Virus record (IMG/VR): IMGVR_UViG_3300049182_000044 | Span: 32,001-96,000 of that record | Reading direction: 5' to 3' (one strand) | From: a virus | Taxonomy: Duplodnaviria > Caudoviricetes | DNA: 64,000 nucleotides | In this document: positions 1 to 64,000 of the stretch, one piece after another | Layout of the letters: the number at the start of each line of letters is the position of its first letter | Position numbering within the stretch: the first letter of the stretch is position 1 | Notes under the pieces: generated by a model | Seen by the model: the letters and a program-made list of their open reading frames with translations, nothing else | The model's database searches: none | What the model was told of the DNA's origin: nothing | Translations under genes and position numbers: made by a program

Positions 1-36
1 AATTCTCATTTCAATTTCCTAACAAGGAGTAACACC

Positions 37-942
37 ATGGCAATCCAACGCCGCCTGAAGAACGTGGCTGACACGTCCATCGCAAAGAAACGCAAGAAGA
101 AAAAGACCGACGCCAAGTCGATCGCCGCTCGCAAGAAGGCAAAAGCTTACCGCATGAAGAACAAGGGCAAGCTGAAGGTCGCGCGCAAGAAGCGCGAGAT
201 GAAGAAGACGGCCGCTGAAAAAGCGTTCGAGAAGAAGCACAAGGAAATCGTTGCCGAGAAGCTGCACGGCAAGAAGAAGAAGGCCAAGAAGGCAGGCAAG
301 GTCGCCGCTGGTGATGCCAAGGGCGCACGCGCCAAGGCAAAGGAAGAGCGTCTGAAGGCCAAGGCAGCGAAGAAGGCCGCTGCTGAAGCCAAGAAGAAGG
401 CAGCCGCTGCCAAGAAGGAACTCGCCAAGGCTCACAAGGCTGCGAAGAAGTCCCTGGTCACCAAGCACAAGCAAGCGCTGAAGAAGCTCGTCGGCGATCA
501 CAAGAAGAAGTTGTCCTCGCTCGGCGGCAAGGCCAAGACGGCGAAGAAGTCGGTTGCCAAGAAGGCCAAGGTCGTTGTGAAAGCAGCGAAGAAGACCGCT
601 AAGGTCGCTGTCAAGAAGGCGAAGAAAGTAGCCAAGAAGGCAGCAGCCGCTCCGGCAGCTAAGGCACCGAAGGCCAAGAAGGCGAAGAAGGCAAAAGCAG
701 CTAAGGCTGCTAAGCCGGCAGCCAAGAAGGCCAAGGCACCGAAGGCCAAGAAGGCAGCTAAGGTAGCAAAGGCACCGAAGGCTAAGAAGGCCAAAGTCGC
801 CAAGGCACCGAAGGCCAACAAGGTCCCGAAGGCAGCCAAGAAGGCAGCTAAGAAAGTCGCTTCCAAGACCACGACCAAGAAGGTCGGTCTGAAGAAGAAG
901 ACCGCAAAGCCGCTCGCTAAGAAGGCACGTCCGCATCTGTAA
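37..942 (+). CDS. Histone H1-like Lys/Ala-rich basic protein (paralog 1)
   Basis: 301 aa, over a third Lys, KAPKAKKA/AAKKA repeats; AAGGAG RBS upstream; AAG-dominated codons. Confidence 0.85.
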   Translation: MAIQRRLKNVADTSIAKKRKKKKTDAKSIAARKKAKAYRMKNKGKLKVARKKREMKKTAAEKAFEKKHKEIVAEKLHGKKKKAKKAGKVAAGDAKGARAKAKEERLKAKAAKKAAAEAKKKAAAAKKELAKAHKAAKKSLVTKHKQALKKLVGDHKKKLSSLGGKAKTAKKSVAKKAKVVVKAAKKTAKVAVKKAKKVAKKAAAAPAAKAPKAKKAKKAKAAKAAKPAAKKAKAPKAKKAAKVAKAPKAKKAKVAKAPKANKVPKAAKKAAKKVASKTTTKKVGLKKKTAKPLAKKARPHL

Positions 943-977
943 TCTCAGGTCGGAAAGCTGAATAAGCGATCTTAATG

Positions 978-1018
978 AAATGGGCCCAAATGTTTAATCG
1001 CATTTCGGGCCCATTTTT
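978..1018 (+). terminator. Rho-independent terminator-like hairpin
   Basis: aaatgggccc-aaatg / cattt-c-gggcccattt followed by T run. Confidence 0.7.
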
Positions 1019-1043
1019 GTATCTACACTCAATCGAGGCAAAC

Positions 1044-2006
1044 ATGGCAACGAAGAAAACCGCAGCAAAGAAACCCGCTGCAAAGAAGAAAGCTGCGGCG
1101 AAGAAGCCAGCAGCCAAGAAAACCACTGTGAAGAAAGTGGCGAAGAAGACCACAGCCAAGAAGACTGCGGCGAAGAAACCGGCAGTGAAGAAGGCCAAGC
1201 CTGCTGCAAAGAAAGCTGCACCGGCTAAGAAGAAGCGCAAGCTGAAGGGCGTTAACGATCTGAGCATCGTCAAACAACGTGCCAAGGGCAAGAAGAAAGG
1301 CGCAGCTGCAGTCAAAGCTCGTCTGAAGAACAAGCAATACCGCCTGAAGAACAAGGCGAAGATCAAGCAGAAAGCCAAGGTCCGCAAGGCCAAGATGACG
1401 GCGGCGGAAAAGGCTTTCAACAAGAAGCACAAGGAAGTCATCAAGAAGCATCACGCCAAGACCAAGGGCAAGATCGCTAAGCTGAAAGAAAACCACACCG
1501 CCAAGATCGCGAAGCTGAAAGCCAAGAAGCAGACGCCGAACGTCAAGGCAAAGATCCAGGCTACGAAGGCCAAGCACACCGAGAAGGTCACGGCGCTGAA
1601 GCAGGCTCACGAGAAGAAGAAAGAATCGCTCCTTTCCAAACTCGGCGGCCTGGCTAAGAAGGCTGTGAAGACCGGAACAAAGGCGGTCAAGAAGGCCCTG
1701 AACATGGGCAAGAAGACCAAGAAGGTCAAGATCGACAAAGGCTTCAAGAACGTCACTCCGAAACAAGGCGCTAAGGCGAACAAGGCTCGTAAGGCCAAGC
1801 TTGGCGCGAAGAAAGTTCCGACCGTGAAGAAACGTTCTGCAAAAGAACTTGAGTCGTTCGAGGGATCGCCGCGCAAGAAGTCCAAGATCTCAAAGATCGT
1901 TCCGAGCAAAAAGGGCTCTAAGAAGGTCACGAAGGTAGTCAAGAAAGCAGCGAAGAAAGTCTCGCTGAAGAAGGCTAAGAAGCCGGCCAAGAAGTCCAAG
2001 AAGTAA
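1044..2006 (+). CDS. Histone H1-like Lys/Ala-rich basic protein (paralog 2)
   Basis: Start at MATKK (GAGG RBS) rather than 975; KKPAAKK repeats; shares YR(L/M)KNK..K...TAAEKAF.KKHKE with paralog 1. Confidence 0.85.
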   Translation: MATKKTAAKKPAAKKKAAAKKPAAKKTTVKKVAKKTTAKKTAAKKPAVKKAKPAAKKAAPAKKKRKLKGVNDLSIVKQRAKGKKKGAAAVKARLKNKQYRLKNKAKIKQKAKVRKAKMTAAEKAFNKKHKEVIKKHHAKTKGKIAKLKENHTAKIAKLKAKKQTPNVKAKIQATKAKHTEKVTALKQAHEKKKESLLSKLGGLAKKAVKTGTKAVKKALNMGKKTKKVKIDKGFKNVTPKQGAKANKARKAKLGAKKVPTVKKRSAKELESFEGSPRKKSKISKIVPSKKGSKKVTKVVKKAAKKVSLKKAKKPAKKSKK

Positions 2007-2021
2007 CCAACGGAGGTCACC

Positions 2022-2213
2022 ATGGCCTATAAAACCGTTCGTGTGAAAACACGTAAGTTGACGCCGATGCAGAGCATCACCCGGCGACGCAAGTTCATCG
2101 CAAAGTTGCAACGCAGTAAAGACCCACGTAAAGTGGAGAAGATTGCGTTCCACAATGCTGCGATCAAATCGTTGCAGGCGAAGATGCGTCTGAAGAACCA
2201 AAAGCGTAAGTAG
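2022..2213 (+). CDS. Small basic protein
   Basis: 63 aa Arg/Lys-rich ORF with GGAGG RBS, followed by terminator. Confidence 0.75.
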   Translation: MAYKTVRVKTRKLTPMQSITRRRKFIAKLQRSKDPRKVEKIAFHNAAIKSLQAKMRLKNQKRK

Positions 2214-2220
2214 TAACGTA

Positions 2221-2251
2221 GGGACCCATATCTAAACGGTATGGGTCCTTT
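2221..2251 (+). terminator. Terminator hairpin
   Basis: ggacccata / tatgggtcc stem then TTT. Confidence 0.7.
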
Positions 2252-2271
2252 CGTCATTTGAGGTCGAAAAA

Positions 2272-2631
2272 ATGAACGCACATCCTGAATTTCCTGTCGC
2301 CCTGAAGTACAACACTTTGCAGTTTGCAGCGAATGTGCTGATGCATATCCGTGGCCGTGAAGATACCGAAATGGGCACAATCGGTGAGCAGATGCTGGAA
2401 CTGCTTTCTTCTTTCCGCCGAGTGCGACCCGAATACATCGACGAGTTCTATGAACTCCTAACCGGCCTGTGCACCTACCTGATTAAATACTCTGGACTCG
2501 CAGAATCCTGCTCGAAGTCCGGTGCGTACAAAGCACGCCGTCTCGAGTGTTTGGCCACAATCAAAACGCTTATTCAAGGTATCGAAAAGCAAGAAGATGT
2601 GATGAAACTGCTCCGGAATATGCGTCGCTAA
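2272..2631 (+). CDS. Hypothetical protein
   Basis: 119 aa ORF, GAGG RBS. Confidence 0.7.
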   Translation: MNAHPEFPVALKYNTLQFAANVLMHIRGREDTEMGTIGEQMLELLSSFRRVRPEYIDEFYELLTGLCTYLIKYSGLAESCSKSGAYKARRLECLATIKTLIQGIEKQEDVMKLLRNMRR

Positions 2632-2741
2632 TCTGTCCAAAAACGGGCCTTATTGGTGCTCCGTATGTCTGCGGTTTTGCAAGCGAAAATGTAATTTGAA
2701 TGTATAGTTTCAACAAATACCAGCATCTATAAGGTCCTATA

Positions 2742-4142
2742 ATGAAGGCGAAATCTGCATTAGACACGATGGAACGCATTCGCAAGGCTCGTAGCCTGAA
2801 CGACGTTGTATCCATCGTCCGCGACATTGCAAAGAACGTCGTTGCACAGCAAAAGAGTGTGACGAAAATGGGTGTATCCCTATCCGCCGGCAAGAAAATC
2901 AAAGACGAGACACTTGACATTGACCACACTGGCAAGAAGCCGGTTCGTGTGCGAGTCGGATCGAAGAAAAAGAAGGGTTCTGCACCTTTGAGTAGCGGAG
3001 CCAAGCTGGAGGGTTTCAAAGCTCCTCCTGCCGGACAAGTCAAAGAACACATGGAAGTCGTGCACCAGTTGCATGACAACGTAAAGCAACTGGAAGCCGC
3101 TCGTGCGCTGATCGAGCAGGCGTTTTCCCGTTCTGCGAAGAAGGATGTTGCCTTGAAGGGTATTGATGCCCTGATTAAGGACAGCACCAAGATCGTGAAC
3201 AACGCTTACGACATGATGGAAGAAATCTCGAAAAAGCACATTCCTGAAGAACTCGAAGAGATGAATCAATCTCTGTTCGACTTCTTGCTCGAGGCTGTTC
3301 CACAAGACAAGTACGCCAACATCATCCAGGGCACCTACGTGACTCTGCGTGAAACGGATTCCTCAGTTGCTCCTGCTGGCAAAGGTCCGAGTAAGCTGAA
3401 GATGAATACGGACTTCGTGTTCTCGTGCTACAACGTTCTCGAAAATCTGGAAGCCAGCGATGGCTACTTCTTCCCGAAATACGTACTGGTGCTGACCGGC
3501 GTGGTCGACCACCGTACCAAGGAAGGAAAGCCACATAGCGTCCTGCGTTACTTCCTGAATGCTTTGCCGGATTTCCGCGAGCCAGGAAAATACGATCTGG
3601 GCGCTGAAGTGCGGGACGAAGCGGACATGATGCATCGTGCGTCCCTCCTGCTTGCTCACAATTCCGTAGTCGTTCCGTTTGAACGTAAACCGATGCCACT
3701 CACCGATTCCGATGTGAAGACCAAAGGCTTCCACGGCATCCCGAACGTAGCTCGCGCTTATGTAGATGACGATCAACTGTGCGTCGTGGTCAAGAAGGGC
3801 AAGGCCAATACGGCTAACATTCAGAAGATTCAGACTGAAGTGATGTCTCTTCTGACTGCTGTCATCCGCACACCGAAGAAGGTCAAAGAAGCGGGGCCGA
3901 CGGGTAAGGGTGGTACTGTATTCAAATCCGCAGGTCGCGGCTCGGTCATTCTGCCGGCGCGTCCGGTGAAGGAAGGCGACAACACGGTTCTCAAGTTCTC
4001 GCTAATCCCTAACATCCCGGAAACCGATGCACAGCAGAAGTACACGGTCAATGTGGCTAAGCTGAAAGATCTGCAGGAGATGCTGGAACTGCCTGATGAC
4101 GTTATGTCCGAAGTCAAGAAGGCCTTGAAGCATCACATCTAA
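2742..4142 (+). CDS. Hypothetical protein, probable virion protein
   Basis: 466 aa ORF with phage-typical codons; KMGVSLSA motif at aa 42-49. Confidence 0.75.
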   Translation: MKAKSALDTMERIRKARSLNDVVSIVRDIAKNVVAQQKSVTKMGVSLSAGKKIKDETLDIDHTGKKPVRVRVGSKKKKGSAPLSSGAKLEGFKAPPAGQVKEHMEVVHQLHDNVKQLEAARALIEQAFSRSAKKDVALKGIDALIKDSTKIVNNAYDMMEEISKKHIPEELEEMNQSLFDFLLEAVPQDKYANIIQGTYVTLRETDSSVAPAGKGPSKLKMNTDFVFSCYNVLENLEASDGYFFPKYVLVLTGVVDHRTKEGKPHSVLRYFLNALPDFREPGKYDLGAEVRDEADMMHRASLLLAHNSVVVPFERKPMPLTDSDVKTKGFHGIPNVARAYVDDDQLCVVVKKGKANTANIQKIQTEVMSLLTAVIRTPKKVKEAGPTGKGGTVFKSAGRGSVILPARPVKEGDNTVLKFSLIPNIPETDAQQKYTVNVAKLKDLQEMLELPDDVMSEVKKALKHHI

Positions 4143-4154
4143 AGTTTGGCTGAG

Positions 4155-4204
4155 AATGCTCGATACTTCTGCGCTATCAAGTGTAAGCGGTATCGAGCAT
4201 TTTT
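4155..4204 (+). terminator. Terminator hairpin
   Basis: aatgctcgatac / gtatcgagcatt 12-bp stem then TTT. Confidence 0.7.
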
Positions 4205-4226
4205 ACCATGGGTCATGGAGTTCTAA

Positions 4227-5408
4227 ATGCAACATCGTCAACAGGTGGTGAACTTCCGAACGTCAGAGTTTCCTCTGTCGGGAGCATTTGCACCTTTCCT
4301 ACTCAAGCCGAGGATGACGTACATCAACATCGGTGACCTCTTTGAATATGTCGCTGATCTGCTCTGGCACACAACTGGCGTCTTGACCAATCGCGTTGAC
4401 TTCACACTCGTCAACGCTTTCTCGCCCTTCACCGGATTCTCATACGGCTCTCACCCCATCCCGCCTAAACTTGCTTGGCCGACTGGGAAGAGCCTTATCC
4501 TTACCTTTGCGATCAGTGCGATCGACCCGTACACTGAAACGACAGAGCTGAAACTGAATCAAACGGCACGGCTGAGCAACAAGCATACTCGCTGGAGCTA
4601 TAGAGACGGTGCGCAGGACTATGTTTCGATTTCGGTGGACACCACAGTCGGTGCAGAGCTTGGCATTCGCTACCCCAAATTCAATGAGCTGCAATACATC
4701 TACAACTTGATCGGTGCAATGTCGAAGTCTATGGTTCGCCGTCAGACGGTTTATCGCAGCCCGAACGAGTCGTATGAAGAGCTGCACGAAAGCTATTCTC
4801 TGGTGAATTTGCATTCGCGCATTTTCAACATGCCGATCAAGAACTTGTTCAATCAGATTCCGTACCACTTGTGGGTGTTCAATGGCAACCTCTGGCGTTT
4901 GGCACCTAATGTCATCCCCCAGCGTTTGATTACCCCTCAGGCAGCCCTGTACTTCTTCATGTATCTGAGCGATGTAACTCGCTTCTCGCGCTGTGTCGGC
5001 GACGTGACGATGAAACGTCTCGGTCTCGAACTTGGAACTACGGAAGAAGGCATCGTCGGTCTGCTGACCAAGAGCGTGCTGAATATGGTGCAAATGATTA
5101 AGACTCCGGGCGACCGTGATCTGTCTGATCTGGAATTGCTTGCACCAGCGGTCCTTCAGGCGCTCCTGATTACAGGCAGCTCGACGATCAAGACACGTTC
5201 CTCATATCGTGCAGATCTCATTGCAAGTACAAAGATGTTGATCGAGGACCTTCAGGCACGCGAGAACGATCTCGGGCACTTGTTTATGCCGCCACGCGAA
5301 ACAGCACGCAAACTCATTTTAGAGGATCGCAACTACATTCGGATGATCGAGAACGCAATGGTGTTCCCTCAGTCGGATTTAGATAGCGATCCAATGGAGG
5401 TATCATGA
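4227..5408 (+). CDS. Hypothetical protein
   Basis: 393 aa ORF, GGAG RBS, overlaps next gene (ATGA). Confidence 0.75.
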   Translation: MQHRQQVVNFRTSEFPLSGAFAPFLLKPRMTYINIGDLFEYVADLLWHTTGVLTNRVDFTLVNAFSPFTGFSYGSHPIPPKLAWPTGKSLILTFAISAIDPYTETTELKLNQTARLSNKHTRWSYRDGAQDYVSISVDTTVGAELGIRYPKFNELQYIYNLIGAMSKSMVRRQTVYRSPNESYEELHESYSLVNLHSRIFNMPIKNLFNQIPYHLWVFNGNLWRLAPNVIPQRLITPQAALYFFMYLSDVTRFSRCVGDVTMKRLGLELGTTEEGIVGLLTKSVLNMVQMIKTPGDRDLSDLELLAPAVLQALLITGSSTIKTRSSYRADLIASTKMLIEDLQARENDLGHLFMPPRETARKLILEDRNYIRMIENAMVFPQSDLDSDPMEVS

Positions 5409-6550
5409 TTCACTATGCGATTGACGGAGCCGTACTTGCGGTGACGCAGAAGTTCATTGACGAGGACTCGGAACAGCCTTTGCTTGCCGCTCCTGGGTAT
5501 CCTCAAGTCAAACTGATTGATGCGGAAAAGAATCGCCTGAGTTCTACTATCGGTAGCCCGACCGCTATCCCAGGTGAATGGAGTGCCAATATCTCTATTC
5601 CGAATCTGGGAGTTGCTGACAAGACTGAGCTACGTTTGATCTGGCGTTTTCTCACCACCGATAACGAGCGCATTGTCGAGAAGGATGTGGTGGTTGTCGA
5701 GCCGCGTGTGGAGTCTCGCGTTTCGGATATCGTTGCGGTGTTCGGTGATCAGAAATTCGCACTGACGTTGCCCGTGTACTTCGGTGGCACAGATACGGCT
5801 GAGTATTATCTGTATCGTGACAACGATATGATTCTGAGTGCCCCAGGTAACCTGGCTGACACCGCGCTCTATCAACGCACTACAACGGTTGACCGTACCA
5901 ATTTCCTACTTCCTCTGAATGTGCCGAATCCTTCGCTTCAAGCCTATCTGGTACGTGTCGATGTGGTGCCATGTGGCGTCGGTCACAAGAAGACGTTCAC
6001 GTACAAGTTGTGGGCGGTGACTCCTCAAATCATGAAGGGCATGTCCTTCTTGGAGGACTTCCTGAATAAGGCAAAAATCGAGAACACGATCCCCGAATTG
6101 CAGTACACGGATGGCGACTTGATTAACTATCTCGAACGCGGTCTGAATCTGTTCAACATGGTAGGCTCTATGCCCACCGCCTTCACCGGCACGAACATGC
6201 AGGGTGTGCTGTTTGATGCATGGGTGACCTGTGCTTCGTACTATGCGCTGGGCGCTCAATTGATGGCTGAGGGCGCATTGGCATTCGATTTCAGTGGTCA
6301 AGGTATTTCGCTGAACGTTGATCGTACCCCGCAGCTTGACTCTGCGCTGGGGCGTATTGAGAGCATGATCGACAGCCGCATCGTCCCGCTCAAGAAAGCT
6401 CTGCAAACTCAGGGCGTTACCAGTGGTGACGGTTCTGTGGGTAAGACCACAATGCGTAATTCAGCTAATCTCGGAACACTCGGACTGACGAATGCTGCGA
6501 CAACTCGTATCCGCGGTGTGCAGAACACCTTCGTCGGCAAGAGGTGGTGA
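5405..6550 (+). CDS. Hypothetical protein, possible head/neck structural protein
   Basis: 381 aa ORF; beta-rich N-terminus and helical C-terminus; function inferred from context only. Confidence 0.6.
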   Translation: MIHYAIDGAVLAVTQKFIDEDSEQPLLAAPGYPQVKLIDAEKNRLSSTIGSPTAIPGEWSANISIPNLGVADKTELRLIWRFLTTDNERIVEKDVVVVEPRVESRVSDIVAVFGDQKFALTLPVYFGGTDTAEYYLYRDNDMILSAPGNLADTALYQRTTTVDRTNFLLPLNVPNPSLQAYLVRVDVVPCGVGHKKTFTYKLWAVTPQIMKGMSFLEDFLNKAKIENTIPELQYTDGDLINYLERGLNLFNMVGSMPTAFTGTNMQGVLFDAWVTCASYYALGAQLMAEGALAFDFSGQGISLNVDRTPQLDSALGRIESMIDSRIVPLKKALQTQGVTSGDGSVGKTTMRNSANLGTLGLTNAATTRIRGVQNTFVGKRW

Positions 6551-6783
6551 TGAGTTCTCTTTGGGAAAGTCCTTCGATTGTCCCAGCGTTATACAAACAG
6601 TTTGGCTGGAAGAAGTCCAGTCAGACTGAAAAGAGTTACAGCATTACAGAGCGTACAGATGGACAGTACGAAGTGAATGTAGACATATTTAGAAGCTTAG
6701 GTGGCTGTCTTGTTGAGGCTGGCCATCAGCATAAAGTATGCCGCAGTTTGACTGAAGCTCAGTCCTATTTAAAACGTTTATGA
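6550..6783 (+). CDS. Hypothetical protein
   Basis: ATG overlapping upstream TGA; 77 aa. Confidence 0.55.
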   Translation: MSSLWESPSIVPALYKQFGWKKSSQTEKSYSITERTDGQYEVNVDIFRSLGGCLVEAGHQHKVCRSLTEAQSYLKRL

Positions 6784-6790
6784 GGCTAAC

Positions 6791-8092
6791 ATGCCATTAG
6801 TTTATGTCCCCCGCAAAAAGAAGCTCGCTCAGATCATTCAAGAGCTATTCGTTAATGCGTCCTCTGTAGGAGCTTTCGGTACTGCGCTGAATGTGCCAGT
6901 CCCGTCAGGCGTGCAGAACGGCGACCTGCTGATTATGTGTATCACAGCAGCCTCTGCCTATACCGACCCGGTCGGCTGGACGCTGGTGTCAGCCTACACC
7001 TGGTCCTATGGATATCATAGCCGGATCTACAAGCGTACAGCCAGCAACGAGCCTGCAGCTTATTCGGTGGTTCCCTCTCAGACTGAGAGCCTCGGAACGA
7101 TCATGGCGTACCGTGGGAAGACAGAGGTGGACGTCGTAGGAACATGGAGTGAGGGCTTGCAGAACTTGGCTATGTCGAGTATAACTACTACGGTGCCAGA
7201 CACGATCCTCATTTCCTATGCTGCAGATCGTTCGCCAACTAGCCCTTCAGCCCCTGCTGGAATGACCTCCCGCGCAGCCTATGCAGGAACATATCTGGGT
7301 TTCCGCGCATCCGATCAAACTCTCGGTGCCGCTGGAGCAACCGGAACACGAAGTGCGGTCGGAGGCACTCAATACAACAGCGCAGGCATCTTGTTTGCGT
7401 TGAGGGGCGGTTTCGACCCATACTGGAATAAGGTAGTCGCGTTGCTGCATCTGGACGGCGCTAACGGCTCCTCGGTGTACACAGACTCGTCGTCACTTGC
7501 TAAGTCCTATAGTTCTCTTGGATCGACGCTGCTGCTCTCAACTACTCAAAAGAAATTTGGCGCTTCCAGTTTACGTACTGCTAATTCAGGAGCTATAGCT
7601 ACCTCTAACCGGGACGGCGCTTTCGATTTCGGCACGGAAGACTTCACGATTGAATTCCAGCATTTCTACGTCCCTGGTGAAGCTGCATCTTATGGTACAT
7701 TCTTCGATATCGGTAGTCAGAAGCTGTCAGTTCAGTTCGGAAATGACACCTCTAAGATGCTCTTCTACGCTTCCGGCGGAGGCGTAACTGGACTGTCGGA
7801 CGGCGTAGGTGTCGCACACGGAATGGTAGCGAATACATGGAATCACGTGGCTGCAGTTCGGCATGGCTCAAACGCATATTTGCTCATTAACGGCGTGAAG
7901 CAGGTCATTTCCACTAACGTATCAGGGTCTATCATTGGTTCCACTGCCTCCAGTACAGTGGCGGCTATCGGCAATTACAGTGGTGGCCAAACATATTCAC
8001 CTGGCGGCTATATGGACGAAGTTCGAGTTACGAAGGGCGTCGCTCGTTACACTGCAGATTTCTCGGTCCCGTCAGCTGCTTTCACTGCGTAA
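6791..8092 (+). CDS. LamG/concanavalin A-like lectin-domain virion protein (tail or adhesion)
   Basis: C-terminal DPYWNKVVALLHLDG...FGTEDFTIEF...WNHVAAVR...GYMDEVRVTKGVARYTADFSVP, typical of phage Laminin_G_3 proteins. Confidence 0.8.
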   Translation: MPLVYVPRKKKLAQIIQELFVNASSVGAFGTALNVPVPSGVQNGDLLIMCITAASAYTDPVGWTLVSAYTWSYGYHSRIYKRTASNEPAAYSVVPSQTESLGTIMAYRGKTEVDVVGTWSEGLQNLAMSSITTTVPDTILISYAADRSPTSPSAPAGMTSRAAYAGTYLGFRASDQTLGAAGATGTRSAVGGTQYNSAGILFALRGGFDPYWNKVVALLHLDGANGSSVYTDSSSLAKSYSSLGSTLLLSTTQKKFGASSLRTANSGAIATSNRDGAFDFGTEDFTIEFQHFYVPGEAASYGTFFDIGSQKLSVQFGNDTSKMLFYASGGGVTGLSDGVGVAHGMVANTWNHVAAVRHGSNAYLLINGVKQVISTNVSGSIIGSTASSTVAAIGNYSGGQTYSPGGYMDEVRVTKGVARYTADFSVPSAAFTA

Positions 8093-8196
8093 TAGTTGCA
8101 GAACCAAGCAAAACATCGTAATTTTCATGCATAGGAAAGCGCATCCTATTAAACATCCTATGCATAGTAAACTCAATCCTTATAAGGAGCAAGAAA

Positions 8197-9069
8197 ATGA
8201 AGAATTCCCGTTCGCAAGGCACGATGCGTGCTGTTATTGCTGGCGCACGTACCGGTGAGCCAGTTGTTGAAGTCAAGAGCTACGCACTGGCTGGTGCGGG
8301 TATGGCTCGCGTCCTCGTGGAAGTGACCCACACGGAAGAATCTCGCAAGGACCCGTCCGTGATCGCATCCGCAATCCGCGCCCGTCTCGACAACAAGATG
8401 GAAGCTGTTGCAGGCTCCTTCACCACCGTCGAGAAAGGCTCCTTCGTTGAACGCATCACCGGCATCGTTTCGACGATTCGCAAGGCGATTCCGGTCACCG
8501 AAGAGAACATGAAGGGCTTCCGTGCTACGGCTGCCAATATGTTCATGGACGAAGAGAAGGAAATGTGGGCACTCCACAAGACCCAAGCAGGCCAGATTCT
8601 GGTCCAGACCACCGGCATCGGCGACGATATGTCCCTGGTCAATCTGCTTGATTCCTGCTCCAGCGCTGGCTTCCGCAACAGCCCTGACTACGGCCGTCTG
8701 AGCGCCATGGCTTCGGCTACCGCTACTCAAGTTCAAGGTGGCGATTTCGTCTCCTACGTGAACTTCGACAACTCGATCGGCCTGGGCTTTGTCGTGGCTA
8801 CCGCTGCTGACACCGACGACATTCTGGTACTGCCGCACGGCGCCGAAGAAGCAGAAGCAATCAAGCGCGCTGCTGTCACCCAGATCCATGCACAAGACGA
8901 GTTCCCGGCTCACGAGCTGACCTCGGAAGAGCAAGTCGAGCAAGTCGTGGCATCGGCACGTGGCGTGTCGGTTGAAGACCTCCTGTCGTTCTACAAGAAG
9001 GTGTTCGCACGTAACGCCAAGTTCTATGACCTGTTTGCCGCCCGCGTCCGTAGCCATCAGTTCATGTAA
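8197..9069 (+). CDS. Hypothetical protein, probable abundant structural protein
   Basis: 290 aa, AAGGAG RBS, strongly biased codons, own terminator. Confidence 0.75.
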   Translation: MKNSRSQGTMRAVIAGARTGEPVVEVKSYALAGAGMARVLVEVTHTEESRKDPSVIASAIRARLDNKMEAVAGSFTTVEKGSFVERITGIVSTIRKAIPVTEENMKGFRATAANMFMDEEKEMWALHKTQAGQILVQTTGIGDDMSLVNLLDSCSSAGFRNSPDYGRLSAMASATATQVQGGDFVSYVNFDNSIGLGFVVATAADTDDILVLPHGAEEAEAIKRAAVTQIHAQDEFPAHELTSEEQVEQVVASARGVSVEDLLSFYKKVFARNAKFYDLFAARVRSHQFM

Positions 9070-9088
9070 TCGGCAAGTGCAATAAATC

Positions 9089-9117
9089 GAGTGGCCGGGA
9101 AACCGGCCATTCCTTTT
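9089..9117 (+). terminator. Terminator with GAAA tetraloop
   Basis: gagtggccgg-gaaa-ccggccattc then TTTT. Confidence 0.8.
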
Positions 9118-9148
9118 ATGGAGCATTGAAAACATTCGGAATTTTAAC

Positions 9149-9871
9149 ATGGCCAAGATCCTTATTTCTCTTTCAGCTGCGGCTGACCCTAGCTGGAAGA
9201 AAAGCAAATGGTTTCCTAAGAAGGTCCCTAGTGGTGAATCTGCAACTAAGCTTGCCTACGATAATATGCTGAAGGAAGCTCTGCAATCGTTTCCGGCACC
9301 TATTATTAAGCTTCTTCAAACTCAGGGCGTACACGTCGGTGGTAATTCCGTGTTCGACGCAATTCCTGATTTCATGTATGATTTTGAAGAGGCGGCTGCA
9401 GACTGGTTGTTTGAGGTATCGCTCGAAAACTTCTACAAAAACATTACTACGACTGGCAAGTTCTTCACAAAGTTGCACACGCAACTCTCCAAGTGCATGA
9501 AGACCTGGGCGGCTTACAATAAGTTGAATATCGACAGTAAGTATCCCGAATACTCTGCAGCAGTTAAGAAGATCAAGATGCCAGTTATTTCCATATCTTC
9601 TGACAACTCGCTAGCACCAAAAACTATTTCGTATGAGCCGGAGCTTGGAGCATCTTACGTGCAGATGTTTGCTAACGGTAAGCTGGCGGAACAGTTTGGT
9701 TTTGATTCCAGGGCAGCAAATTCTGCAGATCTTGCAGTAGCTAATGCTTTCTTGCTTCTCGTATCGCGAACCGAAAGAGGATATTTTCAACTGTTCACCG
9801 ACACATGGCGTTTCAAGAGCACACTTGCGGCGCCAAAGCCTGCGTCGAAAAAAGACTATACAAACTTTTAG
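9149..9871 (+). CDS. Hypothetical protein with KILISLSA N-terminal motif
   Basis: 240 aa ORF. Confidence 0.7.
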   Translation: MAKILISLSAAADPSWKKSKWFPKKVPSGESATKLAYDNMLKEALQSFPAPIIKLLQTQGVHVGGNSVFDAIPDFMYDFEEAAADWLFEVSLENFYKNITTTGKFFTKLHTQLSKCMKTWAAYNKLNIDSKYPEYSAAVKKIKMPVISISSDNSLAPKTISYEPELGASYVQMFANGKLAEQFGFDSRAANSADLAVANAFLLLVSRTERGYFQLFTDTWRFKSTLAAPKPASKKDYTNF

Positions 9872-9882
9872 AGAGCTTGATA

Positions 9883-10029
9883 ATGAAAACCGCTCTTTTG
9901 ATGGTAACGTGGCAGAAGCACTTCATCGAAGCCGTGTTTGGCCCGTATGTCGCAATGACAGAGGCCATGATGTCTATCGTGATGAAAAACGCGATTTCCC
10001 GCACGGCGCAATTGCTCAAACCTACGTGA
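9883..10029 (+). CDS. Small hypothetical protein
   Basis: 48 aa ORF from ATG after GAGAG; fills the gap between genes. Confidence 0.35.
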   Translation: MKTALLMVTWQKHFIEAVFGPYVAMTEAMMSIVMKNAISRTAQLLKPT

Positions 10030-10175
10030 TTCTGCGTCGTACCTGAACCCCTGTGCGTCGTTTGACAGATCGTGAACTTTGTGATATACTGGAATCGTGA
10101 AGGAGCTCTGCACCGCGTCGTTCAGGACCTTCAGGTTTGCGAAATTCACCAACCATCAAATTCAGGGAGTTCATC

Positions 10176-10799
10176 ATGGCACGCAAAGCACAACCGAAGA
10201 GCAGCAATAAGCGCTACTTCATCGTTGATGATCTGGCTAAGGTCATCCACTACGGCCCGTTCAACAGCTTTAAAGAAGGCGGTGCAGAATGGGACAGGCT
10301 TGAGGCCGAGTGGGTTGCTGCAAACCCCAGGCCCAAGCGTAAAAATCTGCCTCACGCATATCCGCTGTGCTTGGTTCCCGAACATGACCTCGACAAAGAG
10401 TTCAAGTTCGCTAAGGGCGTGAAGCGCGTGAAGCTGCGTCTGCCGATTCATTTGACCACGAAGTCCGGCTTCAACGTGATGCAGTACGGGGCCGAGGTTG
10501 AAGTCGATTTCGCCAGCATGGACTACGTTGGTCGCATCGACTACACGGACCTCGAAAAGGTGTTCGACCTGCGCAAAGGCGTTCCTGTCAGGCTGTTTGA
10601 TTCGACGCGCTTGTTCATGCGCGGTACACCTGAGAAGATTCTCCCGGCGTTGCAGACGATGTTGAACAATACGCCGAAAACATTTACCGCGCTGAGCAAG
10701 CTGAACTTCACTAGAAACTTCGTGAAAGCGCTTTTCACTTACGTCGGCGATTTGCAGGCAGCGATCAATGCTGTTCAGCAGTACGTCGATAGCGAATAA
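10176..10799 (+). CDS. Hypothetical protein
   Basis: Start MARKAQ after GGGAG RBS; 207 aa. Confidence 0.75.
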   Translation: MARKAQPKSSNKRYFIVDDLAKVIHYGPFNSFKEGGAEWDRLEAEWVAANPRPKRKNLPHAYPLCLVPEHDLDKEFKFAKGVKRVKLRLPIHLTTKSGFNVMQYGAEVEVDFASMDYVGRIDYTDLEKVFDLRKGVPVRLFDSTRLFMRGTPEKILPALQTMLNNTPKTFTALSKLNFTRNFVKALFTYVGDLQAAINAVQQYVDSE

Positions 10800-10807
10800 T
10801 AGAAGTA

Positions 10808-10825
10808 AATACTGTAAAAAGACGG
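10808..10825 (+). promoter_or_regulatory. Putative phage promoter element (TGTAAA family)
   Basis: aatactgtaaaaagacgg, identical 18-mer at 36891-36908; both copies intergenic. Confidence 0.55.
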
Positions 10826-10884
10826 TGCAAACGCACTGTTTCACCCCGTTTTCCACAACAAACCTTTCATAGAAAGACCATACC

Positions 10885-11679
10885 GTGAACGCTAAAGTCA
10901 TCGTTTCCCTGTCCGCTTCCAGCAACAACTTCCTGAACAACGACAATCATCTGAACGTCGCCAAGGTTCAGGAACTGAATGGCAAGATCAAGGAAGCTCT
11001 CAAGGAACTCCCGACCGTCAATGAAAAAGGCAAGGCAATCAAGCCGCCGAAGCCGCTCACCACTTACACGATCAAGCGTAAGGCCAAGATCGTCAAGTTC
11101 GACAGCGCGCTCAACAACGCTGGCAACCTGACATACCTGGCACGTCGCGCAATCCCGGTTAAGGAATGCAAGCGCCTGACCGAACGCGGTGCAGTTCGCA
11201 ACCTCGACATCCTGACCGTGTACGACAAGGAAGTCATCGGCGACAAGCTGTACAAGCAGTGCAAGGAAGCAATGGCGGCAATGAAGACCCACATGGGCCG
11301 TGCCGACAAGACCAAGGAATCGGTCAAGAAGGAAAAGCTGGTCATTCGTGATGCCAATAACAAGGAATTCGCTCGTGGCGTCGCTGCATTCAAGAAATTC
11401 CTGAAGGCAGCAGGCGTTGACCTGGGCAAGGACCTCGTTGAATCGTCCGGCGGCATGGGTGGCAAGGCTGTGCTGTTCCGCCTCGACAAAGAGACGGTTG
11501 TCAGCATCGGTCGTTCCGACACCTCGAAGTTCAAGGCTGCAAAGAAGGCAGCTGAAGAAGCGGGCGACGAAGGCGACGACGAAGATGTGAAGCCGGCCAA
11601 GAACGTCAAGAAGGTCAAGAAAGACGGCGACAAGAAGAAGGTCAAGAAGAACGGCCTGAAGAAGAAGTCCAAGAAGTAA
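10885..11679 (+). CDS. Lys-rich hypothetical protein with KVIVSLSA N-terminal motif
   Basis: 264 aa; acidic then highly basic C-terminal tail. Confidence 0.8.
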   Translation: MNAKVIVSLSASSNNFLNNDNHLNVAKVQELNGKIKEALKELPTVNEKGKAIKPPKPLTTYTIKRKAKIVKFDSALNNAGNLTYLARRAIPVKECKRLTERGAVRNLDILTVYDKEVIGDKLYKQCKEAMAAMKTHMGRADKTKESVKKEKLVIRDANNKEFARGVAAFKKFLKAAGVDLGKDLVESSGGMGGKAVLFRLDKETVVSIGRSDTSKFKAAKKAAEEAGDEGDDEDVKPAKNVKKVKKDGDKKKVKKNGLKKKSKK

Positions 11680-11695
11680 TAACTGATAGCCGGCG

Positions 11696-11723
11696 AGGGA
11701 ACGTGTTCATTCACGTTCCCTTT
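11696..11723 (+). terminator. Terminator hairpin
   Basis: agggaacgtg / cacgttccct 10-bp stem then TT. Confidence 0.7.
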
Positions 11724-11742
11724 CCTGCGTTATGGAGCAATC

Positions 11743-12021
11743 ATGTCTAAGATTCAGATTAGCATCGGTAGTGTAGGGCGCATCAAGAATGCAAAAATCC
11801 GCATACCTATCGGTCGCGATTTCTCTTCGATCTTCAAACGTGTGCAGAACCAAGCTGCGATCATGCAGAATGCTGGCGCACAGATGAAGGAAGACCTTGT
11901 TACGTTGACCAAAGCCGCCACGCCTCAGGCGATGACTTCCGAGGAAGTTGATAATTTATTGGCATCGTTGGATGAGGTCGAGAAGTATCTTAAGCTTGCT
12001 CGTTCCAAAGTCAAACAATAA
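11743..12021 (+). CDS. Hypothetical protein (KIQISIGS N-terminus)
   Basis: 92 aa, GGAG RBS. Confidence 0.7.
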   Translation: MSKIQISIGSVGRIKNAKIRIPIGRDFSSIFKRVQNQAAIMQNAGAQMKEDLVTLTKAATPQAMTSEEVDNLLASLDEVEKYLKLARSKVKQ

Positions 12022-12041
12022 CCCACTAATTGGAGTAGCTC

Positions 12042-12719
12042 ATGACTAAGAAAGCTAAAGTAATCGTCGCAAAGACCAAACCCGCAGCCACAAAGAAAGC
12101 AAAGGTGTTGATCGCAACTTCGGCTGCCAAGAAAGCACCTAAGCCTGCAACCAATGCACAGCACGGAACCTTGATGGGCGTGTATGCCGACCTGGAACAG
12201 ATTCATGAAGAGCTCGAGGACAGCCTCGACAACGTGTCTGATCTGATGGACGAAGTTGAGGCATTGAAAGAAGGCACCTTCACTACTGAAGGCGCTAAGG
12301 CTTTCATCGCCAAGCTGAAAGATGCAATGAAGACCGTGAAGCCTATGATCTCGGCATCGCGCAACCTCGAAAAGGCCCTTATCAAGGCACGTGACGTTGG
12401 CACGAAGAGCGAGATCAAGCCCACTGAAACTGGAGGCGATGCAAACGTCCCGGTGGGTGACGACAGTGACAAAGCCTCGCCTCAAGGCGACATATACACT
12501 GTATACTCCACACTCGGCAACGATGACATTAACTCGATCGTTCGCGCCAAGTCGAAGGCCGAGGCGAAGAAAAAAGCAAAAGATCTGGTCGCGGGCACCG
12601 TGCAATCTGTGATGAAAATGGCTGAGCATGAGATCGAAGGCCAAGGCATTACTGCGAAGCACATTGCACGTATGGACAGCAAAGGCTTTTACGAGTATCG
12701 ACGCGACGGTGGCATTTAA
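12042..12719 (+). CDS. Hypothetical protein (KVIVA / KVLIATSA N-terminus)
   Basis: 225 aa, GGAG RBS. Confidence 0.75.
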   Translation: MTKKAKVIVAKTKPAATKKAKVLIATSAAKKAPKPATNAQHGTLMGVYADLEQIHEELEDSLDNVSDLMDEVEALKEGTFTTEGAKAFIAKLKDAMKTVKPMISASRNLEKALIKARDVGTKSEIKPTETGGDANVPVGDDSDKASPQGDIYTVYSTLGNDDINSIVRAKSKAEAKKKAKDLVAGTVQSVMKMAEHEIEGQGITAKHIARMDSKGFYEYRRDGGI

Positions 12720-12734
12720 ACAGCTGAGGCCTAT

Positions 12735-13163
12735 ATGACCAAGAAGATCAAAATCATGGTGTCGCAATCGAAGTCGAAATTCGGCACCGCTTGGGCTGTC
12801 ATTCGTGACCCCAGCAATGGCAAGTACCTTATCTGTCGCCGTGGCCCTACTGCTAACAACGCGGGTCAGTGGGGCTTCCCTGGTGGCGGAGTGGATGAAG
12901 GTGAGATGCACATCGAGGCCTGCGCTCGTGAAACCTGGGAAGAAATTCAGGTCCGGCTCGCTGTGAAGAACTTTCATGCTGTCGCGCATAGCCCTGACTC
13001 TGCGGTCATCTGGTTCGAGGTATTCAAGCTCGTTCAGCCAAAGGCTACGGAAGAAGTCGATCAGTTCAAGTGGGTACACCCGTATGACCTATACAAGTAC
13101 ACCTTGCACAAGAGCATCAAGGACTATTTCAAGGCACTTCGCTTAGGTGCAAAGACTCTCTAA
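12735..13163 (+). CDS. NUDIX hydrolase
   Basis: Nudix box GQWGFPGGGVDEGEMHIEACARETWEEIQV. Confidence 0.9.
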   Translation: MTKKIKIMVSQSKSKFGTAWAVIRDPSNGKYLICRRGPTANNAGQWGFPGGGVDEGEMHIEACARETWEEIQVRLAVKNFHAVAHSPDSAVIWFEVFKLVQPKATEEVDQFKWVHPYDLYKYTLHKSIKDYFKALRLGAKTL

Positions 13164-13172
13164 GGAAGCATC

Positions 13173-13982
13173 ATGCGAAAACTTTCTCAAGCAGACTACG
13201 AGGCAAAGCTGAAAACGATAGTTCCTACTATCGAATGTCTCGGTCTCTACAAGTCGTCTGCTAAGAAGGTCAAGCACGCCTGTACCGTTTGTGGCTACTG
13301 CTGGGATGTGGTTCCGTCCTCATTCCTGCATCGTGGTTACGGCTGTCCAAAGTGCAACGGTACAGGTGGCAATGGTGGTATGCAAGAGGGCATTTACGTT
13401 GACCGTTTGTTTGAAGTCAACCCAAACATCCTGTTCATCGGCCCTTTTGTGTCAACTGACAGGGACGCTTTGCATAACTGCTTGCAGTGCGGTGAAGACT
13501 TCGAGATACTTCCTGCAAACGCTTTACGTGGTCGCGGGTGTTCGTCATGTTCTACTGAAAACCGTTCTGCATTTGGCAATGCATGGAAGACTCACGAAAG
13601 CACAGGTATGCGAGTACAAGGATTTGAGACCTTTGCACTCGACTATTTGAAAAAGAGCTTGCACGATTTCAGGCACTACACCTTCAAAATAAGCGAAGGC
13701 AAGCCTGTCATCCAGTATGTCGAGAATGGGAAAACTCGCAAATACTTTCCTGACTTCTATCGCCCCTTTAGCAGGACGGTTATCGAAGTGAAATCAACGT
13801 ACACCTTCTTAGGCACGAAAGAGATGTTTCAAAACATCAGTGCCAAAAGGCAAGCCTGCGTAACACAAGGATACAAATTCAAGCTGTTGCTTATGAGTCG
13901 CACTGGTAGGCGCTTGAAGGTGCCGATCAATTGGTGGCTCATGCCTTACGAGGAATTACACGCAAAGGTTTATCATGCTTAA
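13173..13982 (+). CDS. Zinc-ribbon / PD-(D/E)xK endonuclease, homing-endonuclease-like
   Basis: Two CxxC...CxxC repeats then YFPDFY...IEVKSTYT nuclease motif. Confidence 0.7.
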   Translation: MRKLSQADYEAKLKTIVPTIECLGLYKSSAKKVKHACTVCGYCWDVVPSSFLHRGYGCPKCNGTGGNGGMQEGIYVDRLFEVNPNILFIGPFVSTDRDALHNCLQCGEDFEILPANALRGRGCSSCSTENRSAFGNAWKTHESTGMRVQGFETFALDYLKKSLHDFRHYTFKISEGKPVIQYVENGKTRKYFPDFYRPFSRTVIEVKSTYTFLGTKEMFQNISAKRQACVTQGYKFKLLLMSRTGRRLKVPINWWLMPYEELHAKVYHA

Positions 13983-14607
13983 GAAGAAAGACTCCTCAGG
14001 GCTTGGGAAGAAAAAGAAAGTCAGCACCGAAATGGTGGTGGTTGATTCTAGCAAGCCTGTAGAAAAGAAGAAAAAGAAACTGAAGGCACATTCGCCTAAA
14101 GCAATCGAAAAGGCAAAGAACAAGTTGGTTGCGAAAGAGGCAGAAATCGAGCAAGAGCTTCAAACGCTGGAAATTCCAAAAGGTCGGACGCCGGATGAAC
14201 GCCGAATGCTTGAAGAGTATTCGCGCATGCTGTACATGAACTCCCAACTGATTAAGCGGATGAAAAAGAAGCTTAAGGAGAACTTGAACAGCAAGGACAT
14301 CTATGCGTTGTCAACTCTCATGAGTCAGCAGCGCGAAGTGATTGCCGATATTCGTTCCGTGTCTGATATGTCAGGTCAGGTTGCGACGTTGGAAGCGAAT
14401 ATGTTGCAACCCATGGTGCGTAGCATCGGCCAGAACATGCTCGATTCGTTCTACCAATTGCGCAAGCTTATTATCGAGACCTCGAAGCCGAACGAAACGC
14501 AATTCGCATTACAGAAGCTGGACGAGATCACCAAAGAGCAGGGCAAGTTCCTGCACATGCAGTACGGTGATGCGGTCGGCAAGATCAGTCAAATCATGAT
14601 GGGATAA
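13975..14607 (+). CDS. Hypothetical helical protein with basic N-terminus
   Basis: 210 aa ORF. Confidence 0.7.
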   Translation: MLKKKDSSGLGKKKKVSTEMVVVDSSKPVEKKKKKLKAHSPKAIEKAKNKLVAKEAEIEQELQTLEIPKGRTPDERRMLEEYSRMLYMNSQLIKRMKKKLKENLNSKDIYALSTLMSQQREVIADIRSVSDMSGQVATLEANMLQPMVRSIGQNMLDSFYQLRKLIIETSKPNETQFALQKLDEITKEQGKFLHMQYGDAVGKISQIMMG

Positions 14608-14610
14608 ATC

Positions 14611-14973
14611 ATGGCTAAACTTCATGTAGCACTTGCATCACAGCCCGAGCACAAATTCACGGGCTCGATCAAACTTCCCGGTATGACTCCTTTCTATTTC
14701 AATACAAAGGCCGTATCGGACAAGCAGGCAAAGAACAATGGCGTGGCTCAATTCGCCCGCAAGTTGAATATGTCAGTGGCGAACTTGCAGCGTCACATGA
14801 AGGACTATAAGCCGAAGATTGACATTTCGATGACTGAAGAGGCAAAGCCACCGAAAGAGGCTAAGCCCAAGCAACCCAAGCCTACGAAGGTCAAGATCGA
14901 TCACGAAGAAGCTCCAAAGGCTCCTATAATCGTAGCACCGAAGAAAGACAACCCGCAAGGCTCTTTATTCTAA
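14611..14973 (+). CDS. Hypothetical protein (KLHVALAS N-terminus)
   Basis: 120 aa ORF, Lys/Pro-rich tail. Confidence 0.7.
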   Translation: MAKLHVALASQPEHKFTGSIKLPGMTPFYFNTKAVSDKQAKNNGVAQFARKLNMSVANLQRHMKDYKPKIDISMTEEAKPPKEAKPKQPKPTKVKIDHEEAPKAPIIVAPKKDNPQGSLF

Positions 14974-14985
14974 CTGGAAGACATC

Positions 14986-16275
14986 ATGAAAGTTCAAATC
15001 AGCCTCTCGGCCACCTCCTTTGAAAAGGGTGACCGCATCATTGCCAAGATCGCTAAAAACGAATGGCACACTGGAACCGTAACACGCGCTGGGGCTAAAC
15101 TTGGTTTGAAATTCGATGACGGCGCAACTGCGACTGTCGATCCCGAAGACTTTAAACTGGTCAAGAAGTTGACTACCGATAAGGTCTCGAAGAAACCTTT
15201 GACCGACGTTCAGGCAAAGCCATTGTTCGCCAAGGTAAAGAAAGAAAAGGCGACAAAGGATCCGAAGCCGGGTAAGAAGGTAAAGGTCGATGTGTCGGCT
15301 CTCCCCAGCGAGAAGCAGCAGAAGACTACGACCGTCGATCTCGACGCTCCGAACTACGATGACTGGATCAGCAAGTTCACCAAAGAGAAGGCTCAGAAGC
15401 AAATCGAAAAGCTGAAAGCCAAGATCGAAAAGATCAATGCAGCGGGGATGCGTGGTGCTCGCAAGTACGAAGACGCAGGTCCTATGGACCTCGCTTGGGA
15501 GAAGGCACAGCCTCTGCAAAACCAAGTAGACTTGCTTGAGTTCTGGCTGAAGAATCCGAAGAAGCAACCGCCGAAGGAAATGATTGCTGCATTCAACGAG
15601 CACCAAAGCCGTGAGCAGCGTAGTAAGCAATTCAAAGCACAACGCAAAGAGGCTGCTAGCAAGTTCCCTAGCTTGATTGGCAAGACCATCCAGTTCCAGA
15701 GCAAACGTGGGCTAATCGAAGCAGTCGTTATCAAGCAGTTGCCTGGTAAGTGGAGCGACAAGCCGCGTTACAAAGCACAGGAAGAAGGCAGGGGCACATG
15801 GACTGTGTCTCATGATCTGGTGCTGAAGGTGATTGACAAGGGCACGAATGCCAACTTGAAGAAGATCAACGAAGCTGCGGACAACAAGAAGGCATTGGCT
15901 AAACTGCTCAAAGAGAGCATCGGCGGTGAGATCACTTGGACCTCGTCCCGCCTGAACAAATCGGTGAAGGGTAGACTTACAGCAGTCGGACCTTCCAAGG
16001 TCAAAGCTACTGCGTTGGACAGTGGCGGTGATTGGAAGATTCCGCTCAACTTAATTACCCACGTAGGCGGCCAGCCGCTCGATAAGGGCATTGCAGGCTT
16101 GAAGCCGGCTAAGCCGTTGGTGGAGTCTGGACTGTTCATGGTTTATGACCGTCAAGGCAAACCGTTGATGAATAAGCCGGGTACGAAAGCAGAAGCGGAA
16201 AAGGCTTCTATGGAATACCTGAAGAACAACATGCGTCCGGGTGTCATGACTATGACGCGACCAGTCTACAAGTAA
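14986..16275 (+). CDS. Lys-rich hypothetical protein (KVQISLSA N-terminus) with repeated small SH3/KOW-like beta modules
   Basis: 429 aa; recurring G..I...G.V....K/W.V pattern suggests 3-4 small barrels (inference). Confidence 0.7.
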   Translation: MKVQISLSATSFEKGDRIIAKIAKNEWHTGTVTRAGAKLGLKFDDGATATVDPEDFKLVKKLTTDKVSKKPLTDVQAKPLFAKVKKEKATKDPKPGKKVKVDVSALPSEKQQKTTTVDLDAPNYDDWISKFTKEKAQKQIEKLKAKIEKINAAGMRGARKYEDAGPMDLAWEKAQPLQNQVDLLEFWLKNPKKQPPKEMIAAFNEHQSREQRSKQFKAQRKEAASKFPSLIGKTIQFQSKRGLIEAVVIKQLPGKWSDKPRYKAQEEGRGTWTVSHDLVLKVIDKGTNANLKKINEAADNKKALAKLLKESIGGEITWTSSRLNKSVKGRLTAVGPSKVKATALDSGGDWKIPLNLITHVGGQPLDKGIAGLKPAKPLVESGLFMVYDRQGKPLMNKPGTKAEAEKASMEYLKNNMRPGVMTMTRPVYK

Positions 16276-16279
16276 TATC

Positions 16280-16588
16280 ATGGCACGTTTTCGTCCTGTA
16301 GGCCCGAAGCGTCCGTCAGTCGTTGCAAAGATCAGGCGCACAAAGACTCAGGCCTATGGGACGAAAGACCAGTGGGCTGTAATGTCAGCGGCATGTATTG
16401 CACGAGACGGGCATCGCTGTAAGCAATGCGGCAACCCGTCTCGTCCCGGCAATAGACTGAACGCGCATCACATTATCCCAGTTGCAAAGGGTGGCAAAAC
16501 CGTTCTCTACAATCTCAAAACACTGTGCGAAACGTGTCACTCGAAACAACCCGGGCATGGGCACATGCTTCGCAGACATAGACACTGA
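16280..16588 (+). CDS. HNH endonuclease (small, McrA/gp74-like)
   Basis: RDGHRCKQCG...AHHIIPVAKGG....NLKTLCETCHSK. Confidence 0.9.
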   Translation: MARFRPVGPKRPSVVAKIRRTKTQAYGTKDQWAVMSAACIARDGHRCKQCGNPSRPGNRLNAHHIIPVAKGGKTVLYNLKTLCETCHSKQPGHGHMLRRHRH

Positions 16589-16721
16589 AAGGCATCACCA
16601 TGGCTGTACCCAAGACACTTAACTCATGACGACGTATGGGCTCCCTCGAAAGACGGAGCCTGTCCTCGTTTATGCGCCAATAAATATAATTTAAAGTATC
16701 GAACCACTAAGAGGATTCCTT

Positions 16722-17573
16722 ATGGATGCCCAGGCAATCACAGGGCGTATGTTGACCTCGCTGAGTGCAGACAAGCACACTATGATCCGGCATTACTTGT
16801 TAGCCTTCGGGATCACTAATGCCGGCAGCGATAAACTTCCGCCCGTATTCAAAGAGAAGCACCAGCCAGAATGGGAAGCGTTCACACGCGAGTTTGAGCT
16901 GAGCGTTCCTCGTGCAACGAAAGAGAAGATCGCCCTGTACCGCGTACTGGAGTTTGTGCGCTACATGAAACATATGGGCATCAACCCATTCCAAGGAGCG
17001 TTTAAGCATCCTGCTGAAGCGAAGATTGCTAGCAAGGGTGTCGATCCGGTCAAGGTGTACGAGAAGCTGCTTGAATCGAGTATGTTCGACGTTGCGCGGT
17101 CGATTTCGAGACTGGCTCACAAGACGCATTTGCTTTTGCAGATGAAGATCGCGAAGTCAGTGTCAGATGTGAAGGCGAAGAACGGGCAGTATGTTCTTAC
17201 AACAGCGTTCATTCTTAAACCTCAACGCAAAGATGACACTTTGGACGGGGTCTTGACAAACATGCGTGGTCTGTTGTATAATGACAGTAAAGTGCCAGTT
17301 CAACTCACTGAGCGCAAGCAAGCCCTGCCAAAGACCTCCCGCGCAAAACCCAAGATTCAAAATAGCAAAGCTGAAGTGCTGCTCCGAAGCGAATCCTTCA
17401 TGGGATGGTATCCGCTGTCCAAGAACGATCACTTCGTTGCGTACTTGATCCGCGCACGGGAAGACCTGCTTGTGTTCAAAGTCAAAGTGGCACTTGATGT
17501 AGACGTAAACCTAGGCTCTTCTACCAAGCAGACAATCATGCGTCTTTGGACGAAGGCGTTTAAATCAATTTAA
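16722..17573 (+). CDS. Hypothetical protein (RMLTSLSA motif near N-terminus)
   Basis: 283 aa, GAGG RBS. Confidence 0.7.
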   Translation: MDAQAITGRMLTSLSADKHTMIRHYLLAFGITNAGSDKLPPVFKEKHQPEWEAFTREFELSVPRATKEKIALYRVLEFVRYMKHMGINPFQGAFKHPAEAKIASKGVDPVKVYEKLLESSMFDVARSISRLAHKTHLLLQMKIAKSVSDVKAKNGQYVLTTAFILKPQRKDDTLDGVLTNMRGLLYNDSKVPVQLTERKQALPKTSRAKPKIQNSKAEVLLRSESFMGWYPLSKNDHFVAYLIRAREDLLVFKVKVALDVDVNLGSSTKQTIMRLWTKAFKSI

Positions 17574-17601
17574 TGTAAATCGAAGGAAATGGGCATTCAC
17601 C

Positions 17602-18045
17602 ATGAATGAGAAAATCAGAAGTACCATCGAAAAGATCTCGGCTCTTTCGTTTAACGCTCGCGTGATCGCTGATCGCCTCGGGGTTAAGGGTTCGGCCAAA
17701 CAGGTATCTACCAGTGCGGGTGTCGAGGACGTTAATACGCTCAAGGATCAGATCATTACGCTCAACAAAGAAGTCGATGCATTGCGCGACCTCATTGATG
17801 ACGAGCATGATGCAGTCTTCACCGACGAACAGGCAAGCACATTCACCGCGGCTTTCGAGAAGAGCCTCGCTGATTTGCCGCATGTGGTCATCAGCTCGGT
17901 GTACACAGCAGAATACTTGAAGGCAAACCCGCGTAACATTCGTTACCTGATCTGCCTGACTCTGGTGAACACGTTCACCACTCGCAACCTTGTGCCGATG
18001 CCTTTGTGGTACACGGTCATCGCAAACAACGGTTCTCTTAATTAA
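17602..18045 (+). CDS. Hypothetical protein
   Basis: 147 aa ORF. Confidence 0.7.
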   Translation: MNEKIRSTIEKISALSFNARVIADRLGVKGSAKQVSTSAGVEDVNTLKDQIITLNKEVDALRDLIDDEHDAVFTDEQASTFTAAFEKSLADLPHVVISSVYTAEYLKANPRNIRYLICLTLVNTFTTRNLVPMPLWYTVIANNGSLN

Positions 18046-18057
18046 CAGGGAAGAACA

Positions 18058-21000
18058 ATGAACAACAGTTCCATTCATGAGGCAAGTGCTCTCGGCAATG
18101 CACTCGAGGGCGGTGAAGGCATGACTCCTCTGGAGCGTGCTCAGACTTCACTCTCGAACACTTCGTTCGAGGCGTTGTTGCCTATTCAGCTCGATCCGGA
18201 TTCACAAGTTGCAAAGGACTACGACCAGGTATTCTACCCGCGTCGTAAGCCGCTGAAAGGTGCGTTCACCAATCGCGGTATGTATCCTGAACTGGCGAAA
18301 TACCTCGCCGAAGTCAGCGGCTATCTCAATGCGGTGTTCAGCCAAGCTCGTTACCTGCTCAGTGAAGCACCTCTGCTGGCTACGATGCCGAAAGATGCGA
18401 CGATGGCGATGACCACTCGCCACCTCGATACGGTCATCAAACGCATCGACAAAGACAACATCAACATCGCGCAAAAGGCGTTCATCGAATCCGTTAGCAG
18501 CGGTAAGGCTCACATCATCAAGCCGTCCAACCGTTACAAGAACGGCTTCGATGTGATCTACAGTGGCTTGCCGACGTTTGGTGGTGCGAAGGGTACCGCG
18601 ATCTCTCTGCAGCCCGGTGCCGGTGGCATCAATCACGCTTTGCCGGAAAGCACTCGTGACGCAGGCTGGCGTGGTATGCGTGAAGAAGGCGGCTCGTTGA
18701 CACTCGAAATAGGCAAGCGTTCGCTCACTATGTGCCGCGAACTCATTACCGACCTCTTCGAGGACGCAAACATCGGTACGCTGGCCACCGCGCACAATCG
18801 TCACACGAAGATCCTCCCGCTTGACTTTGACTTCCGTAAGGTTGTTGGTGATGCGGTTGATGCAATGAAGGGCCTTGGCGTTGACATGCGCCCTCTCGCA
18901 GACATCCCGAAGGTGGACCCGCTGCTGTTCAAAGGTCTCGGTAAGTACTTCTCTATCGTAGCCATCTACGAAGCCAACCACAACATCGTTCGCAAGCGTT
19001 TGATCGACGAAACCCAAACGCCTGAGAACTACAACATGAACGAGGACTTCCTCGCGATGCAGCCGAACATCGGCTTCTCTATCGTGATGCACCTCCCGCA
19101 GGAAATCGTTTCGTTCATCACCCAGACGAAGCCGAGTGATCGCGTTCCTCTCGCAGCACTCAATACCTGGGTGTCTGCATGGTCGCGCGCTCTGTTGAAG
19201 ATTCCGAAAGCGAAGGCCAAGAAGGGCGAGCGTGTTACCGTTATGGGCAGCCCGCGATATGTCCTGCCTGCATCGACAACAACTGCACTGATCGAGCGTC
19301 GTAAGCAGCTGGGCTTCTTCACTGAGGAAGGTCGTACTAACGAAGACAACCTCTATGTGTCGAATGTCGGTACGTTGAACTTCTGCCCGAAGTCGTCTGA
19401 TCTGGCGATGGAGAACGCTCGCAATTACGAGCGCCTGCTGGAGGAAGCACTTCAGTTGTCTTTCGACGCGGGTACTCCGCTCAATGCTTCTCAGATGGGT
19501 GAAACGAATCCGGTATTCGGCCTCGTGCATCCTGAATATCGTGAGAAGATTGCAGGCTTGAAGTCGCAACTCAAGCGTTACGCCGGTGCTGTGCAGACCT
19601 ACAGCTGGGATTACAACTGCATTCTGACCAGTGCTATGAGTGACCCGGACAAGCTGATCGCTACCAATCTGGCCGGTGCTGCAAAGCCTGATGAACTGTC
19701 CGTCGCAGATTACCTGCGTAAGCCGTTCGCACAGTCTATGATGCTTCTGTTCCCCGACTCGAAGGCAGACGTAGTTGACGAATCGGATCCGATGAAGAAG
19801 GTCACTGCTGACGGCAAGACCGAAAGCAAGACCAAGCCGGCTACGATGGCCACTTACGGTCACGGCGGTTCTGCCACTCCGATGCTGCGTACCTCGGTGT
19901 TTCAGAACGCGAAGAAGCTGTACACCTACCTGCTTCAAGACAAAGCTGTACCTTCATTTCAAGAGCTGGTCGATAAAGCTGCTCAAGACCTAAACGTCAA
20001 GAACTTGGAGACAGACGAGCACGTAGCACCGTATGAGAAGAATCTTTTCAACGGCCTGCTCACAGCGGATCTGAAGGTGTCTCCTGTACTTAATCCGGCA
20101 ACGTCCTCTCCTCAGCGTCAAGTTGACGCGATCTGGACGATGCTGGAACGAGCTATTCGTGACTCTTCCGGCTTTCCTGGCTCGAATCTGGCGCGGCATT
20201 GTTATGCAACTGGTGAGAACATCGACGAGAACGATCACTTCTTCAACCCGGAGCATTTCACACTGGCCGAGTTCAAGAACGTCTACAAGTATTTCGGTGG
20301 GCGTATTTTCTACCATGCGATGCAGGCACTGGCGCATGCTGATCGCAAGAAGCTGATGGTGATCAACCTCGAAAACCCGCAGCCGCAAGTGAACTTCACT
20401 GCACTCGTGAACGAGGTAATACCGCTTGCTGTCATGCTCAGCAAGTACGTCCCGCAGTCGGAACAGATCTACACGAAGGCAGACGAACTGGCAGAGAAGA
20501 ACAAGCGCAACACTTCGATCACGGCTGATGACATCCATGTGCCGGGCTCGAAAGGTCCGAATGCTCAAACAGGCGATCCGGGCTTCCAATTGTTCCCGCA
20601 CCAGATCGAAAGTCACCAATACCTGCGTAATGCTCCTCGCTTCGCTGTGCTGGACATTGCACCGGGCGGTGGTAAGACCATTGCAGTTCTGTCTGATATT
20701 GCGAACTTGGTTCGTGATAAGAAGTGCACGAAGCCGTTGATCGCATGCCCGAATGGCCTGGTACGTAACTGGGTTGAGGACATGCACAAGATCACCCAGG
20801 GCAAGTGGAATATCATCCCGATCACCACTTCAATCTATCGTACCTGGGGTGACGAGCGTCTGACCAAGATGATTCACAATGCACCGCGAAACACTATCGT
20901 GGTCGTCGGCTTGTCAGTTCTCAAGCTGCAGAAGTATCCGGTCGTTATCGGCAATCACGTTGAAGTCGTCTCCGGTACGCTGGAGTTCATCAAGAAGTTC

Positions 21001-23832
21001 GGCTTCGACTACGTTGCACTGGACGAATCGCATCGCGTTAAGAACCCGAAGACTGCTGTCCACAAAGCTGTTAAGCAATTGTGTACCGCATCGTCGGTCA
21101 AGTACATTCGTTTGGCCACTGGTACGCTGATCTCGAACAAGCTGACAGACGTAGTTGGTCAGGCAGCGATGTTCTCGTCGCAGATTTTCCGTACACCGGA
21201 AGAGTACGAAGCAGCGAACAGCGAACAGATCGGCGACACTAAGGTGTGGACGTGGAAGAAAGAGACGCCGCGTCTTGCGCGTGAACAGTTGTCGCGCCAC
21301 TCAGCAGTCATTACGTTCAAGCGTAAAGAGTGGGCATTCATGCTCCCAGTACCGAAAGAGAAGTTCATCGCGGTTGCCCTTAGCAAGTCTGAGAAGGAAG
21401 GCGGCGATGCTCACCAGCTGATGTACGATGCAATTCTCAAGCAGACCCTCGAGGAGTTGAAGAAGGACGAGGACGTCATGAAGTTGCTGAAAGGCGATGA
21501 TGACGACGAGAATGGTGACGACGACGAGAACGGTGACGAAGACAACGGGCCGTTGATGCCTGAAGACCTCGATGATGCCACGATGGCTGAACTTGAAATG
21601 TCGCTGCGCCCGTACTTGCAGCGTCTAGAGATGATGCTTGTCGATCCGTTGGGCGACCCGTTCGGTGAAGTGTACTTCAAGGGCATGAAGCGCGGTGACT
21701 TTGTCTCCAATAAGGTGCTGAGGGTTATCGAGCGTATCAAGCTCAACTTCATTGACTTCCATTGGGAGAAGGGCAAGGTATACAGCAAGAAGGGTGTTGA
21801 CGAACAAGGCAACGACCTCGACCTGTGTGACTTCAATGGCAAGCGTTATGCGTTGATGCCGCCACCCAATGTCAATCCTCTGGATCGTGAAGCGTACTAT
21901 GCACCGTACAAGTCGATCATTGAGCCGGACAAGGATCCACGTTGGAAGGAAGAGCCTCGTGGTAAGGTCATTGTGTTCTGCCGCTACACCCGTTCGGTGA
22001 ATGCGATCTTCCATGCACTTGAGCAGTTGAGTCCTACACTCGCTAAGATGGCAGTACGCTTCCACGGCGAGATCAAGGACAAGTGGGCCAACCTCGATGC
22101 GTTCAAGTCTACGCCTATCAGCAAGAACAAAGGCGTACAGATCCTGATCGCAAACGAGCAAGCTATCTCTGAAGGCCACAACCTGCAGATGGCATCCCGC
22201 TTGATTCGTGTTGAATCGCCCTGGGCACCAGGTGAGCTCGATCAGTCGTCTGCTCGTATCTTCCGTCCTGATCCGACTGGGGCATTCACACGCGAAAACG
22301 TGTACCTTGATTGGGTGATGGCGAACGGTTCGATGGAAGTCGCTAAGATGGGTCGTTTGATCTCGAAGATGCTGACGAAAGCTCAGTTCGACGAGGCCGG
22401 CAATCCACTGTACGAAGCTCTCAACGAGTATCAGTTGGCACCGATTTCGATGTCGCTGGAGACAATCGCATCGACGCCGCTGCTGTCTGATATTGAGGAG
22501 TACACCAGCGCATACGGCGACCTCGCAAGTATCATGAGTTCAGAGTTCCGTGAGATGCGTGCTACGCGTCCTGCGAAGATGTTCTCTATCGAGCCGGAGC
22601 CGATGCTGGAAGATGCGAAGATCATCGACTACGTACCGTATGTCCCGAACATGCGTGTGCCGGATCGTAACAACTTCGGTCTGATTGCATTGCCTGAGTT
22701 CTTGCAAGACACGGAGAACGAAGAAGCAGTCGAGATCCTTAGCGACCCGAAGAAGTTGATCGGTATGTATGCACATACTGAAATGGGTAATGGTACGATC
22801 ACGAATGTAACGTTCCGTACCAGCAAGGATAATCCGAATGCCCCGAAGCGTATCATTCGTGTTGAGGTAACGCTTGCAGGCAGCGAAGAGAAGTACGAAG
22901 GTGACCCGTCAATGATTCACATGGCGACAAACCTGACCGCTGAAACAATCAAGAACTTCCAAGTCAAAGCCAAGGTCGCGACGAAGAAGGACAAGGAACG
23001 TGCTGAGAAGTTGCGCAAGAAGGCAGCATTGAAGGCGGAAAAGGAAGCAAAAAAGATCGCACGGCAGAAGAAGCGTGAGAAGGAATCGCTTAAGAAGCTG
23101 AAGGAGATCGAGAAGCTGAAGGACAAGAAGGGCAAGGTGTCGGCACCTAAAAAACCAAAGGTTGAAGAGCCTGAGGAAGACGAGGATGATGATGTTGAAG
23201 ATAACACCAGCGTCGAGCTTTACCCGGTTGTGTACAACGGCTTCCTCGCACTCGAAGCGATTCCTGAAGACGAAGACCTGAATCTGAAGAAGTATGGGTT
23301 TAAGCCTTTCGGCGATTATGCGTACATTGGTATCAAGGACTATGTGACGTTCGATGCGGTAATGAAAGCGCTCACGAAGAAATTCAAGATCGCCAAACCC
23401 GTGTTGAAGCGCTTGGAGTTGCTGCACGATTCGTTCCAGACGGGTCGTGGCCGCAAGTTCGACGTTGCACAAGCACCGATCAGCGAGTTCAAGAACTTCT
23501 ACCGACTGAGCCACACAATGGCTAAGAAGGATGAAGAGACTGGTAAGGTCGAACTCAAGATCTATCCGGTCATCATGAACGGCCAGTTGATGCTGACAGT
23601 AGACTTGGCGACCAACCCGATTGTTCGCAAACTCCTGAACAAGACGATTCCGAAGTCCAAGTCCAAGTTCCAATTGGCGCATGGACTCGATGTGCAGTTC
23701 TTTAAGTCCAAGGCTGAAATGAAAACCGTCTTCAAGAAGATGGTGGCCGGCGGCATCGAGATCACGAATCGTAAAGAGTACGAGAAGGAGTTCGAGGCTC
23801 TCAAGCTGAAGCAGGACAAGGTCAAGAAGTAA
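18058..23832 (+). CDS. Very large SNF2-family (SF2) helicase/ATPase
   Basis: DIAPGGGKT (Walker A), LDESHRVKN (Walker B), ATGTLISN (III), EGHNLQMAS...ESPWAPGELDQSSARIFR (V/VI). Confidence 0.9.
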   Translation: MNNSSIHEASALGNALEGGEGMTPLERAQTSLSNTSFEALLPIQLDPDSQVAKDYDQVFYPRRKPLKGAFTNRGMYPELAKYLAEVSGYLNAVFSQARYLLSEAPLLATMPKDATMAMTTRHLDTVIKRIDKDNINIAQKAFIESVSSGKAHIIKPSNRYKNGFDVIYSGLPTFGGAKGTAISLQPGAGGINHALPESTRDAGWRGMREEGGSLTLEIGKRSLTMCRELITDLFEDANIGTLATAHNRHTKILPLDFDFRKVVGDAVDAMKGLGVDMRPLADIPKVDPLLFKGLGKYFSIVAIYEANHNIVRKRLIDETQTPENYNMNEDFLAMQPNIGFSIVMHLPQEIVSFITQTKPSDRVPLAALNTWVSAWSRALLKIPKAKAKKGERVTVMGSPRYVLPASTTTALIERRKQLGFFTEEGRTNEDNLYVSNVGTLNFCPKSSDLAMENARNYERLLEEALQLSFDAGTPLNASQMGETNPVFGLVHPEYREKIAGLKSQLKRYAGAVQTYSWDYNCILTSAMSDPDKLIATNLAGAAKPDELSVADYLRKPFAQSMMLLFPDSKADVVDESDPMKKVTADGKTESKTKPATMATYGHGGSATPMLRTSVFQNAKKLYTYLLQDKAVPSFQELVDKAAQDLNVKNLETDEHVAPYEKNLFNGLLTADLKVSPVLNPATSSPQRQVDAIWTMLERAIRDSSGFPGSNLARHCYATGENIDENDHFFNPEHFTLAEFKNVYKYFGGRIFYHAMQALAHADRKKLMVINLENPQPQVNFTALVNEVIPLAVMLSKYVPQSEQIYTKADELAEKNKRNTSITADDIHVPGSKGPNAQTGDPGFQLFPHQIESHQYLRNAPRFAVLDIAPGGGKTIAVLSDIANLVRDKKCTKPLIACPNGLVRNWVEDMHKITQGKWNIIPITTSIYRTWGDERLTKMIHNAPRNTIVVVGLSVLKLQKYPVVIGNHVEVVSGTLEFIKKFGFDYVALDESHRVKNPKTAVHKAVKQLCTASSVKYIRLATGTLISNKLTDVVGQAAMFSSQIFRTPEEYEAANSEQIGDTKVWTWKKETPRLAREQLSRHSAVITFKRKEWAFMLPVPKEKFIAVALSKSEKEGGDAHQLMYDAILKQTLEELKKDEDVMKLLKGDDDDENGDDDENGDEDNGPLMPEDLDDATMAELEMSLRPYLQRLEMMLVDPLGDPFGEVYFKGMKRGDFVSNKVLRVIERIKLNFIDFHWEKGKVYSKKGVDEQGNDLDLCDFNGKRYALMPPPNVNPLDREAYYAPYKSIIEPDKDPRWKEEPRGKVIVFCRYTRSVNAIFHALEQLSPTLAKMAVRFHGEIKDKWANLDAFKSTPISKNKGVQILIANEQAISEGHNLQMASRLIRVESPWAPGELDQSSARIFRPDPTGAFTRENVYLDWVMANGSMEVAKMGRLISKMLTKAQFDEAGNPLYEALNEYQLAPISMSLETIASTPLLSDIEEYTSAYGDLASIMSSEFREMRATRPAKMFSIEPEPMLEDAKIIDYVPYVPNMRVPDRNNFGLIALPEFLQDTENEEAVEILSDPKKLIGMYAHTEMGNGTITNVTFRTSKDNPNAPKRIIRVEVTLAGSEEKYEGDPSMIHMATNLTAETIKNFQVKAKVATKKDKERAEKLRKKAALKAEKEAKKIARQKKREKESLKKLKEIEKLKDKKGKVSAPKKPKVEEPEEDEDDDVEDNTSVELYPVVYNGFLALEAIPEDEDLNLKKYGFKPFGDYAYIGIKDYVTFDAVMKALTKKFKIAKPVLKRLELLHDSFQTGRGRKFDVAQAPISEFKNFYRLSHTMAKKDEETGKVELKIYPVIMNGQLMLTVDLATNPIVRKLLNKTIPKSKSKFQLAHGLDVQFFKSKAEMKTVFKKMVAGGIEITNRKEYEKEFEALKLKQDKVKK

Positions 23833-23841
23833 TTGAAGCAC

Positions 23842-23863
23842 GCCACGGCCTTCGGGTCGTGGC
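23842..23863 (+). terminator. cUUCGg hairpin after helicase
   Basis: gccacggcc-ttcg-ggtcgtggc; U tract weak. Confidence 0.55.
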
Positions 23864-23881
23864 TCTAACGGAGAATCCATC

Positions 23882-24217
23882 ATGCAAGTCACTAAGTCAC
23901 AACTGGAACGTCAACAGTTGATCCTCAAAGCCCTCGGTTTCTACTTCGGTAAGCTGGACGGCATTTGGGGCCCTATGTCAATTGAGGCGAAGAAGAAGTA
24001 CGAAGCCGATGCTTCGTTCCGTCCAGGGATCCCGAACAACGGTATGCCTTTCGGTGAGCGTCCGCCTTATCCGGCAGGCATCACTCTCGATCATGCAACT
24101 GGCCTTCTGCATCATCCGCGGATCGATCTGCATACTCTTCCTACCGCAGCGCCTCAGCCTTCTGAGGAAGAGCTGGAGCAACTTACCGCTCCTGACACGG
24201 ACACAGGCAACGAGTAA
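23882..24217 (+). CDS. Peptidoglycan-binding domain protein (PG_binding_1-like)
   Basis: QQLILKALGFYFGKLDGIWGPMSIEAKKKYE. Confidence 0.75.
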   Translation: MQVTKSQLERQQLILKALGFYFGKLDGIWGPMSIEAKKKYEADASFRPGIPNNGMPFGERPPYPAGITLDHATGLLHHPRIDLHTLPTAAPQPSEEELEQLTAPDTDTGNE

Positions 24218-24336
24218 TCCTCTATCCCACCACCCAAAGGCGGCCTCGTGTCGCCTTTCCTCACCTTTAGGCTCTCTTCGCCCCAAACGCAAAACTGTAA
24301 ATACGATATGCGTGATTTAATGCGTTGAGAGAACCT

Positions 24337-27300
24337 ATGCCTGCCTATAAATATACAACCTTTGAGTATCAGTTCGGAGGCTCGTTTGCAGAGGTGTCTG
24401 ATTCCTACGGCTATGTCAAACTCCCGTATCGTCAAGAGGCGAATACGAAGAAGATATTGTTCGTTCTGGATTTCGTACCTACTGAGGACTTGAAGTCGGG
24501 GAAATTGTTATCGGGTGAGACCGGTGACATCCTTGAGAACTTGATGATCGTAGCAAAAGATGTTTTCCTCAAGGATCAGTACGAGCCATTTTCATGGCTC
24601 GCCTGCACCTTTAACGCATTTCGGACGATGGGGAAGTCCAAGCAGTTTCAAGATCAAGCACGAGAAGCTTTCGCAGACCGTGTTAAGGCTTTGATTGTCA
24701 AATACAAGCCGGATGTAGTTGTTGCATTCGGAGCACAGCCGATACGTGCATTGCTCCCCAAGAAGGTAGAACTGAGCCGTGGCCGCCTAGCCAACTGGTA
24801 TGGTGTGCCGATCAAATCGACCATCAAGACCGACAAGGGCGAGCACAAGTGTCGCATCATGCCTACACTGTCTCTCAATCCACTATCGAGTGGTGACAGT
24901 GCAGCACCTTCGATCATGGGTTACATGGCTCGCAATCTTGCGAATGCAATAAATGGCAAGCTGATGTACGCCATTGACGCAGACGAGATTGAGAATCACA
25001 AGTCCGTGCTGATCGACACGATCAAAAAGTTCGACAAGATGATGGACATGCTCGCTGAGCAGAAAGTCGTCTCAATCGACACGGAGGACGAAGGCCTGCT
25101 CAAGGTCACCAACCGAGTGCTGACAGTTCAGTTCGCGAAGTGTACCAAGTTCGGTTACGTGCTTCCATACCTGCACAAGGACACACCGTTCGATGGCAAG
25201 GAACTGAATTACATCCAGCAACGCTTGTGTGCCTTCTTTGAGGGCGAGAACAAGAACGACTATCACGTTTATGCCAACGCGCAGTTCGACTTGAACGTGA
25301 TGCGTACTGCGTTCAAGACATCCTACATGGCGAATCGAGTGTGGGATATCTTCGCAGGTGAGTATGGCCTGGACGAGAACATGAAGTTCCTCCAAGCAGT
25401 CACCGGCGACTATTACTACTCGTTGGGTAATCTCTCGACGCAGTACGGCTTCGACGGCTATTTGAAGGCAGCGTTCGGTAAGGAAGATCGTAAGAACATA
25501 TCCAAGCATGATCTGAATGACGACCTCGTTCGATACATGACACTGGACGTTGTGGTGCCGTTTGCAATTCACCTGAAGCAGCAAGAGCAGGCAATACGGC
25601 TCGGACACGGCAAGTACAACTCGTTGGTGAGTGAGCAGTTGAGTGACTTGATTCACGGCTTCTCGCGTATGGAAACAGTAGGCTCCGGCTTGGATGTCAA
25701 CTACTTGTTCCACTTGCGCACACCTGCATCGCCAATCGAGAAGGTCATTAACGAAATGACCTCGGACTTGATGAACACTCCGGCGGTCAAAGAAGCGAAC
25801 AAACTGCTGCTCAAGAAGGAAGGCATTCCCGAGAAGATGGGTGGCTGGGCAGCACAAGGAGCAACGACGCAGAAGTTCTCGTTGCGTACCGATGCTCACA
25901 AGAAGCTGCTGTTCTTCAATGTGCTTGGCCTCGAACCGATTTCGTTCGGTAAGGCAAAGGAAGGCGGCCAAGGCGCTGGTAAGCTCGACAAGCACTTCCA
26001 GAAGCATTACGAGAACATACCCGAAGTCAAGATGTACACAGCGTTGGGTAAGGCGAAGAAGCTCAAGACTGCATACGTCAACAACTTCCTCAAGCTGCTG
26101 GCATCAGACGCCGACTTCAAGTCAGACTATCGCATTCGACCCAACTACAACTATTTGGGCGTTGTGACGGGACGTACCTCAGCGTCAGATCCGAACTTGC
26201 AACAGATTCCGGCACACTCGGAGCTGGGCAAGCACATCAAGCGTTTGTTCGTTGCACGCCCAGGCTTCCTCTACATCAAGGTCGACTATCGCGTACACGA
26301 AGTTCGTGGTTGGGGTTTGATCTCGTTCGACCGCGCATTGGCCTCGGTGTTCCAGGCAGCAAAGAACTTGCGCGATGCGTATCGTCTGCATCCTACCGCA
26401 GAGATGGCCAAGCGTTTGAAGTATGAGGCAGACATTCACATTATCAACGCAGCCTACTTCTTCACGGTTGCAATTGAGAAGGTGGACAAGCCGCTGCGTA
26501 ATGCTGTTAAGGGTGTTATCTTCGGTTTGATTTATCAGATGTCGATTAAGTCCTTGGCAAAGACGCTGAACAAAGAGCTGGAGTTCACGAAGAAGCTGGT
26601 GAAGGACTTCAACAAGCGTTTCCCGGCAGGTATGAAGTGGATCGAGACTTGCAAGAAGTTTGCGCAAGAGCATCTGTACTACGAGAATCCACTGGGCTTC
26701 CGTCGTCACTTGTGGGGCTATCTCCTGCCAGAGTCTACGCAAAACGGCAGCAAAGTACACGCAGAGATGGATCGCCGTGCAGTGAACTCACCGATTCAAG
26801 GTATGTGTGCGCAGTTCATGGCAATCGGTTCGCGTCAGCTCGACAAGATGGTGTTCGATCTGCGTAAGGCCAAGAAGCGTGTGATGAAGCTGTTCATCAA
26901 CAACTCGGTGCATGACTCGCTCGAAAACGAAGTGGCGTACAAGGACTTCATCCTCGGACTGGACTACGTCGAACAGGCGTTGACCACCAAGGTGCGTGAA
27001 GAGGTAGCACGCCGTCATGGTTTCGAGTTCGTAGTTGACCTCGAGATCGACTTTGAAATCGGTGCAGCGCTGTCGCAAGTGCAAGCATGGGACTTCTCGG
27101 TGCCTGAATTGGAGCGTATCGTCAAAGATGCTCTGGTCTTCCAACGTGACGAACTGAAGTACGATGTGAACGTTGACAGTGCTTTGAAGAAGATCTTCAG
27201 CCAGAAGGAGGACATGCCGACTTGGATGACGAAGCAGATCAAGAACATCGGCTACAAGTTCGACTACGAAAAGACTCCTGAAGAGCGCGCTGCAGAAGCG

Positions 27301-27420
27301 AAGGCTAAGGCAAAGGCTGAAGCGAAAGCCAAGGCAGAAGCCGAAGCAAAGGCCGAGGCTGAAGCTAAAGCGAAAGCAAAAGATGGAAAAGGAAAGGAAG
27401 AAAAAGCTAAGAAGAAGTGA
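24337..27420 (+). CDS. polA: Family A DNA polymerase with N-terminal UDG-like domain and 3'-5' exonuclease
   Basis: Exo motifs SIDTE and YMTLD; TGRTSASDPNLQQIP; motif A DYRVHEVR; motif B RNAVKGVIFGLIY; motif C SVHDS; UDG-fold-like N-terminus KPDVVVAFG. Confidence 0.93.
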   Translation: MPAYKYTTFEYQFGGSFAEVSDSYGYVKLPYRQEANTKKILFVLDFVPTEDLKSGKLLSGETGDILENLMIVAKDVFLKDQYEPFSWLACTFNAFRTMGKSKQFQDQAREAFADRVKALIVKYKPDVVVAFGAQPIRALLPKKVELSRGRLANWYGVPIKSTIKTDKGEHKCRIMPTLSLNPLSSGDSAAPSIMGYMARNLANAINGKLMYAIDADEIENHKSVLIDTIKKFDKMMDMLAEQKVVSIDTEDEGLLKVTNRVLTVQFAKCTKFGYVLPYLHKDTPFDGKELNYIQQRLCAFFEGENKNDYHVYANAQFDLNVMRTAFKTSYMANRVWDIFAGEYGLDENMKFLQAVTGDYYYSLGNLSTQYGFDGYLKAAFGKEDRKNISKHDLNDDLVRYMTLDVVVPFAIHLKQQEQAIRLGHGKYNSLVSEQLSDLIHGFSRMETVGSGLDVNYLFHLRTPASPIEKVINEMTSDLMNTPAVKEANKLLLKKEGIPEKMGGWAAQGATTQKFSLRTDAHKKLLFFNVLGLEPISFGKAKEGGQGAGKLDKHFQKHYENIPEVKMYTALGKAKKLKTAYVNNFLKLLASDADFKSDYRIRPNYNYLGVVTGRTSASDPNLQQIPAHSELGKHIKRLFVARPGFLYIKVDYRVHEVRGWGLISFDRALASVFQAAKNLRDAYRLHPTAEMAKRLKYEADIHIINAAYFFTVAIEKVDKPLRNAVKGVIFGLIYQMSIKSLAKTLNKELEFTKKLVKDFNKRFPAGMKWIETCKKFAQEHLYYENPLGFRRHLWGYLLPESTQNGSKVHAEMDRRAVNSPIQGMCAQFMAIGSRQLDKMVFDLRKAKKRVMKLFINNSVHDSLENEVAYKDFILGLDYVEQALTTKVREEVARRHGFEFVVDLEIDFEIGAALSQVQAWDFSVPELERIVKDALVFQRDELKYDVNVDSALKKIFSQKEDMPTWMTKQIKNIGYKFDYEKTPEERAAEAKAKAKAEAKAKAEAEAKAEAEAKAKAKDGKGKEEKAKKK

Positions 27421-27694
27421 CGGCCCAAGGGTTGTGCATCATAAACGAGAGCCTTTCGACGTATTCATCGCACGTCCTAGCAAGTGGTCGAATCCATTTC
27501 GCATAGGCGTGCATGGTACTCGCAAAGAAGTGATTCAAATGTACCGTGAATGGATCGTGCAGCAGCCAGAACTTATGGCCAGTCTGCATGAGCTTCGTGG
27601 GAAGACTCTTGGATGCTGGTGCCACCCTAAGCGTTGTCACGGCGAAGTGCTAGTCGAATTAGCTAATCGCCCAATCGCTCCCTGGCTAAGATAA
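27383..27694 (+). CDS. DUF4326 family protein
   Basis: VFIARPSKWSNPF...LRGKTLGCWCHPKRCHGEVL. Confidence 0.85.
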   Translation: MEKERKKKLRRSDGPRVVHHKREPFDVFIARPSKWSNPFRIGVHGTRKEVIQMYREWIVQQPELMASLHELRGKTLGCWCHPKRCHGEVLVELANRPIAPWLR

Positions 27695-27698
27695 TCTT

Positions 27699-29057
27699 AT
27701 GAGACAACTACATACTGAAAAAGATGGTATCACTTACATCGACGACATACCGTTCAATGAAGTGAAATGGTACTACATGGCTCCAGTTCCGGATCGCGCT
27801 GCGTTGCAAGAGCCGCCAGAAGGCACTGAGTTCGCCATGTGCAACGATATGTCGAAACGCACGACCCATCCTGGAAGCTTCTTCGTCTGGATTTATCAGA
27901 ACGGGAAGTGGTCTGATATTTCGATTGAAATCGTCCGCAACATCCCCGATTTCATGTCGTACAACGCTGGCGAATGCCCGTGTGGGATCAAACGGCATAC
28001 CGGCATGATCGCTGGGCCTGCGGTACACAACACCGGCCCTCGCGGTACGTTCGGAGGACTGATTCACATCGACGATGCATGGGCATGCGGTCAGGATCAG
28101 ATGTGTAAAGAGAACGTAGATAACACCCGAACAAAGGAACCACAAATGACAATGCCGAGTGATGAAGAACTCGAATTGAACGAGCCGGAAAAGCGTCTGC
28201 GCATCTCCGAAGCATTTTACTCCATCGAAGGTGAAGGCCCGCTTACTGGTGTGCCTACCGTTTTCATCCGCACGTTCGGATGTAACTTCACCTGCTCCGG
28301 TTTCAGCAATCCGACTGGTCAGAAGGTCATTCCGATCAAGATCGACACTTTGCAGAAATTCAAATCGACGGTCGGTTGCGATTCCATCTATTCGTGGCAT
28401 CCGGATTACAAAGACCTCTCTCAGTGGCATACGATCTCGCAACTGGCATCGCACGTAGTTGAAGGATTGCTGCCCGGCGGCAAGGTATTGAATCCCCGCA
28501 CAGGTCAATCGCCCATCCTTTCGTTGACGGGCGGTGAACCGACAATGCACCAGGACGCGATCATTCAGTTGATTAACCATCCGATGATGCAGGACTTCGA
28601 CAAGCTGCTGATCGAAACCAATGCGGCATTCCCGTTGAAGGACGAGTTCATCGAAGGCCTCAATGTGTGGAAAGAGAAGGGTCGTGAGCGTCTTATTATC
28701 TGGGCCTGTTCGCCTAAGCTGAGCATTAGTGGTGAACCGCGTCACAAGGCGATTCGCCCGGAGATCATCGCCGCTCAAATGCAGGTGCGCGATAGTCTCC
28801 ACTATCTCAAGTTCGTTAGTGACGGGTCTACGGAGTCGTTTGAGGAAATCGTTGACACTGTAAAAGAGTACAATGATTACTTGTCGAACTTCATGATGGA
28901 ACTCGATCCGCATTCGATCTACGTCATGCCGATGGGTGCCACCCACGAACAACAAATGGAGATACAGCGCAAGGTCGCAGACAAGTGCCTCGAATACGGG
29001 TACAGCTTCTGCATTCGCGCTCACTGCTTCGTCTATAACAATGAGGTAGGGACATAA
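27699..29057 (+). CDS. queE: 7-carboxy-7-deazaguanine synthase QueE-like radical SAM protein, with ~149-aa N-terminal extension or in-frame upstream gene
   Basis: ISEAFYSIEGEG...GVPTVFIRTFGCNFTC...GCDS; LTGGEP; SPKL; YVMP; AAAGGA RBS before internal ATG 28146. Confidence 0.85.
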   Translation: MRQLHTEKDGITYIDDIPFNEVKWYYMAPVPDRAALQEPPEGTEFAMCNDMSKRTTHPGSFFVWIYQNGKWSDISIEIVRNIPDFMSYNAGECPCGIKRHTGMIAGPAVHNTGPRGTFGGLIHIDDAWACGQDQMCKENVDNTRTKEPQMTMPSDEELELNEPEKRLRISEAFYSIEGEGPLTGVPTVFIRTFGCNFTCSGFSNPTGQKVIPIKIDTLQKFKSTVGCDSIYSWHPDYKDLSQWHTISQLASHVVEGLLPGGKVLNPRTGQSPILSLTGGEPTMHQDAIIQLINHPMMQDFDKLLIETNAAFPLKDEFIEGLNVWKEKGRERLIIWACSPKLSISGEPRHKAIRPEIIAAQMQVRDSLHYLKFVSDGSTESFEEIVDTVKEYNDYLSNFMMELDPHSIYVMPMGATHEQQMEIQRKVADKCLEYGYSFCIRAHCFVYNNEVGT

Positions 29058-29545
29058 TGCCAGTCGATGACGTTGAGTTAGAGGACATGACCGTTGCGGA
29101 GAAGAAGCTCTTTTTCGATGGGGCCCCTTTCTCAGCGCATCGCATCATTTTGTCGACTGGTCTGTCATTGGCCATGAACTCGCTCACGCCGAAATTCTTG
29201 CCGATGTTTCAGACCGAACAGGCGGATATGATGGAGCAGTTTTGTAAGGTGGCGTTGAAGGTAGATAAGCGTCACTGGGACTTTTTCGATTTGTTGATCG
29301 AGACCTTCCACTTGTTCTACAACTGCTTATCTATGTCAACAGGCCCGATTGAGCCTGCAGTGCGAGAGCGTTTAATCATCGTCTATAACGAGCGCCTGAC
29401 GATGAACTTCTATGTCTCTCCTGACAAGGCATTGACGTTAATGGCAGACCTGCTTCCCATCGAAGTGTATCAAGATCCTTACCGCACGGATAAGTTCAAA
29501 GCATCCCGTGTGGCATTTGAATCAATTCTCAACCCCGTACATTGA
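29057..29545 (+). CDS. Hypothetical protein
   Basis: 162 aa, coupled to queE stop. Confidence 0.7.
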   Translation: MPVDDVELEDMTVAEKKLFFDGAPFSAHRIILSTGLSLAMNSLTPKFLPMFQTEQADMMEQFCKVALKVDKRHWDFFDLLIETFHLFYNCLSMSTGPIEPAVRERLIIVYNERLTMNFYVSPDKALTLMADLLPIEVYQDPYRTDKFKASRVAFESILNPVH

Positions 29546-29554
29546 AAGACCAAC

Positions 29555-30754
29555 ATGACTCTCAAGATCGCATTGAACGAGGATATCAAGAAATTCTCGT
29601 TCTCCATGGCTGCAAAAGACCTCGATGCAGCGATCTCCCGTGCAGGCAACGTGATCGCATCTGCCGGCTCTAATGTGAAGAACTTTATCCTTGCAGGCAG
29701 CGAAGGCAAGGTGCTTCTATTAGCATATAACCCCGACACCTACGTACTGATGCGCCTAAATGGCAAGTCGAAGGGTGAAGGCTCGTTCGGCTTCTCGAAC
29801 ACGACGCTCCAGGGCGTTATCAAAGGCCGTGGTGACATGGAGTTCGAGTTCAACGGTTCGGAGTTCGAGTTCAAACAAACCAAGGGCAAGTACGCCGGCA
29901 AGATTCTCACGACGCCTGTTACGTCCGATCAGATTTCGATCATCAATACCAAGTTCGCAGAGATCAAGAAGAAGTCCAAGGACAAAGAGAAGCTCAAGCT
30001 GCATGCTCCGGCGCCTTCGGTTCTCCCGCGTGATGTGCTGAACGTCCTGAAAGAAGGTGTTCGCCTCACGGGCATCAAGGATGTGTACACTGATACTGCG
30101 CTGCTGAACTACATGCAGCTGAACGAGAAGGGCATCTTGACTGTTTCAGCGTTCGACAATCATCACTTCGGCTACTACAAGTGCAAGGTGGACGCAGGCG
30201 GCATGACGTTCAAGGCAGCGCTCCCGTCGTCCCACTTCCTTATCATCGACCGCATGGTTGAGGGCACTGAAGCAACGTTCCATGTTATGAACGAGAGCAT
30301 TCGCGTCGAAGGCGAGGACTTCACTCTGATCCTCCCAGGCACTCAGGCAGACGAAAAGAGCTTCGGCCTGATCGCGTCGTACATCAAGGAACTGGACAAG
30401 GCAGACTTCGCAGCGACCTACGATAATGACAAGCTGCTTTCGGTCGTGGACAATCTGTTCACACTGCATTCGGTGAACACTTCGTTCGAGATCAGTCACA
30501 AAGCCAAGGGCACGAATTTGCGCGTTGACTTTAACACCGCAAATGGCTCGGCGAACGATGCCGTGAAGGTTGCTCCAACGGTGTCGAACGACATTAAGGC
30601 GAAGGTCGAGCCGAAGATTCTGAAGGACATCCTTGGTCTGTTCAAAGGCCAGAAGGAAGCTACATTCAGCGTCATCAAAGACAAGGTGATTCGCCTCGAC
30701 GCGAAGACCAAGTCGAATGCAACGGTCACACTCGTTAGTGCGCTGTCCAGCTAA
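29555..30754 (+). CDS. DNA sliding clamp, beta-clamp-like
   Basis: 399 aa three-domain-sized alpha/beta pattern; LTVSAFDNHHFGY resembles the clamp aTDGhRL motif; lies near the polymerase. Confidence 0.6.
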   Translation: MTLKIALNEDIKKFSFSMAAKDLDAAISRAGNVIASAGSNVKNFILAGSEGKVLLLAYNPDTYVLMRLNGKSKGEGSFGFSNTTLQGVIKGRGDMEFEFNGSEFEFKQTKGKYAGKILTTPVTSDQISIINTKFAEIKKKSKDKEKLKLHAPAPSVLPRDVLNVLKEGVRLTGIKDVYTDTALLNYMQLNEKGILTVSAFDNHHFGYYKCKVDAGGMTFKAALPSSHFLIIDRMVEGTEATFHVMNESIRVEGEDFTLILPGTQADEKSFGLIASYIKELDKADFAATYDNDKLLSVVDNLFTLHSVNTSFEISHKAKGTNLRVDFNTANGSANDAVKVAPTVSNDIKAKVEPKILKDILGLFKGQKEATFSVIKDKVIRLDAKTKSNATVTLVSALSS

Positions 30755-30756
30755 TC

Positions 30757-31377
30757 ATGAGTGGCCAACGCCGCGTACAAGGTGCCGATGGTAACCCCGT
30801 CGGCATTCATCCAGATAGCACAGGCTGGACAGAAACCTATCCGAAAGCCGTATCGGAGGGCATATCCGAGTGGGTGCAGAAATCACAAACCGGCCTAAAC
30901 GAAAACTACCCGATTATTGGCAGAGAAGCTGCCGCAAAATGGATGCACCAGATGAAAGCACAAATCGAACCCGGAAGCACGACGCTGTATTCTGAAAAGG
31001 GCCGCCTCGAAGTTGATCCTAAGACCTTCGATTGGCCGATTGACACCTCTAAGGCAGAAGTGAGCCTCAACGTATCCGTTGAAATGCTGGCCGAAGCCCC
31101 GTGCGATCATGAGCACAAGGAAGGCGAAGAACACCACCATGGCACCACCACGATCCGTTACGCAATCAGTGACGATGGTAAGCTCGTATTCGAGACAGTA
31201 CCACCCGGTGGTTCGTTTGCGGTGACATTCCCGTATTCGCATCCTGAAGAGCGCCACATGCAGCATCAAATCAATGAGCTTCGCCGCATCAATAAGGTGC
31301 GTCCGGCTATTGATCGCAGCAAGGTGAAGGCGAAGAAGAAACAAGCAGCAGCATCACGAAAGCGAAACAGGAAATGA
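30757..31377 (+). CDS. Hypothetical protein
   Basis: 206 aa ORF. Confidence 0.7.
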   Translation: MSGQRRVQGADGNPVGIHPDSTGWTETYPKAVSEGISEWVQKSQTGLNENYPIIGREAAAKWMHQMKAQIEPGSTTLYSEKGRLEVDPKTFDWPIDTSKAEVSLNVSVEMLAEAPCDHEHKEGEEHHHGTTTIRYAISDDGKLVFETVPPGGSFAVTFPYSHPEERHMQHQINELRRINKVRPAIDRSKVKAKKKQAAASRKRNRK

Positions 31378-31802
31378 GTTCACCTATTAAGTTCGATGAC
31401 AAGTTCGTGTTGCCGCATTACTCGACCAACAAGTTTATTCCACTTGGGCAACAACGCGGTAACAAAGGCATCACGCACACGTTGTTTCTAGGTAAGCAGC
31501 CGATTCATGCATCGTTCTTTGTAGGTGAACCAGTGACTATTACTGGTTACTGCTCGTATCGGCTGTTGTTCAACAATAACGAGAGCCTGCTGACAGGTGT
31601 TCTATTCCTGTCACCCAGTGCTCAAACAGTAGTGTCAGACTACACTCTTTCAGTAGGCAACAATCCCGCAGCGTTGCCTGAACACTTCGAGCCGTCCTTC
31701 ATCCTTGAGAACTCTGGCATCTTGGTATTCAAGGGTTCCGACAGCTCGATCCTCGCGATACCGAGTGAAGTGGATTCGTCGCTGCTAATCAAAACGGAGT
31801 AA
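31374..31802 (+). CDS. Hypothetical protein
   Basis: 142 aa, ATGA overlap. Confidence 0.7.
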   Translation: MSSPIKFDDKFVLPHYSTNKFIPLGQQRGNKGITHTLFLGKQPIHASFFVGEPVTITGYCSYRLLFNNNESLLTGVLFLSPSAQTVVSDYTLSVGNNPAALPEHFEPSFILENSGILVFKGSDSSILAIPSEVDSSLLIKTE

Positions 31803-31805
31803 CAA

Positions 31806-32345
31806 ATGGCAGTTAGTCGAGACGTAGAATCGGTAGTGAAGGCAATGAAACGCGACAAGCGCTACAAACGCTTGAAAGAGGCGTTCGATACATTGCCCAT
31901 CTATCAACTCAAGATCGGGGCGTTGAACGATGAGCTGGCGAATTTGCACAAGATTCGTGAGATCAGACGGTTGAACGTCGCCGATCCTGCCTTCGTTGAT
32001 GCACTCATTAAGGCCAACCTTCAGGAGATGTCTACTCGCGGTCGTGCGAGTGAGATCATGATGGAGTGTGTGCGCGTAGTGAGTAAGCTCGGGCGTGCTG
32101 TCAAGTCATTGCAGGAGCACTTCCTGATCACCTATCAAAGCGATCTCCGTTCGTTCCGCACAAAGGAAGAACGTTTGCAGATCGTCGGTATGGTGTTGAG
32201 ACCGTTCGAGAAGTACATTAGTGACGCAGAGGCGTTGAAGGAAGTGGCTCAGTTGATCGTCACAGACATCGACAAGGACAACTTCACGATGGACAAGATT
32301 CTGCGCGCCCTTGAAATGCACGTTGCAAAGGAGAGGAAGATATGA
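31806..32345 (+). CDS. Hypothetical helical protein
   Basis: 179 aa, GGAG RBS. Confidence 0.7.
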   Translation: MAVSRDVESVVKAMKRDKRYKRLKEAFDTLPIYQLKIGALNDELANLHKIREIRRLNVADPAFVDALIKANLQEMSTRGRASEIMMECVRVVSKLGRAVKSLQEHFLITYQSDLRSFRTKEERLQIVGMVLRPFEKYISDAEALKEVAQLIVTDIDKDNFTMDKILRALEMHVAKERKI

Positions 32346-33019
32346 ACAATGAAGACAAGGCAGGCATACTCGGTAGTGCATACGGCACTGCACGGCACGG
32401 TGATGTACCTGGCCCGAAAGGTGAGAGAACATCTTGTTGCGATGCAGGACACCTTAAAGGTCCTGGGGTACCTGTGCGTGAAGGAAGCATGAATCCTGAC
32501 ACGCTGTCCATTCCTCCGTTGGCCGACCTGAACTTGGTGCGTTACACCGCCAACCCTCAGACGGACTTTGAGCGTTTGGTGAATACCGTTCTGGAAGCGG
32601 GCTTCGCTCGCGGGGTGATTGGCCCGTACACCGAAGGCCAGACGATCCCGATGGCCTCCGTGCTGTTCCTCGTCAGGATCTTGACACACGTTCCCAAGCA
32701 GCAGCGTGACCCTGCTATCCCGGTCGAGATTCCGAACTATCGCTTCGTGTTCAATGACTGGCGTCCTGATCGCTGCAGCCTGTACGGCCCGCACGGCCCG
32801 ATCACCAGCGGCTTGACCATGCACCAGGCTCGTGACTTGCGCTGCCATTTCATGCAAGAAGCGGATCGTATGCGTAACAGCGCCTATTCACTGACCCGTT
32901 ATTCGTGCTTCGAGCATGAGGACGGCGTGTACGAAAGGCGTGATGGCAGCTACGTCCTGTTCAAGGATGTTCTCGCCATGTTCGACTCCCCAACAGTTAC
33001 TGAAGAGAAATCGCAATGA
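32342..33019 (+). CDS. Hypothetical protein
   Basis: 225 aa, GGAGAGG RBS. Confidence 0.65.
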   Translation: MNNEDKAGILGSAYGTARHGDVPGPKGERTSCCDAGHLKGPGVPVREGSMNPDTLSIPPLADLNLVRYTANPQTDFERLVNTVLEAGFARGVIGPYTEGQTIPMASVLFLVRILTHVPKQQRDPAIPVEIPNYRFVFNDWRPDRCSLYGPHGPITSGLTMHQARDLRCHFMQEADRMRNSAYSLTRYSCFEHEDGVYERRDGSYVLFKDVLAMFDSPTVTEEKSQ

Positions 33020-33333
33020 AGCTCAACATTCCCCTGAACTCACCGATGCAGTCCAATTCTGGACATTCCGGCGAAGGTCAAATGTCCTATGCTCAATGGC
33101 AGGATAAGATGGAGAAGACTCAGTCGTTCGCCAAGTTCGAGCGAGTTGACTCCAACACGGTAGCTGCATACGACAAGGATGGGAACGTCCTCGACACGTA
33201 CACTAACCACGTTGCGAATCGTGGTGCGACGATGCAGCCGGTCGATACCCTGGACAGCAAACAAGCGAGCTTCCCGTCCGACAAGACGGAGAACGACATT
33301 GATGCTCCAACTGATCTCGAAGAGGGTGCATGA
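33016..33333 (+). CDS. Hypothetical protein
   Basis: 105 aa, ATGA overlap. Confidence 0.65.
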   Translation: MKLNIPLNSPMQSNSGHSGEGQMSYAQWQDKMEKTQSFAKFERVDSNTVAAYDKDGNVLDTYTNHVANRGATMQPVDTLDSKQASFPSDKTENDIDAPTDLEEGA

Positions 33334-33758
33334 TGCTTACCCTGATTGCCTATAAGCCAGATGGTTCCTGCATAAGCATGGGACACGTAGTTGAGAACTA
33401 CAGCTCTGAGTTCGAGCTTCATCATTGCGAAACCGTCGAGAAGCTCGCCCAGCACTACGTGCGGATCGAAGCTCACAAGCCGGACGTTCAAGAGCCTCCG
33501 TACGAGATTCACGTTCTCGTTTCCGGCGTACCGCTCGAACGTCAAAGTGATACGATGCGTATCAGCATTAACCGAGCAATAGAGTCTGCCCGCGAAGTGT
33601 TTTTGGCAGAGCAGAAACGCAAGGATGAAGAGGCCACTGCTCAAGCTGAAGCAGCCGCGAAAGCGCTCGCCGAAACACAGCGTCAACGCGAACTCGATCA
33701 GTTCTTCGCACAGGGTAAGAAGCTCGGCTACAACGTTGTGCCCTCTCAGGACTGCTGA
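33330..33758 (+). CDS. Hypothetical protein
   Basis: 142 aa, ATGA overlap. Confidence 0.65.
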   Translation: MMLTLIAYKPDGSCISMGHVVENYSSEFELHHCETVEKLAQHYVRIEAHKPDVQEPPYEIHVLVSGVPLERQSDTMRISINRAIESAREVFLAEQKRKDEEATAQAEAAAKALAETQRQRELDQFFAQGKKLGYNVVPSQDC

Positions 33759-33759
33759 C

Positions 33760-33990
33760 ATGTCCCATTACCTATACGATGTGAAGCTCGGTAAAGAGAA
33801 GTTGCCCCGTGTGCAAAGCTCTTCACCGATTCAGGTAGGACACCGTCTGAAGATTAACTTCCGGGGTAAAAGGCTTCACACGTATGAGGTCATTTCTATT
33901 GAACATATCTTTGAACGTGAACCCGCACTGAACAGCGAGCATGTGTTCAATCGACCCTGCGGCGTCGTCCTGAAAGTTAAGGAAGTCTAA
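33760..33990 (+). CDS. Hypothetical protein
   Basis: Start MSHYLYDV immediately after upstream stop; 76 aa. Confidence 0.6.
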   Translation: MSHYLYDVKLGKEKLPRVQSSSPIQVGHRLKINFRGKRLHTYEVISIEHIFEREPALNSEHVFNRPCGVVLKVKEV

Positions 33991-33991
33991 C

Positions 33992-34516
33992 ATGGCACAA
34001 TTTCTCGGTAATTGCGAGTTCAGGAAAATCGACCTTTCGGAACGCCTCGCAATACCTCCTTTCCCAAACAAGTTTCCCACGCATCATCGCCTGTCGAAGG
34101 CCGTGCGTCGCATTAAGCTCGGTGCGCGCAAGAACCCGAGTGCAATCTACCGCACCACGTTCATGGTATTTGTCGCCGACGATAAGTTTGGAATATGTAA
34201 ATTGACGATTGTGCATGGCCGTCATGCGCGTCGCAATTCTCGTAACGGCAAGATGCACCTGGACTTCCATACCGACTATCCAAAACATCAAGTGATCGTG
34301 TTCGCCATGACTGACACTGGTTCGTACAGCACGGAAAAGCTGAATGAACTGTTCGACGAAACACATGCTCATCTGTGCCAAGGTCTCGACAACATCTCGT
34401 TTGGCTGGGTGCCGCCCTCTGGAACGAATCGAGGCAATGTACGCCAGACGTTCAACGTGTTTCCCCAGGAGCCGGGCATGACACCGATCAATACCGTAGA
34501 AGAAAGCAAAACATGA
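33992..34516 (+). CDS. Hypothetical protein
   Basis: 174 aa ORF. Confidence 0.65.
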   Translation: MAQFLGNCEFRKIDLSERLAIPPFPNKFPTHHRLSKAVRRIKLGARKNPSAIYRTTFMVFVADDKFGICKLTIVHGRHARRNSRNGKMHLDFHTDYPKHQVIVFAMTDTGSYSTEKLNELFDETHAHLCQGLDNISFGWVPPSGTNRGNVRQTFNVFPQEPGMTPINTVEESKT

Positions 34517-35904
34517 ATGTAACAGTTATTGGGACAGGCTATGTCGGACTTGTGACCGGCACCTGTCTGGCTGAATTGGGGAACAATGTCGTATGTCTCG
34601 ACGTTGACGCAGACAAGATCGCCATGCTCAAGAACGGTGAATGCCCGATCTACGAGCCGGGTCTGAAAGAAATGATCCAGCGTAACGTCGCGGCTCGCCG
34701 TTTGCAGTTCACTACAGATGTGGCCTTCTCCGTAGATCATGGACTGTTCCAGTTCATTGCAGTAGGTACGCCTCCTGCCACTGACGGTTCGGCTGATTTG
34801 CAGTACGTCTATGCAGCGGCTCGTAACATCGCCGTTCATGCGCGTGGCATGAAGATCATCGTCAATAAGTCTACGGTGCCTGTCGGCACGGGTGACGAGG
34901 TCGAGCGAATCATTATAAGTGCTCAACGCGAAGAGCGTATGGGTACTAACTGGATCGTCGTTTCCAATCCAGAGTTCCTGAAAGAGGGAGCTGCGATTGA
35001 AGACTTCATGCGGCCTGATCGTATCGTGATCGGCATGAATCAGATGGCGGATGCCTACATCAACACCGCAACTCGTGAGGCGTTGACTCGTCTCTATGCT
35101 CCGTTGAATCGCAACCACCAACGTACCATCTGGATGGGTCGTCGTGCAGCAGAACTCACCAAGTATGCTGCGAACGCTATGCTTGCGACACGCATTTCGT
35201 TTATGAACGAACTGGCTTGCCTTGCGGAGAAAGTGCATGTTGATATTGACGATGTACGGCGTGGCATCGGCAGTGACACTCGCATCGGTTACGACTTCCT
35301 GTATGCGGGTCTCGGCTACGGTGGCTCGTGCTTTCCCAAGGACGTTCGTGCCCTGAGCGAAACCGGAATGCAGAACGACTGCCAGATGCACATCCTCGAT
35401 TCCGTCCACTACGTCAATCAGAACCAGCGCATCAACATGCTGAAGAAGATCGACGAGCGCTTTAATCACGACCTTGGCGGCAAGACGATTGCAGTATGGG
35501 GCTTGTCATTCAAGCCAAATACCGACGATATGCGCGAGGCACCTTCGCTCGACATTATCAAGCGTCTGATCCATACCGGAGTTACCGTCAACATCTATGA
35601 CCCGGTTGCTCAACACGTTGCGTACAAAGAGCTTGAAGCGCTTTGTGAAGAAGGTGGTATGGACATCGGCATGGTGAACCGCTGTGTCAGCATGCTCGAC
35701 GCCGTTGCGGGTGCAGACGCCCTTCTCATTTGCACTGAATGGAAGGAGTTTAAGACACCTTCTTTCCACGAAATGGCTCGTCTGATGAAACACAAGATCA
35801 TTTTCGACGGTCGCAATCTCTACAATCTCGAACAGATGGAAGAGCATGGATTCGAGTACTACGGTGTAGGTCGTTCAGCTGGAGCTTATCGTGCTAAGAA
35901 CTGA
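34513..35904 (+). CDS. ugd: UDP-glucose/GDP-mannose 6-dehydrogenase
   Basis: MNVTVIGTGYVGL Rossmann start; KSTVPVGT; NPEFLKEG; catalytic GGSCFPKD; WGLSFKPNTDDMREAPS. Confidence 0.95.
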   Translation: MNVTVIGTGYVGLVTGTCLAELGNNVVCLDVDADKIAMLKNGECPIYEPGLKEMIQRNVAARRLQFTTDVAFSVDHGLFQFIAVGTPPATDGSADLQYVYAAARNIAVHARGMKIIVNKSTVPVGTGDEVERIIISAQREERMGTNWIVVSNPEFLKEGAAIEDFMRPDRIVIGMNQMADAYINTATREALTRLYAPLNRNHQRTIWMGRRAAELTKYAANAMLATRISFMNELACLAEKVHVDIDDVRRGIGSDTRIGYDFLYAGLGYGGSCFPKDVRALSETGMQNDCQMHILDSVHYVNQNQRINMLKKIDERFNHDLGGKTIAVWGLSFKPNTDDMREAPSLDIIKRLIHTGVTVNIYDPVAQHVAYKELEALCEEGGMDIGMVNRCVSMLDAVAGADALLICTEWKEFKTPSFHEMARLMKHKIIFDGRNLYNLEQMEEHGFEYYGVGRSAGAYRAKN

Positions 35905-36097
35905 TCCGAGCGAAGAGCATAGCAATCCTCATCTTGCAGCACGCGCAAAAGCTATCCGTGAGCAACTGGAAGGAATGGTCAAACCGTGCTGTGAGACACC
36001 GTTGCCCAGCGTATGCGACAGACTGGCTTCTGGCGACGCGAAGATCGTTCCCGGCCCTTTCGGCGGTATGAGCATTGTGCCTAACGACGAGAGGTGA
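35891..36097 (+). CDS. Small hypothetical protein
   Basis: 68 aa ORF filling gap. Confidence 0.45.
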   Translation: MLRTDPSEEHSNPHLAARAKAIREQLEGMVKPCCETPLPSVCDRLASGDAKIVPGPFGGMSIVPNDER

Positions 36098-36100
36098 CCT

Positions 36101-36421
36101 ATGAACAAGATAACGCATAAGGCTTTGCAATTCGGCAACTGCGACATTACGACCATAGTTCAGGAGAAGGAAACTCCTCTGTGCTATGTTCGTGCACCGT
36201 TGCGAGTAGTGCACGGTGACCCTAAGGCTTTGACTTCCGAGTTTCGAGGCCTCGAAGCTGGTGAAGCTGCGATCCTCGTAAAGGTGTGGCTGAATTTTCA
36301 TGGCTGGTGGTGCCGTGTGCGACGTACTAATGGACAGTTCGTCGATGTACGCGACACTGATTTGAACTGGATTCCAAAAGAAGAGTACGAAAATGAACAG
36401 AAGAAAACTAGCGGCGTATAG
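36101..36421 (+). CDS. Hypothetical protein
   Basis: 106 aa, GAGGTG RBS. Confidence 0.65.
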   Translation: MNKITHKALQFGNCDITTIVQEKETPLCYVRAPLRVVHGDPKALTSEFRGLEAGEAAILVKVWLNFHGWWCRVRRTNGQFVDVRDTDLNWIPKEEYENEQKKTSGV

Positions 36422-36692
36422 CATGCTTGTACTTATTGCGCTTGTTATGGCGTCGTGTGTTGCCTCATTCGCCTATGCGAAAGGCGGTGGTGCGCGAGGT
36501 GGAAGTTTCCGTGGGAGCTTCCGCAATTCTCCGAAACCTCCTGCAGCCCCATCGAACGCTCGTCAAGCCTCAGACTCTAGCTCTACTACGTCCTCAAGTA
36601 ACAGCTCGTGGTGGCCAAACTTTTTCTTTTTCGGTAACAGCCGGCGTACCGAGTGTACCGAGGACATTAAACGTGAAGGAGGTTGTCGATGA
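36393..36692 (+). CDS. Secreted/membrane protein with Gly/Arg-rich and Ser-rich segments
   Basis: Signal-peptide-like N-terminus then AKGGGARGGSFRGSFR. Confidence 0.6.
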   Translation: MNRRKLAAYSMLVLIALVMASCVASFAYAKGGGARGGSFRGSFRNSPKPPAAPSNARQASDSSSTTSSSNSSWWPNFFFFGNSRRTECTEDIKREGGCR

Positions 36693-36841
36693 AACGGAAC
36701 AAGGGTTTTACGCTGGTCGAGTTGATGATTGTGATCGCAATTATCTTCATTCTCGCGACAGCTGTTAAGAACATGTTCTTTGCAGAGGGCGGATCAGTGC
36801 AGGACCTCCTGCGCGGTGAAACGTGTATCAATTGCAATTGA
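36689..36841 (+). CDS. 50-aa type IV pilin-like peptide (prepilin N-methylation motif)
   Basis: Hand translation MKRNKG/FTLVELMIVIAIIFILATAVKNMFFAEGGSVQDLLRGETCINCN*; AAGGAGG RBS; terminator follows. Confidence 0.85.
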   Translation: MKRNKGFTLVELMIVIAIIFILATAVKNMFFAEGGSVQDLLRGETCINCN

Positions 36842-36849
36842 TAATTCAG

Positions 36850-36884
36850 AAGGGTCATGTGCTTTCGAGTGCATGACCCTTTTG
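36850..36884 (+). terminator. Terminator with TTCG loop
   Basis: aagggtcatgtgct-ttcg-agtgcatgaccctt then TT. Confidence 0.8.
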
Positions 36885-36890
36885 TCGTCT

Positions 36891-36908
36891 AATACTGTAA
36901 AAAGACGG
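36891..36908 (+). promoter_or_regulatory. Putative phage promoter element (TGTAAA family)
   Basis: Identical to 10808-10825; lies between a terminator and the helicase start. Confidence 0.6.
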
Positions 36909-36926
36909 ATATAGATTGAGGTCATC

Positions 36927-38585
36927 ATGTCCAAAAGCAACACCGTAATCATCCGGGATCGAGTGTATATTCCCCTCAGACTGGTCAATCCGTCCGAAGT
37001 AAAGGAGAACTACACAAAGCTCATGTACGACGATAAAGCGTGCATGAAATGCCCTAATTTTCAGGACCGCCACAGCTATCTGTGCGATACATGCGAGGCC
37101 TACAAAGGTAAGGTCAAGCTGTATAACGTCAAGGAAAAGAACGGCATCAACTACATCGGCATACCAGTCGGCGACAAGAAGAATTTCGAGCGTAAGACCG
37201 GCCTGCTCAAGGAAGAGGTCAAGTTCAAAGACCTTCGCAGACGCCAGCCGTTCACCGTTAAGTTCAAGATGATTATCGACCCACGGGATTATCAACAGCC
37301 CGTGATTGACGACTTCCTGAAAAAGAAGTACGGCCTTATCAAAGCGCCTCCGCGCACTGGTAAGACCTTCATGATGCTCTACATTGCCTACAAGTTGGGT
37401 CATCGCGCAGTGCTTTTGGCTAACCAGCACGAGTTCCTTACTCAGTTCTTGGATCACATCCATGGTAACGAGAAGGAAGGCATTCCGAAGTGTACCAATC
37501 TCCCCGAAGTCGAAAAGAAGCTGAAGAGGAAGCTGTACGGATTCCCTAAGACTGACGAAGACTTCAAGAACTTTCAGTTCTTCGTGATGACGTATCAGCA
37601 GTTCATTAGTGAGAAGAACGGCAAGAACCGTTTCAAGAAGATCGCTAAGAACGTGGGTACGTTGATGATCGACGAAGTGCACAAAGCCAACTCAGATGAG
37701 TTTGCAAAGGTCATTGCTAAGTTCCCAACGCTGTATAAGTTTGGTGTTACGGGTACCGTTGAGCGTAAGGACAAGCGCCACTTCATCATCAAGAACTTGA
37801 TCGGCCCGGTCGTTGCACAGACTGATCGTGAGGCGTTGACACCCACTGTCATACTGCACAAGACAGAGTTTAGCACGACACGTAAGTACACGGGCAAGCG
37901 TGCTTGGGTGTTTGCGATGCAGGCACTCGCTAAGGACAAGAAGCGCAATCGAATGATCGTTGACTGGGTGATGAAGGACTTGGCTAATGGCCACAACATC
38001 GTCATTCCGGTAACGTTCAAGAAACATGCGCTTGATCTTCAAGCTGCGATCAACAAAGAGTGGCAAGAACGTAAGAACACTAACAAGAAGATTTGCGCGG
38101 TGTTCACAGGTGGTGGCGGCAAGAAGAACAAGGAAGCGCGTAAGGACATTCTCTCCGAAGTCAAGGCCAACAAGATTCGAGTGACAGTGGGTATTCGTTC
38201 GATGCTGCAATTGGGCTTGAACGTGCCTGCATGGTCTGCGATCTATACTGCTATGCCGATCTCGAACGAGCCGAATTATAGGCAAGAGACGAAGCGTATT
38301 TGCACACCGATGGAGAACAAGCGTGAGCCAATCGTGCGCCTGTTCGTTGATATGGATCTCGGCCAGTCCATCGGCTGTGCGCGTAACTGCATCCGTCACA
38401 TGCAGGGTTTCGGTTACAGCTTCAAAAAGAATGAGAAGCAGTCGGCCTTGATGTACGAAGTCCTGGGCAATCAGCACCGTGACGAAGGTGAATACGGTGC
38501 CAATCCAGATGATGCTATGTTCAAGCCAACTAAATCGTTGTTTGATAAAGAGCAGCCGAAGCGCATTCCAGTAAAACGACTATGA
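36927..38585 (+). CDS. SF2 DNA helicase (UvsW/XPB-like)
   Basis: KAPPRTGKT, MIDEVHK, VTGTVERKD, LQLGLNVP; N-terminal CxxC pairs. Confidence 0.88.
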   Translation: MSKSNTVIIRDRVYIPLRLVNPSEVKENYTKLMYDDKACMKCPNFQDRHSYLCDTCEAYKGKVKLYNVKEKNGINYIGIPVGDKKNFERKTGLLKEEVKFKDLRRRQPFTVKFKMIIDPRDYQQPVIDDFLKKKYGLIKAPPRTGKTFMMLYIAYKLGHRAVLLANQHEFLTQFLDHIHGNEKEGIPKCTNLPEVEKKLKRKLYGFPKTDEDFKNFQFFVMTYQQFISEKNGKNRFKKIAKNVGTLMIDEVHKANSDEFAKVIAKFPTLYKFGVTGTVERKDKRHFIIKNLIGPVVAQTDREALTPTVILHKTEFSTTRKYTGKRAWVFAMQALAKDKKRNRMIVDWVMKDLANGHNIVIPVTFKKHALDLQAAINKEWQERKNTNKKICAVFTGGGGKKNKEARKDILSEVKANKIRVTVGIRSMLQLGLNVPAWSAIYTAMPISNEPNYRQETKRICTPMENKREPIVRLFVDMDLGQSIGCARNCIRHMQGFGYSFKKNEKQSALMYEVLGNQHRDEGEYGANPDDAMFKPTKSLFDKEQPKRIPVKRL

Positions 38586-38601
38586 GTACAGGGAGTAGGA
38601 A

Positions 38602-38988
38602 GTGAGCAATATTGACAAAGTAGACGAAGACGCAATGCCAGACATGTTCCCGCAAGATGGTTTTACCTTGCTGGGTATGAGCCTCGATCACCGTTGCATC
38701 ATGAGCGCGTCGTTGATCCGCAATCGCAAAGAAGGAACGTTGCTCGACGTTAACTACGCGATCACGAAAGACAACGTGGACATGCTGACCGCTGACCTCG
38801 ACAACTTCACTACTGACGAGGCTTACCTCACGCTGTACGATGACGACGAACGCCCTCGAAGCGTTATCACTCTGACGGATCTTCAACTTGATCACCTGGA
38901 ACTCGTCACCGACGAGGACAGCGATGAAGAGCCGATGTATGCGATCCTCTCCTATCGTGTCGGATCGATTTCTCAACAAAAGAAATAA
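38602..38988 (+). CDS. Acidic hypothetical protein
   Basis: 128 aa, GTG start with AGGA RBS. Confidence 0.65.
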   Translation: MSNIDKVDEDAMPDMFPQDGFTLLGMSLDHRCIMSASLIRNRKEGTLLDVNYAITKDNVDMLTADLDNFTTDEAYLTLYDDDERPRSVITLTDLQLDHLELVTDEDSDEEPMYAILSYRVGSISQQKK

Positions 38989-38989
38989 C

Positions 38990-39160
38990 ATGGACGCAGA
39001 AGACTTCAGCTATCACAGCCTCGCACTTCCGACAGAGGACTCGAACGAGACTCACTGTGAGAAATGTGACCAGACATTCAATCTGGTGCATACCCCTCTT
39101 AGTGAGATCAAGAATCTCTACTGCGTTCCGAGGCGGCTCGGATCGAAGCCCTCGAGATAA
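38990..39160 (+). CDS. Small hypothetical protein with CxxC
   Basis: Start MDAEDF; 56 aa. Confidence 0.5.
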   Translation: MDAEDFSYHSLALPTEDSNETHCEKCDQTFNLVHTPLSEIKNLYCVPRRLGSKPSR

Positions 39161-39199
39161 TGTAAAGATCATGCATACAAGAACACAATAGGGTTGAAC

Positions 39200-39826
39200 A
39201 TGAGTGACGAGGGCGAAATCCTAATCAAGGGCTTCTCCAAGGAACGTGCAAAGTTGATGTTGGCGCGTGGCGTTCCAGGACAAGACATGATTCCAAAGAA
39301 GGCAAAGATCGACGTTACAGAAGCGTTGGTCAAGATGGACCCAAACATCCCAAGAGTCTTGCCGAAAGGTATTTCGACAGGCAAGCAACTTCGTGCATTG
39401 ACGCACATTCTGGAAAATCCACTACGCGGTTCATACACCGTGGGTATCGGCAGCTTCCCAAGTGATCTCCGTGCGAAGTACATGGCACAGACAATCATGG
39501 ACGCAGCAATAGACGCCTACAACACGCATCGACGCCCTGGACGTTCATTGCCTTTATGGCATCGAGTGTACGGTGGACTCACTGATAACTTGCGAGACAA
39601 GCCGATTCAGGAGATGCCCTGTATGCTTATCCTGAGCAATGTCAACGAGGGTTCCTCCAATTTCAAGCTCGAAAAGGTGCGTGATCTCCTTGAGAAATTT
39701 TCGGAGATTCCTCGAATCGTTATCACGGGTGGTGAACCTCCTTGTGATTTGTTCGCAAACAAGCTGTACTATCCAATGCGCTACGGTATCTATTTAGGGC
39801 CGTCGAACGCAATTCGGGAGGTATGA
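39200..39826 (+). CDS. Hypothetical protein, possibly degenerate P-loop/helicase-loader-like
   Basis: 208 aa; MLILSNV and RIVIT strands weakly recall DnaC/IstB but no intact Walker A. Confidence 0.6.
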   Translation: MSDEGEILIKGFSKERAKLMLARGVPGQDMIPKKAKIDVTEALVKMDPNIPRVLPKGISTGKQLRALTHILENPLRGSYTVGIGSFPSDLRAKYMAQTIMDAAIDAYNTHRRPGRSLPLWHRVYGGLTDNLRDKPIQEMPCMLILSNVNEGSSNFKLEKVRDLLEKFSEIPRIVITGGEPPCDLFANKLYYPMRYGIYLGPSNAIREV

Positions 39827-40185
39827 TGAAGCTCATTCATGCGGCAAAGAATCTCGTCGAGCCAAAGTTCTTGGAAATTGAAGGCTACCAGCCAGGATGG
39901 TTTGGCAAGCTGTTAAAATTCCCGAAGCGCCGACACATAGTAGTGCCAAATCCTGTGTATGAGCTTTCACAGCGTGAGCGGTACGTGACTGCCACTATCG
40001 ACTTTGAGCTTTCTCCTGCAGCTATCGGACAAGTGCACTATCAGCCGGTTGCTTTCGGCTCCCACTTGTATGAAGGTGTCATGCCTGTCTCGCACGTATG
40101 CGATAATATCTGGGAATGTTCAGTCAATAAGGTGACGCATATTCAGCTCGCCCCTAAGTACAAACCAATCCCGGAGATGCGATGA
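39823..40185 (+). CDS. Hypothetical protein
   Basis: 120 aa, GGAGG RBS. Confidence 0.65.
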   Translation: MMKLIHAAKNLVEPKFLEIEGYQPGWFGKLLKFPKRRHIVVPNPVYELSQRERYVTATIDFELSPAAIGQVHYQPVAFGSHLYEGVMPVSHVCDNIWECSVNKVTHIQLAPKYKPIPEMR

Positions 40186-40469
40186 TTCGTTACATTCGAC
40201 GCCTTATCAAACGGCACAAGCGTTGGAAGGCCAGACGGCACGAACAGGCTAAGGCAGAGCAGCACCGCAAAGGGTATGACTATGCTGCTGGAGCACTGTT
40301 ACGTGGTGATCGGACTCCTATTCAACTGCAATACGAGTATGATACGAGCACTACGTTCAATGAGTCTGAAACGGCAAAAGCCTTCGACAACGGGATGCTG
40401 CAAGCTGTAGACAAGCTCTGCGCATTGGGCTTCGTAGAAGATGACCGCGTTCCTTACTTCTTAGGGTGA
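40182..40469 (+). CDS. Hypothetical protein
   Basis: 95 aa, ATGA overlap. Confidence 0.6.
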   Translation: MIRYIRRLIKRHKRWKARRHEQAKAEQHRKGYDYAAGALLRGDRTPIQLQYEYDTSTTFNESETAKAFDNGMLQAVDKLCALGFVEDDRVPYFLG

Positions 40470-40472
40470 CAG

Positions 40473-40745
40473 ATGAAGAACACACTCAAATTTTGGCTCG
40501 GATGCACACTCGAGGCATGGTGGTGGCTGTTTCAATGTTTCGTGTTCACACTCGCTCTACTACTGTACTTCGTTGTGGCGCGTTCGTTCCACGTAAAGTT
40601 GATAAGCAACGGCATCGGTTGGCCCCTATACGCGGCTCCAATGCTGTGTTTGAATGTCGTACTACTTTACTTGCTGGTTCCCTGGGATATGCTGTTCCCC
40701 GTAGAGCTATCTGAAGAAGATCAAGCCAAATTCGATAGGCTATAA
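40473..40745 (+). CDS. Small membrane protein
   Basis: 90 aa with two hydrophobic helices. Confidence 0.6.
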   Translation: MKNTLKFWLGCTLEAWWWLFQCFVFTLALLLYFVVARSFHVKLISNGIGWPLYAAPMLCLNVVLLYLLVPWDMLFPVELSEEDQAKFDRL

Positions 40746-40747
40746 CC

Positions 40748-41104
40748 ATGACTACAATGCATCGGAGAAAAGAAATGCACCAGCACGAACATGCAAAGAA
40801 GCAAGCACATCCCATCAGGCCTGTTGGCCTGATTCGTCGCCTTCGCCTCGGTGACACGCCTCAAACGGTCGAACAGATTGAGGCCGAAGCGATGGACAAC
40901 GAATGCCCGTCGATGCCGCACTATCACAAGAACGAAGACGGTGTGATCGTACAGTGCTATCACAAGTGCGCTAAGGGCGTTCGCACTACGCTCGGCAGTC
41001 CAGCATTCTGGATCGGCGTCACGCTCACATATCCGATTGAACATCTGTTATGGGAGAAAGTGTGGGGCTTCCGGCACATCGCCGAGTGGTTGGGCATGCA
41101 TTGA
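40748..41104 (+). CDS. Hypothetical protein
   Basis: 118 aa ORF. Confidence 0.6.
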   Translation: MTTMHRRKEMHQHEHAKKQAHPIRPVGLIRRLRLGDTPQTVEQIEAEAMDNECPSMPHYHKNEDGVIVQCYHKCAKGVRTTLGSPAFWIGVTLTYPIEHLLWEKVWGFRHIAEWLGMH

Positions 41105-41105
41105 T

Positions 41106-41393
41106 ATGGCACTCAAACGTTATGAAGAGAAGGGCAACAAGTTCATCGTTCGTTACTCCGCCACGAAGGCCGGTATCATCGAACTCACTGGATGGCTTGA
41201 CCCTAAAGTGACTCCGCCTACACGCAACGGCTGGTACAACACCAAGACGCCCGAGGGACTCGAACACGGCGATCGACATTATTGGGAAGACGGCGAGTTT
41301 TGGGAGTTCGGTCAAGTGGCTGGAGGTATTTTGAAAGTGCGTCGCTCTGTTGCAGTAAACGCTTATCAAGGATTGCAAGAAAAATGTCAGTAA
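41106..41393 (+). CDS. Hypothetical protein
   Basis: Start MALKRYEE; 95 aa. Confidence 0.6.
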   Translation: MALKRYEEKGNKFIVRYSATKAGIIELTGWLDPKVTPPTRNGWYNTKTPEGLEHGDRHYWEDGEFWEFGQVAGGILKVRRSVAVNAYQGLQEKCQ

Positions 41394-41776
41394 CCATAAA
41401 AGAAATTGATCTGTCGGAGCGTGTCGTAGGCTCTTCTACAGTAGCTGCCATCCTTCCTCCAATGTCGAACGACTGGGGCGAGCGTGAGCCGACCCGTGTT
41501 AAGCGCATCGCCAAGCTGTACACTCTCGCTGAGTATGCTGAGAACTTCACGCTCGAAGAGATTCCACGCAAGTTCAAGCATCGTACCCGGCGCAAAGCCA
41601 AGTGGTTCTTCGGCAAACGTATTCACCTAGTCGGCAGCGCAAAGCAAATGCGGTGCGTGTTCGGCAAACCCAGCCCGAGTTCGTTTGGTGCCACAGCGGA
41701 TGCCCTGTGTCAAGCGCCGGGCAACACAGTCATGGTCGTGCGTGTTCCTGCTGAGGAGAATGGGAATGCAGATTGA
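41384..41776 (+). CDS. Hypothetical protein
   Basis: Start MSVTIKE; 130 aa. Confidence 0.6.
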   Translation: MSVTIKEIDLSERVVGSSTVAAILPPMSNDWGEREPTRVKRIAKLYTLAEYAENFTLEEIPRKFKHRTRRKAKWFFGKRIHLVGSAKQMRCVFGKPSPSSFGATADALCQAPGNTVMVVRVPAEENGNAD

Positions 41777-42032
41777 TTTCGAGAAGCTGAAAAGCATCGC
41801 AATCGTTCACCGCGGTCTACGTCTCGATGATGGTAATCAGTGGGTCGAAATCGCAGCCTCCAATAAGCAACTGGGTAAGCTCGCTGCTGCACACGGGCGT
41901 ATGACTGCAAAAGGCGCACCGCCTGAAGCTAAGACTGAATTTCAGCAGCTGCTGACCAATATCGTCGTGAAATTTAACGGCACAGTGCCAGATTGGTTAC
42001 AACAAAATGTTCAACGTCCCCAAGCTGCGTGA
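41766..42032 (+). CDS. Hypothetical protein
   Basis: Start MQIDFEKL after GAGGAG; 88 aa. Confidence 0.6.
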   Translation: MQIDFEKLKSIAIVHRGLRLDDGNQWVEIAASNKQLGKLAAAHGRMTAKGAPPEAKTEFQQLLTNIVVKFNGTVPDWLQQNVQRPQAA

Positions 42033-42573
42033 GCGCAGTGGCCGTTATCACATAACGGAATCGAAGTTCGAGAACACGGACTACTGCCTTCACTTCCTGA
42101 AGAATCATGGTCCTGACATTCAGTGCGTGAATGTTTCAGATGTCCCGGATTGCTACGAGTACAAGCTGCCTTTCAGGGATACGCTTCATGTTAGCCCACA
42201 AGCTTACGTAGATCATTTAGAGAAGTTCTTCACGTACCTGTGCCTCGAGACTTACGCTATGGCGGTCGTCAACTGCGCAGGCAATCCTCTAGATGGTGTG
42301 ACTCGCCTAGTGTTCAAGGACATGATGGAGAAACGCCTGCAAGCGCATGTGCGTCTGCAGGACAATAGCCGTGCGTTCCTCCTCAATCGCTTTGAAGTCG
42401 TGTGCGACGAACGTAACAATCCGGTCAACGTGATCGACAACAATGACATAGTGATATCCATAATGTACTTCCCATTCCTTGGTGTGGGTGGATATATTCT
42501 GACAATCGCTAAACATCGAGAATCTCTGATTGGAGAGAAACATGACGCAGCTGAACTTCATTCGGTCGTATAA
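42007..42573 (+). CDS. Protein with tail-sheath C-terminal-domain-like segment
   Basis: FEVVCDERNNPVNVIDNNDIVISIMYFP resembles the myovirus sheath F.V.CDe.NNt...Id.n.l...I...P motif. Confidence 0.55.
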   Translation: MFNVPKLRERSGRYHITESKFENTDYCLHFLKNHGPDIQCVNVSDVPDCYEYKLPFRDTLHVSPQAYVDHLEKFFTYLCLETYAMAVVNCAGNPLDGVTRLVFKDMMEKRLQAHVRLQDNSRAFLLNRFEVVCDERNNPVNVIDNNDIVISIMYFPFLGVGGYILTIAKHRESLIGEKHDAAELHSVV

Positions 42574-43312
42574 CGGCCTCGATATTCCCAAAGAGGGTCC
42601 GTACAGCGACGAAACGCTCTATCAGATCGATATGCAGATGCGTTGCAAGATGGTCGATGACGCAATGGGCTACTACAGGACGCCTGGACGTTTCTATCAT
42701 GCTCAGCCGCATCCAATCCGCATGTTGAACAACCATGTTGACTACTGGCACTCTCATCCGACCGATGCACTCTTCCTTTCTATCTTGATGCACGACGCGG
42801 TGTACGTACCCGGTCAATCGCCTGCCTCGGAAGAGATGAGTATGCATCTCGTACCTGTCATGTACCACCGTGTTGTGGGTACCCGCATTCCAATCGAACT
42901 GTGCGACAATGTGTTCTTGTACATTCGCTGGACAATGCCGAAGTACCATGTGCGTCACAACACCATGCTCGACCCAGAAGGCCCAATCGCTCGACTACTT
43001 GATCTCGACCTAGCTGGAATGAGCGACGATTGGAATGACTTCATCGAAACGCAGCAGAAGATCGAGCGAGAGTTTGCACATCTAGGTGCATCGGATAAAC
43101 TGAAGATCGACGCTGCGAACTTCTTACACAGCTTCGTGCGTAAGGGCTATGTGTACTATACCCAGGCATTTCGCCCCGACAACGAGAAAGCCCTGCGCAA
43201 TTTGAAAGCGTTAGTTCAGGCTGTACTCGTTCACCGTGAATTTTCATGGGGCTGGCTGGCCGCTAAGAATCCAGACGTACTCGAACAGGAATACGGAAAC
43301 TCGAATCTGTAA
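42542..43312 (+). CDS. HD-superfamily metal-dependent phosphohydrolase (COG4339-like)
   Basis: RFYH...H, ILMHDAVY, LLDLDLAGM..DW..F...Q.KI.REF. Confidence 0.75.
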   Translation: MTQLNFIRSYNGLDIPKEGPYSDETLYQIDMQMRCKMVDDAMGYYRTPGRFYHAQPHPIRMLNNHVDYWHSHPTDALFLSILMHDAVYVPGQSPASEEMSMHLVPVMYHRVVGTRIPIELCDNVFLYIRWTMPKYHVRHNTMLDPEGPIARLLDLDLAGMSDDWNDFIETQQKIEREFAHLGASDKLKIDAANFLHSFVRKGYVYYTQAFRPDNEKALRNLKALVQAVLVHREFSWGWLAAKNPDVLEQEYGNSNL

Positions 43313-43343
43313 AGAACAGGCATTATTGAACAGGGAGAACATA

Positions 43344-43514
43344 ATGTTTTCTAAGCAGCGACTCCAATATCATCAGACGGTGCTGAACGAAATCGAACAG
43401 ATGCGTGTGGATGCAGTATCTCGCGCAAACGCAATGAAGTCGCAGAAGTCCAACAAGGACAACAACTGGGCGCGCAACAAAGTTGCCTCACTTATCACTG
43501 CTGTGAAGTCATAG
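43344..43514 (+). CDS. Small hypothetical protein
   Basis: GGGAG RBS; 56 aa. Confidence 0.55.
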   Translation: MFSKQRLQYHQTVLNEIEQMRVDAVSRANAMKSQKSNKDNNWARNKVASLITAVKS

Positions 43515-43516
43515 TC

Positions 43517-43747
43517 ATGGCAGAAGTCGAACGTGAAGTCCGGACCTTCCATGTTGAACGCCAGTGCGATGTAGGTGCCTGTTCAGGAGTCATGCGCAAG
43601 GATCGCGATCAAACTACCCAGCTTAAGAAGTGGAGCGAAGGCGGATATGTCGGTGAACCTCTGCGAGTACATACGTGCAATGCATGTGGTGCGAAAGCTG
43701 AGTACGACGTTGATTATCCGAAATTGGTCTATAGATTTACCACGTAA
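43517..43747 (+). CDS. Small zinc-ribbon protein
   Basis: CDVGAC and HTCNAC; 76 aa. Confidence 0.6.
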   Translation: MAEVEREVRTFHVERQCDVGACSGVMRKDRDQTTQLKKWSEGGYVGEPLRVHTCNACGAKAEYDVDYPKLVYRFTT

Positions 43748-43752
43748 CGGTT

Positions 43753-43929
43753 ACGTTGATGCAGCCCGCGAGGGTTGATCGCCTGAGTAATAGTTCTTCA
43801 AGCGTAGAAAAAGAACTTGCTTCCTTTATCTTGTGGTGCCACGAACCCCTCAGATAGAGTGTATGTCATTGACGGCCGGCCTTACATTCTAGACGCCGGT
43901 ACACTTACGCAGACGGGTTGTATCAGCGT
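43753..43929 (+). ncRNA. Putative structured ncRNA (~177 nt)
   Basis: 15-bp closing stem acgttgatgcagccc / gggttgtatcagcgt; internal ctgag/ctcag, agttctt/aagaact, agtgta/tacact; intergenic. Confidence 0.55.
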
Positions 43930-43947
43930 ATTCATTAAGGAAAGAAC

Positions 43948-44154
43948 ATGGTCACAAAAGCAATCGCCTACATCGACAAGATCGCGCCTGAACATGAAAG
44001 AATTAGCTGCTCGGAACTGAATGGCGATAAAAGCGCACCGAACGCACGCTACAAGGCGGATGACTTCGGCGGTTGTTATCGCTGCACGTTGATGCAGGTG
44101 CACAATCTTGCAATGTCCGGAGAAGAGGCGGAAGATGACGACGATGACACTTGA
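43948..44154 (+). CDS. Small Cys-containing protein
   Basis: 68 aa, AAGGA RBS. Confidence 0.6.
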   Translation: MVTKAIAYIDKIAPEHERISCSELNGDKSAPNARYKADDFGGCYRCTLMQVHNLAMSGEEAEDDDDDT

Positions 44155-44326
44155 AGCAGCACTGGTGGTTCTTGACCAGGACAACACCTCAGCCTACATT
44201 TGCCGCGAACAGGACAACACTCCCACGGTGTTCGGCACTGGTGAAACGGCCTGCGTTGCTATTGACGGCAACTTCAACATCGCACAACTGAAAGCGTTAA
44301 TCACCGTGATCGAAAGCACTCAATGA
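44135..44326 (+). CDS. Small hypothetical protein
   Basis: 63 aa; start could be 44144. Confidence 0.55.
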   Translation: MTTMTLEAALVVLDQDNTSAYICREQDNTPTVFGTGETACVAIDGNFNIAQLKALITVIESTQ

Positions 44327-44562
44327 GCAGCGAGGACCTGGAGAAGGCAATGCAGGAGCTAGGTGACGCGCAGAAGGAAGGCGTCAACCTTATACTGGAT
44401 AGTATTCGACGCCGTGCGTTGTATCCTACATTGGCCTCTATGGAACCGCGCACTCGCGAGATAATGCTGAAGTACGCAAGCATCCCGATAAATGAGACGA
44501 ATCAGGAGATCGAACACCTACTTCGTCACATTGACATGCTGAAGAAAGAAATTCGCAAATGA
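44323..44562 (+). CDS. Small hypothetical protein
   Basis: 79 aa, ATGA overlap. Confidence 0.6.
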   Translation: MSSEDLEKAMQELGDAQKEGVNLILDSIRRRALYPTLASMEPRTREIMLKYASIPINETNQEIEHLLRHIDMLKKEIRK

Positions 44563-45248
44563 AAGAATTTTCAAACACCGGAGTGTATTTGTCGTCTGGT
44601 TCCGCGTGTGCGAAGGCACTAGCAGAAGGCAACGTGAAACTTGCAAGCCAAATCTTCAGTCAGACTAGCGTAGACTTCAAAAAGCTGATTCCTAGCCGTT
44701 ATGATCGCGCATGGCTCATGGCGAAATCGAAGGGTGAAGATCCTCCTGCATCTCCACCGCCATTGGTGCTAGGCAGTTTGCGTGCTGACGTTGAACAGCT
44801 TCGCCTTCTCGCGTATATGCTGTACTGCAATCGAGTACCGTATGACTGCTGGCTGCCGTTACCTCCTCCGCCGCAGACCGACGCATTCATCGAGCCTGGA
44901 TCAGACGCAGAGAAAGCTGAAATCGCTCAGCTCTTGTATCAGATTCGCGAGCACTATTGCCTCATGGCTTTCAAACTCGCCGACGATCAATCTACCAACG
45001 CTGAACGCGAGCGTGTACGTCAACACACGGTCTTCAAACAGCTTCACTGGTATATGCCGGAACATACCTGGAAGGACGTTGTGAAGATGAAGGTGCCTGA
45101 GGGCATGGATCATCAAGACTACATCTTCTTGATTAAGAATTGTGAGGGGCACACTTCGCAAGATCGAAAACACCTCATGTTCGTAGGCCACGAGAACATG
45201 AAACGCTTTGAGCAGTACTTCACCAACAAACAAAGGGGAAACGCATGA
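44559..45248 (+). CDS. Hypothetical protein
   Basis: 229 aa, ATGA overlap. Confidence 0.7.
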
Positions 45249-45529
45249 ACACCGCAACTCAAGAAGCACAAGATAGCACCAACGGCACTATCACCCATCG
45301 CGTCAAGCGCGTGATCGCGCAACAGCTGGGTGTATCTGAACTGGATGTGAAGCCAGACAGCAACTTCGTCAATGACCTCGGCGCTGACAGCCTCGACGGC
45401 GTTGAACTGCTGATGGCCATCGAAGACGAGTTCGAGTTCGAGATCAGCGACGAAGACGGCGAACAGTTGACTACGCCGCAAGCCTACATCGACTTCATCG
45501 CCAAGAACAAGCCAGAACTCGCTAAATAA
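45245..45529 (+). CDS. acpP: Acyl carrier protein
   Basis: [12 protein letters not shown]...[34 protein letters not shown] with the phosphopantetheine Ser. Confidence 0.92.
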
Positions 45530-45555
45530 ACAGCAACCACAACAACAAGGGGAAT

Positions 45556-45864
45556 ATGATGGAAACGACGAACAACACGGAAGTGTTTGACATAAATTCA
45601 CCGCAGTACGATCCGAATATGCTGCTCGACGGCATTCTCGAACAGTTGAATCTGAAGAACGATGCTGTGCTGTCCCGCGCCCTTGAGGTAGCCCCTCCGG
45701 TGTTGAGCAAGATTCGTCACCGTCGTATCCCCGTCGGCCCGATGATGCTGATCCGTATGCACGAACTCACCGGGTCGTCGATTCAGGAATTGCGTTCGCG
45801 CATGGGTGATCGCCGTGAGAAGTTCTCGCTGCTTGGCCTGGCAACTGACAAACGAGCCAAGTAA
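45556..45864 (+). CDS. XRE-like helix-turn-helix protein of a family recalled from Oxalobacteraceae
   Basis: YDPNMLLD...LNLKNDAVLSRALEVAPPVLSKIRHRRIPVG..MLIRMHELTG.SI.ELR..MGDRR. Confidence 0.7.
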   Translation: MMETTNNTEVFDINSPQYDPNMLLDGILEQLNLKNDAVLSRALEVAPPVLSKIRHRRIPVGPMMLIRMHELTGSSIQELRSRMGDRREKFSLLGLATDKRAK

Positions 45865-45865
45865 C

Positions 45866-46144
45866 ATGCTTTCGGTGCACCTGAAACGATTTTATCGGTT
45901 CATCCTTAAAGAGACCGAGGACACAACTTCTCATGTCAATTCGGCTTGCACGGCCATCTGTGAGCCGAAGTGGCTGGCGGTCGATAAGAATGGCAAGTGC
46001 TATGCCTTCTCAGTCAAGCCTATTCTCGAAGGTAATTTCTGGATGAACCAGGACAAGAACAAAGTTTTCGTGATGACGATGCCTCAGGGTACCGATTACG
46101 ATTACTCCCAATCACTTCACGAAATAGGAAGAAGAATAGCGTGA
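45866..46144 (+). CDS. Hypothetical protein
   Basis: 92 aa; WLAVDKNG..YAFS.KP phage-type motif. Confidence 0.6.
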   Translation: MLSVHLKRFYRFILKETEDTTSHVNSACTAICEPKWLAVDKNGKCYAFSVKPILEGNFWMNQDKNKVFVMTMPQGTDYDYSQSLHEIGRRIA

Positions 46145-46596
46145 CGCTCCTCGAACAAATCAAAGCAGATCAACTGCAGGCGCGCAAAGACCGGCTGACG
46201 TTGAAAGCAACCCTGCTCACCACGTTGATCGGTGAAGCGGTAATGAAAGGCAAAAACGACGGCAACCGTGAATCGACGGATGACGAAGTGGTCGAGGTCG
46301 TCAAGAAGTTCATCAAGAACATCAACGATACGATCAAGTTTCTGACTGAAGGCGGCGCCACAGAAACTGACGAACGGCTCATTACTGTAAAGAACGAGCG
46401 TCAGATACTCGAAGCGTACCTGCCACAGCAGTTGACAGAAGACCAAATCGTCGGCTTCCTGAAAGCTTCGGGTCTGCAAACGGCTGGTATCAACAAAGGC
46501 ATTTGCATGAAGTACCTGAAAGAGAACTTCGCCGGTCGTTATGACGGCAAGGTCGCCTCTGCAGCCGTTGACCGTTTCATCAGTACCGGTCAGTAA
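46141..46596 (+). CDS. GatB/YqeY-domain protein
   Basis: LLEQIKAD...ARK...TDDEV..VVKK...E..ILEAYLPQQLTEDQI...MKYLK....GRYDGK. Confidence 0.85.
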   Translation: MTLLEQIKADQLQARKDRLTLKATLLTTLIGEAVMKGKNDGNRESTDDEVVEVVKKFIKNINDTIKFLTEGGATETDERLITVKNERQILEAYLPQQLTEDQIVGFLKASGLQTAGINKGICMKYLKENFAGRYDGKVASAAVDRFISTGQ

Positions 46597-46645
46597 CTGT
46601 AAAGCAGTATTCGTAGCAAACGTTCCAACTAACAAGAACAAGGAG

Positions 46646-46816
46646 ATGCTCGGATTACTTTCATATCTGGGTGATTTCTTTAGGAGCGGATGGTTTTGTC
46701 GTATTGAGTTGTCCGAACCGCTTCAGCGGCCTAGGAACGAGAGCGCGCCTAGCAGCGCAATTAGACCCAAACGCCTAAATCGTGAAGCCACGTCCACGTG
46801 TTACAGGGATACGTAA
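46646..46816 (+). CDS. Possible small protein (or part of an RNA element)
   Basis: AAGGAG RBS, 56 aa; region also has hairpins. Confidence 0.3.
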   Translation: MLGLLSYLGDFFRSGWFCRIELSEPLQRPRNESAPSSAIRPKRLNREATSTCYRDT

Positions 46817-47105
46817 GGACACCTAAAACGGGAATTACCCATCCCATTACAATTTGCCGAAACACCCAAGACACAATGTCTTATTAGAGTGAAGCAGTCA
46901 ACATGCACGACGCCATAAGCAAAGCTTTCACCTAGCTTTTGGGCTTGCAGGACGAGTGAGGTACTCCTTTGAAATAGCTATTGATTATAGCCGTAAGCCG
47001 GGGCCACACATACGCCAGTCAACGATGCCGTCTTCGCGGGATGGGTCGGGGGAGTCGATTCCTGAGTGGGCGGTTTATGGATGTAATCAACAAGAAAAGA
47101 CAATC

Positions 47106-47708
47106 ATGCTTAAATGGCTAGATAAGATCCTTGGACGGAATAACGAGGAAGGTTCACTGAAAAGTATCACGTTCGATCCAGTTGAATTGATTCAGTTCCG
47201 CGTTGATCGTCGTGTGTTGACAGGCGATCCTGAAGTGACAGTCTACGTCCCGCAATATCGTACTAGGGTCTTTTACGAGTCTAACACACGCCTCAAGGTA
47301 GCCGAAGGTGGATACTTCAGGCGTGCGGTGTTGACCTCTCAACCACCTGAAAACAAGTGGACACCTTGGCAGGACTTCCAAGCGACAGATGATTGCGGTT
47401 GCCCGCTGCATTTCTCGCTCACTGCATACAGTGCAACGCGCACGGTGAAGACCGAAAACTGTAAAAACGTGGTACAGGCGTTGCGGCCAATTCGCATCAT
47501 CGAAACAGAAGGTTCGATGGGTATGGATAAGAACACCTGGGTCGGGAACATCTTGCGCAACGAAACACGTAAGGTGTACTGCGGCAGCGGTGACGGCGTG
47601 GAAGAAGAGTTCTATGTCGTGCGTACCCTTGGTGGCATGAAAGAGATGTGGGTGGCTGTCTCCGCTACTACTCGCGCCGAAGACGGTGTGATCGAGTATC
47701 GGTATTAG
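47106..47708 (+). CDS. Hypothetical protein
   Basis: Start MLKWLDK preferred over 46956; 200 aa. Confidence 0.65.
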   Translation: MLKWLDKILGRNNEEGSLKSITFDPVELIQFRVDRRVLTGDPEVTVYVPQYRTRVFYESNTRLKVAEGGYFRRAVLTSQPPENKWTPWQDFQATDDCGCPLHFSLTAYSATRTVKTENCKNVVQALRPIRIIETEGSMGMDKNTWVGNILRNETRKVYCGSGDGVEEEFYVVRTLGGMKEMWVAVSATTRAEDGVIEYRY

Positions 47709-47747
47709 TTCTGTAAATCGTAATTAGGTAGTTCATTTTAGTACCGT

Positions 47748-47823
47748 GGGGCGTTAACTCAGTTGGTAGAGTAGCGGACTCTTAATCCGTTTGTCGTAAG
47801 TTCGATCCTTACACGCCCTACCA
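47748..47823 (+). tRNA. tRNA-Lys(CTT)
   Basis: 76-nt cloverleaf, gcgga-ct-CTT-aa-tccgt, TTCGATC loop, encoded CCA. Confidence 0.95.
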
Positions 47824-47881
47824 AAGTTTCCATAGTAGTGCAGATGCGCGAAAGCGAGTTCTTACTTCTGCATTACTCACC

Positions 47882-47957
47882 GGGTCGTTAGCTCAGTCGG
47901 TAGAGCAGCGGACTTTTAATCCGTTGGTCGCGTGTTCGAGTCACGCACGGCCTACCA
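47882..47957 (+). tRNA. tRNA-Lys(TTT)
   Basis: 76-nt cloverleaf, gcgga-ct-TTT-aa-tccgt, encoded CCA. Confidence 0.95.
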
Positions 47958-47979
47958 AGTTTGTCGTAGTAAAGAGTTG

Positions 47980-48101
47980 TAACTGCCATGTGGGTGGGTA
48001 CCTGCATGTTGTCGTAAGAATGGCCAAAAAGCCGGACCTCAATTTGTGCGAGTCGAAAGGCTCTCACCAGTGTAGACAGTCCTTACAGGGGATCGCAGTT
48101 A
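47980..48101 (+). ncRNA. Structured inter-tRNA element
   Basis: taactgc/gcagtta closing stem; gagtc-GAAA-ggctc hairpin at 48050-48063. Confidence 0.35.
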
Positions 48102-48111
48102 GCTGTTACGT

Positions 48112-48187
48112 GGGGCGTTAGCTCAGTTGGGAGAGCAGCGAACTTTTAATCCGTTGGTCGCTGGTTCAAACCCAGCACGCCCTACCA
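48112..48187 (+). tRNA. tRNA-Lys(TTT), variant with A30.C40 anticodon-stem mismatch
   Basis: 76-nt cloverleaf, gcgaa-ct-TTT-aa-tccgt, TTCAAAC loop, encoded CCA. Confidence 0.9.
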
Positions 48188-48205
48188 AATTTTAGAAAGT
48201 GCGTT

Positions 48206-48409
48206 ATGTCCAATGAGTACAAGATTGCAACCTACAGCTTCGCTGTAGCAGAAGCAGTACGCGTGGTCTTCAATCACGAAAAGATTCCGTTTGAAAGCGC
48301 AGTCGGTGCGGGTTCGGTGATCGTCATCCTTGTACCCATGGAGCATAAGGCTACCGCACAGAACGTGCTACGTCAATGGAAGTCCGCCATAGCGCAGATT
48401 CAGATTTAA
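48206..48409 (+). CDS. Small hypothetical protein
   Basis: 67 aa within RNA island. Confidence 0.6.
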   Translation: MSNEYKIATYSFAVAEAVRVVFNHEKIPFESAVGAGSVIVILVPMEHKATAQNVLRQWKSAIAQIQI

Positions 48410-48410
48410 C

Positions 48411-48539
48411 GCGGGTATCGTCGAAGGTATGGCTATCGTAGTAAAGGCGTACAGTCATGTGCGTCTACATGGGGCAACTTAACAGTTGCAGCTACGACGT
48501 TCCCATGTTTCGTGAGTTCAAGTCTCACTACCCGCACCA
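48411..48539 (+). ncRNA. tRNA-like RNA, Leu-type acceptor, 129 nt, non-canonical anticodon/variable region
   Basis: gcgggta/tacccgc-A-CCA; gtgag-ttcaagt-ctcac T arm; gtc/ggc D arm; extra stems acatggg/cccatgt and gcaact/agttgc. Confidence 0.8.
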
Positions 48540-48561
48540 CTCCCTTATAAGAGAAAAAGAA

Positions 48562-48651
48562 ATGGGAATCAAAGGCTACGTGATTGCCTGTGCAATCGCT
48601 TCATTGCTCGTCGCCGTGATCGCCACATCTAATTTGTTGACGATGCAGTAA
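48562..48651 (+). CDS. 29-aa membrane peptide
   Basis: MGIKGYVIACAIASLLVAVIATSNLLTMQ, single hydrophobic helix. Confidence 0.4.
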   Translation: MGIKGYVIACAIASLLVAVIATSNLLTMQ

Positions 48652-48657
48652 CAACAG

Positions 48658-48894
48658 TGTGTTTAACACCCCGTCTAAGTGGAAAACGTTGCATTAAGCG
48701 TAGAAACGAACTTAGGCATTGAGCAAGCCAAGTGTTCTTGGACAAGACAAGGGATACTCTTTTGGTTCGCAGGTACCTGTGGACATACAAGTCTGAAGAG
48801 AAACGAAGTCCTGGGTAGGCCGCCCAGGCTAAGTCTAACTTGAACCGAGTGATTGCCTGATGTGGCAGCAATCTGTCACGGGGTGCTAAACACA
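48658..48894 (+). ncRNA. Putative structured ncRNA (~237 nt)
   Basis: 17-bp closing stem tgtgtttaacaccccgt / acggggtgctaaacaca (1 mismatch); internal ctaagt/acttag and cctggg/cccagg. Confidence 0.65.
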
Positions 48895-48905
48895 TTTCAA
48901 AGAAT

Positions 48906-48994
48906 ACGTTCTGCGAGAGATCAATACACAGTGAGTTCGGAGGTGCGGCGGGAACCATGCCTCGGAGCGGACAACAGTCTGTGCAGCAGAACGT
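48906..48994 (+). ncRNA. Unknown RNA motif, copy 1
   Basis: acgttctgc/gcagaacgt closing stem around GAGAG..TACACAGTGAGTTCGG..CGGACAACAGTCTGTGCAGC. Confidence 0.7.
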
Positions 48995-49013
48995 TATATG
49001 CGTATGTATTGAC

Positions 49014-49106
49014 GTAGGCAGTTAGACGCTGGCGCGCGATGATGGTAACTGGCAACGGTTACTTGGGCCATGCGAGACAAAACGATCACAGACCGTTACT
49101 GCTTAC
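49014..49106 (+). ncRNA. Putative structured RNA domain
   Basis: gtaggcagt/actgcttac 9-bp closing stem; gtaac/gttac inner hairpin. Confidence 0.45.
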
Positions 49107-49118
49107 TTCAATATGTAT

Positions 49119-49324
49119 TCAGTGTGTTTATGACGCACCACATTTGCGCGCACTTGCTAGAGACAGGTGTGTTCGCCCAGGTCGAAAGGCCCTCCTGCTT
49201 AACTAGCGGGCGGTTGTATAGGCTGCGAGGGCGTTTAGCAAGCAGTACGGCGTTCTGTTAGCCTGTAAGGGTGTGGGCCGGGTAGTGAAATAGCTACGAA
49301 CGTGGGGCGCCATAAATACATTGA
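49119..49324 (+). ncRNA. Putative structured ncRNA (~206 nt)
   Basis: 18-bp closing stem tcagtgtgtttatgacgc / gcgccataaatacattga (2 G.U, 1 mismatch). Confidence 0.6.
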
Positions 49325-49333
49325 GTTTATTCT

Positions 49334-49506
49334 GGCGGGGTATGCATATTGGAGTAGCTGCGATTGACCGAACCGTGGAGTCCTAGGGTCGGTGAGGTCG
49401 TCGTGGTCGAGTTGGGAACAAGCACTTTGGGAGGTCGGGTAACGTGCTCGATTGAACATTGTGACTCCGACTCGGCGTGAAAGTTCGATCCTTTCCCCTG
49501 CTGCCA
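49334..49506 (+). ncRNA. tRNA-like RNA, 173 nt, G73 discriminator, large insertion in place of the anticodon/variable arms
   Basis: ggcgggg/ccctgct-G-CCA; gaaag-ttcgatc-ctttc T arm; tgca/tgcg D stem with GG in loop. Confidence 0.8.
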
Positions 49507-49587
49507 ACGATTTCGGGACTCGTAGTTTATTCTTCGTCGAGCCGCGTTCAGCATGGGTGACCAGGTCACGTAAGTGCTGATGTTAGT

Positions 49588-49675
49588 CGGGGCGAGGGAG
49601 TAAGAACGTGTTGACTGTGATGCGCTATGCTAAATGGTCAATAAGGTGCAGGTTGAAACCCTGTCGGCCCGACCA
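49588..49675 (+). ncRNA. tRNA-like RNA, Pro-type acceptor (C1-G72, A73), 88 nt, 21-nt anticodon loop
   Basis: cggggcg/cggcccg-A-CCA; gcagg-ttgaaac-cctgt T arm; ttgac/gtcaa stem; no D stem. Confidence 0.7.
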
Positions 49676-49690
49676 ATTTCAAGGAATACC

Positions 49691-50083
49691 ATGAGTAACG
49701 CCACACCCCGATATGCAACGGTAGACGCGAACAAGATGATTATCACAGATGGTAATCATGGCGGTTATCGCACTGGCTTCTGCGCGGTCTGCGAAGCGAG
49801 CGGTTGGTTGGATGTACCGAAAGGTGCGTCGAACGGGATAGTTCATAAACCAGACTGCGTAGTTGGCATTGCACTGAGCGCACTTCAAGAGATGAAAGTG
49901 CTCGACCTGGTGAAGATGTCAAATTTGACCTACTCACTGCCATCCAACAATTTCGCCAATCAGCCGTTTATAATGGCTGATGCATTGAAACGCAGCGATC
50001 TGGAAATGGTCATGAGCTGCCGTGACTTTGACCGCATTGAAGCAGACCAAGAACATACTGTGCTTATCTGGTACAAGCAGTAA
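49691..50083 (+). CDS. Hypothetical protein
   Basis: Start MSNATP after AAGGA; CAVC...H..DC motif; 130 aa. Confidence 0.65.
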   Translation: MSNATPRYATVDANKMIITDGNHGGYRTGFCAVCEASGWLDVPKGASNGIVHKPDCVVGIALSALQEMKVLDLVKMSNLTYSLPSNNFANQPFIMADALKRSDLEMVMSCRDFDRIEADQEHTVLIWYKQ

Positions 50084-50184
50084 GCACGAATCGAACAAGC
50101 GCATCGCGTATCTGGATGCCTCAAAAGTCACGGCTGAATGTGTAAGCTTAGTTAATCCGTGCCAGCCGGTGCGCTTGTTTCGAT

Positions 50185-50337
50185 TAAATTAGTCTGTGCT
50201 CCAGCGAAGATTAACTGGAACGAGAACGTTGGAACAACTCAGCTTTCCTAGGATCGGTGAGCCGACGTCCAGACCGGTAGTCCTTAATCCCCATACTCTC
50301 GTAGGGCGAGCCGGATGTTGGAGTACAGACCAATTTA
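50185..50337 (+). ncRNA. Putative structured ncRNA (~153 nt)
   Basis: 21-bp closing stem taaattagtctgtgctccagc / gttggagtacagaccaattta; inner gattaa/ttaatc and tcgg/ccga. Confidence 0.65.
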
Positions 50338-50349
50338 GAGGAGCTTCAA

Positions 50350-50508
50350 ATGAAACTGAAAGAAATGTTTTCAGTCGCCTGGTGGAAGAAGTACGTGGGC
50401 TTCCAATTCACGCGCTATGATTACAGCGGCAGCGATGGTCGCCGTGTCACAGACTGGATGTTGCATCTGGGCTTTTTCGCAATCACGAAGCATCGTATTG
50501 CGCGGTAA
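50350..50508 (+). CDS. 52-aa hypothetical protein
   Basis: Hand translation MKLKEMFSVAWWKKYVGFQFTRYDY...; GAGGAG RBS. Confidence 0.55.
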   Translation: MKLKEMFSVAWWKKYVGFQFTRYDYSGSDGRRVTDWMLHLGFFAITKHRIAR

Positions 50509-50513
50509 GGATT

Positions 50514-50615
50514 CCACAACGGCCCTAGTCGGGGCGGATCGTAGTTCAGGGGAAGAACAACCGCCGTAAGGTGGGAAGTCGCCGAATCATCTAAGGTCGA
50601 TCCTTTGCGTTGTGG
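50514..50615 (+). ncRNA. Putative structured RNA (~100 nt)
   Basis: ccacaacg/cgttgtgg closing stem; ggatcg/cgatcc inner stem. Confidence 0.5.
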
Positions 50616-50689
50616 TGCAGTCTTCAGTGCTAAGTCGCCAAGTCGTTGAAGAAGCTTAATAACCTTTTTCGACAACTTAGGAGGCGAGC

Positions 50690-51181
50690 ATGGGAGCAGC
50701 AGTAATTCAGCTGAAGTGCGCACGTTGCAAAGCGAAGTTTGAAAAGAAACTAGCTGAGTACACGTATCAATTGCGCAAGGCAGGCGTTTTAGACAAGCCA
50801 TTCTTTTGCAGCAGGGCATGCGGTCAAGCGTATTCAGGCGAGACGTTTCAAGCGTTCACCGATATTCGCGCAATCGCTAAAAGCCTCCGCAATCGAGAGT
50901 GGCCTTGATATGAGAAGTTAGACCGTTATCTAAAATCAACGGGGCTTACGTACCGATTCGAGTTCTTCTTCAAGAAGCACCGATTCGTGTACGACTTGGC
51001 GATAAAGGAACTGCGGTTGATATTCGAGTTCGATGAAGCGTATCACTACGATGAAACCGTCAGGCTTGTAGACAGAGCGAAGGACAAGCTCGCGAAGTCG
51101 AAAGGCTACACTGTGATTCGTGTGCCTTGTTCCAACGGTGCGGTTCTGTCACCGAAACTGATAAAGAAGCATTTGAAGTAG
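50690..51181 (+). pseudogene. Zn-finger + DUF559/Vsr-like endonuclease interrupted by one in-frame TGA (50906-50908)
   Basis: CARC..CSRAC..NREWP*YEKLDRYL...YRFEF...VYDLAI...IFEFDEAYH...KDKLAKSKGYTVIRV in one frame. Confidence 0.7.
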
Positions 51182-51189
51182 TACAGAAT

Positions 51190-51545
51190 TTATGGTTGTG
51201 TGCGTAGCGTAATCTACGCGAGACGTTTGCGTGAAGGCATGGCGGACGGGAGTTCGATTCTCCCCACCTCCACCACCAGCACTTTGAACACCCGGTGATG
51301 GCCGGGAGTTTGACCATGTAGGGTAACGGCCCCATAGCAGCCGCTACAGGACCAGTTGCGATACAACTGCAAAGCGCTGTTGATGGGGGTGACCTGGTTT
51401 CGACGGCGTGAGATAGCAAGAACTACAACTCAGCAGGCGATCGCTGACTCTTCGGAGTGAATCGAAGCAAAAATAGTAAATGCAAACGACTCGCATTTCC
51501 TGCAAGCTGCAAACGCCTAATTAAGCGTTTCACTTCAGGCTAAGT
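51190..51545 (+). ncRNA. ssrA: Circularly permuted (two-piece) tmRNA; outer ends approximate
   Basis: Acceptor piece ending GGGAG-TTCGATT-CTCCC-CACCTCC-A-CCA (51275) lies upstream of GGGGGTGACCTGGTTTCGAC (51385); G3.U70 pair; tag ANDSHFLQAANA* at 51482-51520 with H5 hairpin. Confidence 0.9.
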
Positions 51546-51686
51546 GACTACGGGGTCTGTTGACATAGCGCTACGGCGCGCCGTCTTCGTGTACGTAGTT
51601 AGTCCGGCCACTCCACCTTTCGCCGATAATGACGCGACTGCGCGTGGGTGTCTTAGTCAGCGCGTAAGCGCACCGAAGCCGGACTA
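51546..51686 (+). ncRNA. Structured RNA domains downstream of the tmRNA tag
   Basis: gactacg/cgtagtt and tagtccggc/gccggacta stems. Confidence 0.5.
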
Positions 51687-51698
51687 CCCAGTTTCAAA

Positions 51699-51819
51699 CC
51701 TCCAAGGTCAGAGAGCACTACACAGTGAGTTCGGTCTAAACTTTAACCATTTAGTCACCGAGAGACGATTTCCGTTATAGCAATCTGGATCGGACAACAG
51801 CCTGTGCAGCCAAAGGAGG
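51699..51819 (+). ncRNA. Unknown RNA motif, copy 2
   Basis: cctcc/ggagg closing stem around GAGAG..TACACAGTGAGTTCGG..CGGACAACAGCCTGTGCAGC. Confidence 0.7.
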
Positions 51820-51821
51820 GC

Positions 51822-51989
51822 CCAACGTAAAACGTTCTTCATCGAGCGTTTTACGTTGGTGACGGCAAAGCCGTTAAGGTGCGGACATAGAGCTATTGCA
51901 GCTTCAGCGTGGGTACGAACACTAATCGCATGGAGGAACCCCACCGGCGATGAAGTCGTAGGATGTGAAAGCCCGCTACGCTGTCACCA
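51822..51989 (+). ncRNA. Structured RNA: 13-bp hairpin plus a domain closed by a 10-bp stem
   Basis: ccaacgtaaaacg/cgttttacgttgg; tggtgacggc/gctgtcacca. Confidence 0.5.
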
Positions 51990-52055
51990 ACATTCTCAAA
52001 TCGCGACCTAAGGTGGTCCCGATCATTCAACTTTAATCCATTGAAAGGATTTATC

Positions 52056-52607
52056 ATGAACTCTGCAACACAATTCCCCACCTCGTCTTCTCTTCTCGAA
52101 AAAGCAGCACACTACGCGACAACATTGTTCGATGCGGATAATCTTAAGTTCGATGCGCCGATCTTCACCGATCAGTACGTATCCTTTCCCATGACACACA
52201 GCCTCAACATCGACGGCGACTTCTTTATCAGGGCGCAAAGCGTTGGTGTAACATTCAAAGGTGAGGACGTACGGCTGTTCTATCTACTGCAGGATATGGT
52301 CAAGCGCCATCACCTGCATTTCAGGGTTCAGCACGAAGGTAAATGGGAATACTTTAACCCGCACTTGGCTGGTGAAGGTCAGTTCTCGATGAAGAACCCT
52401 TGCACGTTCTATCTTGCGGGTATTGCAAGCGGAAATCTCAAGGGCTGGTCGGACATTCCTATCAGCCGTGACCCTGCAACATTCGATGACCGCGCAAAGT
52501 TCCTCGCGGTCTTGCTGTATCGTGAATGGGTGCGTCAGATGATGCCCATCATTAAGATGTATCAGTGGTTCCGTGCAAACGACTTACTTGCACCTATCGT
52601 CAAATAA
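52056..52607 (+). CDS. Hypothetical protein
   Basis: Start MNSATQ after AAAGGA; 183 aa. Confidence 0.7.
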   Translation: MNSATQFPTSSSLLEKAAHYATTLFDADNLKFDAPIFTDQYVSFPMTHSLNIDGDFFIRAQSVGVTFKGEDVRLFYLLQDMVKRHHLHFRVQHEGKWEYFNPHLAGEGQFSMKNPCTFYLAGIASGNLKGWSDIPISRDPATFDDRAKFLAVLLYREWVRQMMPIIKMYQWFRANDLLAPIVK

Positions 52608-52661
52608 TGTAAATGACGGGTGATCGAAAGGTCACCCATTTTCAACTTAGAAGGGAGAAAA

Positions 52662-53048
52662 ATGAAAACATGGCAAATCGTGGCGTTGGGTGTCCTGGCA
52701 CCCACAATCGCTGCGGGTATTTGGCTGGTGAATGCACCGGCTACCAAGGCAGTAGCACTCGTTGACAAGGCGACTGATACGACGAAGATGCTGGCGAACT
52801 ATGAATGGTTCCACGAAGCATCTACGAACTTCAACGCCCGTGTCAATCAGATCAAGTCGCACAAGACTTTGATCGCAAACGAGACTGACAAGGCTGAACT
52901 GTCTCGCCTCCGCATGGAAGCAGCAGCCGTACAACAAACATGCCGTGACCTCGTTGCGAAGTACGCGGCCAAAACCAACCAAGTCCACGTAGGCTACCTC
53001 AAAGGTAAGAGCCTGCCTGAAGCACTCGATGCAGGGAGCTGCGAATGA
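52662..53048 (+). CDS. Membrane-anchored coiled-coil protein
   Basis: Start MKTWQIVALG after GGGAG; N-terminal TM helix. Confidence 0.7.
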   Translation: MKTWQIVALGVLAPTIAAGIWLVNAPATKAVALVDKATDTTKMLANYEWFHEASTNFNARVNQIKSHKTLIANETDKAELSRLRMEAAAVQQTCRDLVAKYAAKTNQVHVGYLKGKSLPEALDAGSCE

Positions 53049-53539
53049 AACGCCTTCTGATTGCCCTTTTCCTCCTTCCTCTGACCTTCGTTCTCACCGC
53101 ATGTGAAGAAGACAAGCCGACGCCGGTGAAGGCAGAACAAGCAGCCAAAGCACGCGCGGCTGCGAACAGCATCAACTTCACTGAGAACGCTGAAATCGAC
53201 AACATCAAGAAGCGCCTGGAGTTGACCTCCAAGAACGATCTTGTCGGCTTCATCATCCTGTTGAACGAGAGCGGCCAGCCGGTGATGTACACTTCGATCA
53301 AAGGCAAGCCCACTTCGGGTGGCAAACGCCTGACGGAACCGGATCGTTACTGGGGCAACTCGACACATGCGGGGATGCGTGCCGCGCCGAGTGACGAGGG
53401 CACTTACGGCTCCTCTGGTGAGTATGTCTTCTTCTGGACGGTGGATGGCCAGTACATGCAATGGAACGGCAAGTACCTGTACTCGGACAAGCCTTTCCGC
53501 CTGAGCGTACAACCGCTGGTTGTCAACGTCAAGGAGTAA
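53045..53539 (+). CDS. Lipoprotein
   Basis: MKRLLIALFLLPLTFVLTA/C lipobox. Confidence 0.75.
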   Translation: MKRLLIALFLLPLTFVLTACEEDKPTPVKAEQAAKARAAANSINFTENAEIDNIKKRLELTSKNDLVGFIILLNESGQPVMYTSIKGKPTSGGKRLTEPDRYWGNSTHAGMRAAPSDEGTYGSSGEYVFFWTVDGQYMQWNGKYLYSDKPFRLSVQPLVVNVKE

Positions 53540-53543
53540 CGCT

Positions 53544-54908
53544 ATGGGTGTGGCTTCGGTCACACCCAATTGCCTTGATAGGTGCGTCTTCAATGAGGAT
53601 TCACCTATCAGATCAATGTCAGCGGAGTTTTACGTGTCAGCCCTCACCCTTAACGTGCAACAAAAAGAGGCGTATGACGGGATACTGAACTTCTTATCGT
53701 ATAACCAAAACGAGCATAAGTTTTATGTGCTCTCAGGATGGGCAGGCACCGGCAAGACGTACTTGCTCGGGGCGTTGCACGAAGCGTTAGACCGATACGG
53801 CTCAGTGTTCACAGCGCCAACGAACAAAGCAACTAAGGTAACATCTAGAACAATTGGTGCGGGAGCCCAATGCAAAACCATCTACTCGCTCCTGGGCATT
53901 CGCATGGTGGCGAACGAAGACCGCATGGTCTTAGAGTTTCCTAAGAAGCCCGTAGACCTCAGCGGCTATAGTCGAATCTATGTCGATGAAGCCTCAATGG
54001 TCAATGAGTCACTTCTGGCTTACATCCGTGATCGTAGTCGATACTCGGCCACCAAATGGATCTTCATCGGCGACCGTGGTCAGTTACCTCCTGTCGGTGA
54101 GAAAGAATCGAAGGTGTGGACACTAAAATGTCCTAAATCACACCTGGAGAAGGTAGAGCGCTACGACAACGAGATCCTTGAGTTTGCTACACACGTTCGC
54201 AAATGCATTCAGAGGTATCCAGATGGCTCTCTGCGTATGCGTAGCAATCACAGCGCAAGCGAAGGCGTGTGGAAGTACAATCGCGGCGGCTTCATGCGTA
54301 ACATTGAGCGTGCTGCCAAGAGAGGCCTGTTCACCGAAATAGATAACACAAAGGCCATCGCGTGGCGTAACAAGACGGTCAATGAGCTGAATCAATTCAT
54401 CCGCTACAACATCTTTGGTAAGGTCGCAGACAAACAACCGTGGCTGCCCGGTGATCGCGTGATGATGGGAGAGCCTGTTCAGATCGGCAGCGCAATCATT
54501 GCCCACGTTGATGATGAAGGTACCGTAGTCGAGGAAGGTGTCGCCTACCACAGCGAGTACAAAGACTTCAATGCGTATCATGTGACTGTTCAGATCGACG
54601 ATGGCCCGGCTGTCCAGTTGAACATCATTCACGAAGACTCGCAAGCCAAATTCGTCCGACGCCTAGGTGAATTAGCCTTAATGGCTAAGAAAGAAAAGCA
54701 CTACTGGCGGGAGTTTTGGGCGTTGAAGAACGCTTTTCAAAGCATTCGGCATAGCTATGCCTTAACTGCTCACCGGGCGCAGGGCAGTACGTTCACGAAT
54801 ACGTTCTTGGATACTGCTGATATTCTGGCTAATTCCAACTCGTATGAAGCACTTCGATGCTTGTACGTAGGTGCAACACGCGCTCAATCCAATCTTATTC
54901 TTGTCTAA
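53544..54908 (+). CDS. Dda/RecD-like SF1B DNA helicase
   Basis: GWAGTGKT, APTNKA, VDEASMV, IGDRGQLPPV, YALTAHRAQGSTF; ATG after AAGGAG. Confidence 0.9.
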   Translation: MGVASVTPNCLDRCVFNEDSPIRSMSAEFYVSALTLNVQQKEAYDGILNFLSYNQNEHKFYVLSGWAGTGKTYLLGALHEALDRYGSVFTAPTNKATKVTSRTIGAGAQCKTIYSLLGIRMVANEDRMVLEFPKKPVDLSGYSRIYVDEASMVNESLLAYIRDRSRYSATKWIFIGDRGQLPPVGEKESKVWTLKCPKSHLEKVERYDNEILEFATHVRKCIQRYPDGSLRMRSNHSASEGVWKYNRGGFMRNIERAAKRGLFTEIDNTKAIAWRNKTVNELNQFIRYNIFGKVADKQPWLPGDRVMMGEPVQIGSAIIAHVDDEGTVVEEGVAYHSEYKDFNAYHVTVQIDDGPAVQLNIIHEDSQAKFVRRLGELALMAKKEKHYWREFWALKNAFQSIRHSYALTAHRAQGSTFTNTFLDTADILANSNSYEALRCLYVGATRAQSNLILV

Positions 54909-54919
54909 AGGGGAACAAC

Positions 54920-55330
54920 ATGGTATCAAAAGCAAAAACCACTACACGCAAGCGCACAGCAGGAAGCCCAGGCACTCACGTACCGCAATTGAAGGCGGTC
55001 ACCTGTGGTGAAGGTTGCACTTGTAGCTCAGCACCGAAGGTCTTGCTACCCGTCGCTCAACCTATTGAGGCAACGCGAGCTTTGTCACCGCTCGAAGAAT
55101 TGCTCGACAGGGTTGCGGCAGCTATTGACTCGCAGGAAAACATCGTTAGCCTTCTGCGCCAAGACCTGAAACTCGTACTGAACGAAAGGCCGACGCTCGA
55201 GCAAGCCGTTGCAGGCGAAGACGATCTGCCCAACCCATCGCCCGTGTACAGCAAATTGCTTCACCTGCTCTATAGGCTGCGGTGCAACACCGATGCGGTC
55301 ACCACTATCCGAAATCAACTTGACTGTTAG
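54920..55330 (+). CDS. Hypothetical protein
   Basis: Start MVSKAK after GGGGA; 136 aa. Confidence 0.65.
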   Translation: MVSKAKTTTRKRTAGSPGTHVPQLKAVTCGEGCTCSSAPKVLLPVAQPIEATRALSPLEELLDRVAAAIDSQENIVSLLRQDLKLVLNERPTLEQAVAGEDDLPNPSPVYSKLLHLLYRLRCNTDAVTTIRNQLDC

Positions 55331-55341
55331 TAAGGAATCGC

Positions 55342-56385
55342 ATGAAGATCGAAATCAAAAAGCATGCTAGCGGTGAATACTTTGAGGTGTTTGAACGCAT
55401 GGCGTGTGCCAACGGTAATGCAGCACTGCACGGTACTAAGCCTACGATGGCGGAAGCTGTGGCGTATGCGGTGCAGCTTTTGGAAAGCATGGGATACAAG
55501 CAAGAGCACATCATCGTTACCTACGTGGACGAAGAAGCTGTTGTAGAAGCCGACCTTGTCAACATGCTGCGTGGCCGGTTGGAAGATGCTTTGTCCAACC
55601 CTGATTTGTTTTCGGCGAATCCCGTAAGCCGTGAAGCAATGGCTGAGCAAGTTCGATCTTCAATTGAGCAATTCCTGTCAGGCATTCCACACGGCCCGAT
55701 CAAGCACGATTTTGGTGTGCGGGTCGCTGAAATCCTCGACGATCAGACAATGAACATCGAGTTCACTTTGCCTGCTCACATGGTGCAGGATATGCAACTG
55801 CGTGAGGCCCAGCTTCGCCACATGCGCGAGGATACGTTCATGGGGTATTTCGATGACCACATTGAATACCCGCACGGCGTCGCATTCAATCCTCTGCCGA
55901 TCAACACCTGCTGGGACTACGTCAGCCACACGCTCCTGAATGGCTTCCTCAACTACGTGACTGTGATTGACGCTCACTTGCTTGATCGTTATCGACCGAT
56001 GACTGAAGAGCTGTCAAAGAGCGACCTCAGCAGCGTTTCGTACCAGGAACCTCCAGGGTCATTCAAGTGGAAGAACTTCGAGAAGGCGGTAACCAAGCAG
56101 GAACTGTTCGACCTGTTGACGCAAGAAGGCCGTACCTGTCATACGAAGCTCAGTGTATTTCGGGACGATGTACTGATCCTAGCCACTTGCGATAATGATG
56201 ACGGCCAGACGATGTACATGTACTTCTGGTTCGATCAAGACGTCAGCGACTGCTGCGTTGGCCGCTTCGTCACCAAGGACTCTCAAGACGTTGTGGTCGA
56301 GAAGTTCCGCAAGTGGATCGACGGTCTCGAGTACGGTCGCCACCAGCTTCCGCAGCATTTCTTCCAAGGGTGGCTCAGCTTTTAA
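55342..56385 (+). CDS. Hypothetical protein
   Basis: 347 aa, AAGGA RBS. Confidence 0.7.
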   Translation: MKIEIKKHASGEYFEVFERMACANGNAALHGTKPTMAEAVAYAVQLLESMGYKQEHIIVTYVDEEAVVEADLVNMLRGRLEDALSNPDLFSANPVSREAMAEQVRSSIEQFLSGIPHGPIKHDFGVRVAEILDDQTMNIEFTLPAHMVQDMQLREAQLRHMREDTFMGYFDDHIEYPHGVAFNPLPINTCWDYVSHTLLNGFLNYVTVIDAHLLDRYRPMTEELSKSDLSSVSYQEPPGSFKWKNFEKAVTKQELFDLLTQEGRTCHTKLSVFRDDVLILATCDNDDGQTMYMYFWFDQDVSDCCVGRFVTKDSQDVVVEKFRKWIDGLEYGRHQLPQHFFQGWLSF

Positions 56386-56419
56386 ACTGTAAAGCGTAGT
56401 CAACAATAACAAACAATAA

Positions 56420-56720
56420 GACCAATGCTATTCGAGATCAAAAGATTGATCGCCATAGGACTGGCGTTGCGGCACGAAACTCCTAGCAGAGCAGTGCTTG
56501 AGCGATACACGCCACCAGCGATCGCCGAAGAGGGCGTCCCCTCATACCCAGAGTATGGCAGTAGTGGCGATTCGGGTTGAGAGTGGCTGCTAGGAGCCCG
56601 CCTATCCCCGCCAAGAAACGCGATCATCGTCTAACACGCATGACAGATGACGCACCAGTAAGTCGTCCAGTCCTATCACTCCGCACCCCGCTACGAACTG
56701 GACGCAGGTATGGCCGCAAT
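56420..56720 (+). ncRNA. Putative stand-alone structured ncRNA (~300 nt)
   Basis: Between ACTGTAAA motif (56386) and terminator; stems taggactgg/ccagtccta, ctcctagcag/ctgctaggag, atcgcc/ggcgat, catac/gtatg. Confidence 0.65.
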
Positions 56721-56736
56721 AGAGAAGTAACCCTCG

Positions 56737-56767
56737 GGACCTGCCGCGATAGTGCAGGTCCGTTTTT
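56737..56767 (+). terminator. Rho-independent terminator
   Basis: ggacctgc/gcaggtcc then GTTTTT. Confidence 0.8.
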
Positions 56768-56782
56768 AATAATTCACACATC

Positions 56783-57286
56783 ATGCTACGTTTTTACGAG
56801 CCACTGGAAATAGAATACGAACGCGATCACAAGTCGAAGGATCCTATCCTCGGATTCAGCAACGAGCGATACAAATTTCTTTCTAATTTCTATCCGTGTA
56901 CGGTGCGGATGTACGACATTGATTTTCCTTCTAGCGAATATGCCTATATGTGGCATAAGAGCGACGATCTGGATTACAAGAAGTCGATCCTGAACGCTTA
57001 TTCGTCTGGTCAGGCCAAGAAGCTGGGTAACAACAAGCGCCTTGAAGATCTAGGCATACTGCGCAAGGACTGGCCGGATGATCTGGTCCGCATCAAGGTG
57101 ATGTATGAAATACTAAAAGCGAAGTTCAGTGACATCAACCTTTGGGTGATGTTGCAAGCCACAGAGAACCGATACATAGAAGAAACGAATTGGTGGTCTG
57201 ACGTTTTCTGGGGAAGATGTAGAGGTAAAGGTGAAAACCATCTTGGCAGGCTTCAGATGGTGATAAGGCATGAAACACGACGTTAA
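56783..57286 (+). CDS. NADAR (YbiA-like) family protein
   Basis: FLSNFY, FPSSEYAY...K, AKKLG, W, KAKF, L.AT....IEE.....D.FWG, GENHLGRLQM.IR. Confidence 0.9.
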   Translation: MLRFYEPLEIEYERDHKSKDPILGFSNERYKFLSNFYPCTVRMYDIDFPSSEYAYMWHKSDDLDYKKSILNAYSSGQAKKLGNNKRLEDLGILRKDWPDDLVRIKVMYEILKAKFSDINLWVMLQATENRYIEETNWWSDVFWGRCRGKGENHLGRLQMVIRHETRR

Positions 57287-57303
57287 ATTTTAGGACCATA
57301 ACC

Positions 57304-57759
57304 ATGAAACTCAATGTTGATCTCAAACCGAAAGATGAAAAGATGAATACGACTGCTTCCTCCTGTGACCAAGCCGCTGTTCCTGCAGAAGCTCCGGTCA
57401 CTGAGAACACTCCGACTACTGCACCGGCACCTGTAGCTGAGACTGCCGTCAACGTCACCACCGGTGTCGCATGTCTCGATCCAGGCCATGTGTACGAACT
57501 GGGCGGCGGCAACGTAGTCAAGTTCCTCAAGAAGGTCGATGGCACGCTGATTCATCACGGCACCACGAACGAGGAATGCCTGCAGATGTTGATTCATCGC
57601 ACCAAAGAACTCAACGCCAAATTCCCATGCAAGGAAAACGACCAGGCCATCATTCGCATGGAAGAGGCACTGATGTGGTTCAACGAGCGTACTGCGAAAC
57701 GCACTGCGCAAGGTGTTGAAACCCGCTATCAGAACCATGAGGACGTTCAGCACGGATGA
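57304..57759 (+). CDS. Tad1/Acb2-type signalling-molecule sponge (anti-Thoeris/CBASS candidate)
   Basis: KF...HGTTNEECL.MLI.R......FPCKEN..AI..MEEALMWFNERT..R..QGV resembles Tad1 HGV....LL.I...RL.......REN..AL..VEEALMW.N.R...R..R.V. Confidence 0.75.
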   Translation: MKLNVDLKPKDEKMNTTASSCDQAAVPAEAPVTENTPTTAPAPVAETAVNVTTGVACLDPGHVYELGGGNVVKFLKKVDGTLIHHGTTNEECLQMLIHRTKELNAKFPCKENDQAIIRMEEALMWFNERTAKRTAQGVETRYQNHEDVQHG

Positions 57760-57889
57760 TCAAGCCAAGGACGACGAAGACCCATTATGCCCTACTTGTA
57801 GATGGGTGCTGTTCATCTGCATAGGACTGCTGGTTCTTCTTAGCGTCTCTTGGCCGTTCATAGTGCCGTTCTTGAAAACTGTAAAGTAA
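57737..57889 (+). CDS. 50-aa membrane protein with CxxC
   Basis: Hand translation MRTFSTDDQAKDDEDPLCPTCRWVLFICIGLLVLLSVSWPFIVPFLKTVK*. Confidence 0.5.
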   Translation: MRTFSTDDQAKDDEDPLCPTCRWVLFICIGLLVLLSVSWPFIVPFLKTVK

Positions 57890-57894
57890 GGTCA

Positions 57895-58573
57895 TCGAAT
57901 CGAATCATTGAGTCGTGGTGACACGACATTGTGCATCTGCGTAAAATGCGTTGGTAGTCAATATGGACCGGATGAGGCCAAAAGCCGTTGATCCCGATTC
58001 AGGATGTTTGGCGTAACGACGCAACCGAAAGGCGTATAAAACATTAGCCCTAGCCAGTGCGGTACTTAAGTGGACGGCTGCTAGCGCATAATGGATGAAT
58101 GTTATCAAATTCGGCGAAAGCTAAGCTCTCCGGTAGTAACGTTTCCGGGTCACAGGTACCTCAAACGGTCCATACGCTTCGGGCTTGTCCCTTGCGCACA
58201 CCTACCTAAACAGCCACCGAGCAGTGACTGCTGAGTATGCCAACGCCGAGCCAAGCCTAGAACGATAGTCACAGGTAATCCTTCATAGCGACGACGCCTA
58301 AGGCAGTCAAGCGTAGAAGCGACACCACGGTGAATGTCCGATTAGGAAGGTGTAGAGACTGGTAGGTAACCACCGTAACAGCTGCTTTAACTTATGGGCG
58401 TGTCCCAACTCCGAACGCGACGGAGGTGAAGCAGCAGGTGAAGGCACAGTCCGGGCCATCAACGGTATGCGACACTAATCGAGGCCGGCCTTGTAAATGG
58501 GTCGGTGTACTCGAAATAGCTATTACCGCGTATAGGCGGCGAAAGCCGTGGTGGTGAGAATACGATTCGACTC
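57895..58573 (+). mobile_element. Group I intron-type ribozyme without evident host ORF; ends approximate
   Basis: P AAATTCGGCGAA (58107), Q GCCAACGCCGAGCCAAGC (58239), R GAAGGTGTAGAGACTG (58346), S AAGGCACAGTCC (58441); P3 gttatc/ggtaac, P4 ttcggcg/cgccgag, P7 gactg/cagtc, P8 cacc/ggtg, GAAA loops. Confidence 0.85.
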
Positions 58574-58586
58574 TTATTTTATAGAC

Positions 58587-59054
58587 ATGAAACGCTCAGA
58601 ACTACAAGCCTTACTACGTGAAGAGTGTAATCCCAACATAGTGCTAGCTACGGTTGGCTCTTGCTGGGAGTGCTCTTCACATAGTCGAAACGGTGGATAC
58701 TACTTCATTTATGAATTTTCTTCTAAGAAGAAAGTTCTGTTGCATCGACTAGCCTACAAGTTAGTCAAAGGAAAGATTCCAAAAGGCCACGTGATTCGGC
58801 ATCGTTGCGATAATCGTGGGTGTTTGAAGCCTAGCCATTTGATTAGCGGAACCGTCGGTGACAACAACCGAGACATGGTAGAACGAGGTAGGCAAGCTCG
58901 TGGCGAACGCAACCGCCACGCTAGGCTGACTGAAGCTCAAGCTCGAGAAATAAAGTATTCCAAGGAATCGAACAAGGTACTGCGTGAACGCTTCAACGTG
59001 CACCGCAATCTTGTGACAGGTATCCGTAACGGTACCTACTGGAAACATATTTAA
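58587..59054 (+). CDS. HNH homing endonuclease (HNH_3 / I-HmuI-like)
   Basis: LLHRLAYKL.KG.IP.GHVIRHRCDNRGC..PSHL..GT..DN.RDM..RGR, C-terminal HTH-like LTEAQAREIK. Confidence 0.9.
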   Translation: MKRSELQALLREECNPNIVLATVGSCWECSSHSRNGGYYFIYEFSSKKKVLLHRLAYKLVKGKIPKGHVIRHRCDNRGCLKPSHLISGTVGDNNRDMVERGRQARGERNRHARLTEAQAREIKYSKESNKVLRERFNVHRNLVTGIRNGTYWKHI

Positions 59055-59077
59055 CAACTACAACTGAAGGAACTCTA

Positions 59078-59467
59078 ATGAGTGCTATCGCTCTCCTGAA
59101 GCAGCTGCGCGGACTTGTTCCCACAGCAGAACTGCAGGGAAAGATTGACCAAGTTATCGCTGACGAAAACGTGGTCGAAAACGTAGGCCGCCATGAAGTT
59201 GGCAAGATCGTACGCTTTGCTCCTGACACCAGAGCACCTTTGTTCGGAACTGAAGCAAAGGTCATGCGCAATCGCGCAACGAGTAACGGGAAGGTGTTGT
59301 ACGATCTGGCTCTCACCGACGGTGACAGCGAAGAAGGATACTACGAGCGCTATCCGATCATCGGAGTTGATGCATGTTTCGTTCGTTCCCTCGACCCGCG
59401 TGAAGAGCAACTCGGTCAAAACGCAGAAACCGAAGCACGAATTGCAGACATTCGTACTGCAGGATAA
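59078..59467 (+). CDS. Hypothetical protein
   Basis: 129 aa, AAGGA RBS. Confidence 0.7.
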   Translation: MSAIALLKQLRGLVPTAELQGKIDQVIADENVVENVGRHEVGKIVRFAPDTRAPLFGTEAKVMRNRATSNGKVLYDLALTDGDSEEGYYERYPIIGVDACFVRSLDPREEQLGQNAETEARIADIRTAG

Positions 59468-59551
59468 GTTGTAAAGAACAGGCCGTTAATTCGGCCTGTC
59501 CTCACCTTCAAACTGTAAATGGGTCGTGTAGACCAACCACATAGGTGACCC

Positions 59552-59935
59552 ATGTTTGAAAATACTGAAGCCCTCCTGATCGACTTCGAGGCGAAAAAGC
59601 GCCCCATCAATGTCGATCTTATCCGTGAAGCCCTCAATCGTGACCGCGAAGCCGTTATGCGCAATGGCGATGAAGATATCGCCGAGCGTTTCGACAGCCT
59701 CGCCAAGTGCGTCGAAATTCAATGCTCCGAGGGCCACTGGAATCACAACGAGTACATGTACGGAATGGCGAATGGCTTGATCCTCGCCCTCCACATTATG
59801 ACTGGCTCCGTCAACGTCGAGCCTCCCTACCTCGATCGTCCTGAGAAGTGGCATTCTGAATCAGGTGCCGAAGAGCCTACTCCGCCTAACCCTAAGCGCC
59901 GGCTCGGTGACGGTACGGCTCCCCATGTGAAATGA
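59552..59935 (+). CDS. Hypothetical protein
   Basis: 127 aa; HWNHNEYMYGMANGLILA motif. Confidence 0.7.
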   Translation: MFENTEALLIDFEAKKRPINVDLIREALNRDREAVMRNGDEDIAERFDSLAKCVEIQCSEGHWNHNEYMYGMANGLILALHIMTGSVNVEPPYLDRPEKWHSESGAEEPTPPNPKRRLGDGTAPHVK

Positions 59936-60051
59936 GCACCATACATTGGCCGGATCTTACGTTCCCGCCCATCAATCTCTACAACGCCCCTCGTGTACAT
60001 ACTGTAAATAGAGGGAGTAGCATTCATCAACACTCTACTAGAAAGAGCACT

Positions 60052-60786
60052 ATGTCCCGCAAACCCTTCGTTCCGAAAATTCCCACCCAGTTCAAGCATC
60101 TGCGTTTCCTCGATACGGATTCCAGTGACATCATGAACAACGGCGGCTATTCGCTGGCCTACCGTCTGATCCTGGACGACGCAAACGATGCGGTCAAAGT
60201 TCAGTACGCATTCTCCGAAGTCAATCTGACAGACAATTTCAATCGTTCCGAAGGTCGCCGTCGTACCTACAATCGACTGAACTGCCTTTCTCCTGACCAC
60301 ACCGGCGAGTTCGTTCTCGGCCTGAATGAACTCGGCGTCGATTTCAAGACCCGTATCATCGACTTAGGTTCGGGCTTCATCGACGTTCGCAACAGCGAGT
60401 TCGATATTGCCAAGGCAGTCATCATGAACTTCCTGCAGGATTGGGAAGACTGCCTTACACTGGGCATCGAGGGCGTCGACCTCTCCGGCAACTTGGTCGA
60501 GAATGCACTTGGCATCTTCATCGACTCAGTGGCGCTGGACGCTCTGGACGAAGAAGACGAAGACATCGGCGACTACGAAGCTCTGTCTGAGACTTTGACG
60601 GCAGCCGAAGAAGGTTTGCTCCTGATCGAAAACTTCACCGACCCGGACAACGTGTTCCAGGTCAATTCGCTCCTCAAGGATCTGGCTGAGAAGTTCAACG
60701 CGATCAAGAGCGCGGCGCACAATGCCGGTGTGAACCACGATCCGGATGACCTCGATGAAGAAGAAGGCGACGAAGCCCAAGGTTAA
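60052..60786 (+). CDS. Acidic hypothetical protein
   Basis: Start MSRKPF downstream of ACTGTAAA (60001); 244 aa, strongly biased codons. Confidence 0.7.
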   Translation: MSRKPFVPKIPTQFKHLRFLDTDSSDIMNNGGYSLAYRLILDDANDAVKVQYAFSEVNLTDNFNRSEGRRRTYNRLNCLSPDHTGEFVLGLNELGVDFKTRIIDLGSGFIDVRNSEFDIAKAVIMNFLQDWEDCLTLGIEGVDLSGNLVENALGIFIDSVALDALDEEDEDIGDYEALSETLTAAEEGLLLIENFTDPDNVFQVNSLLKDLAEKFNAIKSAAHNAGVNHDPDDLDEEEGDEAQG

Positions 60787-61138
60787 GGTCGCAATTTGCG
60801 GCACTGAGACCTTGACGAAGAAGCAAGCTATTGACTCAGCTCGTTACTTGATTCAGGAGTTGATACAGCGCTATGATGTACGCTTAATCGCCACTGTGAA
60901 AGAGGACTTGCTGGGTAAGGCTGTACGATTCGTCGCCAAGAAGCACGATCTGAAGTTGAAGACACAGCGCGCTTCAGATCGTGCTGACCAATCGAATCCT
61001 CTCGAACTAGCTACGGCTGGTTTGATGTGGGATGCGAAACGTCTTATCGTGGTTGACGATGGCGGTAAAGGATGTGCGGTCTACGCTATGCAGATGGCTC
61101 TACGCATGAAGCGCAAGGTGCAGGTGTTCGACATTTGA
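60746..61138 (+). CDS. Hypothetical alpha/beta protein (SLOG/DUF2493-like possible)
   Basis: KVAICG strand-helix pattern; start uncertain. Confidence 0.6.
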   Translation: MTSMKKKATKPKVKVAICGTETLTKKQAIDSARYLIQELIQRYDVRLIATVKEDLLGKAVRFVAKKHDLKLKTQRASDRADQSNPLELATAGLMWDAKRLIVVDDGGKGCAVYAMQMALRMKRKVQVFDI

Positions 61139-61149
61139 GGGAGTAACAA

Positions 61150-61584
61150 GTGAAAGAGTGGGTACGTAAGCTAATGGGCAGAGCAATAGCTTGGTCGTTG
61201 AACACAACGCCTGAGCAACTGCGTCATGCTGAACAAATGACGGCGCAGCTCGTTGCTGAAATGGCTGCTGGTTCCAGGACACCTAATACAGGAAATCCTT
61301 GGACTGTGGCAAAGCGGGCTCTGCGTTTGGTTTGCACGAACAACGCGATTGTCCGAAACAGTCACGACAACGAGGTAACGCTCTTCCACGGACAGTTCAT
61401 CTGGTGTTTGGATGGTGCTTACTACGCAGCGGAGGACGTTACGTTCCAGGGTGTGTATCGAGTGCGTCGCGGCCCAGTCTCACTTAACTCTCTCGATATT
61501 CTTCTCGCTGTTCGGGAAGGCAAGATCATGCCACTGCATCCCGATACCGAAGTATATGACCTTCCAGTTGAGGTAATCCCATGA
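61150..61584 (+). CDS. Hypothetical protein
   Basis: 144 aa, GAGGGAG RBS. Confidence 0.65.
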   Translation: MKEWVRKLMGRAIAWSLNTTPEQLRHAEQMTAQLVAEMAAGSRTPNTGNPWTVAKRALRLVCTNNAIVRNSHDNEVTLFHGQFIWCLDGAYYAAEDVTFQGVYRVRRGPVSLNSLDILLAVREGKIMPLHPDTEVYDLPVEVIP

Positions 61585-61859
61585 CCGTGTTTGATAATTT
61601 GTTGGGAGTGCTGTATCGTTTGTGGTTGTACGACATTGAGGTATTGAGCCAGCCGTGGATGTACTGGTGCGCACTTATTCCGGCAATCTTGTACGCCATG
61701 TTCGTTCTCCTGAAATGGGCGATCCTAACTGCGCCAATCTGGCTGCCGGTAATGATCGTGTTCTCCGTCCTCGGAGACTTCCTCAAGGAACTCCTGAATC
61801 CAACCAAGATTCATGTTTGCAAATGTATGAAAAAGGAGATGCACGTTGAAAAGAACTAA
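61581..61859 (+). CDS. Small membrane protein
   Basis: 92 aa with hydrophobic helices. Confidence 0.65.
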   Translation: MTVFDNLLGVLYRLWLYDIEVLSQPWMYWCALIPAILYAMFVLLKWAILTAPIWLPVMIVFSVLGDFLKELLNPTKIHVCKCMKKEMHVEKN

Positions 61860-62286
61860 TGGCGTTGGTGGTGAATATCCACCGTATGGTATCTTCGTGA
61901 ACTTTCGTCTGCCTAGCGGCGACGAGGTGCTTTCCGGTTACACGGGCACGTTGACCAATACTCCCTCGGGCAAGATCGAGTTGGTGTTCATTGAGAGCAA
62001 TACGCGCAAGGTCTTCTTCGCACCGCAAGTGCTGGAATGGGAAGAGCGTTTGCCGACTCGTGCAGAGTTCGATATGTTCCAGCTGGCTTACATGCCTGGG
62101 TGTGCCAATCGTGAACAGCTGGGCAATCTCGACCCCTCAGTTGAAAGCGCAGTCGTCGTCGATATGTCGTTGTTCAAAAGCGACGTTGAAGATGAGGTGG
62201 TAAAGCGCGTCTACATTTACTTGTGGGAGTGGGCAAACGGCAAGTGGTCGGACAACCCGATTGAGGTCGTGCGGGAATTCAGCTAA
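61846..62286 (+). CDS. Hypothetical protein
   Basis: 146 aa, TTG start after AAGGAG. Confidence 0.6.
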   Translation: MKRTNGVGGEYPPYGIFVNFRLPSGDEVLSGYTGTLTNTPSGKIELVFIESNTRKVFFAPQVLEWEERLPTRAEFDMFQLAYMPGCANREQLGNLDPSVESAVVVDMSLFKSDVEDEVVKRVYIYLWEWANGKWSDNPIEVVREFS

Positions 62287-62305
62287 CAACCGAAGAGCAC
62301 CAAAC

Positions 62306-63187
62306 ATGGTCAAGAAGAAAAAGCACGGCACCTGGGAAGACCAGCCTGAACGTGGTAAGAAGTCGAAGAAAGACAAGGCTAATTACCGCAAAGGCAAAAC
62401 TGATACCAAGATCGAAGCGGAGGTAGATCGCTACGTACCTAAAGTAGCGAAGCTCGTCAACACACCGATCACAGCGAAGACCGCTGCTCAAAGATACTAC
62501 ATGGGCAGCATTGAGCGCAACATCCTCACGTTGGCCACTGGCCCTGCTGGTACGGGCAAGACGTTCGTGGGTTGTGCTATGGCGTGCGACATGCTTCGCG
62601 CTGACAAGATCGACCACATAATCATCTCTCGTCCTGCCGTGACTGACGAGGAAGATTGGGGTGCATTGCCTGGTGAACTGGACGAGAAGTACGCTCCGTT
62701 CCTGGAACCCTACTGGGAATCGTTTCACAAGCGTTTGGGCGTCAAGCTCACGGAATACTACATAAAGCAGGGACGGATCATAGCTGTTCCTCTCGGCTTT
62801 ATGCGCGGTCGAACATTCGAGAACTGCTGGGTATTCTTGGACGAAGCTCAAAACACCACCAAGAAGCAGATGGAGACTTTCCTGACTCGGGCAGGAGAGA
62901 ACTGTCGCATGGTTGTTAGTGGCGACCTTCATCAAATCGACCTTCCTATTTGGAAGGTCAGTGGGTTGCGGGACGCGATCAAGCGATTCCGCCATAGCAA
63001 AACAACAGGCATCATCAATTTTACTACCGAGGACATTGTGCGTTCTGGCTTTGCTCGTGAAGTGGTGGAAGCGTATGCCGTCAACATTGATAAAGAGGAC
63101 AAACAAACATGGACAATCTCAAATTGCATGAAGACGTTGCGGAATCTATTCGGAAGAACCTTCCGGAAGTCGCCGCAGCGGAGCTGA
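62306..63187 (+). CDS. phoH: PhoH-family ATPase
   Basis: ATGPAGTGKT, ISRPAV, LPG.L.EK..P, MRGRTF, LDEAQN, SGDLHQID, DIVRS. Confidence 0.93.
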   Translation: MVKKKKHGTWEDQPERGKKSKKDKANYRKGKTDTKIEAEVDRYVPKVAKLVNTPITAKTAAQRYYMGSIERNILTLATGPAGTGKTFVGCAMACDMLRADKIDHIIISRPAVTDEEDWGALPGELDEKYAPFLEPYWESFHKRLGVKLTEYYIKQGRIIAVPLGFMRGRTFENCWVFLDEAQNTTKKQMETFLTRAGENCRMVVSGDLHQIDLPIWKVSGLRDAIKRFRHSKTTGIINFTTEDIVRSGFAREVVEAYAVNIDKEDKQTWTISNCMKTLRNLFGRTFRKSPQRS

Positions 63188-63600
63188 AGAAGTTTATCGA
63201 CGAAGCGCAGAAGACTGCTCAAAGGCTCGCGATCAAGGAAAACGAGCTGAAAGTCGCTTCGGCTAAAGTCGGCGAGCTTACTAATCAGTTGAGCGAGCAT
63301 CGCACGCTTGACGAGAAGCTGAAAGAAATCGAGACCAAGAACAAGGACCTCGAAGCTCGCGAACTGGCACTGCGACTGTCTACTGCTGATAACAAGGCAC
63401 TGGTCGCAGAAGGCAGGCTCGCGTCTGCTATGGAAGTCATGGGATTGGTCTTCCGCAATCAAACGATCAGTCAGTCGATTCTCGGCACAGTTCCGGTTGC
63501 CGTTGAAGGCCAGAAGGCAAATCAGTACAACCCTTGCAGCAGCCCGGGGTATGTCGCACCGGGTGAGGTACGGCAGACGGTTGAAACAACTACGAAGTAA
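63109..63600 (+). CDS. Coiled-coil hypothetical protein
   Basis: 163 aa, GAGGA RBS. Confidence 0.7.
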   Translation: MDNLKLHEDVAESIRKNLPEVAAAELKKFIDEAQKTAQRLAIKENELKVASAKVGELTNQLSEHRTLDEKLKEIETKNKDLEARELALRLSTADNKALVAEGRLASAMEVMGLVFRNQTISQSILGTVPVAVEGQKANQYNPCSSPGYVAPGEVRQTVETTTK

Positions 63601-63604
63601 CGCG

Positions 63605-63638
63605 ATAGGGCGGGAGCATTCATTTGTTCTCGCCCTAT
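63605..63638 (+). terminator. Intergenic hairpin
   Basis: atagggcgggagca/tgttctcgccctat 14-bp stem; no clear U tract. Confidence 0.45.
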
Positions 63639-63660
63639 AGTCATATAAAACAGGTAAGCC

Positions 63661-64000
63661 ATGAGCAAAGATATAACATATCTCAACAAGCTGGTTCGTG
63701 ACAGAATACCCGACAACCTTGCTAACGAAGGCAAGCGCGCAGTTCTGACCATTGTCACCGGAGAGGAACTTCTCCAGGCGATGCGTCGCAAGATCATCGA
63801 GGAGGCTAACGAGCTGGCTACCGCTGAAGGCAAGGACAAGATAACAGAAGAAATAGGTGACTTGCTTGAAATCATCGCCGCATATCGAAACGCCTGTGAC
63901 GTTACGGCACACGATGTGCAAGCAGTAATGATGCGTAAAACCAGTAAGAGTGGTAATTTCACGCAAGGCAGATTCCTTATTTCCATTTCAGAAGAGACGA
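63661..64000 (+). CDS. MazG-like nucleotide pyrophosphohydrolase (PRA-PH family), truncated by window end
   Basis: NKLVRDRIPD...KIIEEANE...EEIGDLLEII; no stop before 64000. Confidence 0.8.
   Translation, partial: MSKDITYLNKLVRDRIPDNLANEGKRAVLTIVTGEELLQAMRRKIIEEANELATAEGKDKITEEIGDLLEIIAAYRNACDVTAHDVQAVMMRKTSKSGNFTQGRFLISISEET

Follow-up and report, generated by a model that had tools for sequence, protein, structure and literature searches.

Since T4 species 1 RNA was sequenced in the 1970s, phage tRNA clusters have been known to hold tRNA-like stable RNAs of unknown function. The biological role of species 1 RNA (RNA C) is still unknown (PMC3014915, PMC9697503). When the T4 tRNA cluster is folded, this 139-nt RNA (gene rnaC) is closed by an acceptor-like stem, which stacks on a canonical T arm (CCGGG-UUCGAAU-CCCGG), and has two hairpins at the anticodon region; the closing stem contains two U.U mismatches and no CCA is encoded. 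For T4 species 2 RNA (RNA D) no T arm is seen. Two further RNAs are relevant here. The tmRNA combines the top half of a tRNA with a large non-tRNA insert and has no anticodon, and YrlA, a bacterial Y RNA, is a non-coding mimic of the tRNA elbow. In YrlA, the stem that binds Ro contains both the 5′ and the 3′ end, and a free acceptor end with CCA is lacking.

Here we describe a 173-nt element of comparable design, located at positions 49334–49506 (plus strand) of a 64,000-nt stretch of DNA, below called the window, which comprises bases 32001–96000 of the complete 281,566-bp virus record of an uncultivated soil jumbo phage. We will argue that the element is, on balance, probably a real gene encoding a stable RNA that has the shape of a tRNA but does not decode. 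This RNA would be transcribed with the island of RNA genes around it, cut by RNase P, trimmed to its CCA end and protected by its tRNA shell, with two arms and a G.A motif as its working parts. The phage sequence is present in one run only, namely the source soil DNA metagenome, and no RNA run is listed.

The shell is made up of an acceptor stem with discriminator G73 and encoded CCA, of a canonical T arm and of a D loop that contains GG. The 5′ acceptor strand GGCGGGG (positions 1–7, 49334–49340, +) pairs with CCCUGCU (49496–49502, +) to form a 7-bp stem that includes the wobbles G1.U72 and G4.U69, and the 3′ strand is followed by G73 (49503) and the genome-encoded CCA (49504–49506). The T arm GAAAG-UUCGAUC-CUUUC (positions 146–162, 49479–49495, +) is preceded by GU and presents U54 U55 C56 G57 A58 in its loop. 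These features and the coordinates can be read directly off the letters, and they are as a first-pass annotation of the window had given them. That annotation had also called the D arm intact, which is correct for the loop but not for the stem. The D arm (positions 10–26, 49343–49359, +) has UUGG, with G18G19, in the 11-nt loop AUAUUGGAGUA, but its stem is only 2–3 bp long (G11-C25 and C12-G24), which is class-II-like.

The existence of this shell goes beyond chance, because five modules of its kind are found in the genome compared to 0.025 expected. In these calculations, a 5-bp T stem with a TTCRANN loop and a directly stacked 7-bp acceptor stem were searched for at a total length of 60–420 nt, which gave nine modules in the 281.6-kb genome. 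Five of them have NCCA behind the stem, and all five lie inside the RNA island: they are three tRNA-Lys genes, a 129-nt element at 48411–48539 and the 173-nt element. Among 40 Markov-shuffled genomes, the mean number of NCCA modules is 0.025 and the maximum is 1. Standard tools do not pick up the element. ARAGORN at default settings makes no call at this location, whether introns are allowed or not, and Rfam 15, tRNA model included, gives no match in window 48900–49900 at E<=10.

We now turn to the interior. When only the shell is constrained, the MFE fold consists of five helices (acceptor, short D, arm A, arm B and T), in the window copy and in a homologue from a related phage (L003, see below) alike. 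For the window copy, the ensemble gives the pairs of these helices probabilities of 0.65–1.0. Arm A (positions 27–68, 49360–49401, +) begins with a 5-bp stem, GCGAU/GUCGU, at the position of the anticodon stem. Above it there is a symmetric loop, 5′-UGA/3′-GAG, with tandem G.A and A.G, and then a 26-nt distal hairpin with a 4-nt loop; there is no 7-nt anticodon loop, and the pair probabilities are 0.67–0.97. Arm B (positions 73–143, 49406–49476, +) is a long hairpin at the variable-arm position, with a 10-bp basal helix, GUCGAGUUGG/CCGACUCGGC, whose pair probabilities are 0.97–1.0.

With no anticodon loop in the fold, the earlier description of the element as a tRNA shell without a decoding arm is borne out. 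The nested interior stems of the same annotation, on the other hand, had to be given up. They are complementary segments, but gcac/gtgc and tcgag/ctcga share C114, and the nested-stem model has an energy of −35.7 kcal/mol, compared to −64.7 kcal/mol for the best shell-constrained fold, and an ensemble probability of about 0. It is important to note that, relative to shuffled sequences, the whole-molecule MFE is not unusually low for the window copy (z = −1.3); for L003 it is z = −2.2. Comparative support among the arms is found at the base of arm A only, and neither arm has significant similarity or complementarity elsewhere within the phage genome. The 5′ acceptor strand has a second copy inside the element (GGUCGGG-UA at 49433), which pairs with the 3′ strand with one mismatch; it yields no tRNA above 75% of the ARAGORN threshold.

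The structure can be compared with the known RNAs. As regards the tRNA family (RF00005), the element has the 7-bp acceptor stem, the discriminator, the 3′ CCA, the U54-U55-C56-R57-A58 T loop and G18G19, but neither an anticodon arm with a 7-nt loop, the stem 27–31 running on into a helix, nor an above-threshold score. The 2–3-bp D stem with its 11-nt loop, the extra arm and the GU before the T stem are class-II (Leu/Ser-type) traits. With a class-II tRNA the element thus shares the acceptor stem, discriminator and CCA, the T arm and loop with the preceding GU, a D stem of the 3-bp type with an 11-nt G18G19 loop, a 5-bp stem at the anticodon-stem position and an arm at the variable position. 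It differs from it in that the anticodon arm continues as a helix in place of the 7-nt loop, and in that the variable arm has about 70 nt compared to 13–21. The identity of the D arm gave no discriminating isotype for the shell.

The closest known design is that of T4 species 1 RNA, the likeness being one of design and not of demonstrated family membership. Both RNAs lie in a phage tRNA cluster, have a closing stem stacked on a canonical T arm and two hairpins at the anticodon region, and are absent from Rfam 15, where L003 and T4 rnaC and rnaD give sub-threshold noise only. BLAST of RNA C returns an 11-nt T-arm match to L003 only and none to the window copy. What distinguishes the element from RNA C is a clean acceptor stem of 7 bp together with an encoded CCA, a GG D loop and the tandem G.A motif. 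With the tmRNA it has in common the tRNA top half, a large non-tRNA insert and the lack of an anticodon, but the first-pass annotation was right to set this assignment aside: the 3–70 pair is C-G and not G.U, a D stem is present, there is neither a tag frame nor a pseudoknot ring, and neither Rfam nor ARAGORN makes a tmRNA call. The same annotation had pointed to YrlA and other Rfam tRNA-like models for comparison, and this lead did not hold up. The ends of the element form an acceptor stem, no Rfam model matches at the locus, and no Ro/TROVE gene was detected in the phage. Of further partner proteins looked for in the phage genome, no CCA-adding enzyme, class Ia or IIb aminoacyl-tRNA synthetase core domain or SmpB was found either.

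Relatives of the phage were reached via its Dda-like helicase gene (53520–54908) and a 188-aa gene (52041–52607). One of them, a Logan contig (L003) with a Dda-like helicase that is 66% identical, carries a structural homologue of 191 nt (L003:1266–1456). Two members were thus found. Plain BLAST does not align the two RNAs, and their homology therefore rests on shared structure, motifs and island synteny. The 20 pairs of the shell (acceptor, D, stem 27–31 and T) comprise 9 that are the same in both copies, 3 with a change on one side, 7 with changes on both sides, and 1 that is broken. In the acceptor stem, two pairs are changed on both sides and three on one side; the D stem has C12-G24 in the window and A12-U24 in L003; the stem of arm A has three pairs changed on both sides, and the T arm has one.

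Together with these helices, a number of motifs are retained. The D loops have AUUGG in common, the T loop keeps U54 U55 C56 G57 A58, the 5′-UGA/3′-GAN tandem G.A loop is kept at positions 32–34 (the 3′ side being GAG in the window and GAU in L003), and the first 34 nt of the two copies follow one pattern, GGCGnnGUAUGnnnAUUGGnnUAnCnGnnAnUGA. Outside the shell and the G.A loop the interior differs between the copies. The distal part of arm A, 26 nt long in the window, reaches 51 nt in L003, and arm B, with 72 and 67 nt, respectively, emerges from the same junction with unrelated sequence. That the same design is kept in a related phage argues for a real, non-decoding RNA. The comparison also agrees, at the level of sequence, with the earlier picture of a scaffold that displays a cargo, the shell being kept by compensatory changes and the interior replaced.

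The two copies differ at the acceptor end. L003 ends with GUGAAGGUUCGAAUCCUUC-CUUCGUC-A-CCU, that is, ACCU and not ACCA, and it has A73 and G1-C72, while the window copy has G73 and G1.U72. Because the discriminator and acceptor pairs differ in this way, no single aminoacyl-tRNA synthetase identity set is maintained. The D loop of L003 is the tRNA-Leu D loop GAAUUGGUA, in combination with A73.

The genomic setting is that of an RNA island. Three tRNA-Lys genes (one CUU and two UUU, at window 47748, 47882 and 48112, +) and a permuted tmRNA (window 51183–51611, 1.7 kb downstream of the element) were called by ARAGORN on the whole genome, and Rfam agrees with these four and matches nothing else. 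The element lies between the tRNA-Lys genes and the tmRNA, in a 4-kb stretch that holds small orphan ORFs only. Its further companions are the 129-nt tRNA-shaped RNA and a covarying RNA of ~200 nt, all on one strand and with one promoter-like motif ahead. This motif is CTGTAAA (47711–47717, +), just upstream of the first tRNA-Lys. All 13 copies of CTGTAAA in the window are on the plus strand (e.g. at 46597, 47711 and 56387), compared to 5.6 expected on both strands together, no copy occurs between 47711 and 56387, and the motif is also found ahead of the RNA islands of relatives. It is likely that CTGTAAA is a phage promoter element and that the copy at 47711 is the start of a transcript spanning the island, which as a whole would then be a single transcription unit.

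The three tRNA-Lys genes (47748–48187, +) are the only canonical tRNAs of the whole 281-kb phage, while relatives carry Leu, Thr, Lys or larger sets; the restriction to tRNA-Lys may reflect pressure from nucleases directed at tRNA-Lys. Just upstream of the island there are genes for a YqeY-domain protein (46141–46596, +, E = 6e-17) and for a PP-binding protein of the acyl-carrier type (45245–45529, +, E = 4e-15). In L006, YqeY is also upstream of the island, and in L098 and L103 PP-binding genes adjoin the islands. For the ORF downstream of the element (49691–50083) no homologue was found.

As to the distribution of the element, nine distinct related islands were inspected (L002/L098/L099, L003, L004, L005, L006/L007, L100–L102, L103–L106, L110/L111 and L232); L008 has no RNA island upstream. 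It occurs in two of the nine distinct related islands inspected, at different positions, and among the relatives reached in L003 only, where it is at another site, directly before the 188-aa gene. It is absent from the islands of L004, L005, L006/L007, L100–L102, L103–L106, L110 and L232. The closest relative with a complete island, L098 (helicase 76% identical), has tRNA-Lys, tRNA-Leu, the conserved RNA upstream of the element and tmRNA, but not the element itself, which is therefore dispensable. The patchy presence and the changing position point to an accessory, shuffled cassette of a mosaic RNA island. Searches further afield gave no additional member. IMG/VR contains one distant jumbo relative only (G001, complete, 286 kb, with 7 tRNAs and tmRNA), which lacks the element; an exact 28-mer and three degenerate or gapped patterns gave chance coding matches or none in viral_contigs, metagenome_contigs and genome_contigs; and a 1.3-kb blastn query had no match among GenBank phages. 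None of the relatives is cultured; the best helicase match in a GenBank phage is 41% identical.

On the basis of these results, the following mechanism can be put forward. From a class-II-type tRNA the RNA retains the upper half, with acceptor stem, T arm and the GG D loop that forms the elbow; the anticodon loop is replaced by a helical extension (arm A, with the tandem G.A), and the variable arm is enlarged to about 70 nt (arm B). Its transcription would be part of a long RNA-island transcript starting from CTGTAAA at 47711. Because the shell resembles a pre-tRNA, host RNase P could be expected to cut before G1, where a U is present at −1 and GCCA at the 3′ end, and the 3′ end would be trimmed to the encoded GCCA. 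The compact tRNA shell would then both protect the RNA and provide a handle for proteins that bind tRNA, and the two outward-pointing arms, which differ between the phages, would carry the specific activity. As three tRNA-Lys genes, a tmRNA and other tRNA mimics adjoin the element, its most likely field of action would be the phage-host conflict over tRNA and translation, for example through sequestering a host factor that recognizes tRNA.

A broader proposal, which we regard as doubtful, is that the element is one case of a widespread, uncatalogued phage platform. In such a platform, the shell would serve for RNase P maturation, stability and access of proteins, and the exchangeable arms would be programmable effectors, for example as decoys or sponges that target tRNA-directed host immunity or translation factors. 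Alternatively, a synthetase blind to the anticodon may charge the shell, which would deliver its amino acid outside normal decoding. A dedicated protein, for instance the YqeY-domain protein, would dock at the G.A loop.

Stable tRNA-like RNAs of phages are missed by gene finders, Rfam and genome annotation. The present case adds a family with two members, from uncultivated soil jumbo phages, in which the shell is held by compensatory changes and the sites of the anticodon loop and the variable loop both carry large helices that have diverged beyond alignment, one of them keeping a tandem G.A at its base. Should the arms be effectors, the family would be a natural counterpart of engineered tRNA scaffolds and a new layer of the phage-host conflict over tRNA; should they not be, the element would still be a useful marker of mosaic RNA islands.

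A number of other explanations have to be weighed against that of a genuine stable RNA. The one that survives best, although we consider it unlikely, is that the element is a decaying class-II tRNA gene of the Ser or Leu type, turned by insertions into a functionless pseudogene. The absence of the element from most related islands, including that of the closest relative, is in line with this, as are an interior no more stable than shuffled sequence, the ACCU end of L003 and the fact that both copies allow vestiges of a Ser-like anticodon stem-loop to be drawn. However, the two copies have diverged beyond BLAST alignment and have nevertheless kept 19 of the 20 shell pairs, 7 of them by double changes, and the T loop, G18G19, the tandem G.A loop and the two-arm layout are all kept as well. 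Neutral decay would have broken these helices, which makes a pseudogene unlikely.

Another option considered was that the RNA is a non-decoding mimic which is aminoacylated by an anticodon-independent synthetase of the Ser or Leu type, and which either acts on the ribosome in the manner of tmRNA or donates its aminoacyl group outside translation. Neither SerRS nor LeuRS reads the anticodon, and a long extra arm counts among the identity features of Ser. The element has a full acceptor end including CCA and an intact elbow, G73 of the window copy is Ser-like, A73 and the D loop of L003 are Leu-like, and a tmRNA and a YqeY-domain gene are nearby. On the other hand, the copies do not agree in their discriminator and first acceptor pairs, there is neither G3.U70 nor a tag frame, no phage synthetase or SmpB was detected, and the extra arm is far longer than that of any natural tRNA-Ser. 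Charging of this kind is therefore judged to be quite unlikely.

Similarly improbable is a role of the element as pure punctuation, that is, as a t-element processing signal that recruits RNase P and 3′ trimming and thereby frees the neighbouring RNAs or sets the 5′ end of a downstream mRNA. The location would be suitable, the element beginning 16 nt past the conserved upstream RNA (49126–49318) and about 185 nt ahead of an ORF, in an island that is apparently one transcription unit. But a processing signal has no need of about 95 extra nt or of a conserved G.A motif, the upstream RNA occurs in L098, L005 and L003 with no element adjoining it, and the L003 homologue is in a different context.

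Very unlikely, finally, is a tRNA-Ser(UGA/CGA) with a new type of removable insert in the anticodon loop (86 nt in the window, 109 nt in L003), the excision of which would yield a decoding class-II tRNA. When introns are allowed, ARAGORN indeed gives tRNA-Ser(UGA) for the window copy at 75% of its threshold and tRNA-Ser(CGA) for L003 at 90%. Excision would leave the window copy with a canonical UUUGAAC loop, with G73 and with a long variable region, and in a reading of the sequences the alternative 3′ partner of stem 27–31 covaries between the copies. When the shell is kept and the interior shuffled, however, a full-length intron-containing tRNA is called in 217 of 600 cases for the window (36%) and in 588 of 600 for L003 (98%), with Ser making up 7–12% of the calls. 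The ARAGORN intron calls are thus at chance level and carry no information, since the shuffled interiors reproduce them, and the coincidence of Ser in both copies corresponds to p of about 0.1. Moreover, the intron-type fold is less favourable by 20 kcal/mol for the window copy and by 6 kcal/mol for L003, and the ‘mature’ form of L003 would have G33 in the loop and A73. These results weigh against the novel removable insert suggested in the first-pass annotation, while its exclusion of a group I or II intron is confirmed: an insert of 86–109 nt is far below the size of a group I core, and no Rfam intron model matches. EndA, RtcB, Rnl1 and Rnl2 were not detected in the phage genome, although for Rnl1 this is by itself a weak argument, because the search was positive in no control genome.

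Two candidates can be dismissed directly: an attP-like tRNA fragment is rejected because both acceptor strands are present and covary, and a protein-coding explanation was dropped, the minus-strand ORFs overlapping the element having no PHROG match and the window ORFs with an assigned function all being on the plus strand.

In addition to the element, the island and those of the relatives contain several other RNA-like features. The second tRNA-shaped RNA of the window (48411–48539, +, 129 nt) has a perfect 7-bp acceptor stem, GCGGGUA/UACCCGC, followed by A73-CCA, and a T arm GUGAG-UUCAAGU-CUCAC. It is more stable than its shuffles (z = −3.8), and ARAGORN calls it only as a tRNA-Cys with a 45-nt ‘intron’. 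No homologue of it was found in the relatives examined. Outside the window, a 123-nt stretch of the same genome (G000:C1:105008–105130, +) has a perfect 7-bp stem, TGGAACG/CGTTCCA, and a T arm, GCGGG-TTCAAAT-CCCGC, with no CCA. A possible third degenerate tRNA-like stretch in the window (50515–50615, +) contains a GNRA hairpin, CCGCC-GUAA-GGUGG, and a T-arm-like segment, AAGGUCGAUCCUU; its stability is not unusual (z = −1.6).

The conserved structured RNA that ends 16 nt before the element has a length of about 195–225 nt and is found at window 49126–49318 (+), L098:2187–2411, L005:1455–1652 and L003:822–1032, with shorter versions in L004, L100 and L232. It is closed by the stem UUAUGACGC.../...GCGCCAUAA, and in an RNAalifold calculation on four phages 18 of its 45 pairs are changed on both sides; it belongs to no Rfam family. 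Further upstream, in 49008–49047 (+), there is a 38-nt block with CAGUUAGACG...GCGCGCGAUGAUGG that is 87–88% identical in the distant L004, L006/L007 and L103–L106. The block follows tRNA-Leu in L005 and L006/L007, and stands just upstream of a 175–195-aa homologue of the 188-aa gene in L004, L100, L103–L106 and L232. It is probably the start of another RNA.

In the relatives, two more cases were observed. In the relative G001, at L108:9279–9402 (−), a second T arm with an acceptor 3′ strand ending in ACCA stands directly behind a tRNA-Met and looks like a duplicated 3′ half of a tRNA. L110:2698–3988 belongs to a soil jumbo relative of 204 kb; here 1.1 kb of non-coding sequence after a phage Hfq gene contains a tRNA-Leu, a T arm and a GGGGCCC-ACCA end.

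Follow-up and report, generated by a model that had tools for sequence, protein, structure and literature searches.

To our knowledge, the anticodon-less, tRNA-shaped RNAs of phage tRNA clusters, such as species 1 and 2 of bacteriophage T4, have lacked a known function since the 1970s, and a literature search for the function of T4 species 1 found no paper. RNAs of this kind are missed by standard tRNA finders. In the tRNA-like domain of tmRNA and in the D-armless mitochondrial tRNA-Ser(AGY), an acceptor and a T arm are combined with an unpaired loop that replaces the D arm and is followed by a helix. T4 species 1 (rnaC, NC_000866 70908–71046) lies next to tRNA genes and carries the annotation of a small, stable RNA. 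It is 139 nt long and has two long arms, a canonical T loop, U73 and a CCA that is not fully encoded. The RNA is strongly conserved (726 phage records), and its homologues among the matches listed are enterobacterial T4-like phages. Additional sequence within the anticodon loop is known from the tRNA introns of Lak megaphages (10.1101/356790).

Here, we analysed an 88-nt element at positions 49588–49675 of a 64,000-nt window, the whole stretch of viral DNA under study, which appears to be a non-decoding, tRNA-shaped RNA derived from tRNA-Pro. Like T4 species 1, it lies in a phage tRNA cluster and has an acceptor and a T arm with neither D arm nor anticodon; both RNAs carry C1–G72, G2–C71, C6–G67, G7–C66, a mismatch at 5·68 and AGG after the acceptor. 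Unlike T4 species 1, it was absent from the related phages searched, whose helicases are at most 76% identical. By analogy, it resembles T4 species 1 in outline; it has a single arm and is not a member of that group by homology. The layout is also common to the tmRNA domain and mitochondrial tRNA-Ser(AGY). However, the element has no match to the G3·U70, tag frame, D-loop GG and C56 of tmRNA, nor does it have the 7-nt anticodon loop of tRNA-Ser(AGY). The permuted D/T/acceptor order of YrlA Y RNA and an Rfam match to either RNA were likewise absent.

An RNA island in a jumbo phage

The element is carried by a jumbo phage, represented by a virus record of 281,566 bp from soil. ARAGORN, Rfam and a genome scan recognised three tRNA-Lys and a two-piece tmRNA as its only translation RNAs. 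These are confined to an RNA-rich island of 4.4 kb (about 47.7–52.0 kb of the window), with ACP and YqeY genes upstream and a Dda helicase gene downstream. A scan of both strands of the 281.6 kb for a T arm, acceptor and NCCA returned six matches, every one in this island: the three tRNA-Lys and three tRNA shells, namely the 88-nt element and its neighbours at 48411–48539 and 49334–49506. Shuffled genomes gave 0.8 matches each. The 88-nt element is genuine and above chance. Its sequence recurs without a single difference in a Logan contig of the probable source sample, so it is no assembly slip, although such a contig is not independent biology. It was not called by ARAGORN or Rfam, and RF00005 gave no match at E ≤ 5. 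Searches of the genome found no second copy, no convincing donor for the D segment or the loop insert, and neither a class II synthetase core nor YbaK/ProX nor a CCA-adding enzyme; candidate sigma-70 promoters and terminators did not rise above chance.

The acceptor 5′ strand (49588–49594) is complementary at six of seven positions to the 3′ strand (49665–49675), which carries G72, the discriminator A73 and an encoded CCA; the mismatch, which the original prediction did not mention, is G5 (49592) opposite G68 (49667). The former D region (49595–49610) measures 16 nt instead of 21 and contains no stem, no U8 and no G18G19 in place. It is followed by a central stem-loop (49611–49642), a probable relic of the Pro anticodon arm, whose central pairs have a predicted probability of about 0.95. 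The T arm (49648–49664) has a Pro-type stem of five pairs, two of them G·U, and a loop with G56 (49655) and C60 (49659). Both the T loop TTGAAAC and the TTGAC/GTCAA stem are read directly in the sequence, as the original prediction had stated. That prediction also described a Pro-type RNA without a D stem and with a 21-nt anticodon loop. The first two points held, the Pro type for the entire frame of acceptor, T arm and ACCA. The 5-bp stem does enclose 21 nt, but in tRNA numbering the stem comprises 28–31/39–42 and the loop is 23 nt, the canonical length plus 16 nt.

Downstream, an AU-rich trailer with a Shine–Dalgarno-like AAGGA (49676–49690) leads to an ORF of 130 aa with no assigned function (49691–50083), which starts 15 nt past the CCA. 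Alignments with homologues begin at the first residues of this ORF; the ATG inside the RNA, which gives a 149-aa call, is therefore probably not the true start. One homologue sits in a plain operon. A protein-coding origin of the element was rejected. A hairpin is predicted directly upstream (49544–49583), and its 3′ end would be set by a cut at C1; the leader can pair with ACC. Further along the island, a CCA-ended RNA with C1–G72/A73 and a 13-bp closing stem (50194–50332; 139 nt, fold z about −4) is also followed by an RBS and an ORF, and has a TTAGT leader and an ATTT/RBS/ATG trailer in common with the element. Four of the island's CCA ends lie 15–22 nt ahead of an ORF start.

Several other features of the island were observed. 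The three tRNA-Lys (47748–48187) are the sole decoding tRNAs in 281 kb. Two of them read AAA, although 77% of the Lys codons of long ORFs are AAG, a combination that fits an anti-defence role better than codon compensation. A short conserved non-coding motif upstream of a 200-aa ORF (47060–47095; L012:1816–1850 in a related phage) indicates that the island may start ahead of the first tRNA-Lys. A two-part motif occurs twice (48916–48987 and 51710–51810), and part of it also at L005:873–895 in another relative. Directly 5′ of the tmRNA lies a zinc-ribbon and DUF559 nuclease-like gene with an in-frame stop inside (50690–51181).

Proline ancestry and lost decoding features

The frame of the element has the same base as canonical tRNA-Pro at 32 of 35 positions (7/7 at the 5′ end, as in common tRNA-Pro, and 25/28 at the 3′ end), the changes being C56G, U60C and C68G. 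A search of bacterial genomes with the acceptor/T-arm pattern gave at least 120 matches, 100% of them tRNA-Pro; these came from at least 120 genomes and comprised 69 distinct sequences with all three Pro anticodons. When the tRNAs compared had not been preselected with the pattern, Pro again came first by frame, at 29/35. One tRNA-Pro(GGG), from Rhizobium lusitanum (L038:7184–7260), has the same 5′ acceptor (7/7), 25 of the last 28 nt, C1–G72/A73/CCA, the TTGA/TCAA anticodon stem flanked by CT and GG, and a distance of 6 nt to the T stem. These matches show that the frame descends from tRNA-Pro.

C1–G72, A73 and CCA had been put forward in the original prediction as the Pro determinants. They are present in a frame that is Pro, but the pair with A73 is not diagnostic by itself, as it is also found in many tRNA-Leu and some tRNA-Ile of phages. 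A Leu ancestry was rejected: the element has its length and C1–G72 in common with Leu tRNAs of phages, yet none of its arms pairs in the Leu register, and the exact frame matches Pro only.

The central stem follows the arm pattern of the Rhizobium Pro(GGG) tRNA, TTGA-CT…GG-TCAA, which places TTGA at 28–31, C32 U33 and G37 G38 at the loop edges, and TCAA at 39–42. Its end is exactly 6 nt from the T stem, as in 89 of 99 Pro tRNAs. In a post hoc test of this register, 450 of 200,000 shuffles of the middle also passed (p about 0.002). When the middle was aligned globally with tRNAs of Pro or other type, no score was significant, and MAFFT puts the gap elsewhere. From its register, the central stem is likely a Pro anticodon arm.

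Compared with bacterial and phage tRNA-Pro, the element has no D stem, a D region that is 5 nt shorter and cannot be aligned, a 23-nt loop without G35G36, and the bases G56, G5·G68 and U48. The edit distance of the D region to Pro D regions is 8, and 227 of 1000 shuffles came equally close. Over the middle 53 nt, 421–469 of 500 shuffles scored as well against Pro middles, and no tRNA aligned better than shuffles. Gone are U8, G18G19, C48 (now U48), C56, the 5–68 pair, the D stem and G15–C48; among 530 tRNAs fetched, G56 occurs in three and G5·G68 in one. What marks a functional tRNA-Pro is retained at the acceptor end (C1–G72, A73, CCA) and absent from the anticodon loop (7 nt with G35 G36). 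Bacterial ProRS requires G35/G36 in addition to G72/A73 (PMC3973320, PMC9976931), and the substitutions G35C and G36C cut charging 14-fold and 164-fold (PMC3973320). ProRS charging is doubtful because these bases are missing. On sequence grounds, efficient charging by ProRS is unlikely and decoding very unlikely.

Decoding could in principle be restored if 16 nt left the anticodon loop, as proposed for the Lak phages. The surplus is located in exactly this loop, with C32–U33 and G37–G38 in register, and tRNA introns do exist in large phages (10.1101/356790). However, Lak exons form a normal tRNA, whereas every contiguous 16-nt excision from the present loop would leave an Ile, Asn or His anticodon and never a Pro one (no NGG). 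The product would still be without D arm, U8, G18G19 and C56, and RtcB is absent from the genome. We therefore regard an intron-containing or repairable tRNA as extremely improbable.

Relatives, neighbouring shells and possible decay

The nearest phages have Dda helicases 75–76% identical, and the 90% cluster consists of this genome's two records alone. Related loci found via the Dda helicase and a 183-aa protein (L001–L012, L225–L227) contained no orthologue of the element; several of these contigs break within the island. DNA patterns gave four chance matches in viral contigs, inside ORFs, and no orthologue was found by these patterns in viral or metagenome contigs, by blastn in phages, by protein-anchored scans of viral contigs or by tblastn. 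A motif kept in several relatives was also unmatched in some of the collections searched, which means that the clade is poorly represented there and that the blank searches carry little weight. With no orthologue, there is no covariation evidence for the element.

In a scan of IMG/VR for long Pro-frame RNAs, the matches were Leu tRNAs, Pro tRNAs with a long arm and sequences resembling att-site remnants; none was like the element. The scan brought up phage tRNA-Pro(UGG)-like genes of 89–94 nt that ARAGORN missed, with a long variable arm and an unusual D arm (L141, L156, L181, L193, L200, L210, L213), and related forms of 87–88 nt (L137, L138, L177, L180, L206, L218, L220). On the minus strand of L198, an 82-nt RNA with a Pro-type frame (match 3826–3907) seemingly has an anticodon-like hairpin (UCU) first and a D-like hairpin second.

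The absence of the element bears on whether it is an ordinary pseudo-tRNA, that is, a tRNA-Pro killed by indels or recombination, in one event or two (in the D region and by the anticodon insert), and now drifting. It is missing from all relatives, including L002, L003, L005, L006 and L010, as well as L012, whose complete syntenic island (Lys, Leu, a conserved unnamed RNA and tmRNA) has no shell. Real tRNA content differs in every relative's island, which agrees with such decay; by the same token, absence at this distance is not decisive. G5·G68 and G56 are uncompensated and the predicted T arm is weak, again as expected of a decaying gene. Against this, point decay cannot bring 53 nt to background and yet spare 32 of 35 frame positions, the central helix is still paired, and the pattern of a kept frame and a changed middle recurs in three further clade RNAs whose parents differ. 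The T stem is unlike the commonest Pro T stem of the sampled order that includes Gallionellaceae and agrees with the clade's own tRNAs, which speaks against a recent capture of the element from a host, although the host inference is weak. On balance, we consider a mere pseudo-tRNA unlikely, though it has to be taken seriously.

The slot before the conserved unnamed RNA holds a tRNA-Leu in L005, L010 and L011, and an anticodon-less shell in L002. The latter (L002:1051–1175) is 125 nt long, with an intact D arm, a long central arm, a 6-bp acceptor and C1–G72/A73. In L012, two CCA-ended hairpin RNAs (L012:1855–1927 and L012:2086–2180) lie either side of a tRNA-Leu(CAA). The unnamed RNA, possibly two RNAs, occupies 49014–49315 of the window and L002:1189–1290, L005:1298–1650, L006:9755–9900, L010:8775–8880 and L012:2188–2416. 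It has no Rfam match; in L005 and L006, a 9-bp stem and ACCA close its first part. As a conserved phage ncRNA, it is a stronger candidate than the 88-nt element.

The original prediction had counted the element as the third anticodon-defective shell within 1.3 kb and argued against independent decay. As a class this stands, with the three shells extending over 1265 nt; the members, however, have different parents, which implies separate conversions. The shell at 48411–48539 has a Leu(GAG)-derived frame (30/35 to L005), the nearest frames of the 173-nt shell at 49334–49506 are Gln/Asn (26/35), and neither middle resembles that of the 88-nt element, which alone among the three lacks both D arm and C56 and is the most eroded. 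The proposed link to the 49334 shell through a common TTGAC did not survive: alignment of the two middles was matched by 244 of 1000 shuffles, and the pentamer lies outside such a stem in that shell. Paralogy of the two was accordingly rejected, the shared pentamer being chance and the middles not homologous. Separate conversions hint at a common pressure; a function of the 88-nt element itself does not follow.

Possible processing, titration and refolding

We tentatively favour a reading, which we put at slightly under an even chance, in which the non-decoding shell is kept as a site for RNase P and 3′ trimming ahead of the 130-aa ORF. A phage tRNA-Pro gene would have had its D arm and anticodon lost or overwritten while the acceptor–T helix and ACCA were retained, leaving a small, non-decoding and probably uncharged RNA. 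Co-transcribed in the long transcript of the island, it would be cut by host RNase P 5′ of C1, which would release the upstream RNA. 3′ nucleases would trim to the CCA and expose the RBS of the ORF, whose start lies 15 nt downstream. Both the folding of the T arm and a benefit to the phage are presumed in this scheme.

Conservation along the element is uneven. Three changes in 35 frame positions compare with at least 11 events in the D region (Fisher p 5e-5), a contrast that is an upper bound as the tRNA-Pro reference was chosen on the frame. It excludes even point decay, while one wholesale replacement of the middle followed by drift would give an equal contrast. Acceptor–T minihelices with RCCA are efficient substrates of bacterial RNase P (PMC11221534), and the parts retained by the element are those that this enzyme needs, whereas the lost parts are those for decoding and the elbow. 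Other non-tRNA RNAs of the clade end in a stem plus NCCA (L006, L012 and 50194 in the window), with closing stems of 9–13 bp. Together with the L002 slot, these suggest that a tRNA-like end is what the island keeps. Against a processing mark, compensation is seen for none of the three changes in the frame, and the same island is processed in L012 without such an element. ViennaRNA gives the T arm a probability of 0.003, where canonical Pro tRNAs have a median of 0.85, which is weak evidence as one real tRNA-Lys of the island also scores 0.0.

The predicted folds raise the alternative that the element has become a new CCA-ended hairpin RNA that is not tRNA-shaped. In this rod, CCCU from the former T arm would pair with the AGGG that follows the acceptor, and AGUA would face the GAA made by G56 in a motif of loop-E/sarcin–ricin type. 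A rod is predicted as the minimum-energy fold (−31.0 kcal/mol, against −26.9 kcal/mol with a T arm, a difference of 4 kcal/mol) and as every top suboptimal fold, the 4-bp extension followed by AGUA arises in 0.16% of D-region shuffles, and G56 and C60 would be explained. Total stability is nevertheless ordinary, since 85 of 1000 D-region shuffles fold as well, and ancestral bases would make the rod more stable, not less. The motif was noticed post hoc, and there are no homologues. We consider a refolded rod very unlikely.

Acting in trans, the element could instead be a decoy, a stable acceptor-end mimic that titrates host proteins or defence toxins reading the acceptor or CCA and offers no cleavable anticodon loop. 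Tempering this idea, the elbow, which many tRNA-binding effectors read, is lost, the element is not conserved in the loci searched, and a literature search gave no paper on a non-decoding phage tRNA mimic as decoy. Pressure from defence that targets tRNAs (PMC11464382, PMC10264068, PMC11555353) fits a genome that keeps no working translation RNAs beyond three tRNA-Lys and a tmRNA. The known reader of C1:G72/A73 that is independent of the anticodon is ProXp-ala (PMC3973320). A YqeY gene lies upstream, and C1–G72 occurs in four of about nine non-decoding CCA-ended RNAs examined, a small sample viewed post hoc. A decoy role appears improbable to us, and so does its wider form, in which the lineage would make stable acceptor-end decoys that do not decode out of tRNA genes of several isotypes, the 88-nt element being a minimal one of proline type.

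A single and partly eroded copy, unconserved in the available data, proves neither a processing mark nor a decoy. If the decoy reading were true, an acceptor-reading host factor or toxin would be titrated while the three tRNA-Lys and the tmRNA sustain translation. Being small and having a traceable parent, the element shows which parts of a tRNA are kept after decoding ends, namely the acceptor, the T stem and the CCA, and not the elbow, and it is a convenient in vitro test object for a processing mark versus a decoy.

Follow-up and report, generated by a model that had tools for sequence, protein, structure and literature searches.

Does a jumbo phage from soil encode its own circularly permuted, two-piece tmRNA, and if so, to which class does the RNA belong, how did the phage come by it and what would it do there? 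tmRNA releases ribosomes that have stalled. Phages are known to carry genes for it, yet these are, to our knowledge, almost unstudied, and we know of no case in which the gain of a phage from such an RNA has been demonstrated. The locus considered here lies in a window of 64,000 nucleotides, the whole stretch of DNA that was analysed, which represents bases 32001–96000 of a 281,566-bp IMG/VR virus record that is 100% complete according to CheckV. The sole sequencing run found to contain the stretch is labelled soil metagenome, with all sampled words contiguous, and may be the source sample itself; no RNA runs are among the runs listed as containing it.

The tmRNA gene and its surroundings in the phage genome

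The sequence-only reading had recognised a circularly permuted two-piece tmRNA at this position and had named ARAGORN and the permuted Rfam models as the way to check it; the two methods agree with it and with each other. ARAGORN calls a permuted tmRNA (tmRNA*) at 51183–51611 on the + strand, and Rfam model RF04321 (tmRNA_permuted) matches 51221–51520 over its full length (model positions 1–213) with 98.5 bits, where the gathering score is 47 (E = 6e-18 over the whole window), which is far above chance level. The gene order is that of a permuted tmRNA, with the T arm and the CCA-ending acceptor strand upstream of the 5′ acceptor strand and an intervening segment between the two. As had been anticipated for a gene of this layout, the one-piece model RF00023 is silent in the same search, giving no match at its gathering threshold in the window. 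The outer limits of the whole gene, 51183–51611 as called by ARAGORN, are approximate, the corresponding span being 51159–51565 by the beta-type model RF01850 and 51221–51520 by RF04321. The right-hand limit first given, 51545, is probably slightly short, as a predicted pseudoknot extends to about 51559 and the alignment with the beta model of Rfam ends at 51565.

The gene is located about 83 kb inside the 281-kb contig, with phage helicase, DNA polymerase and structural genes flanking it. PHROG matches comprise a 1924-aa helicase, the DNA polymerase, a Dda-like helicase and baseplate-like proteins, nearly all long ORFs in the window lie on the + strand, and GC content is even (49–54% across the window, about 51% on the whole). 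Minus-strand ORFs overlapping the tmRNA locus look spurious. In its DNA polymerase the phage shares about 44% identity with PaBG (Pseudomonas), Yoloswag (Erwinia) and AD1 (Dickeya), which are jumbo phages of about 260 kb, and the genomes of these three contain no tmRNA gene, neither one-piece nor permuted. The tmRNA gene would thus have been acquired in the lineage of the present phage, making this a lineage-specific acquisition of a beta-like two-piece tmRNA by a soil jumbo phage whose cultured relatives do without one. A protein-family search of the 281-kb genome returned neither SmpB nor SspB nor a tyrosine integrase. Host SmpB would therefore be needed, and the phage would likewise depend on the AlaRS and RNase P of its host.

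Three tRNA-Lys genes (anticodons CUU, UUU and UUU; 47748–48187, + strand) and the tmRNA gene are the only tRNA-type genes in the 281-kb genome and sit together in one RNA-rich, ORF-poor island. A tRNA set restricted to lysine is suggestive of replacement of host tRNA-Lys cut by anticodon nucleases, and an RNA island of this make-up fits the idea of a phage that guards translation against host attack. The motif ACTGTAAA, which may be a promoter or a regulatory element of the phage, occurs in 11 copies, all on the + strand, where 1.5 are expected; its sites within the window run from 10811 to 60008 and are often found just 5′ of genes. The nearest copy upstream of the tmRNA gene (47458–47465, + strand), a candidate phage promoter, just precedes the tRNA-Lys genes, and the next copy comes only at 56386–56393. 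With no copy between 47458 and 56386, the tRNAs and the tmRNA may be made as one transcript that is then processed. A scan for sigma-70-like promoters and intrinsic terminators found none at the gene itself. Directly upstream, a short ORF (50987–51181) stops 2 nt short of the ARAGORN call. Its match to DUF559 (Vsr-like endonuclease) is confined to the middle of the domain, and it has an in-frame stop upstream; it may be a decayed homing-type endonuclease.

Sequence searches with the locus and its surroundings yielded no relative. Comparison with GenBank phages by blastn gave no match, and in a megablast of 22 kb the tRNA-Lys genes alone were matched. The neighbouring Dda-like helicase has no relative in IMG/VR, an exact 26-mer of the 5′ domain has no match in that collection, and no second copy of the tmRNA sequence was found in the viral or metagenome collections searched.

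Architecture of the two pieces and the spacer

The acceptor piece closes with the 3′ tRNA-like domain (51237–51275, + strand, as drawn by ARAGORN), which contains the T arm (51248–51264, + strand; 5-bp stem GGGAG/CUCCC, loop UUCGAUU) followed by the acceptor 3′ strand CACCUCC, the discriminator A and an encoded CCA (51265–51275, + strand), with which the piece ends. The coding piece opens with the 5′ tRNA-like domain (51385–51411, + strand), consisting of GGGGGUG with G3, the D-loop analogue CCUGGUUUCGA and a strand of helix P2a. Both borders noted at the outset, the CCA end at 51275 and the GGGGGTG 5′ end at 51385, prove exact to the base, and the G3·U70 pairing noted with them is found in the 7-bp acceptor stem drawn by ARAGORN. 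This stem (GGGGGUG/CACCUCC, 7 pairs), with G3·U70, discriminator A and CCA, presents the alanine identity set. It retains 7 of 7 pairs in eight relatives, with compensatory changes at positions 5 and 6 and an invariant G3·U, and the T stem retains 5 of 5 pairs in all eight.

Helix P2, the acceptor-piece strands of which lie at 51226–51244 (+ strand; ARAGORN bracket string and relatives), has two parts. In P2a, 51237–51244 pairs with 51404–51411, and 6 of 6 pairs are kept in six of the eight relatives with compensatory changes that include several double changes; P2b, in which UUUGC (51226–51230) pairs with GCAAG (51416–51420), is seen in this sequence only. Pairs maintained through such changes in the relatives point to selection for base pairing. 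The outer part of P2 in the Rfam models RF04321 and RF01850 is not formed here. Plain minimum-free-energy folding did not recover the tmRNA fold, and P2 emerged no better than from shuffled sequences, whether the precursor was folded whole or its two pieces were cofolded; the basis of the P2 assignment is ARAGORN, Rfam and the covariation seen in relatives. A 6-bp hairpin (GCGUAG/CUACGC; 51202–51219, + strand) is predicted at the 5′ end of the acceptor piece or upstream of it, and by eye the relatives have a hairpin at a similar place, although automatic alignment did not match them up.

Downstream of the 5′ domain, Rfam alignments and relatives place a hairpin at the PK1 position (51431–51446, + strand; CAGC/GCUG, loop AGGCGAUC). 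Its loop contains AGGCGA, which is conserved in beta-type tmRNAs, and of PK1 the hairpin alone was recovered. It is followed by a 12-nt UUCG-tetraloop hairpin (51447–51458, + strand), an insertion with respect to both the Rfam consensus and the relatives. The tag frame (51482–51520, + strand) has a GCA resume codon after UAAAU, 12 codons in all (ANDSHFLQAANA) and a UAA stop. Folding predicts a P5 hairpin (AAACGC/GCGUUU; 51511–51530, + strand) with the stop codon in its loop, a design also present in one relative (L258, CAACGC/GCGUUG) and not kept across the whole family of related tags described below. The 3′ flank of the tag (51531–51559, + strand) can be read as an H-type pseudoknot, in which stem 1 is CACUU/AAGUG and loop CAGGC would pair with GUCUG at 51555–51559; this prediction is a reading of the one sequence. 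A pairing of AGGCG in the PK1-position loop with CGCCU at the tag end, proposed by RNAalifold, was dropped, AGGCG being conserved also in beta-type tmRNAs with other tag ends.

Between the two pieces lies an intervening segment of 109 nt (51276–51384, + strand; delimited by folding and relatives) that, by analogy, would be removed on maturation. Its closing stem joins 51277–51286 with 51370–51379 through 9 of 10 pairs and leaves five unpaired nucleotides (UUGAU) before G1. The spacer on its own folds to -40.1 kcal/mol (z = -2.86), a stability attained by none of 200 shuffles, and in all eight aligned relatives it is likewise stem-closed, with the stem ending 4–5 nt before G1. An encoded CCA, a closing stem, 4–5 unpaired nucleotides and G1 thus make up a precursor design common to the relatives, one that should define the processing of such genes. 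The possibility that the spacer serves as a slot for a small gene was rejected, as the 109 nt contain no plausible ORF.

Class, origin and known two-piece tmRNAs

That phage tmRNAs are of the one-piece kind, the premise from which the locus had been judged unusual, is outdated: in a survey of 18,146 phage genomes, 53 of 133 unique tmRNAs were two-piece by ARAGORN, mostly in aquatic phages, and the Methylophilales phage Melnitz carries a two-piece ssrA (Buchholz et al. 2022, PMC9004378). Phage-encoded two-piece tmRNAs are therefore a published class, of which this is a new member. The tmRNAs of Melnitz and the pelagimyophages resemble the present one in being permuted ssrA genes with a tRNA-like domain and a tag, carried by lytic phages that have no smpB (PMC9004378). 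They differ in being of alphaproteobacterial type, located behind a glutamine riboswitch in marine T4-like myophages of 140 kb (PMC9004378), whereas the tmRNA described here is beta-like, has a tag ending in -ANA and belongs to a 281-kb soil phage distantly related to PaBG; unlike at Melnitz-type loci, Rfam finds no riboswitch in the window. One-piece, unpermuted tmRNAs are carried by mycobacteriophages of the Bxz1 group and by Bacillus phage G, and phage DS6A has an RNA, also unpermuted, that consists of a tRNA-like domain only, with no tag (PMC4131195).

Our own T-arm scan of IMG/VR gave at least 95 permuted tmRNA loci among the matches listed. Eighteen of these were run through Rfam, whereby 16 passed the beta cut-off (92–158 bits) and two matched the merged permuted model only; for phage-borne copies other than the present one, beta-model scores of 89–158 bits were obtained. 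Many of the beta-type permuted tmRNAs in IMG/VR are no more than a few hundred bases away from the end of their contig (for example L127, L142, L130, L165 and L168). Such a location fits host ssrA at provirus borders, so these contig-end tmRNAs may be host genes, and counts of 'phage tmRNAs' taken from such collections would be inflated accordingly.

Among the clade-specific models, RF01850 (beta) fits best, aligning end to end (model positions 1–331, 51159–51565) with 71.2 bits, below its cut-off of 84 bits. RF01849 (alpha; 32.8 bits, cut-off 50) and RF01851 (cyanobacterial; 34.9 bits, cut-off 70) give partial matches to the universal core only. The RNA is thus beta-like, with RF01850 as best-fitting clade model, and no certified member of the beta family. 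Its gene order is that of the beta two-piece tmRNA, as far as the papers citing the original work describe it (Sharkady and Williams 2004, as cited in PMC9004378 and PMC11915505), and the two have in common the D-loop analogue UGGUUUCGAC, the AGGCGA loop at the PK1 position and a tag starting ANDxxF. Differences from RF01850 are the 109-nt spacer, where the model skips 13, the extra UUCG hairpin and the missing outer P2. The tag too is different, with 12 residues ending in -ANA against 10 residues ending in -LAA in the sampled beta chromosomal copies. The Caulobacter two-piece tmRNA has the same permuted layout, but it is chromosomal and of the alpha type, the model of which gives the 32.8 bits mentioned above. 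In the summaries given by later papers, it is the one case for which processing of the precursor into two base-paired RNAs has been shown (Keiler, Shapiro and Williams 2000, as cited in PMC9004378 and PMC11915505).

With respect to origin, capture from a host with such a gene and independent permutation had both been put forward. The latter is unlikely, given that the RNA aligns end to end with RF01850 and that its architecture is common to many phage-borne copies; capture from a host may have taken place, though no donor was found in a scan of bacterial contigs with a T-arm pattern that is universal across phyla, the matches listed being non-discriminating. Permuted tmRNAs are present in 4 of 121 sampled genomes of the order of Duganella. 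Two clear chromosomal ones in that order (tags ANDERFALAA and ANDENFALAA) are alike to the phage RNA in the universal core, with little likeness past the T arm.

The -ANA tag family and the readings of the RNA

The tag ANDSHFLQAANA ends in -ANA and lacks the hydrophobic xAA end. That end is found in 94 of 95 IMG/VR permuted tmRNAs (among the matches listed) and in 87 of 99 bacterial one-piece tmRNAs, and is thus typical of the tmRNA family and not strictly defining; in these comparison sets (95 + 99), a single locus, L069, ends in -ANA. A pattern search then yielded, with the present RNA, nine distinct permuted tmRNAs with a 12-residue tag of the form A-N-[D/E]-x-x-[F/Y]-[L/K]-x-[A/T]-A-N-A. 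Their tags are ANDANFKVAANA, ANDAQFLVAANA, ANDEHFLIAANA, ANDSTYLIAANA and ANESTYLMTANA in IMG/VR, ANDSFYLKAANA and ANDAQFKVAANA in metagenome contigs, and ANDDTYLLAANA in a bacterial MAG contig (L069), where the coding piece comes directly after a standard tmRNA. The loci concerned are L255, L257, L258, L256, L254, L268/L280 and L269, together with the bacterial contig L069. The last codons vary synonymously among the members (GCU/GCA/GCC/GCG, then AAC/AAU, then GCC/GCU/GCG), a variation that is partly built into the search, since the pattern required an A-N-A end, and AACGCCUAA is identical in seven of the nine.

At least three members lie by phage terminase genes, two of them immediately adjacent (L257, tmRNA at 5904–6249, and L256, at about 100–380) and one about 2 kb from terL (L258, at 1139–1497), with portal, primase or DnaB genes nearby. 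These three are real phages, and in protein content they are unrelated to the phage described here; no protein similarity was found between it and the other tmRNA-bearing loci. The relatives share tag length, tag pattern and a stem-closed spacer with the present tmRNA, the ones checked being contigs of 30–56 kb with spacers of 25–99 nt. With L258, L255 and L257, the alignment of the coding piece extends over about 140 nt and shows about 68% identity. In 401 sampled genomes of the order to which G001 belongs, the -ANA pattern is absent, as is a canonical ...AA control in 81 genomes, the resume context in the pattern being too specific, so that this absence carries no information on the tags of hosts. 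The -ANA tag class and the stem-closed spacer kept in relatives are what is modestly new here.

We consider it probable, and say so with good confidence, that the gene is a functional, phage-encoded, circularly permuted ssrA, processed and acting in ribosome rescue as set out in the following. Support comes from the complete tRNA-like domain and tag, the full-length RF04321 match and the covarying pairings. On the other side of the balance are the clade-model scores below cut-off, the non-xAA tag, the missing outer P2, the failure of energy folding to recover P2, and the negative scan for sigma-70-like promoters and intrinsic terminators at the gene. By the proposed mechanism, the RNA would be transcribed as one precursor, possibly within the tRNA-rich island that follows ACTGTAAA at 47458. 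The spacer stem would bring the encoded CCA end (51275) beside G1 (51385), upon which host RNase P would cleave at G1, host 3′-end enzymes would trim to CCA and the spacer would be released. The acceptor and coding pieces would then be held together by the 7-bp acceptor stem (P1) and helix P2. Charging with alanine by host AlaRS would proceed through G3·U70, after which host SmpB and EF-Tu would bring the RNA to ribosomes stalled on broken messages; translation would resume at GCA, and the nascent chain would be tagged with ANDSHFLQAANA. For the processing and charging steps we draw on established two-piece tmRNA biology, as summarised for Caulobacter in the citing literature (Keiler et al. 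2000, as cited in PMC11915505). What the phage probably gains is ribosome rescue that would go on during shut-off of RNA synthesis in the host or during attack on the translation RNAs of the host.

A variant of this reading keeps the RNA and the rescue and changes the fate of the tagged protein. ANDSHFLQAANA resembles a canonical ...AA tag with an N-A extension. E. coli ClpX recognises a terminal L-A-A together with the free carboxylate. Hypothetically, the two residues added after ...AA could hide or alter the ClpXP signal, by which rescued proteins would be spared or rerouted to another protease and the -ANA RNAs would constitute a phage-specific functional subfamily. We hold this to be unlikely on balance. 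The recurrence of the 12-residue design (nine distinct permuted tmRNAs, three or more of which lie by terminase genes), the synonymous variation at the tag end and the rarity of -ANA in the comparison sets speak for it; yet an -ANA end may still be degraded, the search itself demanded A-N-A, and the exact identity of AACGCCUAA in seven members could reflect common descent or RNA constraint instead of selection on the peptide. More doubtful again is the broader proposition that tags in -A-A-N-A mark a phage-specific branch of beta-like two-piece tmRNAs by which rescue is obtained with ClpXP-type destruction avoided or redirected. If true, the tmRNA would be a tool for seizing host translation quality control and not a mere spare part. 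Comparison of -ANA with -LAA tags offers a simple, testable handle on phage rescue with or without proteolysis.

Three further explanations were considered. By the first, the phage RNA is a decoy that would take SmpB, AlaRS or stalled ribosomes away from the tmRNA of the host and thereby inhibit host trans-translation, as has been proposed for the tRNA-like-domain-only RNA of mycobacteriophage DS6A. A molecule with a tRNA-like domain only inhibits tmRNA, perhaps by SmpB titration (PMC4131195, PMC11915505), and a decoy would agree with a phage that brings no SmpB. A pure decoy would not need a tag, however, and the full tag frame, resume context and stop are kept here and in all relatives, which leaves this reading very improbable. 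Hardly better placed is the view that the locus is a dead remnant of a gene captured from a host, or else host DNA misjoined to a phage contig: the sub-cut-off clade scores and the truncated DUF559-type endonuclease ORF directly upstream, a hint of past mobile-DNA activity, are offset by the intactness of every defining element, by compensatory changes across relatives, by a position some 83 kb inside the 281-kb contig with phage genes on both sides and even GC, and by the lack of any other copy in the viral or metagenome collections searched. The least credible proposal, in our estimate, is that the acceptor piece is no part of a working RNA but the attP by which a temperate phage would integrate into the ssrA of its host. 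Integration into tmRNA genes is common (PMC4383910), and the -ANA coding piece of L069 shares the T arm of the standard tmRNA that it follows; against this, the 281-kb phage has no tyrosine integrase and its nearest cultured relatives are lytic jumbo phages.

Several loci met in these searches are of unusual layout. In L069 (bacterium UBP17 UBA6191; 1803–2456), the -ANA coding piece begins 88 nt after a standard tmRNA and would share the T arm of that gene, an arrangement that could represent prophage integration into ssrA; the 4.5 kb examined showed no recognisable integrase or phage gene nearby. L254 (about 10990–11240; the same sequence is present in L264) has a coding piece with tag ANDSTYLIAANA and a long stem-closed spacer, and its upstream partner CAGCCCC would give G3-C and not G3·U; no normal T arm is visible, and ARAGORN makes no call. 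Four bacterial genomes, L043 (Duganella MAG), L015 (Herminiimonas MAG), L075 (Noviherbaspirillum) and L090, each carry a normal one-piece tmRNA scoring above 200 bits together with a second tmRNA. In L043, L015 and L075 the second one is a beta-type permuted tmRNA confirmed by Rfam, with the odd tags ANESQFLAVGT, ANDANYLVQVYG and a tag of 29 residues, and in L090 it is called by ARAGORN alone, with a 30-residue tag. These second tmRNAs are probably carried by mobile elements.

Follow-up and report, generated by a model that had tools for sequence, protein, structure and literature searches.

The gene-free stretch in front of an HNH endonuclease gene of a jumbo phage contains a genuine group I catalytic core of the bacterial tRNA-intron class (IC3). 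What is new here is an ornate IC3 intron that resides outside any tRNA, in a cassette with an HNH gene; this is an unusual pairing of two known selfish elements and no new kind of RNA. According to the explanation that we prefer, and to which we give about an even chance, the intron may have been displaced from its tRNA and become lodged in the leader of the HNH gene as part of a selfish intron/endonuclease cassette. The window, i.e. the whole stretch of DNA that was analysed, has a length of 64,000 nucleotides and corresponds to bases 32001-96000 of a phage record (281.6 kb) that stems from a soil metagenome.

Identification of the ribozyme and of its class

At the gathering threshold, Rfam yielded no group I match in the window. 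A permissive search with RF00028 gave 19 bits (E 0.049) over positions 58057-58434, compared to a gathering score of 50; by itself, this value is weak evidence for group I identity. Bona fide IC3 members barely pass the Rfam model Intron_gpI themselves, with 53-57 bits. A covariance model (R1) was built from 32 non-redundant viral tRNA introns; the window and the related metagenomic contig L003 were left out. R1 matched the window with 44.2 bits (E 7e-12) over 58058-58570 and put the 3' end at G58558. Held-out controls scored 72-198 bits. The placement of exon, P1 and P2 at 58058-58093 by the same model had a low posterior probability and was rejected as spurious.

In the window, 34 of 34 core pairs are standard (P3 6/6, P4 7/7, P5 2/2, base of P8 4/4, P9 5/5, outer helix 5/5). 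The core helices P3-P8 and P4-P6 are thus present, together with the conserved junctions J3/4, J4/5, J6/7 and J8/7. A structure-aware alignment of the IC3 family had 95% of the cells paired in this fold, as compared to 31-41% with slid partners, and double changes were seen at 33 pairs. The P7 pseudoknot cannot be held by a covariance model and was checked separately. Among 363 family sequences, the covarying P7 pair is A-U in 196, G-C in 133 and G-U in one; there are no mismatches. The window contains the compensatory G-C form (GACUG/CAGUC), and the helix of the G-binding site is present. Taken together, the R1 score, the standard pairs and the covariation of P7 confirm the ribozyme core well beyond chance, and the complete core that the original prediction had placed here is therefore real.

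A pattern derived from the common R element matched loci in viral, metagenomic and bacterial-genome sequences, with more than 120 in each of the three sets. ARAGORN identified split tRNAs in 84 of the 122 viral and in 92 of the 120 metagenomic matches. The host tRNAs are mostly Leu-UAA, besides Met/Ile-CAU, Arg-CCU, Lys and others, and the bacterial carriers include Nostoc, Bradyrhizobium, Burkholderia and Acidobacteria. The retrieved family is thus the classical tRNA-intron (IC3) family. A blastn comparison of the whole window RNA with 240 family loci gave matches in the core alone; the inserts are common to none of them. A pattern scan with GTAGAGACTGGTAGGTAACC gave no match, and a scan with GAAGGYAYAGTCCGGRCC was discarded, as it hit chance coding matches alone. 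As a side observation, the survey points to a frequent occurrence of IC3 tRNA introns in viral contigs, whereas reviews of phage introns emphasise introns in protein genes.

Architecture of the intron

The features of the locus are compiled in Table 1. With 653 nt, the intron is about three-fold enlarged compared to the 185-300 nt that are usual in the family. The tripled size is due to five inserted domains, which are located after P2 and in P5, P6, P8 and P9; each of them folds into a closed domain. The 5' insert is closed by a 14-bp helix (57946-59 / 58076-89) and is absent from all family members. The extension of P8 stands where the family has the 11-nt receptor.

Table 1. Positions of the sequence and structure elements at the ribozyme/HNH locus (window coordinates).
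Feature	Position	Strand	Remarks
Small ORF	57737..57889	+	50 aa from ATG 57737; 58 aa from GTG 57713; one hydrophobic helix
CUU, alternative 5' splice site after U57873	57871..57873	+	P1 scan; sole upstream canonical 3-bp P1 partner of GAG 57910-12
ACTGTAAA, candidate phage promoter motif	57878..57885	+	extended form AAAACTGTAAA
Flank helix, 5' strand	57880..57902	+	12 bp 57880-91, 8 bp 57895-902; MFE fold
AAU, last three bases before the intron	57903..57905	+	place of CUU (positions 32-34) in the tRNA-Leu(UAA) anticodon loop
Intron proper, IC3-type group I ribozyme	57906..58558	+	653 nt; R1 model, core pairs, weak Rfam match
Internal guide AUU-GAG	57907..57912	+	AUU, P10 strand; GAG, P1 strand; family consensus ..AAuUUGAGugcc..
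P2 hairpin GUCGUG-GUGA-CACGAC	57912..57927	+	sequence reading; position of the family P2 with GAAA loop
Inserted 5' domain, P2.1-like	57946..58089	+	144 nt between P2 and P3; fold of 57928-58092
P3	58101-06 / 58365-70	+	encloses P4, P5, P6 and the 5' strand of P7
P4	58110-16 / 58244-50	+	
P5 base	58120-21 / 58239-40	+	insert ~115 nt
P6	58256-60 / 58342-46	+	insert ~80 nt
P7	GACUG 58357-61 / CAGUC 58447-51	+	
P8	58371..58440, base 58371-74 / 58437-40	+	branched insert ~60 nt
J8/7 AAGGCA and P7 3' strand CAGUC (58447-51)	58441..58451	+	sequence reading
P9.0/P9 outer helix	58455-59 / 58551-55	+	within 58455..58558
P9 region insert		+	~75 nt; holds TGTAAATGGGTCG at 58492
P9 hairpin, GAAA loop	58536-49	+	
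Terminal G	58558	+	
3' flank/exon	58559..58586	+	AAU (P10), A, helix 3' strand 58563-70 and 58572-83, reaching to within 3 nt of the HNH ATG
HNH_3 homing-endonuclease gene	58587..59054	+	155 aa; Pfam PF13392, E 2.4e-12

At the 5' end of the intron, positions 57904-57927 read AUCAUUGAG followed by the hairpin GUCGUG-GUGA-CACGAC, which mirrors the arrangement of L1, guide and P2 in the family (..AAuUUGAG plus a GNRA hairpin). The combination of UUGAG and a GNRA hairpin occurs three times in 563 kb of phage genome. A model dedicated to the 5' module (R2) recovered J2/3-P3 only; guide and P2 were thus assigned by inspection and on the basis of this rarity. The ribozyme belongs to the tRNA-intron (IC3) class and shows no modification relative to it: the guide assigned beside P2, a 3-bp P10, P9.0 and a terminal G are all present. 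It is probably still functional.

Splice sites and a proposed surrogate anticodon arm

The predicted 3' splice site between G58558 and A58559 is firm. In alignment, the 3' end GGCGGCGAAAGCCGUGGUGGUGAG↓AAUA (the arrow marks the junction) corresponds to ..GAAAG...AGUGGUAAG↓AAAA of members in which tRNA exons fix the ends, and R1 aligns the 3' end of the intron to GUGGUGAG↓AAUA. The 3' exon after 58558 reads AAUACGAUUCGA. Its first bases, AAU 58559-61, form P10 with AUU 57907-09; G57910 is the wobble partner, as in the family. The P10 pairing continues into a flank helix of 8+12 bp.

This helix consists of eight Watson-Crick pairs (57895-902 / 58563-70) and of 12 further pairs, three of them G-U (57880-91 / 58572-83). 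The stability of the duplex is -23.8 kcal/mol, compared to -7.2 +/- 2.5 kcal/mol for shuffled sequences (best shuffle -18.1; z about -6.6). The duplex of the opposite strand is weaker (-16.6 kcal/mol) because of the G-U pairs, and this difference between the strands identifies the flank helix as a feature of the + strand RNA. Of the two end pairings noted originally, tcgaatcg 57895 / cgattcga 58563 is real and part of this longer helix. The other one, gagtcg 57910 / cgactc 58568, is indeed a perfect complement of six bases, but the two pairings cannot form jointly, as their 3' sides overlap.

The loop at the splice sites comprises seven bases, AAU↓AAUA, i.e. three on the 5' side and four on the 3' side. 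The 3' strand of the helix begins four bases past the 3' splice site, as in tRNA-Leu(UAA) introns (↓AAAA plus stem), and on the 5' side the helix stops three bases short of U57905, where the tRNA-Leu counterpart has the stem plus CUU↓. The U↓AA junction of the window is identical to that of tRNA-Leu introns. Due to the 3+4 geometry of the loop and the likeness of the junction to tRNA-Leu, the intron proper was placed at 57906-58558; a 5' boundary after U57905 is thus the preferred assignment, on grounds of geometry and homology. According to Zaug, McEvoy and Cech 1993 (cited in PMC3984707), the Anabaena tRNA-Leu intron requires exon pairing in the anticodon stem. By analogy, the flanks are best described as a mimic of the anticodon stem that the IC3 class needs, with the geometry of the tRNA-Leu(UAA) anticodon loop.

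Exon triplet and guide are mismatched. Natural tRNA-Leu introns start with CUU↓CAUUUGGAG (L215, L234), and the window reads AAU↓CAUUGAG; the intron start CAUUGAG is thus similar to CAUUUGGAG, but the exon triplet differs. At U57905, the exon bases AAU form a U-G pair alone with the guide GAG, whereas a canonical P1 needs YUU. Given this near-absent P1, efficient cleavage at the 5' boundary is doubtful. The only upstream triplet that allows for a canonical P1 is the CUU ending at U57873; a splice from 57873 to A58559 would give ...TTC TT↓A ATA CGA..., which is in frame with the HNH gene. Several other candidate sites were rejected. The guide GUUUGG (58006-11), paired with UCGAAU, lies inside the peripheral domain that is shut by the 14-bp helix; a P1 formed by AUCAU and GUGGU (GUGGU 57915) destroys P2 and leaves no P10; and a distal 3' site G59070↓AAC past the HNH gene, which is in frame with the next ORF, lacks a P9.0 context and has a P10 of 2 bp.

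Genomic setting

Between 57890 and 58586 the window contains no credible ORF. The stop at 57889 of the upstream frame and the ATG of the HNH gene at 58587 were given correctly in the original prediction, which had also seen no interrupted CDS or tRNA. The ribozyme indeed interrupts no recognisable conserved gene, and ARAGORN detected no tRNA around it when introns of up to 3 kb were allowed; a "tRNA-Met with intron" that ARAGORN reported at position 113863 of the genome is a false positive, as it lies in a tail-fibre-like ORF. Other copies of the ribozyme flanks were not found in the phage genome.

Upstream of the ribozyme region lies an Acb2/Tad1-like gene (57304-57759), followed by the small ORF at 57737-57889, which is the sole open frame at this place. 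A search for homologues of this ORF found none, and the gene callers did not call it in either assembly. Its codon score is 0.02 and that of the HNH gene is 0.07; the corresponding values are 0.41 +/- 0.23 for coding and -0.76 for out-of-frame sequences. In an atlas look-up, the ORF was weakly similar to membrane proteins of 50-60 aa. It may encode a stand-alone small membrane protein, or be the 5' exon if the intron interrupts an ORF.

The second assembly has the identical arrangement at the locus. Of the runs listed for the sequence none was of RNA, and the single DNA run yielded one identical contig with no joints. No match of the region was obtained by blastn among GenBank phages. Searches with the flanking proteins identified no phage relatives; the sole match was an unrelated 42-kb phage (L002) that has one domain in common. 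Likewise, the search for intron-less alleles in relatives, a check that had been proposed at the outset, delivered neither an intron-less nor an HNH-less allele.

The RNA follows the promoter-like motif ACTGTAAA at 57878, as had been noted before. This motif has 31 copies in the genome, and its strand follows the direction of the genes. In 24 of the 31 cases it precedes the start of an ORF by at most 200 nt (background 35%), and the usual distance is 30-75 nt. From the motif at 57878 to the ATG of the HNH gene the distance is 709 nt, and it is 56 nt once 57906-58558 is removed. This spacing fits an HNH transcription unit whose leader the intron has invaded or with which it has arrived.

The HNH gene and its relatives

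The HNH gene is located outside the ribozyme fold, in accordance with the original prediction. The invariant columns of HNH_3, with the conserved His/Cys/Asp/Asn positions, are common to the window protein and seven homologues. The closest homologue, P0002, has 53% identical residues and an N-terminus that matches that of the window protein. In metagenomic contigs (L003-L006), P0002 sits about 140 nt behind a tRNA-Met(CAU) that is split by an intron. More specifically, ARAGORN resolved the 585-nt gap before the P0002 gene into a tRNA-Met(CAU) whose positions 33 and 34 are separated by a 248-nt intron, and the core strings of this intron resemble the ribozyme of the window. In a further contig (L007), the same HNH gene lies behind an intron-less tRNA(CAU). 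The clade of P0001 and P0002 occurs in two contexts, and both are beside an intron of the IC3 family or its tRNA target. The surroundings of 242 other family members, up to a distance of about 1 kb, contained no such HNH gene. The codon usage of the HNH gene is atypical for the phage, which would be expected of an incoming gene. Most likely, intron and HNH gene move jointly, as a single selfish cassette.

Proposed history of the locus and alternative explanations

In the displacement model that we prefer, the IC3 intron would have left its tRNA and would now lie in the transcribed leader of the HNH gene, between the motif at 57878 and the ATG at 58587. Transcription would presumably start from ACTGTAAA. 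The 20-bp flank helix would replace the anticodon stem and present both splice junctions in a 7-base loop, and removal of 57906-58558 would reduce the leader before the HNH start to a hairpin of 42 nt. Relative to L003, the exons of the tRNA and the spacer would be gone, and the intron would have come to lie 28 nt from the HNH start.

An intron that interrupts a protein gene is unlikely but has a concrete form. Splicing after U57873 would fuse the 53-codon ORF to the HNH frame, giving a protein of about 218 aa, and a 36-nt L1 with an internal promoter would clamp the 3' exon by an extended P10. The pairings CUU/GAG and AAU/AUU of P1 and P10 would then be exactly the 3+3 bp of tRNA-Leu family members, L1 inserts of 42-50 nt are known from L003 and L102, an in-frame stop follows 14 nt into the intron, with an uninterrupted frame up to the HNH ORF, and the small ORF and the HNH gene both have an atypical codon usage. 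Thus, the ORF starting at 57737 could be joined in frame with a downstream frame via CUU 57871-73, an outcome that the original prediction had named as the sign of an ordinary intron; we consider this fusion unlikely, for the following reasons. A CUU is expected by chance within 40 nt about half of the time, and an open in-frame join in about 1/5 of the cases. As deduced from the geometry, the 6-nt linker 57874-79 is too short for the full flank helix, and the distal 12 bp would need to open. P0002 starts at a Met that matches 58587, and the N-terminal extensions of the other homologues are unrelated to the small ORF; no homologue of 200-270 aa was found. Moreover, a DNA endonuclease with a membrane helix attached to it is implausible, the proteins that the small ORF weakly resembles are stand-alone ones, and the boundary after U57905 yields a tidy hairpin leader as its intron-less product.

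It is more doubtful still that the ribozyme has been domesticated and no longer splices. It might act at the 3' site alone, by hydrolysis or in a GIR1-like manner, and release or mark the HNH mRNA, or fold and flank helix might gate translation of the HNH gene. In the version of this idea that treats the ribozyme as a working part of the HNH unit with no cognate 5' exon, which we regard as equally improbable, the terminal-G site would cleave or mark the leader 28 nt before the start and the 20-bp helix would gate translation. More remotely, the free guide AUUGAGUCG could act in trans on tRNA-Leu(UAA), to whose anticodon arms (CGACUU↓AAU) it is complementary. Consistent with a leader ribozyme, the homologous boundary lacks a good P1 in spite of a fully conserved core, the flank helix extends to within 3 nt of the ATG, the ribozyme is directly preceded by the promoter-like motif, the 3' site is 28 nt away from the start codon, and the guide GAGUCG is perfectly complementary to the 3' flank 58568-73. 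However, the core is not rewired compared to splicing introns, which ordinarily have a P10, a P9.0 and a terminal G as well, and no relatives were found in which the arrangement is conserved. Furthermore, neither GIR1 (RF01807) nor the c-di-GMP-II aptamer had an Rfam match at E <= 10 in 57600-59200. The original prediction had favoured a free-standing ribozyme that caps or gates the HNH message; this preference does not hold in view of the full splicing equipment, the flanks that resemble an anticodon stem, and the missing match to GIR1 and c-di-GMP. Least probable is that the intron is an inert relic, which came in recently along with the HNH gene by illegitimate recombination, does not splice and is tolerated in the leader; HNH would be made from the unspliced RNA or from the TGTAAAT element in the P9 insert. 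The broken P1 with AAU instead of CUU, the location of the HNH translation signals outside the intron and the occurrence of introns with incomplete exons elsewhere, e.g. with a duplicated 3' half of tRNA-Gln in L291, would be in line with a relic. On the other hand, all invariant positions and pairs of the core are intact despite the time needed to gain five private closed domains, and the fit of the flank helix is precise, its G-U pairs being specific to the RNA strand.

Comparison with known systems

According to the usual view, group I introns of the tRNA class are small, contain no ORF and are bound to the anticodon loops of tRNAs. The core sequence of the IC3 tRNA introns from Bacteria and plastids, such as those in tRNA-Leu(UAA) of Anabaena and Nostoc, in tRNA-Ile of Azoarcus, in tRNA-Arg and in tRNA-fMet, is nearly identical to that of the window. 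Common elements are CAAAUUCGG..GAAA, CCGAGCCAAGC, GGUGUAGAGACU, AAGG.A.AGUCC, and the P9 GAAA hairpin followed by GUGGU.AG↓. Alike are also the putative 3-bp guide beside P2, the 3-bp P10 and the pairing of the exons at the splice sites. In contrast to IC3 introns, the one in the window lies outside a tRNA, has an exon triplet that is mismatched to the guide, and is directly followed by an endonuclease gene. The Azoarcus intron has a length of 205 nt (PMC13168695) and P5 extensions are reported to be absent from IC3 (PMC11835236), whereas the 653-nt intron of the window has inserts in P2.1, P5, P6, P8 and P9. The locus shows that an IC3 ribozyme can carry five large extra domains and suggests that, by means of a surrogate "anticodon stem", it can persist where there is no tRNA. 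The locus may serve as a test case for the exon context that such a ribozyme needs.

The lariat-capping ribozyme GIR1 lies upstream of I-DirI; its core has a P15 pseudoknot and a lariat fold, and there is no P1. In GIR1 and in the c-di-GMP-II riboswitch-ribozyme of Clostridioides difficile, a fold of the group I type is located in the 5' leader before a protein gene and the ends pair, as they do here. Unlike these two, the core in the window aligns to splicing introns without rewiring. If it were true that the ribozyme processes or gates the HNH mRNA without splicing, it would be a second domesticated group I ribozyme and an example from a bacterial virus. IStrons combine a group I ribozyme at the 5' end with a mobility gene at the 3' end (PMC4227781), and the order in the window, ribozyme first and gene of a mobility protein after it, is similar. 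In contrast to IStrons, the gene codes for an HNH_3 protein and not for an IS200/IS605 transposase, and the 3' splice site is located before and not after the gene.

In collaborative homing, a phage intron cooperates with a neighbouring free-standing endonuclease (PMC3984707, PMC6083498, PMC2790892). Examples are the psbA intron and F-CphI of cyanophage S-PM2 as well as mobE and I-TevIII of T4, where an ORF-less intron is likewise followed immediately downstream by the gene of a free-standing endonuclease. L003 represents the classical layout of this kind, with an intron in tRNA-Met and then the HNH gene. Unlike in collaborative homing, no exon of a host gene lies between intron and endonuclease in the window; the intron is located in the endonuclease's own leader. 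Ribozyme and homing-endonuclease gene would thus be joined in one short transcription unit. Under the preferred displacement of the intron from its tRNA, the cassette could be a step along the route that has been proposed from an intron with a neighbouring free-standing endonuclease toward a mobile intron, and the locus a natural snapshot for the long-standing question of the way in which introns and endonuclease genes merge into a single mobile element.

Gene neighbourhood and promoter-like elements

The features annotated in the window are compiled in the table below. The family PF24729, which was matched by the gene just upstream of the group I intron, comprises anti-CBASS/Thoeris sponge proteins.

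Features in the window, with their positions and the source or context of each assignment
Feature	Window position	Location or context	Source
Permuted tmRNA and three tRNA-Lys genes	51221-51520 and 47748-48184		Rfam, ARAGORN
Gene encoding NADAR-domain protein	56783-57286	Precedes Acb2_Tad1_hairpin gene	
Gene with Acb2_Tad1_hairpin domain	57304-57759	Just upstream of intron locus	Precomputed Pfam match PF24729
Motif (A)AAACTGTAAA, examples	56386, 57878, 59512, 60001		
13-mer TGTAAATGGGTCG, two copies	58492-58504 and 59514-59526	P9 insert of intron; promoter-like site	

The motif (A)AAACTGTAAA occurs 31 times genome-wide in a strand-coherent manner, and 24 of these copies are found at most 200 nt upstream of an ORF start. 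It probably serves as a phage promoter or leader element. In the P9 insert of the intron, the first copy of TGTAAATGGGTCG makes up the 7-base loop of a hairpin together with its 3' stem; the second one lies at a promoter-like site ahead of the gene at 59552. The copy in the P9 insert may be an internal promoter of the HNH gene, or its presence there may be a coincidence.

tmRNA and tRNA genes of the phage

The tmRNA of this 281-kb phage is of the two-piece (permuted) type (RF04321, 98.5 bits), and the tag peptide deduced by ARAGORN is ANDSHFLQAANA*. The phage possesses three tRNA-Lys genes. Outside the window, at genome positions 113863-114173, ARAGORN called a tRNA-Met with a 221-nt intron. 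This prediction falls within a large tail-fibre-like ORF, and it is supported neither by Rfam nor by R1, our covariance model of viral tRNA introns; it is therefore a false positive.

Related HNH loci and IC3 introns

In the contigs L003-L006, the gene of P0002, the closest homologue of the HNH protein, is located behind an intron-containing tRNA-Met(CAU). In L007, the same gene follows a different, intron-less tRNA(CAU), and the downstream sequence is identical. L003-L006 versus L007 thus form a natural pair suited to testing the target of the HNH enzyme.

In L218 (1-260), whose contig is cut at the 5' end, a complete tRNA-Leu(UAA) anticodon arm (CAGACTTAAAATCTG) follows the 3' end of the intron; therefore, this intron seems to be inserted 5' of the anticodon stem and not in the loop. 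In L291 (4770-5520), which belongs to a Gemmatimonadales MAG, an IC3 intron lies about 400 nt downstream of an intact tRNA-Gln and is joined to a duplicated 3' half of tRNA-Gln; the 5' half is degenerate. L291 is a case of an intron with incomplete exons on a bacterial chromosome.

Viral contigs commonly contain group I introns of the IC3 type. Among the listed pattern matches in IMG/VR contigs (L018-L137), 84 of 122 reside in split tRNA genes. In L024, L030, L076, and L137, two separate intron-model matches lie about 500 nt apart within a single ARAGORN-called tRNA-Leu intron of 680-810 nt; these may represent tandem or twin introns. One conserved protein-coding gene is interrupted by another group of the introns, at the same insertion site, in L021, L032, L046, L065, L066, L095, L105, L110, L121, L124, and L129. 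It is the introns of protein genes that reviews of phage introns emphasise (PMC4227781).
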